NCBI GenBank assembly: GCA_024137785.1
Contig: JAHRHZ010000022.1
Location: 27,704,377-27,768,376 of the forward strand
Origin: Ginglymostoma cirratum
Lineage: Eukaryota
Direction of reading: 5' to 3'
Length of the DNA: 64,000 bases
Shown: positions 1 to 64,000 of the stretch, in pieces
Layout of the letters: each line of letters starts with the position of its first letter
Position numbering within the stretch: the first letter of the stretch is position 1
Notes under the pieces: generated by a model
The model's database searches: none
What the model saw: the letters and a program-made list of their open reading frames with translations, nothing else
What the model was told of the DNA's origin: nothing
Made by a program: the position numbers and the translations under genes

Positions 1-98
1 GCTTTCCTGCTCCTATGATGCTGCTCGGCCTGCTGTGTTCATCCAGCTCCACACCTTGTTATCTCAGATTCTCCAGCATCTGCAGTTCCTATTATCTC
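1..98 (+). mobile_element. Penelope-like-derived short repeat, family 1 (cut by the window edge)
   Basis: Near-identical to about 22124-22223 and related to 31520-31620 (-). Confidence 0.7.
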
Positions 99-2105
99 CA
101 GGGGATTCATTAGTTAGGGAAACAGACAGGTGTTTCTGTGGTTGTCAACGAACTCAGGATGGTACGTTGCCTCCCTGGAGCCAGGGTCAAGAATGTCAGA
201 AAAACTGCAGGCCATTCTTATGGAGTAAGGTGAACAGCCACAGGCATAGTCCAGTTGGTGCCAATGGCTGTTATGGGAAGGGGGATGTGGTCCTGCAATC
301 AGAATCTAGGGAGTTAGGTAGAAAGTTAGCAAACACAACCTCAAATGCAGTAATCTCCAGATTACGCCCAGCGCCACATGCAGGTAAGTACAGAAATAGG
401 ATGATAAGGTGGATGAATCAGTGGATGGAAGGAGGGCTTCAGGTTCCTGGGATAGGCTCTGGGGACGATGGACGAAGACGGATTGCTTGCACCTAAGCAG
501 AGTTGGGATGGAGTTCCTTGCAGGGCATTTTACTCGTGCCGTTAGGAGGACTTCATGCCAATGTGGCAAAGGTTCAGGGGCCAAGAGGGAACAGTAGTGG
601 AGAATGACATGGTTTACAAAATACTTGAGAGTACACCAGGCAACAGCATAGAGAATGGCGAGTTAATAGGTGAAGTCGGTGTAAGGGAGAGAGAAATAAA
701 GTTCAAAACAGAGTTAGCATGCATGTATGTAAATACAGAGTATAGAAAGTAAGGTTGGTGATTACAGGCGCAGATTACCACATGGAAGCATGATACGTGG
801 CGAGAACAGGGGCCTAGCTGAAAGAAGAGCAGGACCAGCTGTTAAATATTCTTGGATACAAGTTGTTCGGAAAGGTAAAAAAGAAAGAAGGGAAAGGAAG
901 AGTATCAGTATTAGTTGAGTGCATTGCAGTGCTGGAAATAGAAAACATCTCACTGGATTCAAGGACAGAATTAACTTGGCTACAGCTAAGCAATTTAAAA
1001 AGAAAGCACAATTACATCGCTCGGTGTAGTCTACTGACCACCAACTCAAGGAACAGATGTACAGACGCAAATCTGCAAGAAAATTACAGGAAAAAAAAAA
1101 GACAACATTGTAGTTATAATGGGAGACTTCAATGACCCAAATATATAGAGTGGGATACTGGTAGTATAAGGGGCAGATGTCCTGAGAATTGGTTCAAAAA
1201 GAGTTCCCATGACAGCATGCGTCCAGTCCAACAAGAAAGGATGCACCATTGTACCTGGTCCTTGGCCAAGTGAATGAACCATCAGTTCAGGACTATTTAG
1301 GAAGCAGTGATCATTGTATCATAAGGTTCATGATGGATGAAGAAAATGTTGTGAAACAATCTAGAGTAAAACCAATTGGCGGAGAGCTGATTTCAAAAGA
1401 GTAAGAGCAGACCTGGGTAGGACTGATCAGAACAAGGAGGCAGGTAGGAGAAACAGTAACTGAACAACTGGCTACTTTCAAAGAGGAAGTGGTTCAGCAC
1501 AGCAAAAGGAACATCCTACAAATGGGATAAAGATAGGACAAACAAATCCAAAGTTCCCTGGTTAACAAATGAAAGAAATTAACATTAGAAAGAAAAAAAG
1601 TACTTGTGACAGTGTAAGGCAGAGAATATAATTGAGAGCAAAGAGGAATACCAAAGGTTCACAGTGGAGGTGAAAAAGTAAAGAGAAGCAATGAGAAATT
1701 ATATGAAGACTAGAAGCTAACAAACAGGGGAATCCTAAAGTCTTCCAAAGGTATCTAAATAGTAAATAATGGTAGTAAAAGGAGGAGTAGGGCCAGAGAC
1801 TGAAAAGGATTTACACATGGAGGCAGAGGATTTAAAGACACATGCAAAAGAAGCAACGATGTGAGAAAAAAATTTCAACACTCAGCAAGAAGTTAGGATA
1901 TTGATTGCACTGCCTGAAAGGATGGTGGAGGCAGGTTCAATTGAAACACTCAAGAGGCCATTAGATGATAATTTGGATCAAAATAATATGCAAGGGTTTG
2001 GGGGAAAAGCAGTAAGTTGGCTCTAGGTAATAATGCTCTTTGAAGCACTGGTATAGGCACAATGGACCAAATAACCACCTGTGCTGCAACAAATTCTGTC
2101 AATTG
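99..2105 (+). mobile_element. Decayed CR1-type LINE (ORF1 SGNH esterase, APE endonuclease remnants, 3' end)
   Basis: GDSLVRETDR esterase motif at about 101; MGDFN at about 1119; LGSSDH at about 1297; frameshifted. Confidence 0.75.
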
Positions 2106-2109
2106 GATC

Positions 2110-2570
2110 ACAAAATTGGTGATAATTGTACTATTCAATGACTTAACAGAGGGGAGCAAAGGCATGGCAGCTCAACTTGCAGACAGCACTGAGATTGTTT
2201 GCAAAGTTTGGTGTGAAGACATAAGGAGGTTGCAAAGAAATAAAAATAGGTTAAGTTAGTGCGCAAAAATCTGGTGGATGAAGTATAATATGGGAAAATG
2301 TGAAGTTGTTCACTTTGGCAAGAAGAATGAAAAAAAGAGTATTACTAAACGAAAAATGACTGCAGAATTGAAGTGCAGATGGGTTTTGGTTTTGAGTGCA
2401 CAAGTTTCACAAAGCATCAGTATGTCATGGACACGACTCTTCATTACGAGAGTATTTCAGTTAAAAGTGAGGAGGTCATGCTTCAGTTATTGAGGGCATT
2501 GGTGAGACTGCATCTCAAATACACTGCAGTTTTGGTCTCTTCATTTAAAAAGGATCTAAATGCATTGACC
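2110..2570 (+). mobile_element. CR1 LINE RT C-terminal fragment
   Basis: NMGKCEVVHFGKKN and LVRLHLKY motifs. Confidence 0.75.
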
Positions 2571-3179
2571 ATAAGACATAGCAACGTAAGCAGGCCATTC
2601 AGCCAGTTATAATTACTCCTCTGAAAGTGAACAACCTCACATTTTACCACATTGTACTCCATCTGCCAAATTTTTGCCCACTCATCACCTGTCCATATCC
2701 TTCTGGCGATTCTGTAACCTTCTCAAGTGGAATAGCAAGATTCCTTAAATTTAAACCATTTCACCCACTCCCCCCCCCCCCGCCCCACAAAGACTTCCAG
2801 TCTCCTCTGGGAGATAGACACCACATAGGACGTCTGAGAAGGTCTCTAGAGTTCATCAAAAAAAAAACTTAGCAATGAACTTAGACAGTTGACTGACTGT
2901 GAAAGTACAAGCACCTTTGGAAATTGGAGTTCATTCCAGAAAAGGAGTGAAATTTCACAGCTGTCTTTGGAGAGACCTCATTAGAATTGGTCACAGTTGG
3001 GAATGTCAGGATTTCATTGATCAGCTAAGTGTTTGTTTTTAAAACTTATAAATCTTGATTTTTAGTGAGTAGGGTGACATTTTTAATGTTTTGCTGAGAT
3101 CTGTCTCAATTAATTTTTTTTTGATATAAAACATAGGTATTAATTTATCCTAGAGCAGCAAGACTGCTATTTTCTGGTT

Positions 3180-4845
3180 CTGTAAATTAAGGCACAAAGA
3201 TGGCCTTGAGAAGAGTGATGCGCTCTTCCTGTCAGATGGGAGATCAGGGAGAATTTCAATGTCCCTGATGATAATGTCTGCAGGAAGTGTGCTTGGTTGC
3301 AAATCCCATCGGATCTCATGGACCATTTGGAGCAGCAGATACAATGAGGAATTTACAGGAACTGTTATGGATGGTAGTTTCAGGAAGGTGGAAAAAACAC
3401 AAATACAGTCAGGTAGAGAGAGAGATAACAAGGTATAGAGCTGGATGAACATGAATGCATTTCTGAAGAAGGGTCCAGACCCGAAACGTCAGCTTTCCTG
3501 CTCGGCCTGCTGTGTTCATCCAGTTCTACACCATGTTATCTCTAATACAGTCAGGTATATGGGTTACTTGTAGGAAAGGTGGGAGGGGTGAGCAGATAGT
3601 GGAGGAGTCTCCTGTGACTATCCCCATCTCAAACAAGTATGCTATTTTGGAAAATGCAGGGCATGATGGATTCTCAGGAGAATGCAGCACTGGCAGTCAG
3701 GTTTCCAGTACCAAGACTGGCTCTACTGTAAAGAGGTGTATGTCAGGTTCCAAGCCGTGACTGGGGTCTCTCTAGTCAGGGGCACAGACAGACATTTGTG
3801 GCCAACTGCAAGACATCAGAATAGTGTGTTGCCTCCCTAGTGTTTGGGTCAAGGAAATCTGAGAGGGTGTAGAATATTCTCAAAGGGGAGAGTGACCAGC
3901 AGGAAGTCAATGCACACATTTCAAGAGAAAGGGACAAGGTCATGAAGACAGAAATAGGAAATTAGGCAGGACGTTAGAAAGTAGCTCCTCAAGGGTACTA
4001 ATATCTGGATTACTCCCACTGCCACATGCTACTGAGAGTAGGAACAGGAGGATAGAGCAGATGAATGCATGGCTGAGAAGCTGGTACAGGGGGCAGAGAT
4101 GCATATTTTTGGATCATTGGAATCTCCTCTGGGGTGGAAGTGACTATTCTGAGGGTGGAGTCATAGATAAACGGGGTAGTAAACACTTGCTTTTATTGGT
4201 CAGTGCAATGAGTATGTAGGTGTTGGGATGACTTGTTGCAACTGCACAGGACTCAGGTTAGGCCGCCTCTGGAATACTGCATTCAATTCTGGTGTCCCTG
4301 CTACAAGAAAGATGTTGTTAAACTTGAAAGGGTGCAGAAAAGACTTATAGGGATGTTTCCAGGATTGGAGGGTTTGAGCTCTAGGGAGAAGCTGAACAGG
4401 CTGGGGCTATTTTCCCTGGAGCCCAGGAGGCCATGGGAGGAAACCTTACAGAGGTTTATAAAATCATGAGGAGCATGAATAGGGTGCACAGCCAAGGTCT
4501 TTTATCCCCAAGGTAGCAGAATCCAAAACTAGAGGGCATAGGTTTAAAGGCAAGTGGGGAAAGATATAAAAAGGGACATTAGGGGCAATGTTTTCACATG
4601 GAGAGTGGCGTGTGTATGGAATGAGCTGCCAGAGGTGGTGGTGGAGGAGGCTGGTACAAGTACAATTACAATTACAATTACAACATTTAAAAGGCATCTG
4701 GATGGGTACATGAATAGGAAAGATGTAGAGGGATACGGGCCAAATGTTGGCAGCTGCGACTTTAATAATTTAGAACATCTGCTCAGCATAGACAAGTTGC
4801 CATGAAGGGTCTGTTTTTGTGCGGTGCAACTCTATGACTCTATAC
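3180..4845 (+). mobile_element. CR1 LINE: ORF1 remnant joined to the ORF2 3' end and tail
   Basis: Cys-rich VCRKC, ESPVTIPISNKYAILE and SLVRGTDR, then VRPPLEYCIQFWCP...LERVQKR and a tail ACTCTATGACTCTAT. Confidence 0.8.
3416..3543 (+). mobile_element. Hammerhead-motif Penelope-like-derived element, family 1, with inverted arms and 14-bp TSD
   Basis: CTGAAGA-A-GGGTCCAGACCC-GAAACGTC (3463-3490); TSD AATACAGTCAGGTA at 3402-3415 and 3544-3557. Confidence 0.75.
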
Positions 4846-5079
4846 AAGGCTGTGGCATATTTATCCAAAGCCAAGCAATAGCCTTCTCATTTGCTAAGTT
4901 TAAAGGTGATTATTCTGTCACTTAGTCCGTAGCAGGGCATGTCCCGGAAGTGTGAAAAGACACGAGCAAGCAAAAGACACACACAAGGATACAGGGGCTT
5001 TGTGCCAAGGCTCCACAAATGGAAGATGGCTAAGGAGGAACACTTACTCATTCTAAATCTCAGCAGAATGCACTCTTGC

Positions 5080-6470
5080 TAAATCTATGCTGTCTCATTC
5101 CTTTTAGAAGTGGGAACAGTTTCTCGCTATTCAGCCTGCTCATGATTTTGAAAACTTCTATCAAATTTCCTCTCAGCTGTTTTCTCTCCAAGGAGAACAG
5201 TCCCAATTACTTAAATCTATCCTCAACAGAATTTTCTCAATTTCTCATTCTAGTAAATTGCTTCTGTACATTCTCCAATGCATTTTTCCTTTTATTGTAC
5301 CCAAAATTGTACACAATGCTCCAGCTGATTTCTACACTAAGTCTCTTATGCAAGTTCAACATCACAACTTTGCTGTTGAATTCTGTGCCCCATTAGTAAA
5401 GGCTTGGGCATTATGTTTATTAACTTCTCTTTCCATCTATCCTACCACCTTCAATGATCGGTGCACGATAATATCCAGGTCCCTCAGTTCCCTTAAAAAT
5501 GTATATAATCTTCCAGAGTTCTTCTGACCAGAGTGTATCACTTCACATTTTCTCTGCATTGAACGTCATCTGTCACCTATCCTACCACTGTATCAACTTG
5601 TCAATGTTCATTTGGAGTTCTGCACTATTTACAACTCTTACAAATTGTGTGTCAAGTGCAAAATTTTAAATTGTCCTTGCACACCAAGATCCAGATCATT
5701 GATATACATCAGGAAAGGCAAGGGCCCCATACTGACCCCTGGGGGGAACTACTACAAATTTTCCTCCCGCTTGAAAATATCCAGTGATCATTACTCTATT
5801 ACTTACCATGCAGCTAATTTTGAATCCACGTTGCTACTGCCCCTTTTATGCCATGACCTACAAAAAAACAAACTTTCTGAAAGTCTATTGTGTGACACAG
5901 TGCCACACATTCTGGAAATCTACATATATCACAGCAACATGACCTTCATTGAGCCTGAAATTTCTTCAAAGAAAATTCCAAGTTAGATGCACAATATCTC
6001 TTTTAGAAATCTATGCTGACTCTCTTCCTAATCAAACCATTCTTTCCCCGCCATGTAAATTTCACAACGAATTCTGTCCTGAATAATTAGTTCTAGATGT
6101 TTTCCCACCACTGAAGATAAACTGACTGGTCAGTAATAGCTGGGATTATTCTTACAAACTTTCTTGAACAATATTTGAAATTCTCCAGTTCTCCTGGTAC
6201 TGCCCAGAGTCCAGAGAAAACTGAAAAAATTATGGCCAGTGCCCCCACAATTTCTACACATTCTTTTAAAATCCTTAAATGCATCATATACAATCCCAGT
6301 GCCATATCAGGGTTTAAGTGCCCACAGTCTACCCAAGACTTCTTCCTGATTAATTCTGAACCCTTTAGTGACAGCTTCCTCTTCAATTTAAGCCCTGGGC
6401 AGCATCTCCCATTTTGTAAAGACAAACACCGGTTGTCACTTAACACCTCTGCTAAGCTTTCCATTTAACA
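5080..6470 (-). mobile_element. Decayed CR1 LINE ORF2 fragments
   Basis: Reverse-complement similarity to the CR1 RT/3' ends at 4233-4800 and 13527-14107. Confidence 0.65.
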
Positions 6471-7169
6471 GATCAGATTTTTCACAAGAAATTTGTCAGT
6501 CACTTCCCATGTTTCCCGTTCCTTGATCTAAATGATGTCTACTGGTATCTTGCTCAAAGTTAATCCCTATAGGGTGCCAAAATGGAGTGCAAGCAGTAGG
6601 GGGACCTGAACAGGTTACCTGCATTTGCAGCACAAATGAGAAACATTGCACTGTGTTTGAAACCAAAGGAGTAATGTTTCAGGAAGACAGACAACTTGAA
6701 AGGTGTTCAGCAGAGAATTCCAGATATGATACCATTGTTACATTCAATTGCGTGCCAGCGAGACATGTGAGCGAGAGATGACCTTTGCCAAATAGGGAAA
6801 GTACAGAAGTCAAGTGTGTTGTAGCAGTGGCCAATCCAGCAGTCTTCTTTTTTTCTGGCTTTGACCTTTATCCTTTCTAGGAACATTTGATGAAAAGTTT
6901 ATCTTGAATCACAACTCAATGTTGAGTTGAAATCAGGAGAGTTCAAGCTGATAATTCTTGCGGCAAACTAAGTCAGCTCAGCCTGAGCGCAGGAGCCAAG
7001 TCTGTCGAAAAATTTCTGGTTCTTGTCTTGTGCTGCTGCTTTGCCATATTTCAGGTCCTTAAATCACTTCTTCAATTGTATAATCTTGAAGAGATCAGGA
7101 CTGGCACATTCTGTGTGTTTCTTGCATTATTTTTCTCAGTTCAAAATAGGTAACATTTTAGTTTTCAAC

Positions 7170-8095
7170 TGTGTCCTCTTCAAGGTAAAATATGATCGAA
7201 TATGGCATCAAAGAGCCTGAACAAAATGGGAGGCAATGGGTATTGGGCAGAGTAGGGTATGGGATATAAATTCACCATTGGTTGGAATCATACCAAGCAT
7301 GAAGGAAGATAGCCATGGTTGGTGGAAGTCAATGATCTCAGTCCCAACAGTTCCTCAGAAGAGTTATTTTCTAATCAACGTGTTCTGAGATGTTACTACA
7401 CGCCTCTGGAGCAGGTGGCACTTGAACACAGGGCTCTTTGCTCAGAAGGAGGGGACACTACCACTGCATTTCAAGAGTCCTCAGCTCCTCCAGACAGTTT
7501 TCTAATCAACTTGTTCAGAGATGTGATGAAACACCCGAGACAGTTGCAACTTGAACCAAGAGTTCCTGCCTCAGAAGTCAGGGTAATGACTACTGTACCA
7601 CAAAAACCAGAAGGCACTGTAAATGGATGCCTTTTTAAAAAAATTCAACTTGTCCAGATGTGTAATGCATGAGACAGCTCTGAACAATTTCATAAAATCA
7701 ACTTGTTTAGAAACGTTATTAAATATCTCTGGAGCAGGTGGGATTCCAACCCGCACCTCTTGGTCTAGAAGTAGGAACACTAACATTGCACCACATGAAC
7801 CCTTAAGTTCCTCACGATATAGTGTCATAGGCCCAACAATTTTCAGCCGCTTTAATGTCTCTCCCTCTATCATACAGTCAGAGGTGGGAGTGCGCAATCA
7901 ACAATGTCCAGCAAAATTCACAACCCTTCAGATACCAGTGTAGGCTGTGTGTAAATACAGCAAGACCTGGACAACATTCAGACTTGTGTTGATAAGTAGC
8001 AAATTAACATTCACACCACACAAGTGCCAGGCAATGTCCGTCTCCAGCAAGAGAGAATCTAACCATCACCCCATGACATTCAGTGTCATTACCTA
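7170..8095 (+). mobile_element. CR1/L2-like LINE RT fragment interrupted by a SINE cluster
   Basis: The GVPQGSVLGP-type RT region is split at AGTTCCTCA; similar to 54790-55000. Confidence 0.65.
7358..7805 (-). mobile_element. Three tandem copies of a short (~110 bp) tRNA-derived SINE
   Basis: Units start near 7365, 7498 and 7694, each with A/B-box-like sequence on the minus strand; related copies at about 9752 (+), 31710 (-) and 36590 (-). Confidence 0.6.
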
Positions 8096-8507
8096 TTAGC
8101 GATGAGCAGTAAAAGCTGCTCCAATGTCATCTGTTTTTAAAAATCCTCTCAGCATCTCCCTGTCAAGCTCCGTCAAAATTTTACAGGTCCACATAATCAA
8201 CGTAAAAACACACACTAATCAATAGAAACATAATGCAGGAGGTATACACATCACGGTTATACTTTATTTGCAGCATAAACCACAAATTAAAATGCAATTT
8301 TGCCTTAAATAAAACTTACCAGGAGAGAGGTTCTCACTTGCACCCTCAACTGACTACTTGGACATTGTGGTATTTGAGGAGAAATTGACTCAATGGAAAC
8401 TACTGTTGATATTTCATGTGGCAATTCAAGTACATTTATGTTGAGGTAAATAAATTCAAACACTAAAAATTGGATAGAATAACATAGTAAACTTCGCAGT
8501 CCTTTAT

Positions 8508-8829
8508 CATAGAATCTGCACAGTATGGAAACAGGCCAATCAGCCCAACAAGTCCACAACACCCTCCGAACAGTATCCCACCCAGACCCATCCTCCCACC
8601 CCCTCCCCAAAATCCTGCATTTCCCATGGCTAATCCACCTAATTTACACCCCCCTGGACATTACGGGCAATTTAGCATGGCCAATCTACCTAACCTGCAT
8701 ATCTTTGTACTGTGGGAGGAAACTGGAGCACCCGGGGGAAACCCACGCAGTCACGGGGAGAACATGCAAACTCCACACAGTCACCCAAAGATGGAATCGA
8801 ATCCAGGTCACAGGTGCCACTGTGCCACC
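8508..8829 (-). mobile_element. HE1-type V-SINE (elasmobranch tRNA-derived SINE)
   Basis: Minus strand reads GGTGGCACAGTGG (A box), GGATTCGATTCC (B box), V-domain GTGTGGAGTTTGCATGTTCTCCCCGTG..., and a CR1-derived tail. Confidence 0.85.
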
Positions 8830-9134
8830 CAAAAAAAAAAGCAACTTGCTGACAGTCAATAAGAAATCATTAAAAAAAATTTAAAAATATTCAATTGCAA
8901 TTTCCCAACAACGCGTGCAAACCAGTACATTAGTAATTTTTGCTGGTTTACGATACGCCAGTTAAAACAAAGTTTTCTGTACATTGGAAGTATCTACCAA
9001 CTCTTATAATATGCGTGCTTTCACTCTACCTGTATGAAATAAATGAAGGCACCAGAGCTGTAGAAAAACAATAAAAGCATAATTGGAAACGTTAGTCCTT
9101 CCCAATTTGGATTGTATCAGTAATGAACATTATT

Positions 9135-10245
9135 TTAATTCATTCATGGAATGCAGGTATCACTGGCTGATCTAACATCTATTGTCTAGCACTATTTGCT
9201 CTTCAGAGGTGATGGGGAGCTGTCTTCTTGAACTACAGCAGACCATTTGATGTAGTCAGACGACCAATGCCATTAACAAGGGTGTTTCAGGATACTGACC
9301 CAGCAACTCTGAAGGAACGATATATTTCAAAGTCAGGATGGTGAGTAGATTGGGAAGGAACTTGCAGTGGTGGCAATCCTATGTATCTACACTGGTAGCC
9401 ATAGTATTTATACAACTAGTCCAGTTCAGCTTCTGGTCAATGGTAACACCTAAGATGTTGACAGTGGGAGAATTCAGTGATGGGTAGATTCTCTCTTGTT
9501 GGGAGATGGTCATGTCTAGCACATGTGTGATGCAAATGTTTCTTGTCATTTGTCAGCCCAAAGTTGAATATTGTCTGAGTCTGGCTGCATTTAGCCATGG
9601 ATTGCTTTCATGATTAAGTGTTGCAAATGATACTGAACATTTTGCAATCATCCACAAACACCCCCACTTCTGACCTTAAGATGGAGATGGTCATTGATGA
9701 AGTAGCTGAAGATGGCTGGACCTAGAACAACACCCTAAATAGCTTGAAGCACTCTTCTGGCCAATGGTAATGTCCCTACCTCTCAGCTAGGAGGGCCAGT
9801 TCAAGTCCCATCTCCTCCAGTATTTGTAATAACACCTCCAAACAAGAAAATATCTATTCAAAAAACTCCTGCAGAGATGTCGGATAGCTGAGATGATTGA
9901 CCAACAAACATAAGCATCTTCCTATGAACTAAGTTTGCCAGGATTCATGATGCCACACTCAGTCAAACTTGGCCTTAATGTCAAGGGCAGTTACACTCAC
10001 CTTGTATCTCAATTCAGCTCATTTGTCCATGTCTAGGTGAAGGGTACATTGAGGTCAGGAGCTGACTGGTCCTTACGGAATCCAAAGTGAGTATCAGCAA
10101 GCAAGTTATTGTTAAGCAAGTGTTGCTTGATAGCTTGGTGATGACACCTCCCATCATATCATTGATGATCAAGTGTACTGATAGGGCAATAATTGACAGG
10201 ATTGGTTTTGTTCTGCTTTTTGGGTGACTGGACAATTTACATCTG
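9135..10245 (-). mobile_element. CR1/L2-like LINE fragments with an inserted SINE at about 9752-9860 (+)
   Basis: Same family as 30940-31490 and 55000-55490; RT motif region on the minus strand. Confidence 0.65.
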
Positions 10246-10999
10246 GACTAAAATAAGGCACTAGGAATTGCAAACTCATCACTAACAAGAAAAGAAACGT
10301 GCTGACAGTCCTTAAGAAATCATTTTTTAAAAAATGAAAAATATTCATTTACAATTTCCCAATAGTACGTGCAAACCAGTAGATTAGTAAACTGTGGGGA
10401 CTGGGAGTATGTTGTCCATTTGACATCAGCATTACACACCTCAAACACAGCACGTTTAACAGCTTTTCACGTTCCAACTATATCGGATTACCTCAATGTT
10501 TTTTTAAAATGAACACATGCCGAATGACAAATCGCGAATGCAAGGAAAACTTTTTTTTGAGGGGAAGACAGTATGGAATAAGGTGACAGAATCTACGTCT
10601 CAGTTACTGTATGCTTTAAATTAAATAGTTACTTACCAGTCTTATCAAAGTTACCTGAAATCCAAAAATCTGTTAAATTTATAGGGTATGAGATGATAGG
10701 TTAGGGCACCGAAATAAGCTGGGGGTAGTTCCTCGGGAGGGGGGCGGGGAGGGGAGGGATAAGCAGCTAACAGTGAAATAAAGTACACCATTGCAGTGTA
10801 TCAGTATAAACACCACCAGTTCTATATTGATATACAGCGTATTTTCAAAAAGCAAGTCAACTTCTTTCATGGCTCATATTGAAATATTCAGAAATACACT
10901 AAATACAAAAATAGTTCGTTAAAACGAACTGTCACCCTACGCTTCAGATCTTAGCGTTCTTTAATGACTCTTAGCTGGCCAATAAAAGCAGTACCACAA

Positions 11000-11700
11000 C
11001 CACTTTTTACAAAAAGCCCGAAGAAAAACAACTTTAATCAGGAAATACCCACCGCCGTTTCAACGAACGCCATCTTATTTCTAAGGGAAATAAAAAAAAG
11101 CTCGAGCACTCGCCTCAATCTCGCGGTTTTTTGGCGGAGTGTCAGGGGGAGAGGAGGGAGGAAAAAACGAGGTGATTGACGGGAGGTGTGCGTCACTTCC
11201 GCAGCGTGAACACACTCGCGGTGATTGTGACATCGTCGCCCCTGCTACCAGTTGTGGGAGACCCCTGGCGTTATTGCGTTGGAGACGCCATTGTTGTGGC
11301 GGAGAGGTGGTGTCGGTTTGAAATTGTGGGACCTGCCTCAGATTTGACATTAGTGCCGGCCTTATGCATCAGTCTAGTACTTGAGTGATTATTTATTTTT
11401 TTTTAGTGTGGTGTAGTGATGACTGAGTGTTAGAAAGCTGCAGTGCGAAAATGTGTCTGAGAAACGCTGACGGGCCTATCGATTGGAGCTGAGCCTAGGA
11501 AGCCACCTGCCAGGAAACCGGCCCGTCTACTGTGCCGTCGGTTCGGAGCGCCGATTCTGCGTTCCTGCATCTTCACCTCCCTCCCTCCCCCCTCCCCCCC
11601 CCCACTTTCCCCAACTCCCCATTCCTCGCACCCTATCTCCTTTATTTCCTATTTACCCCCTCAGCGTTTCAAGCAATAAGACATGGATCACACTTGCTGC
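11000..11700 (+). promoter_or_regulatory. CpG-rich promoter / 5' region of RBBP6
   Basis: CpG density is far above the CpG-depleted flanks. Motifs: YY1 CGCCATCTT (11068-11076), TCTCGCG (11119-11125), overlapping CRE-half/ETS TGCGTCACTTCCGC (11189-11202), and a GC box GGGGCGGGG near 10741. The exact TSS cannot be determined. Confidence 0.75.
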
Positions 11701-12384
11701 TGAGAAGTACTCGCCGATGAAAAAGAGGCGCAGCTGTGTTGGTACTAGGTCCTTGTGTGTGTTGTGTGTATTTTTCCTCCTTTCCTTCACCATTAATACG
11801 AGTGACTTTTTTTCGTTTACAAAATAAAACTCATTCCCAATCTTAAGTTAAAAGGAGAAACGATATTTAGAGCTGCATCCGAAGATAATATCTGTGGGCG
11901 AGATCGTTGCAGCAGGATTTTCCGAAGGAAGGAAGTCAAGAGACAAACGTGGATCCGATTCCTTTAGATTTAAAAAAAACTGTGCCGAGACGTACTGCAT
12001 TGCGGCTTTGTAATTAAAAGGAAGAGGGAAAATAAACTGAATATTTTTGAACTCTTTACCTTGGGAAATAAATCCTTTGGACTTCGTACAATTTCTTGGA
12101 CATTTAAACTATACCATTGACTTTTGAACTATCCGGTTTATTAGTGAGTAAAACAGCTAGTATTTAATTTTGTGCAATGTGCAGTTGAAAACCAGTTATT
12201 TCCTGACTTTACCATCCAGTATAGTGTTTTTTTTTATAAACTTGCTTTAATACAACAAAATCTAAATACTTGAATTTCAGATATTAAATTGTGAAAAAGA
12301 GGACTTTTTTGTTTTTTGTGTTTTGCAGTTGTAGAAGGGTAAAACTTTTTTGGGTAAGGCTTGTCCCATTCAAAAAAAACAAAA

Positions 12385-12550
12385 ATGTCGTGTGTACATT
12401 ACAAATTTTCTTCTAAACTGAACTATGACACGGTCACTTTCGATGGGCTTCATATTTCTTTGAGTGATCTAAAGAAGACGATCATGGCCAGAGAGAAGCT
12501 GAAGGCGGCAGACTGCGATTTACAGATCACCAACGCGCAAACCAAGGAAG
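12385..12550 (+). CDS. RBBP6: RBBP6 coding exon 1 (DWNN N-half, MSCVHYKFSSKLNYDTVTFDGLHISL...TNAQTKE)
   Basis: Signature RBBP6 N-terminus; donor GAAG|GTACGT; 166 nt, ends phase 1. Confidence 0.98.
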
Positions 12551-13526
12551 GTACGTTAACCCCAACTTCTTATTTCCATTTAAATAATGTTTATTTTTCT
12601 GCCCTTTGTTCAGTGTTTCCTCTATCTGGTATGGTAGACAAGATGGCGTATGTTTGCTAGATTGGTCCGAATCCGTAAGGACTTCCTTACACGTTGAGGC
12701 AAACTAAACCAAATGCATTAAACCTAGTAAAGACATAACTTTTTTTCAGCATAAGCCTTTTAATCTTCACTGCTGCTTTATAACGATTTTTTTCAGTCAA
12801 CCGTGGTATCAATATCCCCGATCCCCAGACGAAAAATACATTTCTTGTCCTTTGTCATCTATAAACTGTCCTTCCGCCCTTCGGAGGCATATTTAGAAAG
12901 CAATGATGCAAGAATTTAGTCTCCAATTAATGTTCCTTGGGTGTCATCTACCCACGTCTCTGCGCCGTTTCGAAGACTGCCCTTCGGACTGTCTCGGTCT
13001 GAAGGGACGGTTGGTGTATAAAGTAGTAATTAGCAAGGATCTTTGCGTTCATGCGTTCGCACCCGGCTGGAATTATTTTAGACGCATCAGTAAAAATGGA
13101 TGGCTGCACTGATAATTGATTCGAGATTGATTTTTGCGTGGCGTATAGGTATGGTATACCATTGCATTTGTAAATACTCGTGTATTACTCGCTGGCTTTC
13201 GAGACTTCAGTTGTCTGGGAGTTGGTTTGCCACGCATTTTGTTGTAAAGTAAATTAGTAGTGTTTTGTTATAGGAATGACTGCTCTGAACATGATGAAAA
13301 TTCTGTAGCGTTGGAAGAAGAGAACCTCGATATGGCTTCAGTATTCTAGGTCAACATGAATGTTAGAGTTTGTTGAATGCAGATATTTGGACGTAACATT
13401 TCAATGGGGAAGGACTTTCCAATTTTTGGTAACCATTTCTATAGTTTACAATGTCAATAATGCACTTTCTACTTTTGATCTGCCTGCAGCATTTACTGGT
13501 TAACCAAGCCAATCTCCTCCTCCATC

Positions 13527-14107
13527 CTTGAAGATTGATTCACAGGTAGATAGGGTAGTGACGAAGGCGTTTGGTAAACATGTCTTTAATGGTCAGTGCA
13601 TCAATATAGGAGTTGGGATGTCATATTACAGTTGTACAGAATATTGGTTAGGCCACCTCTGGAATACTGCATTCATTTCTGGTGTCCCTACTTTAAGAAA
13701 CATGTTGTTAAACTTGAGAGGGTTCAAAAAAGATTTACAAGGATGTTGCCAGGTTTGGAGGCTTTGGTCTGTAGGGAGAGGCTGAACAGGCTGGGGCTAT
13801 TTTCCCTGGAATGTCAGAGGCCAAGGGGTGACCTTCTAGATGTTTATGAAATCATGATGGCATAGATAGGGTGAATAGCCGAGGCCTTTCCCCTGGGTAG
13901 GAGAGTCCAAAACCAGAAGGCATAGGTTTAAGGTGAGAGATGGGAGATTTAAAAAGGGTCAAAGGGCCAACTTTTTCACGCAGAGGGTGGTGCATGTATG
14001 GAATGAGCTGCCAGAGGAGGTGGTGAAGGCTTTACAATTACCACATTTGAAAGGCATCTAGATGGGTACATGAATTGGAAGGATTTAGAGGGATATGGGC
14101 CAAATTG
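13527..14107 (+). mobile_element. 5'-truncated CR1 LINE
   Basis: LVRPPLEYCIHFWCPYFKKHVVKLERVQKRFTRMLPGL; closely similar to 4170-4745. Confidence 0.88.
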
Positions 14108-14109
14108 CT

Positions 14110-14640
14110 AACCCATTATGTTTGGTCACTGCCATAAATTAGAATTCTCATGCCACTGTTTTGTCATCTTGGCCAGAGTATACGGTGGGAGCAGACAGTT
14201 CCTAAACTTGATGAACTCCACTGCCCTGTTGGTTGGTCATCCTCCCATCAGTGTCTATTAAGTTTGTCCTGAGCTTCGTTGCCCTTATCCGAAGTACACT
14301 AAGAACCATTCACTCATTACCAATTGCTGATGTGTTAGCCTCTGGTCCGTTAACACCTCAAGTTTTAAAATTCTAATTTTGTTGTTTAAATCCCTTAATA
14401 GTTTCTCTCCTCTTTATCTGTAACATTTCCAGACTGAGAATTGTGGTCTCTTATGCATCCTGTGTTTTTTCACCCTCCAATGACCATGCTTTTGAGGCCC
14501 TCTGCTGAACCTCTTGTTAAATCTACGTCTCATTAAACCTTTGGACACTACTATTGTGTCCTCCTATGTCATTTGACTTGTACTGCTGTGAAGCACTTTG
14601 GGATGTTTTCCTGTAAAATATGGTACATACAAGCTTTTCT
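14110..14640 (+). mobile_element. Old L2-type LINE 3' end
   Basis: Ends in a CTGTGAAGCACTTTGGGATGTTTT-type L2 tail. Confidence 0.5.
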
Positions 14641-15529
14641 GATTAGTAAGTCATTCTTTGTATAAACAGTCTAATTGCTTTATTTTCTGTTGTATGTACT
14701 GTCATTGAAGATGCTTTTTTTTTCCAGTTGAGTTCTAGAACAAGGACATTAGGTTGCATGTGTTCTGATTAAACTTGGTCAGTTGGAATAAACTATGATG
14801 CAGGACATTAAACTGGCTAAATGCATTAGTAGACAATTTCAAAACTGTTTAGTTTTGAGACTTTACATGTTGATCTTCAGTGATTTGCGCTGATTGTTTT
14901 CCAAGTTAACACATCACTTTATTAATTATCCAGTTTCAGTTGGAAACAAATTGGTTTCTGTGGGAGACTTTTTTGTGAACTTGAGTTCCTTAATGTAAAG
15001 ACTCTGTACTTGATTCCCTGTGTGATTGTTGCACTTTGACTCAATGTGATGGATATGTGACACAAAATGATAGTGGAGATGATTTTGATCTGACGTTATA
15101 AATATGGAGAGTACTTTTAATACTTTGTCCAGTGTATTTGTCGCAGTAGATTTTGTCTGCCCCTCAAAAAATCTGATGGTGAGAATTATAAGTTGTGAGC
15201 AGACAAGCATGTTTTTATTTCATGTTTCAGTTTCTTTGACTTAAATTTTACTGTTCACCTGTCACGTGTAATTCTTTTCCTTCCCAGTTCCTTTAGCTTC
15301 TGTATTTCTGTAAGATGTAGTTGTTGGACAGTGTTAGCTGCTGCTAACATAGGAGAGTGTCGATCAGCCCTTCCTTCCTGGTGTGTTTTTTAATTGGTTT
15401 CATTTAATTAGCCAGTAAGATGGTTGCCTAGAAAAAGGTATATTTCCCTTGGGTTGTTTGGGAGTAATGAAGGAGTAGGTTAAATGACAAGCCAGTCAAT
15501 TGTATATCTATGGATCATACAAACTAATC

Positions 15530-17250
15530 TACAACCTCTTAAATGTACTCCACTATAAAGTATCCCAGCGTGCTTTTTCACCAGATACTTGCCAAGCAAA
15601 ATTTGACACCAAACCAAGAAAGGAAGCATTAAGTCAGGTGACCAAAAGCATGGCCTAAAAGAGGAAGGAATTTTCGGAGGGTATTTCATCCGAGGTCTTG
15701 GGAACTGAAGGCATACTAGAAATGTGAGAATTTAAACTGGGGTTTTAAGGTACTAGAATTGATTTAAGTATAAGAATTTGAAAATTGTGTTACCGCTATT
15801 AGTATTATTTAACCAAAGACTATAGACCATTATAGAGTCTGGGTTGTACAAGAATGGAACTTGGTGAAAGCTTTACATGGCTAGTAGGAGCATAAAGATT
15901 ATGGAAGAAGGGCGATGGTCTAGATTACAGTGATGTAATTATTGAGGTAACAGAGGCATGGCTGAGTGTCTTGGCAGTGGACAAGCTGCAGTGGAGCAGA
16001 GTCGAGCAATGTTTCCTATGTAGAAATATAATCATGGTGTTGGCAGGGTCATGTCAGAAGTTCATGTTGGGGTCATAAATGGTGCACATGTTGATAACAG
16101 TCTCGCTCTGGCACTGCCAGCAGGGTGAATTCGATAGGCAAAAGCATTTGTGCAGATAATGGTTTTGATCTACCAGTATTCAATTGGAAATTTCTACTAT
16201 GGTGCTAGATGGCTAACCATTTGGAGTCTGATAGTTGATGGAAAAGGCAGCAATTATGGGCATTGCCAGCACTAGGTGGACCGTTGCTATCTGTGAGTGA
16301 ACATTACGCCTGACTGGCAAGGTAACCATGTCTGATGCACCAAACTTGATTCCAAGCAGGAAACAAGTAACCAGACTGCACAATTTTTTTAGATTAAATT
16401 TTAATCTAGTTGTAAACTGTTTTAAAAAATCACTACAACATTCTATAAATTTGATTTGCAAACTGACATTTCTGGTGACTGTTAAATAGCCTGGTGTCAA
16501 TGCAGGCTTCTGACAATTCAGTAAGATTATGGCTGATCAGATTGTGGCCTCAGTTTGTTTGTTTCTTCCAACTCTCCCCTTTAATCTTTGACAACATTGT
16601 GGATCAAAAACTTGTCTAACCCATCCTTTAAGTGACAAGTGATGTTACCTCAAACTTTTCAACAAAATTGGGGACTCTCTTGGTAAAGAAATTTAAACTG
16701 CTTATAATTGTTTTGGTGTTTTCCCAGATCTTAGAACTAGTTTTAAAATGTTATCACATTGATGGGTTGTCACTGACACAAATGTGCATGCACAGATGCA
16801 TTGTGGCTGCCATTCGCATGTTAAGAATTTTCACTCTGGTTAGAGAAGGTGGAGGGTAGTTGAAGTAGGGCTGCTTGTTGTCATTGTAATTGCATAACTG
16901 ACATGATTTATAGATGTTGCCAAGAGACAGACTATAGATGAGAAATGCAGAGCGTTAAGAATAAAGACTTGAGGAGCACCAGATCTGACAGTATAGCAGC
17001 TGGTACATCCCTGGATGTGACTCCATGGTTAAGAGTGGAACGTGTCAAGGTGGGTGCCATCCAACTGGACAGTGGAGTGTAGCTGAAGATATGCAGTGGT
17101 CAACTGTCAAAGATCGCAAACAGGTGAAAATGTGTAGGTTAAACCATATCCCAATTGCTTAAGATGCTATTTGTTACTTTGAGAGTTGTTTGGTACTATG
17201 TCAAGGCAGAAACCTCTACTGAGGGATTCAGTGTTAGAGTTCTGGAATCA
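15530..17250 (-). mobile_element. Degraded L2-type LINE pieces
   Basis: Reverse-complement L2 tail near 15530-15580 and purine-rich RT remnants. Confidence 0.4.
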
Positions 17251-19879
17251 TAAGGGAAACTGGAGCAGGAATAGACCATTGACCTCCTAGCCCCTTATGC
17301 TGTTCAGTAGGATTATGGTTGTTCTGAGTGTGCCCTAAGCTTCCCCTTATTTCTTTCTGCCCCCCCCCCCCCCCCCCCGACCAAATCTTTGCCCTTGTGG
17401 GTCAAAAACTGTGTGATATATCCTTTTAAGTGGTATCCACATGGGTTTGTCAGATGACGCTATCTCCGAGGACTTTTGCTGAGGATCATGATGTTGGAAA
17501 TGCAGCAAAAGCTTGCAAGAGCAGGAGATGTTGGTATTTGTTTTTGAGGAGATCGCAACTGATTAGAATAGAGGGGCATCAGTAGTGAACAATATCACTT
17601 AATATGAAGACACATTGGTCACCAGTTTTAGTGGTGTAGTGTTGATGGAGCGAAAAGGTAAGATTAGCTTCAAGAGTTTGCAAGGGTGGCATGAAGGAGA
17701 GAGTGGCAAAATTTAGTTCGTGGCTTCAGGTGGAAGGAGTTGAGAGTTTAATCTGGGCTAACAGAACAAAAGTCTTTAACTGGTCGCTCTCAACATTGGC
17801 AAAGAAATCGATGAGCTCCTTAAAAGTGAGCATTGAGGGGTTGGGTCGAGGAGCTTAAGATTGGTTGCTTTGCTGTCAAGAAAAGAAGCCATGAGATTGT
17901 TTTTGAATTCTCGGACAATCCAAAAATTGTGACTTGCCTTCGCAGATGAGAAAATTGTACATTATATGGTCCAGCAAGGTAGTGATGAATGACTAAACCA
18001 TTTTCCACTATCATCTCAAATCTGCATTCCTCTGACTTGAGGATAAGATAACTATGCCATAGGGAGCTGCCACTGTAAGATATGAATGGCTTTAGTGGCA
18101 ATTTGAGCTTTATAGGTTGAATTAAAGGAATGTTTTGAGCAGGTTTATAGCTGCAGAAGTATTTTGGCATGTGGAGGTTCCAAGGCTAACTGACTAGGAT
18201 ATTTTAAGTACAGCTTTAAGTGAACTGGGAGATAATTGGTTCCCCCAACCCAACCACAAAACATGACTGGCACTGTGGCAAGGATACACGGAGTGATTGG
18301 AACAGGTCTTGAGTAATCCTCAAGTGGCCTCCTTTCTCCTGTTGTGAGAGCATGATCAAAGACTTAAATAGAATTGGGGAATTTTATAAGAAGGGAGATA
18401 TTCAGGAACAGTGGGAGCACAATGAATTCTGAGGAAGAGCATGGTTTGTTCAGATGGATTCCAAATGACCAGGTTTAAAAAGTAATTTGATGCAGACACT
18501 AAGAAGAAAAACAAGTGTCACTATCCTGGTGATAATTAATAATTTAGTGTGTTCTAATGGAGATTGAAGCATAGGCTGGATGTCTAGAGAAGTCCCAATG
18601 GGGGGGTGAAAATCCAATAATCTGGTGAAAATAAGAAACAAATATAATTAGTGTTAAAATGAATATTCTGCTTTAGCTTCCTTGACTCGTAGTGGAATAA
18701 AAGTTTGGGGAAGAAGGAAATAAGGATGTAAGGAGCTGACCAATTAAGTATTGATAGAATATTGAATCATCAAAAAAATCACCTTGGGGAAATTCGGTTA
18801 TTTTTAAAGCTACACCAATCTGACTTGAAAGCAGCTATGAGAAGCACCTTGATTTGTAATATCTATCAAAACAGCATTGTTATATTCCATATTAGATCCC
18901 AATTTTTTGCCCACTTTTTGAGGCCACCTGTCTTGTGCCAGGTTAACTAATAAAATAAATCTTCTGATTTACTGTGTCAGCAGAAGAAATTCAATAAGTT
19001 TTGAAAATTATCCTCCTTAACTGTAACATTTATTTGGTCTATGACGTCATGCAAGATGTTGAAGATTTAAATTATCCCAGGTTATCGTGTCATTGGACAT
19101 GTAATCTGGAAGCATTGAAGAAAATTCCAGAAAATTGCTTTCATTTTCAAGAATTCAGAAGCTAAAATATACAATCAATGAAAGCATCATACAACTTTAT
19201 TTGCTATAGCTATATAATTTTAAGCTGGTTGCTTTGAGAGTTGTAAAATCTATAAAATGTCAATTTTAGTTATGTTAGCATTTTTCTCTTCATTGATATT
19301 GAATCCCACAAAAAAGTCATTCATATGTTGTTAAGTATTGAGCATTAAACAGTAAGAATGTCAAAGAGCAATTTCAAATTCAATTTGATTAAAAATTTGA
19401 GAGCTTTCTACATGCTTTTCGTTGTACGAATGACCCAAAGAGTTGAGTGATCTGGGTGCATGTGTTATGAGGGTTATTCCATTGAGAAGGTGAGTATTTC
19501 ATTCCATTGTTCCCTTTTGCGCAGAAGGTTTGCCTGGTGACATGCTTCTGCAGTATTAAAACTAGTGATCGGAGCTATAAATAATGGAAGTGTTTCTTGT
19601 TCACCAATATTAGAATTGATACAGCTGAAAAGAAGATATTTTGTGTTCATGAGGTGGTTATAGGCCAGAGGTCAAATGCTCAATGCTTTGCCGCCTTTGA
19701 AGGTTAATCAGAAAAATTAATACGAAATAAACCAATGTCTGATCCATGTAGTTTTGAGATTACTAAAGCACTTGAATGAATTTGACTTACATTCTGCAAT
19801 TGTGCAAGGTATTTCTGGTGAATGAGCAGTGCTTGTAATCTGACACCTGTTGAGTAATGGTTTCTTTAACTCTTAACAG

Positions 19880-19979
19880 AATATACAGATGATAATGCTT
19901 TAATCCCCAAGAATTCATCTGTGATTATCAAAAGGATTCCGATTGGAGGTGTGAAATCTGCTGGCAAAACATTTGTCAT
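19880..19979 (+). CDS. RBBP6: RBBP6 exon 2 (EYTDDNALIPKNSSVIIKRIPIGGVKSAGKTFV; end of DWNN, di-Gly at 19945-19950)
   Basis: Acceptor ttaacag|A, donor AT|GTAAGT; 100 nt. Confidence 0.97.
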
Positions 19980-21089
19980 GTAAGTATCTGAAAAATTTCA
20001 GTGTACAATCAGTTTTGCACATGTTTTAAGGAGCTTGATTTTATTTAGTATTTTTATATAACCAATAGAACTTTTTAACAATTACAGTGAGTGTGATTTT
20101 AAGCAGAGATGCATTTGGCAGTCCTTCATTTTACATTTTAGACATGAAAGACAGCAGAAAAGGTTTTACTAATTATTTAAGGCTGATGCATTGCAGTATC
20201 CTTCAGGTCTCTATATGTGTTGTATCAAATATTTGGATTATGTGAATTTTCGCATGTTGTTGTAATAGAGGAAATTAATCTGCATGCTATCTAAGCTGCA
20301 ATCACAAAGGATAGTCATTGGCCGCTTCACTCTAATTGCATCGTCTGCACTAGGCAGACAAATACAGATGTGTTACTAACTCTTCGGTAAAGTTCCATGA
20401 TCAAGTGTCTTATGTGAATGAGATAGAATGGAAAATCATTGCATTGTTTGCCCCTTTATCATTGCTATCCACCAAACAAACTTAACTGAGTAATCCAAGG
20501 CAGATTGAGTTGATTATCTTAATCTTGACACTCATCAATTAAGCCGTCACACCCAAGTCTGAAGTTATGATGTGTTGCTAATAACCCTGCATGTCCAAAC
20601 TTAAAGGTAGTGTTCATTATTTTGGTTTCATGCACAGTCAGGCCAATGCATAGATCATAAATGTATATTAATATGAGTATTAGTTTAAATATGTTTCAAC
20701 CTGCAGAGTAAGCTAATATGGATGTTGCTGTTTAGAATTTGTCAATCTTTGCAAATAGGATGCTCGATGCTCTGGTAGAATTCAGTTGTGAAGCTTTGTG
20801 ACTGATAATGGTCATGTTCTCTGATCTCCCTAATTTAATAAACTTTTACTTAATTTTGATTCTGCAAACAGTAGTCAGATGTTATTTGCAACTGTTTTGA
20901 ATATGTTCTTATTCTCTTTCTAAATCTCCTTAAATAAAGCAGAGTTTAGTGTTGAAACCTTTGTTTTGTCACTTTTGGTTTGGAGCAGTGGCTTGTTTTT
21001 AAAAATTAGCATTGATATTTGCCTTTGAAGCTATTGTTTTAATTTTACAGCATTACAAATGCAAGGATAGGGAAGCTGATTTGAATTGG

Positions 21090-21190
21090 CTCAAAAACAG
21101 AAATTGCTGAAAAATCTGAGATCTGGTAACATCTGTGGAGAGAGATCAGAATCAACGTTTCAAGTCCAGCAATACTACTAAAGAACTGGG
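21090..21190 (-). mobile_element. Degenerate hammerhead-family-2 element
   Basis: Minus strand reads ...GAAACGTTGATTCTGATCTCTCTCCACAGATG...TTTCTGTTTTTG; the CUGA core has decayed. Confidence 0.5.
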
Positions 21191-22099
21191 TGTTTTGGTA
21201 TGAAGTATAAAAAAAATTCTTGTCAAAAAAATGTTGAAATAAGTTAATAGAACAAAAGGATTTAGGAATACAGTTGCACATGTTAAATAATGATAGATTT
21301 ATAAAGCAATAAACAAGCCATTGAGTATTGGGATACATTTCTATCCTCCCATAGCACTGAGAAGCAGAGACTTGAATTACTCTCTAAGATTAAACAGGAT
21401 GGGACACTCCCTTAATACTGGAGGAGATGACATGGTAGAGGATGTCAAGTTTAACTGGGAATGTGTAATGGTAGACCTATTGGAAGTGTTGTGGTGGATG
21501 CAAAGCTTGGTGCTTTAGAGGCAAGTTATTTGTAAATCTGATAAGGAATTCCAGAGAAATATTTTTACCCATATAATAGGAATGTGAAACTCACTTCTGC
21601 AAGTAGTTAGGTGGAAGGCATAGATCCCATAAATGTCAAATTAGATATAAACTGTGGGAGTAAGGCCTAAAAGGACAGATTGATGAGGTGAGGTAAGAGA
21701 TTTGGAGGTTGCTCCTGTGGAGTGTAAGCATCAACATAGATGTGTTGGGCACAGTGGTCCTATAGCAAGTACAAAGTGTTTGTTCTTTGGTTTGTGGCAG
21801 AACCTTAGTTATAGTCCTGTGCAAAGCAACAGATGCTCTGTTTCTTGGACTTCTGACTCAATTTACAGATATACCTGGCAGATCTACCACTTTCCCGAGG
21901 ATGCTAAAACAGTAAAACCTGAAAATGAATAGCAAGAACAAGAAGTGTCAAGAAACAACTTCTTCCAAATGTAAAAATGGCAAAAAAAAACTCAACACAA
22001 GGAAGTAAATGTTGAAGAAAGCATGTTGTTGAATCTGAATAAGGATTTCATTTAAGGAAAGGAAAATACATCAACCTTGAAATCTAAACAAATAAAATG

Positions 22100-22224
22100 A
22101 AGAAGGGTCTAGGCCCGAAAGGTCAGCCTTCCTGCTCCTCTGATGCTGCTGGGCCTGCTGTGTTCATCCAGCTCTACACCTTGTTATCTCAGATTCTCCA
22201 GCATCTGCAGTTCCTACTATCTCC
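22100..22224 (+). mobile_element. Hammerhead-motif element, family 1 (5'-clipped)
   Basis: TGAAGAAGGGTCTAGGCCCGAAAGGTC followed by the same tail as 1-98; AAAATG on both flanks. Confidence 0.75.
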
Positions 22225-22504
22225 AAAATGCTGGCAATACTCGGTGGTTAAAAAGTCATTCACCCATAATGATACTTTTCTTGCACAATTAAATAATGCC
22301 TTCATATGAATTGCCTTGCAAATGTTACTGTTTTGCATCTAAATATTTTTTGTCTTCAACTTTTTTTGAAATTGACAACAGGAAGTTATATCCAGTCTTA
22401 AATTGTGTACATATCAAAGCAGAGTGGGCATTAGTACTCAAAATGTGAATGAGTAATTAAGTGACTTTGAATCGAGAAGATTTACATATTTTATGACTGA
22501 AAAT

Positions 22505-22800
22505 GACTCGCATTTGTACAACACACAATCTCAAGGCCCTTACCATTTCCAAATATGATGCAACATATTGCTTTAAATTAGTGTAATTGTTATGGTGACC
22601 TGCTGTGGTAATTGTACGCTTAGCAAGATCATACAAACAGCAATAAGATTGATTAATAGTTCATCTGTTATTGAATAAGGGGAAAAATGAGAGGGAGTTT
22701 GGCAATGAAGCGTATTTGTTGCTCTTCAAGATACCAAGCATCCAGTGGAATAAGATGGTGACTCTCCTCAGAGGCCAACACTAATGTAGCACTAGTTTTC
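22505..22800 (-). mobile_element. Ancient Deu-domain/L2-tailed SINE remnant
   Basis: AGCAAGATCATACAAACAGCAAT-type core; a similar remnant lies near 28870-29030. Confidence 0.45.
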
Positions 22801-22955
22801 AAATTTAGTTTATTTATTTCAAGTGCATTGATTTGGATTTAGTCGTCTGACATTTTGCTTGGATCAGTAAATTTGAAATTGGTAGTTTTGGACAAACAAA
22901 AATATTGTCTAATTATTTTGACGTAGACCAGAATTTCAGGGTTCAGTGGTGTTAA

Positions 22956-23141
22956 CCAAAACAGAAGTTGCTGGAAAAACCCAGCAGGTCTGGGCAGCTC
23001 AGCAGTTCTGAGGAAGGGTCATTGGACTCGAAATGTTAACTCTGATTTTCTCTTCACAGATGCTGCTTGACCTGCTGAGCTTTTCCAGCAACTTCTGTTT
23101 TTGTTCCTGATTTACAGCATCTGCAGTTCTTTTGGTTTTTA
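22956..23141 (+). mobile_element. Hammerhead-motif element, family 2, with inverted arms and degenerate 14-bp TSD
   Basis: AGTT-CTGAGGA-A-GGGTCATTGGACTC-GAAATGTT-AACT (23004-23041); arms 22958-22990 and 23069-23101. Confidence 0.75.
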
Positions 23142-24397
23142 TTCAGCGTTGTTAATACAGTCCCCATCTGTCCATTGCATTAACTATCTATTGTGTATGC
23201 GTCTGTTGGCAGTCGACTAAGTGATAAATTTTACTGGCATTTGACTTCAAAATTATTTGTATTCAGAATGTTGTATGCCTGTAATATATACAACCTGTCC
23301 ACCATCATACAAGTACCTTCAACCAATAGGATAGATAAGGCAAGCATGATCACTGACCTTGTTTTTTGCTCACTGAATCATGCACATTTGATAATTTAAG
23401 GGACCACAAAATTTTCTTTTTTTTTTTGGACTATAAACTGGACTGAAGGTAGTACAGCTCTATCGCTGAAATACGTGGAGAGTTTTGCAACCTGTAAAAA
23501 TCACAAGGTGCACTTTTTATTTTAGCTCGGCAAAACATATTTGCTTTGCGAAGTAGTAAGGGGTAATACTTTCAATGTGGTACCAAGAGTCTTTGAGGCC
23601 ACTTGACAAAAGCCCTCTGTTTGAATTTCAATTTGTTCCAAAGCTGTAAGTGCAGGGTAGCCAGTAATATCAACGCCTGTGAATTGGAAATGTTGCTGTC
23701 AGGCTCTCTGTAACCAGAAAAGACCTAGGGCCACTGGATCAATTATCAAAATGACACAAGACAATCACTTTACAGACCGCAATGCAAGTGTTACTAAAAC
23801 CAAAAACAATTAACAGACGATTTAACCAAATCTAGAGATCTGGTCTCCTGTTCTTCTCTACCTTGTCTATATTTTCAACACTCCTTGATATGCGTCGAGC
23901 AGTCTGTCTCTTGCCTTGATCGTAAATAAGGATGTAAATTTGGGGTTTGAGGGATATAGTTCAAATTGCACGATAGTGTATGAGAAACTTCCTTCTCTCT
24001 GCCATTTAGTAAAAGTTTTAAGTGTGTTACAATAAGTATTCATTCCTGTGAATTGTTTTTGCCCTTAATAGCAGCTAGGCAAGTTGGTCTTCCTGTTGGT
24101 TTAATTGGAATCTTCACTGTTTGGTAACAGCATATGAAACAGTGGCATGTGATTATGGATACATTCTTCCAGTTGTGACAGTGCTCATTTTGAAATTCTA
24201 TTTGACTGTTTTCTCATGACTAGTCTTTGATGCTTTCAAAGCATACTGATGTTTTTGGTTGAGAATTCATAATAAGAGTATTCTGTATTGAAAATATTTT
24301 CTCTTTTCGCTTATCTTGTTGTTATAGATATCTTTTATGTTTAACTTATGAGCTCAAAGCAAGTGACTGTAATATCATCTTGTCTTCTACTTTCTAG

Positions 24398-24434
24398 TGA
24401 TCGTTCTGAACCAGCAACTGGAACATCGAAAGCA
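24398..24434 (+). CDS. RBBP6: RBBP6 exon 3 (DRSEPATGTSKA)
   Basis: Acceptor tttctag|T, donor GCA|GTATGT; 37 nt, restores phase 0. Confidence 0.93.
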
Positions 24435-24512
24435 GTATGTAAAACAAAAATACAATCTGAACCTTTTATTGATTTTACATCTAAGTTGCTATTTTTAAAT
24501 GATAGTCGTTAG
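24435..24512 (+). CDS. RBBP6: Intron-3 read-through tail of the DWNN-only short isoform (VCKTKIQSEPFIDFTSKLLFLNDSR*; about 126 aa total)
   Basis: The frame stays open from the exon-3 donor to TAG 24510-24512, with a downstream AATAAA at 24903. Same architecture as mammalian RBBP6 isoform 3. Confidence 0.7.
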   Translation, partial: VCKTKIQSEPFIDFTSKLLFLNDSR

Positions 24513-24902
24513 ACAATAATGTTAATTATTTTTAAAACAGTTTTCAAAGCAATACATTTAAATATGCCATGATGCACACTTATCAGGGTATGTTCTGTAA
24601 TACCTACTAAAATGCATTCGTATTTTAAAATACTGATGGATAATATTTAGAAATAATTACCCATATCTGCACATATTATCTGTATGTGTGACCTGATAAT
24701 GGTGCAAAATAATGCACTGTATTTCACATTGAAAATGCTAGTTAATTTCTGTATGACCTGATGTTGTACAGATCAGTGTATGATAATTTTCAGAGTTTGT
24801 GGTTCAACAGTTTGCTTTGGTGAACATGAAAGTGTTCATGTGATGTCTGTCTTTATTTAGTACTACATGTGTATAGGCTATTATGTGCATTCTGTTTATT
24901 CA

Positions 24903-24908
24903 AATAAA
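24903..24908 (+). terminator. Intronic polyadenylation signal (short DWNN isoform)
   Basis: AATAAA with several upstream TGTA motifs (24750-24875) and U/GU-rich sequence downstream. Confidence 0.65.
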
Positions 24909-26934
24909 GAATGTTTGAAGTGTATTATCTTCCATTTCACATTGTATCACTCAACGTTTTATGATTTAATAGGTATGTTTTTAATGGTGAAACAGGTTTC
25001 TTTACACTATGATAAGGCACATGGAAAAAACCACATTAGACTCTTTACTTGACCAGTACAAAGTAGATGTTGAATTACAATTTTAACACTTTATTCCTTA
25101 AAATTCTATTTTCATAACCACACGTTTTGAACTTTGAGCTCAAACAAATGAAAATTCGACAAGTCTCATTCAATAACACACCTTCAGCATTTTTTTTTTT
25201 GTTTTGCCTTGTCTGGGTACAGAACTTTTGCAGGTACATACAAATCATTCAGCTTTGTGGTGCTACTAAAATGAAATTGGTAATTTTGTCTGTAATGGTA
25301 ATAAAAAAAAAACCATATAGACATGATTTGTCACTTGCACACTGTACAAATCCCCTGACTTAAAAACATCCAAGCACAATTCTGCCTATTTTGTCTGTTT
25401 GTGTTACCAGTGAAGTAAAATTTCAATCCTGTTTTGTTTGAGCCTTTTAAACATCCCTAAAATAAACTTTCTCATATTGTAAAAGTTTTTGCTTATGATG
25501 CACATTGTGAATTTGATTGTTAATAGGTATAGCTATAATTACACTGTCAAAAATGAAAATCAAACCAAACATTTAGTTTAATTTGGAATCTTAAAAAATA
25601 GCTTAGAATCCTTTTATATTCAGTTTTCCTAACTCCTGTGAATTACTTCTTTGGCTTTGCACTACATTCCTGAAAGTTTCAACTTGTCCTGAAAGAGGCT
25701 GTTGAAAAAGCTAGCGTCCAACTTGTATCTTGATTAAATCAAGTACATGTGTGGTTTACAGTAAAAATTGTTCCTTTGATTTCAGCCCAGGTAAATTATA
25801 GGTTGTGTATAAAGAATTAGACCTGTTTTTAATCTGTACATTACTTTGCTTAGAGCTCGTGCATAAGATTTCAAAGAAAGCCTTCTAGTTGTTTCAATCT
25901 TTTTAAAATCCACTGTAAATTTCAGAGAAACTTAAGATCATGTAACTGATTTTTTTTTCTTTTTGTAAACTAAAAGGTCTAGCTCTCTAAGTACTTTCCT
26001 CCTGCTTAAGGACAGACTATTAAGTATTTTTCTGGTAGACGCTAAGCACTTTTGCAGCACAGGGTAGAATGTATTGCACCCATTTTCAAGTTCCATACAC
26101 CTTGCACTGAGATTTCAGAGCTCATATGAATTTTAGATTTCTCAGCATTCTCCGGTATAGTTGAGCAATGTTTTTACACCACGTTTTCTACCCAAATTAT
26201 GATATTAACCAAACTGTTAAATTTCACCATGCATATCTTTTTATAATCAAGAAAGTAAACACCTTTGAGTTATAGAAGCAGGCAGAATCTAATCCATTCA
26301 GCAGACTTTTATGCACTGACTACATAAACAAATGAAGGACTCATTTTCCTGCATTCCGGACATGAATAGAAAAATGCGCTGACTAGTAGTGTAGTAGGTT
26401 CTCCATATTCAGTCTTCCCAATACAAAAAAAGTAGTACTGTCAGTTATGAAAAGTAAGTATATTCTTTATACATCTTCACAAAATCAAATAATATATTAG
26501 CATTGACCTTATTTCTGTTGTCAAATCTGCACCTGCTTCACCAGAGTTTGTTTTGAAGTGGACTAGCTGTTGACCATCCAGCAACAGCCATTTTTCAACA
26601 ACATCCCACAAACAACACTGAGATAAACAAACAAAAGTTTTTTTTTTTGTTTATTGATTAAAGGAGGAACGTTTAAGATATGAGAGCTGCTTGTATTTAG
26701 TTATGTTCTGCAATCTTAAACGTTTTCTTAATGTGAGCAAGTGGTGGAGCAAGTAAATGATTGGGCTTCAGTGTCTTATCCAATGGACAAGACCTGAAAA
26801 ATCTGGTTAAACACTCAGCTGTCTTGCTGCAAGACCAACTGTTCATTTTTAACAATATTGTCACAATGCAAAAAAGGATGCAGAAAGAAGCATTGAGCCT
26901 ACTGCATTGAACATCCAATGTTGCAGGCTTCTCT

Positions 26935-27365
26935 GGTGTTTGGCTTGGATCACTGAGGAATAGTAATGTTCTTGGTGGTCTTGAGTTTGGAACATTGGTT
27001 CCAGTTTGTCGTATCTTTTGGGACCTCTTGGGATAGAAAGGGGAGAGTGATTCGACTGAGCTGTAATCACTGGAGTCTAGAAGGATGAAAGAGGATCTGA
27101 TGGAAGTGTATAAAATACTAACATGACTAGACAGACTAGGTGAAAAGAGAATGTTTCCCCTGTTCAGGGTGTCCAGATGCCAGGGTACGCCACTTAACTG
27201 AGATGAGGAAAAATTTCTTCACTGAGTAGTGAACCCGTGGAATTCTCTAGCACGGTTGTGGAGGCCAAGTCACTGAACCTAATGAAGATTTTGTTTAAAT
27301 AACAATGGCATCAAAGATTATGTGGATAAAGCAGGATTACAGCATTGAGATAGAAGATCAGCCAT
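26935..27365 (+). mobile_element. CR1 LINE 3' fragment
   Basis: Similar to the other CR1 3' ends (GAGGATCTGATGGAAGTGTATAAAAT...GTGGAATTCTCT). Confidence 0.65.
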
Positions 27366-30300
27366 GCACCAAGTGGAAATTTGGTGCTTAAATGTTGATC
27401 AGATCATTTAAACTAAGTGTAGGTTAGTAAATTTCATAAATCTTACAAGTCTAAGATGACATCAGATTTGCATACAGAAAGGCATTGTCTTTTTGAAAGA
27501 AAAGATTAACCATTGAGACAAGTTTGCATTGGGGGAGCTCTTGTACTTAGATTAATCCATCAGGGTGACAACATGTCTACAGTGGTTGAAATCTTTCATT
27601 ACAAGTTAACATTTTCCATGATCTTGCGCTTGCACCACCACAGTTGGCAAATTTCTTAGGTGCACTTGACAAATTATTTCTTGCAAAGGAACATCATGCT
27701 TAAACTTATAATTTATTGTAATTTATAAAGCAAAGCAAAGCAAACCCTCATTAAAGAAGTTAACCAGTAAATAATTAACTTCTTACTACTTTCTAGCAGT
27801 AAAGTATAAATGGTATGCTTAACGTTTCCCTAAGATGGAAGCTCTAATTTTTCTTCATTTATGGACATGTCCAGGCTTTACTTGGCTTTTATATATTAGT
27901 ATTTGCCATGGTAAAGTTCAGTAGCCATCACTCAGCAACGTTCGCTTCATTTGCCATGTATTTGTGCTACTGTTTTCCACTTTGTCATGATCTGTTTCTC
28001 TGTTCACATTTTCTGCAGTTTTTTGAATTCATAGTTTTCCTTCATTCTGTTTTATCAAGTTTTATCCTTTTGCTCACGGAGGCAGCAGGGGAAGGCAAGA
28101 GAAAGAGGTCACAGACCTAGTTGCCAGACTGCAGGGAAAGCTCGGCGAGGTCAGTGTTTAGTGGTGGTAATGGAATACGCAAATATATAAAGTGGGATAT
28201 TTAGTGCAAAAAGAGGAGAGAGATGAGTTTCGTTCAGAGGAGTTTCTTTCAAATCCTTATTTTCTTCATAGCATATTCAACTATTAACCCTTACTGCCTT
28301 TTTTGTTCTGTAATGCTCAGTTTGATTGCTACATCCTGCCAACTTCAAGCTTTTTACATCCTGAAGCTAAGAATTTGTAAATGTTGTATTTTCTTAAAGA
28401 TATGGAGAAATTAACTTCAGGGAAAGGAACTTGGCACTTTAGTTTTGCCCTTAAAGTGTTTTGTTACCTGTCCCAAGCTACTGTTTGGTTTGACCTTTTT
28501 TTTAATTGTTGATTGTAAGGAAGTACAAAAGAGTACCCTGGGTTCCATTTTTTAAGGAGATGGTCTGCTTGTAATTAGTATTTTATCTACACTTGTATAA
28601 CTGGCAGACACGTCAGCCATTAATGTTGGGCGCAAAACTCCCATCTCAGCAGTTAATGCAGAACCTGCTGCTTTGTTTTAATGTATAGCAGTGCTATTAA
28701 TCATATATTAAATTGTTGGAATCTGAAGGTTCCCATGTTTAGAAGTGATATATTATCTGTAACTTGTTAACTGTTCAGTTACTACAGAAATGTGGAGCTC
28801 CTCAATTTCAATAAATTCACTTAATCTAATTATGAATTAGTGTAGTCAATAATGTGTGCTTAACTGCAAGGTCCAGCTTGCACACAGCAGTTCTAAAAAA
28901 ATTTGTCTAAAGGGTAACTAAGTAACCAAATGTTTATGGTATTGAGATTAGGGTGATGCTGACAAGTGTGCGAGTAAAATATTCTGCTCTTGCATGGTAC
29001 TGAGAGAGATTTTACATTCATTGCAATACAAACATCTTGTACATACACTTTTTAAACAGAATTCTGCAGGTTTTTTTTTTTGGTTATCCCAAATCATTAG
29101 ACTTCAAAATTTTGGTTTCAGTTTTTCAAGTTGTTGATTTTCGCAGAGCATTAGGTCTACCTGTTGATCTTTAACTTGAAGCACAAAGCCATTCTTGTCA
29201 GTTATTATAAGGCATGCAGAACATGGAATCGTTACACTCTGTGATAGAGGAAACGTACTCATATGGGCATCTATTTGAAATAGAGACTGTGCCCCTGGCA
29301 AAATTGATTCACATGATTAAATGACTGAATTGATGTTGAGATGATACTGTAAATGGATCAGTGTATTTTTAGAAAGCATTAGAAATGGAAACTTTAGACA
29401 ACTAGGCAAAAGCTGTCCAATCCCTGCTTCAAAACAGGTTTTAAATTGAATGTTCTAAATTTGAGATGCTTGATTGCTCGTCTTGGAGCTGATGCCTTGA
29501 TAACACGCTAGTTGTTTTGGCACTTCACAATCTAATCTAAGAGCCGTTGTTTAACAGATTTATGCTAGCTGCCACTGTTCTCTTGTCTTTGCATTCCATA
29601 TCCACAATACGGATGGCATTTAAATGATAGAATACTGCAGAATTTTTAGTAAGTCAGCCCTTCAAATTACCAGGAATTTCCATTTTCGGTATCGAGATGA
29701 AAGTACACTACTTATGGGTTGTAGTTTTGCTGCAGCCTTGTACAGTTTTCCAAGCCAGTCAGCTGTAACCATCATCCAAATGGAGTAGTTTGCACATAAT
29801 GGCTGCTGGTAGAAAAGTGATTGCACTTAGGTGCTGTATGAGCTTTGTATAGCTCAGCAAGACTTTTGTTTACTGGAGTTCTTGATTTGCTTTTTAATAA
29901 AAATGTTGGTTAGCAATCTTGATTCAAGTGTGGGCGAATTCTTAATCTCGAGCATCAGTCAAAAATTGCCAGCTGCAGGATAACGTGGTCCCATTGTATC
30001 CTTGTGATCCTCAAGTCACTGTAGCAACAGCAGTATAACTGGTTTTGTTGAAAGCATCCAAAAAAATTAATTTTTTGAAGTTTGGCTGTTTGAATTCAAT
30101 CACCTGTTGACTGTCTTACTTGAGTCACTGGTGTTGAAACTCTCCCCACTCTTGTACCGAGATTTGTTAGGATTGGCCCATCCTGATTGAGCAATTTCTT
30201 GAAATGAGCGGTTGTTTTTGTGATTACCCTAGCTTGCTCAGCAGACTGTTCTGAAAACCTGTTTTCTTTTATCCCAAGCTGTCCTGTTGGCTAAATTTGT

Positions 30301-30939
30301 TCTCCTGAGCATTACACAATTGCAGGAATAGGTTGTGTACGGCCTGCCCACTGGTAGCAATAAGCCAAGGAATACAAAAATACTTAAAATGTGAGCCCTT
30401 TTTTTTTAGCTAAATAAAGCTTAATGTATCTGTGGGGTGGGCTTGTACCCATGAACCGTTCTTTGTAGTTTCCTCTGCCCGGCCATTTAGTGGCTATGTA
30501 GCTAACTTAGGCAAAAATCATCAAAGCTTCAACCTTGTTGATTTTTAACATTTGGTACTAAACTACTTTGTTAGAGGCCTGGATGATCGTCAAACTGGCA
30601 TTATGAGCATGGCTGGAAAAGCAGCGTTTGTACACCACAAGTTGAATTTGGCCATAAGCAAGTTTAAAAGTTGCTTCAAGTATTTTGTTTTCTTCTGGAA
30701 ACAAGGTTTCCAAATTTAAATGAAATATTTATTCTTCACAATATCAGTTTACTTTCACATTTCTCTTTGGGAAAAATGAATACAGTAATCAGGCAAAAAT
30801 AGAAAAAAATTGATGTCAGGAGAATCTCAGCCAACCTTTGTAAAATTTGTATTTATTGATATTGAACCCTTGTAGTTTAGGTATACTAATACCCCTTTTG
30901 CTTAGTTTCATTCACCTAATTTTTTTTAAACGTTTGGTC

Positions 30940-31490
30940 TGATTCTTTATCCATTTGTGGGATATGAGCATTGGTGGCTGACCAGCATTTATTGCCGTAC
31001 CTTGTTGCCCTTGAGCATATATTGGTGAACTGTCATCTTAAACCGCTGCAGTGCACTTGCTGTGGGTTGATCCACAATGCCATTAGAGAAGGAATTCCAG
31101 GATATTGACCAAGTAGTAGTGCAGGAACAGCGATGTATTTCCAAGTCAGTGAGTGGCCTGGAGGAGAACTTGCAGGTGGTAGTGTCCCCGTGTATCTGCT
31201 GCCCTTGTCCTTCTAGATCGAAATGGGCATAGGTTTGGAAGGTGCTGTCTGAGAATCTTTGGTGAATTTCTGCAATATATCTGATGTGCCCTTTGCTGCT
31301 ACTGACCGCTGGTGGTGGAGAGTGTGGATGCTTTGAATGTAGTGCCACTGAGGTGTGTTGCTTTGTTCTGAATGGTGTTGGTGCTGCACCCATCCACGCA
31401 AGTGGGGAAAATTCCGTCACACTCCTGACATGTGCCTTGTAGATGGAGAGGGTTTGGGGAGTAAGGAGGTGAGTTACTCATTATAGCATT
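30940..31490 (-). mobile_element. CR1/L2-like LINE 3' end
   Basis: Track ORF has PLAWMGAAPT...; same family as 9135 and 55000. Confidence 0.7.
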
Positions 31491-31519
31491 CCTAGGATGT
31501 GGGCATTACTAGCGAGTTC

Positions 31520-31648
31520 AGAGATAGTAGGAACTGCCAATGCTGGAGTCTGAGATAACACAGCGTGGAGCTGGAGGAGCACAGCAGGCCAGGCAGCGTC
31601 AGAGTAGCAGGAAAGCTAATGTTTCGGGTTGGGACCCTTCTTCAGAAA
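31520..31648 (-). mobile_element. Hammerhead-motif element, family 1
   Basis: Minus strand reads TTT-CTGAAGA-A-GGGTCCCAACCC-GAAACATTAGCTTTCCTGC... followed by the family-1 tail. Confidence 0.75.
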
Positions 31649-33964
31649 CCTTTTCAACTTGTAGGTTAAATGCGCTGCCAATGTGTTAGTGGTGGAAGAA
31701 GTGAAAATAATCTTAATCACTCTGTTTGGATATTATGCCACCTTGAATCTAGACTTCTGACCAGGAAGTAAGGACACCCATTGTGTCAAAAGAGCCTTAT
31801 GTAATGTTGAAGGTTCCTGCATTGTACGCGAACTGAGGTTACTGAGTTCCAATAATGACAACCATCTTTTTTGCACTAGCTAGTACTCCAACCAGGATAG
31901 GATTTTCCCTCTGATTCTCATTGGCATTAGCTTTGCAGAACTGGAGTCATTCCACATCAAATGTGATTAACTCCCAATTCCTAAGTGCACTCCATTGTAG
32001 TTGTAATCTTATTTCCTGCATGAGCCATTCCTGCATCCTTTTTGGAAAGAGAGTGCTGGTTTTGTTTTATGAACTGATGTCTCTGTGCTATATTTTTGAC
32101 AGCAGTTTAAACTTGGCTGCTACCAGATTTTCATCTATTATTGAAATAAATTTGCTGTATCTGATATTGACATTCAAGTTGCTTTTATAGTCATGCATAC
32201 GATGTCCTTGACAGTCCTGAATACACATTTCATGCAGCTAGACACAGACCTGAGAGTAAATAATTTGGGATCGCATACTCAGACCAGTGTTATTCCTGTC
32301 AGCTCATGTTGCTACTTAAACTTCCAAAAAAATTCTAGATTGCAGTGGGCTGCACAAATTTTGTGTCTTAGAATCCAGTGGTGCTAGCTTGGGTAGCTGT
32401 TTGGGTGGCAATGGCTCAAGTAAACCAACTTGTTGGAAAGGAAAAGTTCTCCTTTAATACATTATTTGAAAGTCTTAAATGTCCTCGCATTTCAAATTAA
32501 TTTTTCTGCAGACAAACTGTTGGTATTTTTGCTTGCTAAATCTAGACCACAAAACACCATTTTTATTGAATTCAACAATGCTTCTTGATGCTGTAGTTAA
32601 GTACAGTAGAGTTTTATTAATGCTAATTTACTACATTGTTACTAATGTTGGAAGGAATACTATTCAGAAACCAAGTCTTCTGATAATATTTTAAACACTT
32701 CAGGTTTGTGATGAGCAGCAGTTTTATCTGTTTAGAGTTTGGATTGTGTTCTGCAGTGGTGGAGAGGATGTCACATTTGGCTGATTTTGATTGATTAACT
32801 GAGCAATGGAATGCATTTTATGTCACATTAGCACCATCCACTCCCAATAGAGTTTGGAGTGTAGATTAGATATATAGTAAGACATACTCTGCACTGTCTC
32901 AGCAAGATGCTAAGTGTTGCTGTTACTTACATGAGTGTCAGTGCTTACTCTGTATATCTCTAATCTTGGACAGCCACATGTATTTGGAAACGGTGGTACT
33001 GAAATTTGAAAAACCATTGAGGATATTTGATCTATTTTATTGTAATTGTGTAAGTTGTTCCTAATTAGAGTCATTGGCCAATCTGAGGAATAACAAAGTT
33101 TAAATATACTACCACTGCTTCTGAAGACTTGGAACACCTTTGAGTTGTTGCGGTCTTATGTTGGCAGATCAATGCTTTACTTTTGTCTTCAAATATCCTG
33201 AATAAGATGTTAAATTAAGCCTTTAAAGAGAAATAATCCAAGCCCAATAAAGCATATTTACAGCATCTAAATATTAAACCTACTTTTATTCATCTGAGAG
33301 AGAGGCATTCATCTGGAATTCCTGCATATGTCTCCTATTATTTATCGGTCAACTTTGACATGGGAGTTGTGCTTTGTGAATAACAAGATCCAACAGCAAG
33401 TTAATCAGCTGTCACTGTTCCTCTCAGTAAACTGAATTGAACAGAAGGGAATCTAAATAATAATTCACCCTGGATCATTTTGCAGTGTATGTTTGTTTCT
33501 CATATGTTTACAAGTAAATGATTGATTAATTGCAGAACTGGTTTTAACTGCTTTTATAGATATCCTGGTTCAGAAGTGTCTTTTGGGAAGTGGAAAAAAA
33601 TTGCTTTTGCCATACCTCGCATTTGCCATAACTTAAAAACTTACATTGGATTTATTCACAGTGTAAACTTTTACCCAGAATCATGGAATTCTGCAACACT
33701 AAAACTGGCCATTTTGACACATTTCTGTGCAGTATTTCTCAACATGAGGCACCTTGTTCATTTCCACTTTATTCGCTCAGCAGATCTTTTAAGCAACTAC
33801 CTAAAGCCCCCTCAAGAAGAATTTAGGTTTTCCATTGCATCACTGATTGATGGCAAAGTATTGCACATTCTACCCCCTTTTATAATTTTTTTTGACTACT
33901 TGTGATACAAATTTTATCCTCCTCATTATCACCATCTGCCTTAGATATATGGGAACAATGAGTC

Positions 33965-34400
33965 ACTTGACTTGCATGAGAGCAAAATTCAACCATTTGG
34001 CTCCTCTAGCTGCCTGTACCATTTGAGATCATGGTTGATCTGTCTTTTCAGATTCCACAGTCTCATCTAACCTTTTTTATTTCCCTTTCCTAGCAAGGAT
34101 TTATCTTCCTCTGCCTCAGGCAGAGAGTTCCAAAGTTGCACAGCCGTCAGCAATTTCTTCTCATCTTCCCAAAAGAGCAGCTCCTAATTATAAAACAATG
34201 CCCCTTTGCTCTGGCCTTGCAAGAGAGAACTTCCTTTCCATGTTCACTTTGTCAAGACCACTGTTATTATGCACGTCAAAAGAGTCACCCCTCATTCTTT
34301 TAAACTTCAGTGAAAACAGCCCAGCCTATCCGACCTATCCTGTTAAGTCAACCCACACCATTCAGTTATCGATCTAGTAAGCTTCTTCTGAACTGCCTCA
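33965..34400 (-). mobile_element. CR1 LINE 3' end
   Basis: Reverse complement of a CR1 3'UTR/RT end. Confidence 0.55.
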
Positions 34401-35329
34401 AATATGTTTGTATCTTGATTATTCATTCTCTAGCAGTATTCTACCAAATTCTCCTTTTAAATTTCTGAGGTCTAGTGACAAAAAGTTGCCTTCCGTTTCT
34501 CCAGTGTAACTGAGTAACACTCTGATGCATCTTCATTGTTAACCCATACTATTTTTTGAACATCTTTATGGTATTAAGATATCCAAAACTGGTTAAACAA
34601 TAAAGAACTATTCTTTGGCCCTATTACCTCGTTGAAGAAATATTCAGGTGGGGGTAGTTTGGATAAATTTCATGTAAGAGATGTGTGCAAATTGATGGCG
34701 AAGTAAGTTTAAAGTTTATTTGTGACCCATAACTCTCTGATAACCTTAAAAAGGTACATAAAAAGGCCAAAACATTCCTGTTGCAGGAATTAACAAGGCA
34801 TTGATCGAAACTTAGTGGAAATGTTTCTAGTTTAAGGCCATCTTGGGATTTGTACATTTAAATTGTACATTTAAATGTTAGAATTGCAAGTTGCTTTGAG
34901 TTTTTGCTTATTCCCATTTAGTCCATTAACTCATTTGATTATTAGCAAACAAGCATGTATGTTGCTATATGTTGGTGTTAGATCATAATGTAGGAAGCAC
35001 AGAAAACGAAGCATTTTTCGCAAAATAAATCCTGTTTTGGAAAAGCATCCTGGGTCATAAATAGAATATAAATTGTGGAGATTGGCCCATGCTTCCTTCC
35101 CATAATGAAGAAATCTTCCAATATGTGTGTATCCTGCCAACTTAGATGACAATAGTGGCAGCACAAGGTACACATTTGGTTTAGTGGCTGCAAAGTACAT
35201 GGTGAATGGTTTGATGAGCAGAAGGAAGGCAACACTAGATATATATTCCTGACTTAGGCTTGGGTATAGAGCATATAATTTCAGAATTTGCAGAGGCACA
35301 CAACTTGTAGATATTATGACTTGAGGAGG

Positions 35330-36165
35330 ATAGTGACAAGACTTCAAGAGAACGGAGACCAGCTGCTTGGAATGAATGGGTAGGTACCAGATGAAATTTA
35401 TTAGAGATGTGTGAATTTTGATCAGAAGAATGACGATGTGAAATGAGCACAGTTCTGAAGGGATGCAGGAACACAGTCTGAGAAAATGTGCCCACATCTT
35501 TGAAATTTCCAGAACGGATTGAAAAATATATCTGGGATCCTAGAATTTGTCACAAAGACAGTAGAATAAGCAAGAAAGTATTGGTGGGACTGTAAAAATG
35601 ACTGATTTAACCTTACCTGGTGTATTATATCCAATTTTGGGTTAGTAGACATTGGAAAGGATTTTGAAGGCATTGGAATGGGTGTTTTCAAGAAGAAAAG
35701 AACATCTGTGAAATGGTTCCAGGGATGGGGGACTTCAGTTATGTGAACAGATTGGAGAAGCTTGGGTTGCTCCCCTCTGGAGAGAAGGTTGAGAGGAGTT
35801 TTGATAAGAGTTGTTCAGAATCATTGGGAGTCCAGACACTGAGCAAGTGTTAACATTGGTGAAAGGGTCATGAACCAGAGGACAATGTAAACTTAGTGGC
35901 CAAAAAAAAAGCAGTGGCAACATGAGGAAAATCATCCTTGCACAATGAGTAGTTAGGGTCTGAAATACACTGCTTAAGTCTGCTGGAAACACGTTCAAGT
36001 TTGATTTCCTCCCCACACAAATGGAAATTAGATAAGGAGTACCAAAAGAAAAGATTGGCAGCAAAATGGGTGAAGTGTGAAGAAATGGGACAAGCCAAGT
36101 TACAGTTTGAGAACCAGCATGGACATGAGGGGTCCAATGATCTCCTATGTTGACTGATTTTATTG
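35330..36165 (+). mobile_element. Decayed CR1 LINE RT C-terminus and 3' end
   Basis: GGGGACTTCAGTTATGTGAACAGATTGGAGAAGCTTGGGTTG-type CR1 sequence. Confidence 0.65.
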
Positions 36166-38145
36166 TAGAAACTGCATATTTCAATCTCTGTACTGTCCTG
36201 CCAGAGGTTGCACTGCAGCATATTAGTTTTGTTATCCCAGTTCCTCTGCCAATACAATAGGTAGTCCACCCGTTTCTGCTTAGCAAATGACAAAGCTGTT
36301 CTGCAGAATGTAAAATCCAAGCATTTTATAAAACTAAGAGTAGAGTATGACTTCAAAATGGGGTCTGCATTTCAACTGTGTCGGAATCTAATTATTCGAC
36401 TTCCAATCTCTTGTCCCAGCCCTCCCCAGAACGAGACTCCATGTGAACTTAATTTTATGTATGCAATTCCACAATAGGGTATAATGCATATCACGTTAAT
36501 TATACCTTTCTGCCAGTGTTGCTGCAGAAGGATCTTGTGCCTCCCAGGTTCCTCATCCAGGTGTAACTAATGCTAACTTTTTAAGGATATTTTTCTAATT
36601 AACCAGTTCAGTGTGTTACTCTACACCTCTGGACTTCACCCTGGGAATCCTGGTCCAGAGGTAGGGGCACAGCCCCTGTGCTGCAAACAACCATTTCTAA
36701 ATTTTTACTATTCCGTATCACATCAAATAAATAAGGACAGGGTGCATGAAGTGGGTAAACCAAATCCAGTCGATGTGGTCTAATTGATTTTCCCCTGTAC
36801 TTTCCATTTTCACGTGATGATTCTATATTCTGCTTTGATTCCCTTTTTGTGGTGCTGCTGATCTTGTGTTTGAATCCCAGTTCATGTAGTCACATGCTGC
36901 AGTAGGTAATACCCTAACAACTTCTGTCTGGGTCCAGAATTAGTGCTGTCACTCTGAAAGAACATGATTGATTTTAAGAGTACCTATTTTAAGAGTCCAC
37001 TCCAGAGAAGGTAATTTGGAGGCTGACTGTTGCTGCTGAAACAGTTAAAGGACATGTTGTTTCCTCATTCTATGATTCTGAGATAATTGGTGAACCAGAC
37101 CACTGGACTTCAGTTGTACAATTCAACATAAGTCAGAAATGCATTATACCAGGAACTGAGCAATGGAGTAGCAGCACAAAATATATATTGATATATATAT
37201 ATATCAATCAGACAATGCATGTAGATTTCATTCTTTAATTTCAGACATCAACTGATTATTGTTTTCATATGAAGTACAGTGTTTCATGGCAAAAACAGTT
37301 TCTCACTATTTGAAATGGAATGGAAGTAACTAATGGAAATAGAGTGCATTAAGAACAACTGCCATCTTTGCAGGCTATATACTTGTATACCATCTCCCAC
37401 TACCAATAAAGGCTTGTATGAATGGATTATTTGGGATTATCTTATTTCAGCCTGTCTTTTTTTTTTGTGATCTGCCTTTAAATAAGAAGAAGTCAGCTTG
37501 CTTGTATGTACTTACTCTATAGGTTGGACTTGATGTCTCCATCACATTCAAATATACAAATAGGAAATATACACGTTCAAGTGTATTAAAGTCATGATCC
37601 CAGTTATGCTTTTAATTACTGGAGTGCAGTTTTGGATCTTGCTTTGTTTTGAACCGCATTGTCATCACTACATCCTTAGCAGCTCAAAGCATTGTAAGGG
37701 TCTCTTTCTGTGCTGTATGACTGTGACCTTAATTGAAGCTGACACTTTGCTTCGCTCTCGAATTGCAACCTATTCACTGCCCTGCCTGTCCCTCCATCAG
37801 CACAATTCTCTTTGGAAAATATATTCACTTTAATACAAGATTCTTTTTATTTTCTTTCCCTCTTTCCCTCTCTCCCTCCCCTCTCTTCCCTCTCCCTCGC
37901 CCTCTCTCTTCCCCCCTCCCCCTGTCTCACCACTTCGTATTTTTCTGCAAAATATTTAAATCCTTTTGTTAAATGTGTAGCAGCTGTATGCAAAGTCACT
38001 TCTGCTTAGAGTTAAGCTCATACTGTTATTCATCTGTTCATCAATTAAAATGTAGTCTGATTACAAAAGTTGTATTTAAGAGCGTTTCATTATAGTGTGA
38101 ACTTTTTTCTCAACTTCCTCCCACCCCCACCCCCCCAACACACAG

Positions 38146-38196
38146 ACTCAATGCATGTACACTAACTGTGCGTATTCTGAAAGAATGTTTACTCAG
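38146..38196 (+). CDS. RBBP6: Candidate extra in-frame cassette exon (TQCMYTNCAYSERMFTQ)
   Basis: Pyrimidine/C-rich tract then acacacag| acceptor; perfect CAG|GTGAGT donor; 51 nt, phase 0-0, no stop. Confidence 0.5.
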
Positions 38197-38310
38197 GTGA
38201 GTTTGTGACTAAAATGTGAGAGTAATGACCAGACTGTCTATTTGGGTTTGAAATATGTGCCTTATCATGGTTTAAATGTGAATGTCTGTATTTAATTCTT
38301 CCATTAACAG

Positions 38311-38355
38311 ATTGATGACTCTGGAACATCTATCTCTCTGGCCCAGCTTACAAAG
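38311..38355 (+). CDS. RBBP6: RBBP6 exon 4 (IDDSGTSISLAQLTK)
   Basis: Acceptor ttaacag|, donor AAG|GTAGAA; 45 nt. Confidence 0.95.
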
Positions 38356-41300
38356 GTAGAAAATGTTTCTTTTTTGCTGTTAGTGGTGTTTTTTTCCCCT
38401 GCAAATTCAATTCATTACAGAGTTTTTAATTGTACTAAATGTTGCACTAATCTGTAATTGTCCCATGCATTATCTAATGCAAATTTACATTAATGCATTG
38501 TATATTTTGCATAATGTTACATATATTCGAATGCATCTATATTGTCATTAAAAGTATTGTATCTTATGTGTACATGTTAGTAACGTGAAACGTTAATACA
38601 TACTGAATATCCTGTAAAGAGTGAGTGATATGGGGAAGATGGAAGGGGAGTCCCTCGACAGCCTCACCTAGCTACCATAATGCTCGTCTACCTCAGTCAG
38701 CCTTGAAAATACAGCAAGATAAAACCATAGCTATTTGTCTTTTTTTAAATCTGGGATGTAGTGAATGCCGGATGGGTTATTTCACCTCTGATGGCTTTGA
38801 ACATCTCTCCAATAAAGAACGTGGTAGAAGAATGAAAAGCCCCAGATCACTGGATACCGTGATTGGTACGAAGGTTCTCGCCTTTAGCACCATCAAATCA
38901 GTGTATCGCTGTAAACAAAAAGACTGTTATCTCAGCAATTCAGCCAGGAAATAAAAACTACCTCTGTTGTTATTGAAACTATAAATTTTGTGTGTAAGTT
39001 TTTCCTGAATTTTATAGCAATGTCTACAGTTGAATAACCGTGAATTGAATAAGTGTATGCCAATCCCCTATGTTGTATTGACCCATGCATAGCTTAGCAT
39101 TGACCATGTAAATGTAAACCGTTAAACACAATAAACTATGTTCTCTAAGACCATATGTTGGAAAGGGTCTATATGGGTGGTCATTTGTTTGAACGCAGAC
39201 TGTAAATCAATGTGATTTTTTTTTTGTTGTTTTTGTGTCTTGGCTGATCCCTAGGGAGAGACAAGTGTTAGTCATGTTAGTGGATGCTTGTGCCATGAGG
39301 GGGAAAAGATGCAGAAACCAGTTACCACTCTATATATTTACATTGCCTAAGCTTACTGTACTTGCCCTCCTGTTTTGTAGATTTCACTAGACCATCTGAG
39401 TTCAAACCCAGAGTTACACTATGCACAGGAAATGCATCTTCATTTTAGGGATAGAAAATCTGCAGAACCCCACACGCATTCACTGGTATCTGCAGTTGAT
39501 CATTTGTAGTCTCTTTTAATCTAATGTGAAAAGCTGTTTGGGTTCCAAAAAATCTGTTTTGAGTGAGTGGTACAGTTAAACCTTGATGGGATCAATCTCT
39601 ATTTGCTGCATCATGGAATGAAAGTTAAATTACTGAGTAGCCCTTAAAGAATGGGTAAACAATGAGATTTTGTCATCTGATGAACTAAATTTGCACTCAT
39701 GACGTGGATTTAAATGTTCCAGTTTGCATCTTGTTGAGTGACGTTCGAGCACTGAGGTTTGTTCATCCATTGAAATGTAGTGGTTTCTTTGTGTAGCCTT
39801 CTGTATTCCCAGTGATTTGATCCTAATTATTTGTGACATACTTAAATGCAGTTTGAATTCTGTTTGAAATAGAGGTTGCTTTAGAATATATTTTCATTCT
39901 CAACTTCAGAAGTCAGACGATCTAATGGGACAGGTCACAGTGGATGTTCAGCAACTTGTGACCTCCCTCTTTTTCACTTATGTATCGGCATTCCATATCG
40001 ATATATGGATATCTTGTTCGTTCATCCATCTGCATGGGTGGTTTTTGTACTGCATGGAAGAAAAAGAATATTTCCTCTTCACCAGTAGAGGTGATGCATT
40101 GATTCCAGAGTTCTGCTTGAAATCTGCTGTACTTAAAAGAAGGCATTTCCTAGCTGCAACTCATACTTCTACCTATTCACTCTTCCAGTGGGTTCCATCA
40201 AATTCCAAGGACTAGCCACAAAGAAGAGGTTCAAAACTGACCAGTGTTTCTCAAGAACTGTAATTTTGCTAGTAGCAAAACTAACTCCACAATATTCAGA
40301 GTTGATATCAAATACAAATACTTCAATATAAATCTAAATGTCATACGGTAGGAAGGTTTCCTCAATCCAGATTATTTCCAATTTGCTTAATTGGCTGATA
40401 TCAAGGAAGTTGTTCAAATCATGCTATGACTATTTGGCAAACACTTGAACAAAATAGTCTTGGTATCTCGGCTGAGTATCTTGTCCATAATATCCGACTT
40501 AGAGAAGTTTAAATTTGCTGCACGAAGGTCCAGAAGCTTGCTTCTATGAAGGTAAGTGCTGCAGTGTAGCAGCATTTGAGTCCTGCCTGGGAAAGCTTCA
40601 GTCATTCAGCTGGAAAACTAGACTTCCTAACTGAAGCATATGATATGAAATACACAAGATAACGCAAAAGAATCCATGGTTTGTCTGTATATCAAGTTGT
40701 GTATGCAGGCTGTTTGAGCCATTGGAAGATGAAGATAATTGCATATCTTCATCACTTGATACCCTTTAAATTATTTGCTGCAAGCACAGAGCACCAGTTA
40801 TTGAATCTTGACTGAAATTCCTGAACTTGTGATTTCTGAATTTCATCTCTCCCTATTACTTAACGATCACTCTGAATTTGGAATCCTATTTCATTCGTGA
40901 GGCTTTGAGAAGATCTTGATTACAACTTGGAGTACAATATTTAGAAATCTTGAAATTGGATCGGCCAATGTTAATTTCTCACCCATCTCCATTTGTGTGG
41001 CACACGCATTCTGCTGTGTTATCTAGCCAGAAGGGAAAAGGTTCTTGTTCTTGTTTTCCTTCCTCTCCAAAATCAGTAATTTACAGTATTCATTCTTGGG
41101 TCTATTGTGCTCCCCATTCCTTGCATAAATTTTCCCATCATATTTCAAATTCCAACTACTGAACCCTGCCAGCTTACCTATCAGCTAACTTGACTACAGG
41201 TTTAATTTCTGTGTTGGATTCTGCATGGATAGCTTTAGCTTAGAATAAAACTTGTTCCTAATGCTCAATATTTGAGTAGATTGGATTGACTGCTAAAAGT

Positions 41301-44064
41301 CATGGATTTTAAGCTCCCTGCTTTTTTTTTTACACAAAGACGACTCTGAAAGTGATCTGGGAATGCTCCCTGAATTGGGTAGTGTAGAAATGAAAATCTA
41401 AATGACAGGATTGGTTTAAGATTTTGTTTTACTGTGTGGAATGATTTGAAGAATCTGAAATATTGCAACTAAAGGTGAGAATACACGAGTTCCTTGACAC
41501 TAGCAAAATAAAAACAGGCCCACTTTCAGGGAGTTATTACATAGAGAGAATTTCTGTTCACAATTGAAGTTGTTTTTTTTTCCATCTGCAGTACCCAGAA
41601 TAGTGAGTCTTTTGATTTGAGTCAATAGTTAACTATACTGCTGTTTGGTGCAAAATTGTTTTACTTGAATATTGTTACCATTCAGTATCTTGAAAGTACG
41701 ATATTTGACCAACCTCTGCTTCTGAGGTGGATTCTGAAATTAGGACATGTAAATGTAGAACTTTGAGGTAATTGCCACAATCATTGCTGGTTGAGTTGTT
41801 GGGTTATCCAGCTTACTGGTCTGGATAATGAAGGGATATTAAGAGAAAGTCAAATTATAGTTTTGGATTATAGTTTCGGATAACTAAGTTTACAAATTGG
41901 CAAGTTTAAGTGTCTTCTGAGTTAATAGGGTGGTTGTTAGAATGAAGTCGGAAAATCGCCAAGTTATGATACAGGACAGGGAAACCATTCAGACCGCAGA
42001 GTTGGGGAATTTTGTTCTAATGTGAGTAATCATTGTCAAGAGTTTATATCAAGGCTGGATTCTGTTATGGGGAGGATATCAGTTGTGGTTGAGCATTTGC
42101 CTGAAATATTAAGACATGTGGTTAGCTGATGACAATATTTTACTTCAGTTTGTTCACTTATGACGATACACGTGTTATCTGCCTATTATAAAGGGGGTAC
42201 TGTGCTTAGTTGAGAGATTGCTATTTTACTGGGTAATACCTGAACTACAGCAAGTTATCAGTGTTAAGTGAATGGATTGTACTTGATGCTAAGTTTTTCA
42301 GAATAAGGGAAATGCTGTCAGTTATGTGCCACTTGTCTGGGTGATTTTTTTGCTTTGGACAAGGCTTCAGCGTGTGTGCTGATTCTGAATGGATGATAAA
42401 AACTGGCAGTGTGATATGCCTAGAATTGCTTGCAGACCATCAACTACTATGATTGCATTAAAATAAATGCTAGTCCCATTTTAGATTTCGTCTGAAATCT
42501 CCCCATCGAACTGCATGATGGCAGGTCTGTGGGGCTCAACTACATTAACACTTTTTGATCTTGTGCAACTATCTCATCATTTGGTTACAAATTGCAGTTT
42601 CACCTGGTGTTGAATATGTAGAAGCAGAAACATCCAATATTTTTTAAAGTACTTGGATGTTTGCCTAAAGTACCATAATGTGCAAGGTTCCTGATCAAGG
42701 TCTGACAGTTAGCCCCTTGTCAGTTGGTACGCAGACGATGGGCTAATTGGCCTCCCTCAGGGTTTTAAATTTTCTGATTCTACTTTATAATGTGGCCCAG
42801 TTGAGGGCCATGCGCTTGCAGAATAGTAAACCCAATGCAAAGTCTTCATCCCTTATGTAATGTTATACACTGCAGTTAATTTTAATTACATGTTTTTAAG
42901 AACCTGGTACTTATTTCAAGTCCAATTAACTTGATGTAAGCAGACCTTGAAAATAAGCACATTCTATTATGTCTAAGTTCAGATTTTGAAGAGTTAATTT
43001 CTAATTAAAATGTCTAAATACCAAATGAAATTATAAATTTAGAAATTAAATGATCACCCACACAAGCAGAATTTAGATGGATTCAACTATGAATTTCCAA
43101 TGAAATGTCAGCAGAGTTGATCATACCAAGTGTTTTACTGTACGTGCATGTGCTGTGCTGCTAGTGTTTGAGAGAGTGTAAATTGTGTGGAATAGAACCC
43201 AAATGGCTAGAAGTGCTTTTGTAGGAGCATTAAAAGGAATTCTCTGCTAGGTCTCTAATACTGGGACTGTCAGGCTAGTTAGAGGTGTTATTTGTAAATT
43301 TGATGGTACGTAAGATTCAAATTTAGAGGGTAGATCCCTTGCCCAGCTTAAAATAGATTTTACAGATTTCTTCACAGCTGCCTTTGCTTTTAAGCAAGTT
43401 TACATTTCCCCCCCACATTTAATTCAAAATATTTCTTTTTATTTTTAACGAACTGGGTTTTTGAACTTTTCACACTGATTTTGCAAAAAGTAAACAATAT
43501 CCTTATCCAGTTCATTCTGCTATTGACCATGCATTCATCATTGGCGTTGTCTTCTGAGACAGTACCAGATTCCATGAAACATGGTCATCGTTGTCATCTG
43601 GCTAACAGCTCATCTAAATAAGCTGCTTCAATAAAATTCTTCCTGGCTATCTTTGTTTAGCAAAAGAGCACCTTTATAAGAAAAAAGACAAATCTAATGT
43701 TAGGATTGTTTTTATATTTGAAACTTTTGAATGGTCAACGTCGACCTTGGAAAATCCTCCTTATATGGTTGTGACATGGCATTAGGGATTTCACTGGAAT
43801 CCTTGGAACATGAGCATTATAATGACTTTGACTTCCTAAAAGTATTATAATTCGGCTACAGGTTACAGGCTTGAGGAACTCTTCCTCCCTCCCCAAGCTA
43901 ATCGACAAGCTGGATGGAAGATGGTTTTATGTAAGTGGACTGACTTATTGATTATACAAGAGCAAAAGGGACAGGGCTTCCTGCTACTCTTTACAGGATG
44001 TGGACTGGAGTGTACAATAAATTCTAGGTGGTAATTATTTTTGTAACACACGCCTATCAAACAG

Positions 44065-44153
44065 ACGGCCAATCTGGCTGAAGCTAACGCCTCAGAGGAA
44101 GATAAAATTAAGGCAATGATGACTCAGTCTGGTCAAGAATATGATCCAGTCAA
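44065..44153 (+). CDS. RBBP6: RBBP6 exon 5 (TANLAEANASEEDKIKAMMTQSGQEYDPV)
   Basis: Acceptor aaacag|, donor AA|GTAAGT; 89 nt. Confidence 0.96.
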
Positions 44154-44258
44154 GTAAGTTGTGAAAAAGATGCTATTCAGAATTTCAATTTGGTAAATAT
44201 TCCACAAATGGAAGCTGATAACGTATATTAATGTTTTTTACTTTTTTTTCCCTCTTAG

Positions 44259-44355
44259 TTACATGAAGAAACCTTTGGGTCCTCCTCCTCCAACATATAC
44301 ATGTTTTCGTTGTGGAAAACCAGGCCATTATATTAAAAACTGCCCAACAAATGGG
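44259..44355 (+). CDS. RBBP6: RBBP6 exon 6 (zinc knuckle CFRCGKPGHYIKNC)
   Basis: Acceptor cctcttag|, donor GGG|GTGGGT; 97 nt; C-x2-C-x4-H-x4-C. Confidence 0.96.
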
Positions 44356-45081
44356 GTGGGTAAACATGGTTCAACCTTTTATTTCATAGTAACAATACTT
44401 TGTGTTCCTCTTGAAGTGGAATCCTGAATCTCCCTGCTTTCCCTGGCCAATGGTTAAACTGGAGGATCGAGTTGGTTTGTTGGAAATGCTTCAGAAATGT
44501 ATTTATAATTTTGTCCTCATGGCAGAACAATGTTGCTCGAGGGTGTACTTTTTTTTGTATTGACGTAGCGTTTTCCAGAATTGAGATTTCAGTGCTTCTC
44601 TTTGTGGTGTCCACTGAAGCACTTGGTCATCTTCTGGTCATGTGACCAGATCTAATGATACTAGACAATTTCACTCCGTCATCCATTATTTGCTGCTGAG
44701 ATGGATGGATTTCCTGCTAACTATTCTTGGTAGAGTTTCATTATAACAAATTATGACATAAGAACAATTAAAATCCTGTTTTTGTCCTGGTATTAGGCTT
44801 GCCAGGCAAAGTGAAATCTGGTTCCGTGGAAAAATTATTCCTTCGTTTTGTTCCAATATGGTTCTCGGTACTCTGCAATAAACTATACAGCTCCATCGTT
44901 GTACTTGTACTTGTGTATCAACTTCAAAGTCAAATTTGTAGCTCTGGGTTGTGTGCTTAATCAGCACTAAATTCTCTAACTGCAGCAGATTGCTAAGGGC
45001 ATGGGAGCAACTCCATTGCCAGCAAGACACTTGCTTATAATTTAAAAATAAATACTTCAATTTTTCTTTGCAAAAATTCAG

Positions 45082-45221
45082 GACAAAAATTTTGAAGCTG
45101 TGCCCAGGATTAAGAAAAGCACAGGGATTCCCCGCAGTTTTATGGTAGAAGTTGATGACCCCAACATGAAGGGTGCAATGCTCACCAATACTGGGAAATA
45201 CGCAATACCAACAATTGATGC
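45082..45221 (+). CDS. RBBP6: RBBP6 exon 7 (DKNFEAVPRIKKSTGIPRSFMVEVDDPNMKGAMLTNTGKYAIPTID)
   Basis: Acceptor attcag|, donor GC|GTAAGT; 140 nt. Confidence 0.97.
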
Positions 45222-45536
45222 GTAAGTATTTAATATTTATTGTCCTGTAATACTGAGCTGCTTATCCAGTGGATAGTCAATCTTAGTTAAAAATCCATAA
45301 TATATATCTAAGGTGAATATGATTACAAAGTTTAGGCTCCCGACTCAACACCTGTGCAATTATCCCAATATAAAGTATTGTACACAATATTTTTATTAAA
45401 TATTTTCCTGTACATTAATTCCCATTTTAAATTCTTCACTGAGTAAACAAATAGGAAATTGCAGTTTTTAAGAAAACTATTTAGTGTTTATCATTGCTGC
45501 AGATTCGTACCTAATAATTAAATATTTGCATTCTAG

Positions 45537-45709
45537 AGAAGCATATGCCCAGGGCAAGAAGGAAAAGCCACCGTTCTTGCCTGAGGAACCCTCCTCATCA
45601 TCTGAAGAGGAAGATCCAATCCCTGATGAACTCTTGTGCCTTATCTGCAAGGATCTTATGATGGATGCTGTTGTTATACCATGCTGTGGGAACAGTTATT
45701 GTGATGATT
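45537..45709 (+). CDS. RBBP6: RBBP6 exon 8 (RING N-half, CLICKDLMMDAVVIPCCGNSYCDD)
   Basis: Acceptor ttctag|, donor T|GTAAGT; 173 nt. Confidence 0.97.
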
Positions 45710-45774
45710 GTAAGTCATCTGAGGAATGCATTTCTATTCACGCAGGCCCTTAAGCAGTCAGTCACTGGGATTCC

Positions 45775-45885
45775 TCTTATGGCTGTGGTTCAGTGAGTAA
45801 CTTTCACCTCTGAATCACTTGGTTCTGGGTTCAAGACCCACTCAGGGCTAGAGCACAACAATCAATGCAGGCACACCAGTGAGGA
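45775..45885 (+). mobile_element. tRNA-derived SINE head
   Basis: GTGGTTCAGTGAG A-box-like and GGTTCAAGACC B-box-like sequence. Confidence 0.5.
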
Positions 45886-46003
45886 AACAAGTCTTTTTCT
45901 CTTATTTCACATTTTTTATGCACTTATTGAAATGTTTTTAGTAATCTTACTTTTCTTTAGCCTTGAATTATATTTGTTCATTTTATTCAATTGCTGTGCA
46001 CAG

Positions 46004-46107
46004 GTATCAGAACATCATTACTTGAATCTGAAGAACACACCTGCCCAACTTGCCACCAAACAGATGTTTCACCTGATGCTTTGATTGCAAACAAATTTTT
46101 AAGACAG
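46004..46107 (+). CDS. RBBP6: RBBP6 exon 9 (RING C-half, CIRTSLLESEEHTCPTCHQTDVSPDALIANKFLRQ)
   Basis: Acceptor gcacag|, donor CAG|GTAATT; 104 nt. Confidence 0.97.
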
Positions 46108-46407
46108 GTAATTCACTTAATGTCAAATTCTTAATTCAAAATTTAAGACTTCAGTCTTGCATATGAAATATGGTTCTTGCTCCTAAATTATATCATTGTA
46201 AATTAGTTTTAGAATTACAAACACATCATCCCTGTGCAGTTCTAGGTCAGTTTGGATCACATTTGTTTGTGATATAAACGATCTCCAAGTTGTTTGAGCA
46301 AAAGGGGAAGCTTGGCTATAAATGAGGAATGAGTATTTGAAGTCCATGTAGGGAATAGAATGGGGGAGTTTCAAATTTATTCTCAGTCATAGTATTCTTA
46401 TTTGCAG

Positions 46408-46784
46408 GCTGTGAACAACTTCAAAAATGAAACTGGTTACACAAAAAGAACTCGCAAGCAACAGCCGACTCAGCAGCAGCGACAAGCTCCATCCCAACAA
46501 ATGCATAATCAACAATCTACTCTGAGGCCATTACCCCTGCTCAACCCTCAGCCTGTTCTTCCAGTAAGCAGAGCAGCTAGCTCAAAACCAGCAGACATGC
46601 CAGTCACCACCACTACTCCGACTGGCCCAGCTTCCCTTCCAAGTACAGCCCCTACCCCAGTACGTGCTCCTTCTCCTGTGAAAACTAGTAGAGCTCCCCC
46701 CACTGCCAACAACCCTGCTCCAGAGTTGTCAACCGCCACAGTTCATGTTCATCCGTTACCTCCAAAGCACGAAGAAGGGGATAT
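46408..46784 (+). CDS. RBBP6: RBBP6 exon 10 (AVNNFKNETGYTKR followed by Gln/Pro/Thr-rich sequence)
   Basis: Acceptor tttgcag|, donor AT|GTAAGT; 377 nt. Confidence 0.93.
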
Positions 46785-47749
46785 GTAAGTTTTGCTCTTG
46801 TCACAAACTTTTAGGGATTGCAGTTACATCTTAGTATCAGATTTGCAAGAAAGTTGTTTAAAAGGTCACATGATGGGGATTTCTGAACAAAAGCAGGCCA
46901 CTCAATCCATAGTATTAGTGCCACTGCTATGTGTTAAATGCAGAAGTAATTTCACCTGTTAGTACCATAAGTCAAGATTTCACTACTTTCGCCTTCAAAT
47001 TATGCCACTTGATTAAATTCTAGTTTGTAACTAATTCGCGAATTTTTTTTACTACCTACCACATTTTCATCTGTAGAAATAGTCATCACAGTACCTAGCT
47101 ATCTCATGAGCAATTTCAAAATTTTCATTTCATCTACTTACTTCAGTACCATTCTAGATGTTAATTGCTCCTTCTGTGGACTGCTTTGTGACAGCACTGA
47201 TCTTAGGCTGTGAATTAATCCTGGGTCCCAGATGTTTAATTCTAAGTTACATTTTTCTAGAATTTACATAATTCTAAGTTATTTTCTCCAATAAATTATA
47301 ATGTTCACCAAACTGGATGACTAAAACAAATATAATTCCTTAAGACAAATTAGCAAGGCCAAAACTTTACAACTGTGTATGATTGCTCACTACTCCTCCA
47401 TGCTTCACCCTAAAATATGTATTAACTCGATCATCGTTAATTTACAAAAATGGGTTTCCAAATATGATTAGATTTTTTCCTTGTGATTATTCGGCTGCTT
47501 GTCTTCACAGAATTGTCCCCTTCCCTGAAAGGGGTGGTGTGGATATGTGCATCACAGAGTGAAAGTTGACTCAATTTAGAGCCTGAATAACACAGCCCAA
47601 TTTATCAATTTGGGTTTGAACTGTCACCCAGCACCTTCAATTAATGGTGAACTTTGAAATATTTGCCCCAAATTATGTAATTTTCCTTCAGCCACATTGC
47701 CTTCCACTTTTCAAAACCCATTCGACTTCTATTTTACTTCTGGAAGGCT

Positions 47750-48960
47750 AGGTACAGAAGTGGGTCATTTAGCCTTCCTGAACTTGTTTCTCCACCATGC
47801 AATGAAATTGTGGCTTATCTGCACCCTTCCATCATACAACCTCCTTTGCCCAATAACTTTGGCATTTTTGGCTGACAAAAATGCCAATCTTAAATCAATT
47901 ATTAACATATCCAAGAGTTGCTATGTGAACCTGTTTCAGACTAGTCATACTGTGCATGAGAAGGTGTTTCCTCATCTTGTTCTTGAGTTTATAATTTTCA
48001 GATTTCCCATCAATGCTGTCCTGTAGGTTTAAACTCCATACCCAGCATAACTAAATTGTCCAAATGTATTGTATGCGTTCCCCTTGATATCTGATACGTT
48101 TGATCAATTTGCCCCTTAATCTGTGAATCCCAGTGAATCCAACTCAAGACTGTGTAATAGAACCACGCAATGTAACCTTTGGAATCCAGGTTCCATTCTG
48201 TTCAATTTATTATGTACTTCTCCCAAGGTCAGTATGTGATTTCTAAGGAGTAGAATGAGTAACAGAATTCAGTTAGCCCAGATCTTTGTCTGCTCTGGAT
48301 CATTGTCTCTTTGAGTTCTATTTTTCTAGCTTCTTGCCATTTACACAGTACTCCTACTATATTCTTTGAGTCTCATGGCAATTTGTTCAAAGTAGGCAAA
48401 TGTACCATTTTCCATGGCTTAGCCCTTTCATTTAATTTGGCAATGTCTCACCCTTCCACACTATTCTTAGTGCTGTCTATCTTCCTGTCAGTGGCAAATG
48501 TGCATATGTGGTTTTCTTTCTGACCTGTGGGTCGTGAATAGATATGCTGAATAGTTAAAGCTTCATTCAAGTTCCTTGCCAACACAAGTCATAACATCCT
48601 ACAAATTGAAGTACCTGTCAGTGATCCCTACTGTCAGTCATTTATTGCTCAGCCAGTTTCCTAACTAGATCAATAATTTGCAGCTTTTGAAAAATCTCAG
48701 AACAAGGGACTTCAAATGCCACCTGGAAGTCTGTTTTAAGTAGCATCCATAGACATTCCTCTGCTCACTACATTAGTCAACTCTTCAAAATATTGAGTCA
48801 GATTTAAGCATGATGTACCATTTTCATATTAACATTGGATCCCTCTGACCAGCAGAAAATGTTCACAAGTCAACCTTAATTGTAACTCCAGCAATTTCCT
48901 GACAGGTACTCAGATAACTGGCCCCTGGTTTTGCTATCTTGCTTTATATAATCACATTCC
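47750..48960 (-). mobile_element. Decayed CR1 LINE
   Basis: Reverse-strand CR1 3' end and RT remnants. Confidence 0.55.
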
Positions 48961-49154
48961 TATGATTGTCATCTTATTTCCCCTTGAAAATTGTTACTTT
49001 TAATATGAATTATGGGAGTAAGCTGACAAACATGAAAACTAATTCACACACTGTTCACACTTCCCCTAAATAATCACTAAACAGGCCATGAGTTGTGACA
49101 TTAAGTTTTAACCAACTGTAAAAGTGAATTGTTTTATTCTTTCTTCATAATCAG

Positions 49155-49245
49155 TGAAATCAGCAAAACGGTTGCAGTCACGACCACAACTGGAACAACC
49201 ACAAGTAATCCATCAGTGTCTACGAGCAGTACCTCTGCCGTGAAG
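49155..49245 (+). CDS. RBBP6: RBBP6 exon 11 (EISKTVAVTTTTGTTTSNPSVSTSSTSAVK)
   Basis: Acceptor aatcag| (a second in-frame AG lies 9 nt downstream), donor AAG|GTAAGT; 91 nt, bridges phase 2 to 0. Confidence 0.82.
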
Positions 49246-50283
49246 GTAAGTCATTGATCATGTGTCAACATTGCACAGTTTGACTTTTATCTTGCATGCG
49301 CTGACAGATAAAGGGTCATATTGACCCACCTTTTAAAATCCTCCAACTTTTACATAGTTTTAATGAACTGAAATTAGCTAGCACAGGCCAAACCTGATAG
49401 TAAAGGCAAGGCATGTGTAACAATTGAGCCCAGGAATGAGAAAACGAAAGGTAGAGAGGGGTAATGGAAAAGATCAAGTAGTAAAAGGATGCCAAGGGAT
49501 CAAAATGGTATGGGTAAAATGAACCTCGAATTCAGGTTTTTCGAATGGGACCCTGTATGCAATTCAATAGCAAATTGCATGTGGCATGGCATTTCATTTC
49601 AGCTATATCATCCTAAAGCTTAAAACTCGGTTTTGGTGACCAAAGTCACAGACCTCCAGCATGCAGAACAATGATGGGATGATTACCCAAAAGCAATATG
49701 TGCATTGCAATTTATATTAGTGGTTGGAACTGGAATGATGTACTTTGAATAAGGTTTCCTTGCAGTCAAATGATATAATAAACTAATCACTAATAAAATT
49801 ATCTTTTACCTATTAAAACATGAAAATTGATGTTTCTTCCCTCGCACAATCATAATGGAAATGAATGGGATGTAGTTTGTTCCAAATTTTTATTCAGTGG
49901 ACCGAGACTTTTCATCCAGCCAGGTTGTGTTACAATGAGAAGACGTTTGTTCAAGTGTTATGCAAGCAGTCCCAGGTTGCAAGCTGGTTCTGTTCGAGTT
50001 TGCTTGCAAGTCAACTTGTATGCAAGCTGGAACACGATGCAGGATGATGTAAAATGGCCATTCATACAGGAAATGTTTGTATGTCAGATCTTAAAAATTA
50101 CACCCTTTTTGGGATTGCACTCATCAAATATGAGCATTCAAAAATTGGGAACCCCTGTCCAAGGATTGAGAACCACTAGAATTTTGTTCAGTTGGAATAA
50201 CTGGGAATGATTAGTTTCACCTGTGATCTAACTAGTGGTCTATCATTGCTTTCATTGGCTTGATTGTCACTGTTCTTTTTCAG

Positions 50284-50344
50284 GGTTATCAGGTTCCTGT
50301 TCTTGGTCATCCAGCTTCACATGGACAATCCATACCCACAACAG
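50284..50344 (+). CDS. RBBP6: RBBP6 exon 12 (GYQVPVLGHPASHGQSIPTT)
   Basis: Acceptor ttttcag|, donor AG|GTTCGT; 61 nt; GYQVPVLG motif. Confidence 0.92.
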
Positions 50345-50420
50345 GTTCGTTTTTAGGAAATGGTTTTCAGATTTGATTGTAAAAATGAATCAAATTAATT
50401 TTTATTAACTTTATGTTTAG

Positions 50421-50478
50421 GTCAGCCAATGAGAAGCAGTGGGGTTCGACCACCAGGAAGCAGACCTGGCTGGGAATT
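50421..50478 (+). CDS. RBBP6: RBBP6 exon 13 (GQPMRSSGVRPPGSRPGWE)
   Basis: 76-nt upstream intron; acceptor gtttag|, donor TT|GTAAGT; RPGWE motif; 58 nt. Confidence 0.92.
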
Positions 50479-50874
50479 GTAAGTCGAAACCATTTGAAAT
50501 TCCTGTATCTAAGCGTAATCCGACTTCAAGAAGCCATTTTACTGTGCCACTGTAGCATTTTTACTTGCATCTGACAATATTGTGGTTTTCCTGTGTGCAC
50601 TTCACATTCTGAATTAAGAACCTCTGTACTGTCTACCTGCAGCAGAGACAAGGGAAGTTTTGGAGTTGGAAAAGAGAAGGGAAGTTCAGCCTATCAGTCT
50701 GGGCTGCATTCTAAGATGTTTAAAAAAAAAACTCCCCCTTTCCTCATTATTTTGGTAATTTAAGAATTCATTTCATTGTAGAAATAATTATATTTCATGT
50801 GACACTGACTCTGAAGCATTCATAGCTATTTTCAGGTCTTTTCATTTGCTATTCAATAAGTCTTAAATGAAGAG

Positions 50875-51860
50875 GAGAAGTAGGCCTTTTAGCCATTCTG
50901 AATGTGTTCTACGTTCGGTATGATCATGGCTGATACTTTATCTAAGTGCCATATTCCGTTTTCTCTTCATATCCATTGATGCCTTTAATATCTAAAAGTG
51001 ATCTGTCTCTCTTTCTTTGAATAGATTCAATGACTTGGCATCTGCAGGCCTCTGTGGTGGAGAATTCCACAGGTTCATCACCCTTTGAGTAAATCTTTCC
51101 TTATCTTGGTCCTAAATGGCCAACCCCTTGTTCTGGACTCCCAACCAGGAATACATCCTCCCAACATCTAATCTGTCCAGTTCTTTGAGGTTTATAAGTT
51201 TCATCTTCTAAACTCTGGTTTGACTGAGCCTCAAGACAATCCTGCCATCCTCAGTCTAGTGAGCTTACCTCTCCAATGTCAATATAGCTAGTATATCCTT
51301 TCTTGGGTAGGGAAACCAGAACTGTATCTAATACTCTAGGTATGTTCCTCCAAGGTCCTGTATAGCTGTACTAGGATAAACCTTACTTCTAACTCCAGTC
51401 CTGTTGCAACAAGGACTAATACAGCATTTGCCGTCTAAATTGCTTGTTACAACTGCCTATCTGAATTTTTTTTTTTGCGTTATCGTAGTCTTGCCACACA
51501 ATAGAGCTGCCCTTCCTTGGATAGATGACTGGCTCCTTCATCCAAATCATTATATACATCATAAGTAGTTGGGGTCCCAAGCACAGATGCTTACAGTACC
51601 CCACTAGTCACTGCTTTCCACCTGGAAAACGGCACCCATTTTTCCCACTGATTCTCCTGTCTGTCAACGAATTTTCAACCCATGCCAATGTATTGTCCCT
51701 AATCCCACATGCTTTAATTTTGCCCAGTAACACTTTGTGGCACCTTGTCAAAAAAGCCTCTTTGTCCTGTTTTGCTGAATTTTAAAATGCTCCCAATCCT
51801 CCAGTTGCTGCTTTTACTGGCAATTTTATATGTCTCCTGTTTGGATCTAATACTATCTCT
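50875..51860 (-). mobile_element. Decayed CR1 LINE 3' part
   Basis: AGTAGGCC...ATGATCATGGCTGAT tail; minus-strand LGPQLL RT motif in ORF 51416-51604. Confidence 0.7.
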
Positions 51861-52314
51861 AATTGTACCTTAATTGCATGCATCCCTAATTTCTTAATTT
51901 AATGCTTTTGCTGCATCACCACTGTTCGCAGGCTGATAGACAGCACCCATCAAAGTTTTCTGCCCCTTGGTATTTCTTCTCTAGCCGTACAGGTTCCACT
52001 GATTCATTCCAACTCCATTATACAGGGTGTATAGGTTTATGTGATTGAGTTTTCTTCAGAGGGTAGTGTGAATTTGTTTGGTTTCTAGTTGAACTATAAT
52101 GAGGATCTGTTTAGTCCTTGCCATCTTGGTTCCCAAATGATAGCTGCTGCATTTACTGTGAAATGCCATGTTTGAAAATACCTGCCAGTGCATCTCCACT
52201 AATACAAAGTACTGAAAATGGGTACTGGTATGGCAACCATGAACCTTTTTCAGATCTGCAGCTATGCTGCAACTTACTGTTTCTGAATATCTCTGACTTG
52301 ATCTGTTTGCCTAG

Positions 52315-52674
52315 GCCATCCACCAGAGGGCATCAACAAAGTGATCGTGTTCCAAGAAGCAGAGCGCAGGCAACAAATCCCCCACCAGTGTACGTCCACC
52401 CACCAGCTCTGTATCCTCCTCCACCTCACCCAGTTCCTCTTCCCCCAGGAGTGCCTCCCCCTCAATTTCCTCCACAGTTTCCTCCTGGCCAACCACCACC
52501 CACTGGATTTAGCATACCTCCTCCAGGATTCCCTCCAGCTCCAGCCACTATTTCTGCCCCTTGGGTACCTCCTGCCACTCCAGCAACTCCTGCAAGTGTA
52601 ATGCCAACAGTCACACAAGCACCTCCACTTTCCAGGGAGGAGTTCTACAGGGAACAGCGACGGCTGAAAGAAGA
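52315..52674 (+). CDS. RBBP6: RBBP6 Pro-rich exon (human exon 15 equivalent; ...PPGVPPPQFPPQFPPGQPPP...PLSREEFYREQRRLKE)
   Basis: Acceptor gcctag|, donor GA|GTGAGT; 360 nt, phase 2-2. Confidence 0.95.
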
Positions 52675-53286
52675 GTGAGTGATTCTTGTTTTATGAAACA
52701 TTTCATACTTTTAGTTGTTGATCAATAGTTTACAACATTGGGTTCTATTAGAAAGCTAGCTGCAGTTGAGCTATCAGGTGTATTATTTGCACCATATTTG
52801 TTGAAAATCTGAAAAATATGTTACAGATTCCATGTAGGTTTCTCAGGATGCATGGGAAAGAAAGCTGAATGTCTAAGACTGACCCTTGATCTGAACTATA
52901 CCTATGATTTTTTTTTTGAACTTCAAACATTACAAGTCTTAGTTTTTCGGATATGGATTAGTACCATTGCTACTCATGGGGATCAAGCTGAGACTTCCTG
53001 CGAGATGGAGATATCTTTTTTTAACCAATATCTTGTATGACCTGTATCTTTGGTACACTGTTTCTATGTGATCTTGGTATAGGAATGTGAAAATGTTGGT
53101 TGGAGAGTTTATCTTGTTTACTGTTGAATGCAGCACTATGACCAGATACTCCTCTGTAACTGGCTAGAAAAAAAATTGAAACAGACCTCTGTTATGATGA
53201 CCTAGGCTGGAAGAGTGTGTCATTGCTCTCATCCCACTACTCCATAGATCACAACTTTCAGGCTTTAAACAAAAAAAAAAATCAGC

Positions 53287-54155
53287 CATTCCAAGATGGC
53301 CACAGGATAGCAGGACTGCTTGCGGACTCTTGCCTAGGGATTATCCGCTCCCGTTTGCTTTTTCTTTTTTGTTCTTTTTATTTCTGCTCCTTCTCTTTCT
53401 TTCGTTTTTCTTTACTTTTGAGTTAGTCATCGGCGTAGCGGTGAGAGTGGGCTGTGCATGGAGTTGCAACAGCCTCCTGGCGATTGCAGGAGACAGCAAC
53501 AAGGACGTCCTCGCACTGTCCAGGTTTAGCAGCAGCAGCAAAGCTCCTTCAGGAATCAGTTGGCAACTCCGGCCAAGGTGATATCTTGAAGGAGGACTGC
53601 CAGAGTGGGACTCCTAGCGTAGCAGCCTGGCTTGGTAGCAGAGCCAGAGGCTCCTGGTTGCTGTCTAGCAAGACTGGGGACTCCTGTTGTTGGCAAGGTG
53701 GCTGCTGCAGTGGCCCAGACCAGGCATCATTCAAGGCGGCAACGCAGCCATGGGCTCCTGGTTGTAGTCACAGGCCTGGAGCAGGAGCTCCAGGCCTATC
53801 AGTGAGGTGGCAGCTGGTTGCAGGGTGAATGTGGGTTCAGCATGGGACTCAGCAGTGGCGAGATGGGCCCAGTGGCAAAGAGATGGTACCTAAAGAGTGG
53901 TGACTCCTCCAATAGTAAGTCCAGCGCAAACAGCCGTGAGGCACTGAAGCAGGTGTGCCGGTGCAGCTGTCACTGGTGAGCTGACTCGAGACTCAAGGTG
54001 AACGCAGCAGAATGAAGATGAGACTGCCTTTCAGTTACATCTTTTTACTCTTTTTATTTTTAGACTATTCAAAATGGTGCCAGATTGTGGCGACGCACTG
54101 TATTTTTTGTATTATTTACTGTAAAATGCAAGTGACAGTAAATAATTCAAATTCT
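53287..54155 (+). mobile_element. GC-rich non-autonomous LINE-like element (unclassified)
   Basis: Starts CAAGATGGC, has a T-rich spacer and internal RCTCCTGG repeats, and ends GTGACAGTAAATAATTCAAATTC. Confidence 0.45.
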
Positions 54156-54789
54156 TGATAAACTAAATTGAGCTCCTATCAAAACCAAACTTATTCACTA
54201 AAGATACTTTAATTAATTAGTATACACAATCCATAATATACAACTCTAAATGCTTATCTCTAAATATCCCTAAACCCCACACATATCCTAATCAGAAGTG
54301 TAGTGTGTTTTCTTTTTAGAAATGGGAAACATTTGCTGGACAGCTTGTTCACTGCAACCTTTTTTCCAGTTCAGTTAGTTCTTATGCTTCCCTCCTATTG
54401 AACTAGATAAAACAAAAATCTCTCCAAGCCAGTTGCTCTCCAAAATTACCAGCAGCCATGAGATTTCCAGGAACCCCTTTTTTAAAAATAACAATATAGT
54501 GCCCACTGTGAATTTGCAATGGCTGTTGTCAAAGAAACCATTCCAGCTATTTCCACCAATTTGAAATAACTTCTTTTTCCACAACCCTTCAAGCAGTGTT
54601 AAATATAAAGCTTCTTCAGAACACTGTACAAACCAGCATTTCATTCTGTGCCTCTGGTGGTCACGTAATGAGAACAAAAATGCAAGTAAATGTTGTTTAG
54701 TAGTACTGGACTGAGTTTTCACAAACTAACTGCTATGAAGAATGTCACTATGTCAGTAACATGAATTACAGCTGTTATTTTTGGTGGAG

Positions 54790-55850
54790 GGTTAGGAATC
54801 TCCCCACTTGTTGGAGTCATGCTTATGTCATACCTTTAAAAAAGGTTGTGATTGTTGTTCACTCATCTTAGTCCCAGGATATTACTGCAGGAGTTCTTAA
54901 GAGTAGTATCCTCAGCCCAAACACCTTCAACTGCTTCTTCAATGACCTTCATTCTATTATGAGGTTAAAAGTGGGAATATTTACTGCTGATTACACTGTT
55001 TTCCCCTTGAGAAGGTGCTGGGGGCTTTCTTAAACTACTCCAGCCCATTTGACATAGTTACACCCACAGTGCTGTTCGGTAGGGAGTTCCAACAGGGCAG
55101 AAACAGCAATACGTTTTCAAGTCAAGGTGTTGAGTGGCTTGAGGGGAATATGCAAGTGATGGTTTTCCCATGTATCTACTGCCTCTGTCCTTCTAGATGG
55201 TAGTGATTGTGGATTTGGATGGCTGCTGTCTAAGAAACCTTAGTGAATTTCTGCAGTGCATCATGAGAATGGTGGACACTGCTACTGAGGGTTGGTGGTG
55301 AAGGGATTGAAAGTTAGTTGATGTGGTGCCCTTCTAATGGGCTGTTTGTCCTTGGTGTCAAGGTTCTTGTGGTGTTAGAGCTGTAATCCTCCAGGAAAGT
55401 GGAGAGTATTCCATCACATTCTTGTGCCTTGTAGGTGGTGGACAGGCTTTGGACAATCAGGTGAGTTTCTTATAGCAGGTTTCCTAGCCTCTGGATATGT
55501 TCAGCACCAATCCTAGGCATCACCCAGGTCATTGTGTATTTGGTCATGGTCTGCGTCCGTATCTGCAGTGTGGCACATGGTGCTAAGCATGGTGCAATTA
55601 TCTTCCCACTTCAGACCTAATAGAAGGCAGATCATTGACAATGGCTGAGTCTGGAGCACTACCCTGATGACCTCTTGCAGAGATGACATGGAGCTGAGGT
55701 GACTGACCTAGATGTTCAGCACTGTTCGTCAACTCGGGTACTAGAACAGTTTGGGTCTGTATGCAGCAAGTCATGGGCAACATTTAGGCTTTGGCTAAGT
55801 GGCACATAATGTTTGTGCCACACAAGTGCCAGGCAGTGACAGTGTAAACT
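54790..55850. mobile_element. Rearranged CR1/L2-like LINE fragments in both orientations
   Basis: + RT piece 54790-55000, - 3' end 55000-55490, - RT piece about 55600-55710, + piece 55710-55840. Confidence 0.6.
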
Positions 55851-57418
55851 TAAACTTGTGTAAAAGTAGACAATTTGGCCACTCAAGCCTTTCACTGTTC
55901 TATAAGATTATGGCTAATCTTTGCATTTTGAATTCTGCATTTCCATCCATGCCTGATCAATGTTGAATTCCCTTGCCTAACAAGAATAGATCTACCTCTG
56001 TCTTTTAAAATGATGGTGATCCCACCTAGTTGTCTATTTCCCCATGAGGTCATGTACCGCACAGGACTCAATTTTTATCAGCCGGTTACCACATTTCTGT
56101 AATAATTGTCAGATCATATTTGTTTGCTTTAATATGTGGTATTGATTCATTTACTTTGACTGCTATATACATTCGAACATAGAGCATTTAGCTTTTTTGT
56201 TTTTTTTAGTATCTAGTCTTGGTGTATTCCTAGGTTTTTTTTTTCTCTGTATGCCTTCTTGCTATTTTCTGACCTTCATTTCCCATAGTATTACTAAATC
56301 TTTCCACTTTTGATCCGTTATTCACACTATTTCGTTAAAAGCATTGTATATTTTCCTGATCCAATGTATGTATAGAACATCCCAACAATACAGCCCCGTT
56401 TTCTTTCCCCCAGTACCAGAGCCAGTGATCCATGAACCAGAACACACTCATCCCACACCACTAGTCTCTGAGCCACATGTTCATCTCCTGGATGAAGCAC
56501 TGTCAACTGGAAATTCCAAACCCCTTTCCATCCTAATGTGGACCTATATCAGTTTCCTTCCACCACTGCAGGGTCAAATCCTGCACCTCCCTCACTGACA
56601 GGATTGTTGGTGTACCTACACCACATGAACAACAGTGGAAGAAAGCAGCTCCCCATCATCACTTAAGGGCATTTACCAGTAATGTCCACATCCAGTGAGC
56701 AAATGCATTTAAAAGAAACAAATTGCATTGTCTGCCTATACAGCTGCCTGACCATTAGCAGGATGGAACCAAACCTTTTTAAGAGTTCTAGTTTTATTTT
56801 CCCTCTGTGACACTCTGGAGGACCCAGCAAAAACTAGTCATCGTGTCTCCTGGTTAGTCCTCGTCTAGTGCTCACAGCAGCTTCGTGGTCAACAGCTTGA
56901 CTATCCTGCCATAAAGTGCAATGCCATGGCTAATGGCCAGCAAAGGAGAAATTGAACAAGGGCATGGTTCAGTTTGTCTCTGTTAATACTTTAATCTTAA
57001 TGCACCTCAGCTTTTCAAAAAGATCAAATGTCTCATTTGCAGATTTAATTTCTGTACTTCTATTTTAATTAGAGGGGAATGGCTTTTGTAGCTCAGCAAA
57101 TTGAACATTAACTTAGCTGAGAAAAGCAAGTTATATAATGGACAGATTAGTACTATGTTCCAAACTCCTTTTGAAGTCCGTGCCTTTGCTTCTAATGGTA
57201 AAACTTAAGAAAACAAAATTTGGTTATATGTAAAAGTAGGGCAGTTTTCATTGCTGGTAGCACGTTAAAAGGTATGCATAATGTAGATGTGGTAGCTGTG
57301 TTAAACATGTTAAGGCCTACAATCTTTGTTTTACGTAATGTTCTTCTGTCTTCTCTTCACCTCCACCTTCACCCCCACCCACCCATCCTCCACCACCAAC
57401 TGGTGCATCAAATTTTAG

Positions 57419-57520
57419 GGAGAAGAAAAAATCAAAGCTCGATGAGTTCACCAATGATTTTGCTAAGGAGTTAATGGAGTATAGAAAAATTCAAAAGGAA
57501 CGCAGGCGCTCCTACTCCAG
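57419..57520 (+). CDS. RBBP6: RBBP6 102-nt cassette exon (human exon 16 equivalent; EKKKSKLDEFTNDFAKELMEYRKIQKERRRSYS)
   Basis: Acceptor ttttag|, donor AG|GTAAGT; symmetric phase 2-2. Confidence 0.96.
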
Positions 57521-57703
57521 GTAAGTTTGCTTATTGTGAAATTGAACCTGAGCAGATCTGTCACTTCTTTAGCAGGTGTAAAGAATAACTTGTTTGTTAT
57601 ACTTACTTAATCTGTAAATAGAGAGGCCATCTGATCTAACAACAGCTAGTTTGCTGGTAAAATGGCAATTTCCTATTATGGCAGAATATTCAAGAAATTA
57701 TCA

Positions 57704-57836
57704 AGTTCTGAAGAAAGGTGACTGGATTCAAAATGTTGACTTTTTCTCACCACAGATGCTGCCAGACTTCCCCTGAGTTTCTGTAGTGATTTCTGTTTTT
57801 GTTTGATTCCCAGCATCCTCAGTGTCTTTTTTATTG
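57704..57836 (+). mobile_element. Degenerate hammerhead-family-2 element
   Basis: AGTT-CTGAAGA-AAGGTGACTGGATTC-AAAATGTT-GACT...CACAGATGCTGCC...CAGCATC. Confidence 0.6.
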
Positions 57837-58474
57837 TCATCGTGTCTTTGTTCATGTAAAGTTGGGGTGAATAACTTTGATTTTCCCTCCCCGTCCACCC
57901 CCACCCCCCCAAAAAAAATGACTTTGTCACCTGCTGTCTTTATCTTCCCTTGCTGCATTTTGCCTACAGTGTGTCTCATTTTTCTGTCTCAAAAATCAGT
58001 GCTGTTTCCAGTCTTTGTTTATTATGATTGGCACTTCAGCACACTGTCCCTATTGTGGAGTTACTGAAATTTCTTGTTTTATTTTGACATGATTTTCAGG
58101 ACTTATTTTTCTGTAGTTTTAAAAGCTTGCTTTACAAGTTTCCTATACCAAGTGTAATACTCATTATGCTTACAGAATAGTGGGCGTCATCTATTAGCTC
58201 CACCTAAGTGCTACCACTTGGTTATCAAACAGCAGAAATCTGGAGGCAGCAGACACAGCAGTGAACATTCGGCCAGAAGCTGCCTTGCCAGTATGCTGAC
58301 TGCCTGATGCCCTGCCCAGCCCAGCTTTTCGTTTATTCGAAAGTAGCCAAAATTTTAAATGGGTTCTCTTCTCGGATATGGGAGAAAGTTTGTGTATTTC
58401 AGTTGTTTGTTTGTAATTTTGGAATTGTAACATTTAATACTTAATCATTTTTTTCTATTCCATTCCCTACTCAG

Positions 58475-60259
58475 GTCCAGATCGCGTTCATATAGTGGAT
58501 CGTCATTCAGTGGAAGTTCTTACTCTTACTCCAAGTCTAGATCTAATTCCTCACGATCCTATTCCCGATCAGTTAGTAGATCACCAAGTCGTTCCTATTC
58601 AAGATCTCCTTCGTATCGAAGAGGTAGTGGGAAGAGTCGAGGTTATCGATCCAGATCCAGGTCACGTGGGTTTCACAGATCCAGATCCAGGTCACCATCC
58701 TACAGAAGCTATCGCTCTCGTACCCGATCTCCAAATTACAAAACACATTCTCCGTACAAACGAAGTGCCCCTCAAGGTGAAAACGATCGTGAGTATTATG
58801 ATCGCTACAGAGAGCCACCACCTCCGTTTGACTACAGAGAACTTTATGAAAGGCCTCGTGATCCAAGAGACTCTTTTGAGAGGGAACGGTACAGAGAGTG
58901 GGAAAGGCGATGCAGAGCATGGTACGAATATTATAAGGGCTACAGTGGTGGCAATCAGCCACGACCACGGTCTCCCTCAAATAAGGATCACTTCTCTCCA
59001 GAGCGCTTTGGTACTGCAAGTGCTAGGCGTGATGGTTCGCCACACAGCCGGAACCGTCGGGATGAATATCCAGCAGAACAGACCTCTCGGGTTCGTAATG
59101 TGGCTGGCGCTGGTAATTATCAAGAAAAGTACTCTTACAGAGAAAGTCACACTACAAAAGAATCAAGAGATTCAAAGGAAAAAGAAGCACCAAGCCTTCG
59201 TCCTGACTCCAAAGGAACAAAGCATAAAAAACACAGGAAGAAGAAAAAAGATGAAACAGAGACGCTCACTAACCCCGAATCTTCTCGTGATGGGAAGAAA
59301 ACCGGAGAGATTGCTGGCGATGAAGGGAAAGGGACCTCTTTGTTTCTGCCCCTCAGCAGAGATGATGCAACACCAGTGAGAGATGAGCCCATGGAAGGAG
59401 ACTCTATTCCTTACAAAGCCACATCTGAAAAGGACAGAAAGGAAAAGTTAAAATCAAAGAGTGAGAAACAGAAACGGAAAGCAGAGAGTAGCACGCCAAA
59501 GAAAGAACCCTCTGGAAAAACAGCAAAAGTATCTCAGGAAAAGCCTATCGAGAGAGAGAGAGAGAAATCCCCTCACATTGAGATCACCGCAAAGAAAACA
59601 AGGGAGGAATGTCCTCCCAAAATAGAGGGGACAAAAATCCATCTTCTTCCAAAAAGCGAGAAGTTTTTCTTACCCAGGAAGGTGCAGCTTAAAATGGGGC
59701 GTGAATACCAAGAGATGAAGATTGTAAAAGAGGAAAAACAAAGAAAGGATTACCCCAGGGAGGAAACTAAACATGAGAAACATGATAAAGCAGTCAATAG
59801 GGAGGAAAAATCAAAAAAGACAGTTAAAGCTGATGAAAAACTAACTAAAGCAGAGGTAAAAGCTGATAAACGTAAAAGGAAAACCGATGACAAAGTGAGA
59901 GAGAGAGAACTTGGAACACCTCCAACTAAATCATCAAAAGTAGAAACAACAGAGGGAGCAAAAACTTCAGTGAAAAGTAAGTTTAACTCTGGCAGTGAAA
60001 AATCAACAGAAAAACACACAGACTTGCCTGCTGACAAGGAGAAGGCCACTCCACCAAATGTAGCAGTGAGGAAAATCAAAATAAACCGGGAAAGTGGCAA
60101 AAAGATTGTGAGTGGAGAATCCCCAGCTCCACCAGAAGAGTCTACAGAATTAGCAGAAATGAATGGTGGGAAATCCAAACCTGAGAAAGTGAAAACCAAG
60201 ACGAGGAGGAAAGTGGTTGGGGGCGAGGTGGCTGGTTCAACACTTGTGGATTACACAAG
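58475..60259 (+). CDS. RBBP6: RBBP6 large exon (RS domain, ERERYREWER, Lys/Glu-rich region, ...STLVDYT)
   Basis: Acceptor actcag|, donor AG|GTTAGC; 1785 nt open, in frame with track ORF 59100-60296. Confidence 0.95.
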
Positions 60260-61069
60260 GTTAGCACATTTCAGATTTTGTATCTTTTATGTTTAGAGTG
60301 ATTAATAAAAACGCAGGGGCAGGGAGGGGGTCTGAGTGTAGTTCTGGGGTTTTTTGTTCTGTTTGAAGTGTTATTAAGGAGCCCAGTTTGTGTTCATGTG
60401 GTATGGTTCAGTTACCACAGCGAAGTTTTAGCATTCCCTGATTCTAGATAACCTTAGTAACCAAGCCCACAAAACTCCAATGTCTACGAGTGATTTTTCA
60501 AAATTTTTAATCCCCTGCTTTCTCCCAACAAAAAAAGCTGAATGTCGAGCATATTATTGAAATTGTAATTCCACTGTGGGAGCAGGGAGGAAATTGAGTC
60601 GAGTCCTGTCCCTACATGCAGATGTTTGGCTGAACTGCAGCAACTACAAAGCATCCTGTGCAGCTGAAATCAATGGTGCTTTGAACAGTCAAGCACATCT
60701 CACCTGCAATGCCATTTATGATCAACCATTGCAGACAAGCCTCTATTGCAGCACCCTTCACAATTTCATTGTGCACCACCTTTACCTGGGGCTTTAAGGT
60801 AGCTACGTGCAATCACCTGTTGACTCTCGCTCTGGCTTCCTCCTCTTGTAGGGAAGTGCATTCCTACAACAGCTGAGATGGAGGTGAGGTAAGTTGTGGG
60901 TGTGCGCCACGTGCTATTTCAGGTTAGTGCTTGATTGCATGCTGTTTGTGTGTTGCATTAGATGAGCCTTTTCAAGGTGACCATAACTAGGAATTGTAGC
61001 TACCAAAATGGTGGAGGGAATGTTGGCAGTCAAGATGTTGTAATTGAGCTGTTATTTTTCTGTCCCCAG

Positions 61070-62648
61070 TACCAGTTCTGCTGGAGGCAGTCCCATTAGA
61101 AAAGCTGAAGAGAAATTGGACACAAAGAAGACTGTGATCAAGACTATGGAAGAGTACAATAGTGATACTAGACCCCCAGCTGAAGATGAGATTGTTATTG
61201 TACAAGTTCCTCGTTCCAAATGGGAAAAGGAGGATTATGAGACTGACGAAGATGAAGGAAAAACAGCAGCTGCTGCATTAAATGTTGTGAAAGCCGCTGG
61301 CAGTGGAGCAGGTGCCTCTGTGAAGTCTATAAACCCTGCAAAGCAAACCGATAAAGAGGTTCCATCAGAGAGATTCCCAAAAACTGCTAAAGAAACAAAT
61401 CTGGATGAGACTCAACAGGAGCCCAAAGCAGCTGCAAAATGTTTAAGTGAGAAAGGTTTGAAGACCAAAGATAAAGAGCATGGGTCAGACAAGGAGACTC
61501 CAGACAAGAAGAAAGCTGTAGTTCAGCCTGACAAGCCAGCAGTTACAGAGCGGGATATAGAGTCAGCAATTGCCAATAATCTCCCTCAATCTTCAAAAGA
61601 CTGGATGGTTGAAAAATTAGATCCAGGCAGTAGAGGAACCTCAAATAAAGACGCAGGTCCTTGTGTTGATGGAAAAGTGGAAAGTGTCGACAGGCAGATC
61701 TCTATTTCCAAACACAGAGAGGAGCGAACTCGTGATATTAAGAAGCGGGATTCTCCCAGTAAATGTGAGGAGCTGACACAAAGCCTAAAAGGTAAAGAGC
61801 AACAGACTGACAGCAGGAAAAGTAGTACAGAGCCCAAGAAAAATGACCACAGTCCTGGGAAGGAAAGGAGACTGCATGCAGAGCACAGGAGTAGTTCTGA
61901 GTCCAGATGTGCCACTGAAGAACCAAAATCATCAACCCTTTCCAGCCGAGAGAAGGAGAAATATATTTTGGAAATTAGGAGCGGTAAGGACAGGCAAGTC
62001 ACTGGGAAAATGATCTCTCATCGGACTGAAATATCAGCTGAAAAGAATGATCAAGAGCATTCTGGACGAGGCGACAAGGATCACAGCCGCACCAAGCCCC
62101 CAGGACCAGTTAGCCGCTCTGTCCGACATTCTCGCCACTCCCTGGACCTGGCCAGAGAAACTGATGAGGCAGCCTTTGAACCGGACTACAATGAAAGTGA
62201 AAGTGAAATTGAAGAGGACCATACACTGAGGGAGGGAAGGGAAGCAAAAGAGATCATGCACCAAACAAGAGAGATCAAGGGAGTGTCTATAGGTTCTAGA
62301 AACAACAGTGCTAAAAGTCTCACCCAAAACAGCCTGAGCAGCCCTACTTGCTGTCAGAGCCACAGCCCAAGTGAGAGCCAGACTCGGAGCCGCAGTAGCA
62401 GTGTCAGTTCAGAGGACACTCAGGATAGCAAGAAGAAAAAGAAGAAAAAAGAGAAAAAGAAACACAAAAAACACAAGAAGCATAAAAAGCACAAGAAACA
62501 TTTGGACGTTGAGTCTGAACTTGACAAAACACAGAAACACAAACACAAAAAGAAAAAGTCTAAAAAAAGCAAGGACAAAGAAAAGGACAAGGACAGTGAC
62601 CAGAAGGTCCGATCATCTGTCATCTTACGAACGGCAGAAACTGATTAG
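61070..62648 (+). CDS. RBBP6: RBBP6 last coding exon (TSSAGGSPIRK...DEAAFEPDYNES...KKHKKHKKH...*)
   Basis: Acceptor tccccag|; in frame with track ORF 61044-62648; stop TAG 62646-62648. Confidence 0.96.
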
Positions 62649-63001
62649 ACAGTGGCTGGAGTATTTGATCAGATCCTGTAATAAATAGAAGCTTTGTAAA
62701 TATTCACTCGGACATTGCTATTCTGCGCTGAGTCCACTGCAACTTCAAAGATTTTGTTTTCTGTAATATTGAGGGTTTATAAATTAGTTTTTGTACAGAA
62801 TTATGTTTGACCATGGGTATGGGCAGATTATCCTGCAGCATTTTTAAGTGAACTATCAGACTACACTGGGAACTACTGTGAAAATTTTTCACTAAACTTT
62901 TTTTATAGCTGTGTATACAAGCTGACAGTGTAATTAATGTAAATGTTTTGCCTGATGATTTGCAGTATAAAGTAAAGCCTCACTGTGTCATCTTTTGACT
63001 G

Positions 63002-63007
63002 AATAAA
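63002..63007 (+). terminator. Likely main RBBP6 polyadenylation signal (a proximal AATAAA is also present at 62680-62685)
   Basis: AATAAA after an AU-rich UTR with several TGTA motifs; GU-rich sequence near 63044-63060. Confidence 0.65.
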
Positions 63008-64000
63008 TTTTCATTGAATTCATTAGAGTTATTGCAAATACCATGTGTCACTGTGCTGTTCCAAACTCTGCAGTAGTAACACCACCAAAAAGACACTTGT
63101 GTATGACCAAAGGTTTCACACCACTGTATTAATATTTAATTTTAGGTTAGTGACATCAAGATTTAATATACTGGTTTCATTAGTGAGGCAGAAGTTAAGA
63201 GTTTGACATGTGCCAGCCAGCATTTTATATGCTATAAAAGTGGGGATTCACACATGGGCTAGTCAGGTTTCTCATGTGTAGGGTAATATTGAGGGTATTT
63301 CTTCTTGTGAGTTGACTAGTCATTTCTTGCTTTTTCAATATTACTGATAATAGCTGGGTGGTAAGCACATTCTTATGAGGAAGCTTAAATGAAGATTTTT
63401 AAGGATACAGAACATTAACAGACATTTGGCATCAGTAGATAACTTTTGCTGATTTGCGCAGATTCTGAAGTCTAAATGCATGGTTTGAGTTGTGATGCAG
63501 ACAGTAAGACTGGAGAGCAACTCGTGCATTGCTTTGATTTAATGCCAGTGGAATCTAATACCAACACTGTCAATCCAAGTGTAAAAAGTGCTTAGACCTT
63601 TTTAACCTGAATACTGTCTGACATTTGTTTAATTCCAGATATGTTTGCAATGTCTACATATATAAAAAGCCTGCTCAACCTCGTCCCTGACTGAGCCCAG
63701 GTGGGGAAGAGAGACAGGGGCAAGTGTAATATCGGTATCACTGATTTGAATCTCACTTGGTGAGGATAGGTAACTGGAAGCAGCAAGGATCTGGCCAAAC
63801 ATGATGTTCTCTTTGCAGATCACTGTTGAATTCAAAATGCTTCATAGTAAATTTTGTCCTATGGTAAATGCCATTCTTTTGACAATTCTTCGAATTTCAA
63901 GCTTAACTTTTTTTCATTCAGTATGGACTAATATTATTAAGTTAACCTTGGGACAGCTGTTAGGAAAACAGTCCTGAATATTATCATGCATTTTCATTTT

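Follow-up and report, generated by a model that had tools for sequence, protein, structure and literature searches.

A minimal hammerhead core in a probable head-to-head, 5'-truncated Penelope-like insertion within a CR1-type ORF1 of Ginglymostoma cirratum

In a 64,000-nt stretch of the Ginglymostoma cirratum genome (assembly GCA_024137785.1, contig JAHRHZ010000022.1, positions 27,704,377–27,768,376 of the forward strand; hereafter, the window), a decayed ORF, which we take from its motifs to be ORF1 of a CR1-type element and which shows a match to a GDSL-like esterase (E = 0.0026, under the Pfam cut-off), is interrupted by a 128-bp insert (Table 1). An earlier sequence-only reading had described this insert as lying between 14-bp target-site duplications (TSDs) within a CR1 ORF1, and both points held: a repeat search of the window returned the 14-nt direct repeat as exact, the flanks translate as ORF1, and the duplicated 14-mer is present once in empty host copies. 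The inverted arms given in that reading were also recovered, at positions 3421–3451 and 3513–3543; they are 31 nt long and 90% complementary, with mismatches at 3 of the 31 positions, and the resulting hairpin had a z-score of −6.03, an equally good fold being found in none of 200 shuffles. Contigs of one sequencing run, presumably of RNA, matched parts of the locus, including the right junction, without differences, which attests the presence of this DNA rather than its transcription. Contigs aligned to 3150–3850 gave no pile-up of starts or ends, although contigs would not reveal RNA ends in any case.

Table 1. Features of the insert and its surroundings (positions in the window; pLTR positions are counted from hammerhead C3 = 0)
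Feature	Position	Strand	Basis or remark
Decayed CR1-type ORF1 hosting the insert (zinc-finger-like start, esterase)	3200..4200	+	Translation
Target context, hot spot in CR1 ORF1	3388..3570	.	A/C-rich left flank, G/T-rich right flank
Left target-site duplication, 14 nt	3402..3415	+	Once in empty CR1 sites
(GA)3, outer end of the short arm	3416..3421	-	Read from the letters
Short inverted arm, pLTR +64..+93	3422..3451	-	pLTR alignment
Inter-arm junction, 6 nt	3452..3457	.	Letters repeat those of the adjoining arm ends
Long arm, pLTR -5..+93, no tail	3458..3543	+	14-nt deletion after 3503
Minimal type I hammerhead core	3463..3490	+	Definition as described in PMC4209133
Right target-site duplication, 14 nt	3544..3557	+	Exact repeat

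The hammerhead core comprises CUGANGA, one extra A, a 4-bp helix II (positions 3471–3474 with 3479–3482), GAAA, and a palindromic 15.1–16.1, with cleavage predicted after position 3490. The core pattern matched once in the window and in none of 100 shuffles, in agreement with the position and helix II of the earlier description. An Infernal-type check had been proposed there; Rfam over positions 2500–4500 returned no hammerhead at E ≤ 10, and because its best match was an unrelated microRNA hairpin (E = 0.13), this search gives no evidence for or against a hammerhead. The proposal of a Penelope-type minimal type I hammerhead agrees with the description of the hammerheads of metazoan Penelope-like elements (PLEs) by Cervera and de la Pena (2014; PMC4209133): the CUGANGA core, the single extra nucleotide after A9, G10.1–C11.1, the palindromic 15.2–16.2, the missing helix III, and the location in a pLTR are the same, whereas in the shark family studied here helix II has 4 bp and helix I only 2–3 bp. 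The extra base after A9 was present in 258 of 260 motifs (shuffled loci gave 0–2 motifs), and the exact core variant of this insert was the commonest among them (16/260). As described in that paper, most hammerhead copies lie in scattered truncated elements, some of them in close opposite-strand pairs, which is also the situation here. We found no cartilaginous fish named there, and no description of this element's hammerhead in the literature, where supplements may nevertheless list such motifs.

Both arms derive from the pLTR that also carries the core, and core and arms belong to one unit of approximately 135 nt, the pLTR of an EN+ PLE. The translations of broken long copies contain, in order, a reverse transcriptase (RT), a CX4CxxC linker, a GIY-YIG domain, and the core, so that the predicted link to an ORF with RT and GIY-YIG was seen. 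The GIY-YIG domain passes the Pfam cut-off (PF01541, E = 2.5e−6); the RT match is under it (RVT_1, E = 0.0015), with RT motifs seen by eye. A CX2-5CxxC linker before GIY-YIG defines Neptune and Nematis (PMC8557442), and, judged by this linker motif, the parent element is probably of the Neptune/Nematis type. Across the genome (4.36 Gb), there were 4,898 exact and 94,833 loose core matches, and reversed-pattern controls gave 0. Neither a full-length intact ORF nor a 5' pLTR–ORF junction was found in the six long loci that were extended, and 161 tailed arms had no common sequence beyond the tail except host repeats. Related pLTR stumps occur elsewhere in the window at positions 1–100, 22098–22225, and 31521–31648. 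At 22143–22223, an ATG in the pLTR opens a 27-codon frame that runs through the tail and may be the N-terminus of the element ORF, an arrangement known from other PLEs; in the present insert, this pLTR ATG is lost through the 14-nt deletion of the long arm.

An intact core is ordinary for a copy of this Penelope-like family: all 11 core residues were intact in 27 of 41 copies chosen without any core pattern. Preferential conservation of the core was observed in these 41 copies, in which non-CpG positions of the core differed in 9 of 410 cells, as against 339 of 3,362 at other positions; when the polymorphic positions were left out, the comparison became 114 of 2,501 cells against the same 9 of 410 (p = 0.024, base make-up not being controlled). 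The core is thus constrained in the master elements, and across families as well. That the match instead arose by chance or is a dead motif, without a function even in the master element, is improbable. This alternative would account for a helix I of only 2–3 adjacent pairs in the family, and it gains from the distribution of 5' ends, which had no peak at the cleavage site (3 of 94 incidental arms at +26..30), and from the report that HHR mutants did not stop PAc insertion in vitro (PMC11167929). It does not readily explain the low variation of the core, the confinement of subfamily variation to N7, loop II, and one pair-keeping A/G change, or the presence in other repeat families of the genome of the same core with different helices. 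The paired helix II differs between families, but the copies are related, so that few independent covariation events are represented. In one such family (L223–L234; 1,570 pattern matches), helix II has 6 bp and occurs in compensatory forms, and helix I comprises 4–6 bp in 9 of 12 copies; this family is a better candidate for cleavage assays than that of the present insert. Another repeat family with a hammerhead is present in the window at 23004–23133 and 57704–57830; its helix II is longer, and its helix I has 4 bp.

The weak helix I had been noted for this copy, and two adjacent pairs were indeed seen; the trait is not particular to the copy, however, since the sister subfamily has three pairs, likewise short of 4–5 bp, and it is family-wide rather than a sign of decay. 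In fold predictions for the core of this copy, helix II had a probability of 0.67–0.78 and helix I a pairing probability near 0. A lone minimal core cannot build helix III and needs a second molecule, yet the insert contains no tandem core partner, and two copies of the insert together were predicted to pair in ways other than helix III. The hammerhead of a single 128-bp copy is thus predicted not to fold actively. Many of the incidental arms (35/94) start at −9..+2, just 5' of the core and at the end of a C-rich tract; this pile-up may mark either an RT stall at the tract or the RNA's own start.

The 3' ends of the same 94 arms fell mainly into two groups, with 41 ending at +87..100 and 38 ending no earlier than +122. 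When 84 head-to-head pairs were compared, a tail was present on one arm in 80, on both in 2, and on neither in 2, and the tail of the one-tailed pairs lay on the left (39) about as often as on the right (41). A TSD of 10–17 nt accompanied 58 of the 80 one-tailed pairs, the other 22 having none by this test; its mode was 14 nt (18/58), the length of the duplication around the present insert. This insert is atypical in being one of the two pairs in which neither arm bears a tail, so that either tail loss or double use of one start site must be assumed. Tail-bearing inserts at the same CR1 site start with letters that resemble its (GA)3, which is likely to be a slipped remnant of the tail end. 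The insert most probably represents two head-to-head pLTR pieces of one heavily 5'-truncated Penelope-like insertion that would be unable to spread alone.

The sequence-only reading was right in seeing a Penelope product in the CR1 ORF1, but its further proposal of a 128-bp noncoding element mobilized as such fared less well. Under that proposal, a non-autonomous ribozyme mini-element, similar to a retrozyme or SINE, would be transcribed and mobilized in trans as a unit. The clean TSD, the intact core, and the strong hairpin would suit such an element, as would the finding that in L002 and L019 the short arm is likewise broken at +64, the perfect central palindrome that is common to 32 loci, and the existence of non-autonomous pLTR derivatives (bioRxiv 10.64898/2026.07.22.740005). 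Nevertheless, the centre junction pattern matched only twice in the 4.36-Gb genome. One match is this locus; the other, L002, differs from it in its subfamily alleles, in the presence of a tail, and in its deletion. There are approximately 4,948 head-to-head inserts that contain two cores, and the centres of the first 50 were highly varied; the lengths of head-to-head inserts span approximately 130 bp to >2 kb; the tails, as noted above, occur about equally on either side; and the insert lacks a tandem partner. We regard mobilization as a 128-bp unit as very improbable, and there is no sign in the genomic copies that the 128-bp form would constitute a family, although exact patterns miss mutated copies and a few sister copies are possible. 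The closest other DNA match to the insert was 87% identical among 40 scored of 1,563 candidates. The 84 copies, taken in genome order, ranged from <100 bp to >1.5 kb, and extended loci exceed 2 kb. The junction of the 14-nt deletion in the long arm was found by exact matching at 960 places genome-wide, across subfamilies. The head-to-head layout is likely to be built anew at each insertion. As for identity with the non-LTR retrozymes (bioRxiv 10.64898/2026.07.22.740005; PMC6765202), these are likewise noncoding, carry type I hammerheads, and are derived from PLE pLTRs; however, as described, they consist of units in head-to-tail tandem, with two or more hammerheads, whereas the present insert is a single-core, head-to-head structure with no tandem cores and no sister copies found, and this identity was rejected. 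At L064/L065 and L069/L070, two separate perfect central palindromes lie approximately 430 bp apart, each adjoining one arm only.

Paired arms differed from each other at 7.8% of sites, as against 13.4% for shuffled pairs (67 pairs, chosen without regard to their likeness to the present copy; lowest of 500 shuffles, 11.9%), and rare alleles were common to both arms in 14 of 172 cases, compared with 0.9% in random pairs. Arms so unusually alike point to the same or a close template, a likeness that is equally compatible with fold-back and with a single RNA common to both arms. In the fold-back alternative, which resembles the self-priming proposed for the rotifer Penelope (PMC3846280), a single insertion would have acquired its inverted arm by self-priming on the first cDNA or on an antisense template; the subfamily and rare alleles shared within pairs and the perfectly palindromic centres at 32 loci speak in its favour. 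Most centres, however, are non-palindromic and contain extra letters, the two arms of the present copy differ at three of their 31 positions, and paired arms disagree at non-CpG sites in about one-fifth of cases (+31 in 12/57, +53 in 13/62, and +78 in 10/58). The 14-nt deletion is also informative: counted by eye, it was confined to one arm in all 10 close pairs picked by that deletion, and often to the tailed arm. In L198, L201, and L205 it occurs in the tailed arm alone, which is not expected from a fold-back copy of that arm, because the copy would carry the deletion as well; separate RT passes would thus fit better, unless the deletions arose in the DNA after insertion, as is possible. In one wider pair (L219/L220), the deletion was seen by eye in both arms. 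On this evidence, we consider fold-back unlikely, if somewhat less so than either a dead hammerhead or a mobile 128-bp unit.

We favour instead the separate synthesis of the two arms, and the following steps are read from genomic scars. An endonuclease of the element, probably dimeric, would cut the two strands with an offset of approximately 14 nt at a loosely defined, mirror-symmetric target, and each target 3' end would then prime reverse transcription inside the pLTR RNA, at either of two start sites approximately 33 nt apart. Both cDNAs would end early, mostly just 5' of the hammerhead, and repair would fuse them head to head. The hammerhead would be a passenger in the present insert, while in the master elements it probably cuts as a dimer or with the help of proteins.

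Several parts of this scheme have counterparts in known systems. EN+ PLE insertions, as described in PMC3846280 and PMC8557442, may have an inverted pLTR, an optional tail of 30–40 bp, and a TSD, and the family examined here has the same head-to-head, inverted, 5'-truncated pLTR with a one-arm tail and a short TSD as Pen2a_Av (PMC3846280) and the general EN+ PLE layout (PMC8557442). It differs from these systems in that both arms are reduced to pLTR stumps, which in the present copy are both tailless, and in that the TSD is longer (mode of 14, compared with 8–10 bp). For PAc, a Poseidon-type PLE of Anolis (Frangieh et al. 2024, PMC11167929), both target strands are reported to be cut and extended, and the tail is bounded by two internal RT start sites. 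PAc thus resembles the present family in its two start sites, in the hammerhead at the start of the pLTR, and in its predicted dimer, while the family here has the CX2-5CxxC linker of Neptune/Nematis and a symmetric target bias outside the TSD in place of the 5'-ATT-3' motif of PAc.

The surroundings of the insert provided further information on target choice. Ten of 11 other host copies were filled by a Penelope insert of their own at the same spot and one was empty, a sample biased by the fact that the query held the insert. There are 291 exact target 16-mers; of the first 100 in genome order, four were filled at the spot and one approximately 9 nt away, while 18 loci carried inserts at other places within the 160 kb around those 100 sites, corresponding to an approximately 35-fold enrichment over background for a 10-bp window (Poisson p = 6e−6). 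Fourteen other CR1 copies (L236–L240, L242–L246, L249, L250, L264, and L265) hold distinct inserts at this position, in both orientations and from two families, L264 belonging to another Penelope-like family. A wide-gap pattern intended to map inserts along CR1 gave 0 matches, probably because it was too strict, and target-site sampling was used in its place. At the pre-insertion sites of 43 unrelated inserts, we observed a loose mirror-symmetric bias outside the TSD, with A occupying −14 in 70% of the sites and T occupying +13 in 63%. When a matrix built from these 43 sites was run along 95 empty copies of the host, the CR1 spot ranked first and third among 550 offsets; among all positions of the window, the insertion site of the present copy fell in the top 1.5%. 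Such a loosely symmetric target preference predicts the CR1 hot spot.

Three other explanations of the hot spot were considered. CR1-specific targeting was rejected, since only five of the 100 sites sampled in genome order from the 291 exact ones were filled at or near the spot, compared with approximately 10^5 cores genome-wide; insertions at the spot are a very small fraction of the total, which argues for a preference rather than for targeting of CR1. The spread of one insert-bearing CR1 copy was rejected as well, because the inserts are of unequal size, belong to different subfamilies, and lie in both orientations. Microhomology between the target and the two RT start sites is possible for this family, but it is weakened as a cause by the use of the same spot by the other family of L264 and by the diversity of random targets. 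In one aimed literature search, we found neither a symmetric target nor a CR1 hot spot described in print for Penelope insertion.

As a ribozyme element, the insert is of minor importance, since approximately 10^5 such cores exist in the genome and both the motif and the insertion layout are of kinds already published; its value is that of a fossil of Penelope integration. The tandem and inverted structures of Penelope are still called unexplained in PMC8557442. It is possible, at somewhat less than an even chance, that the stumps record a Neptune-type integration in which a dimer acts on a loose, mirror-symmetric 28-bp site with a 14-nt stagger and the pLTR is reverse-transcribed from both ends at two start sites; that this preference is strong enough to turn the CR1 ORF1 spot into a hot spot, with approximately 35-fold enrichment, used by more than one Penelope family; and that the pile-up before the hammerhead may correspond to the 5' end of the RNA. 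The insertion mechanism read from these scars is the part worth testing: the two start sites, the rule of one tail per pair, the 14-bp TSD, the separately made arms, and the symmetric target are predictions for the in vitro system described in PMC11167929.

Within the host CR1 element (3200–4745), the ORF1 esterase jumps to the 3' end of ORF2 near position 4180, which represents either an internal deletion or two abutting CR1 pieces. The pLTR stump at the start of the window likewise lies inside a CR1-type ORF1, at a different position.
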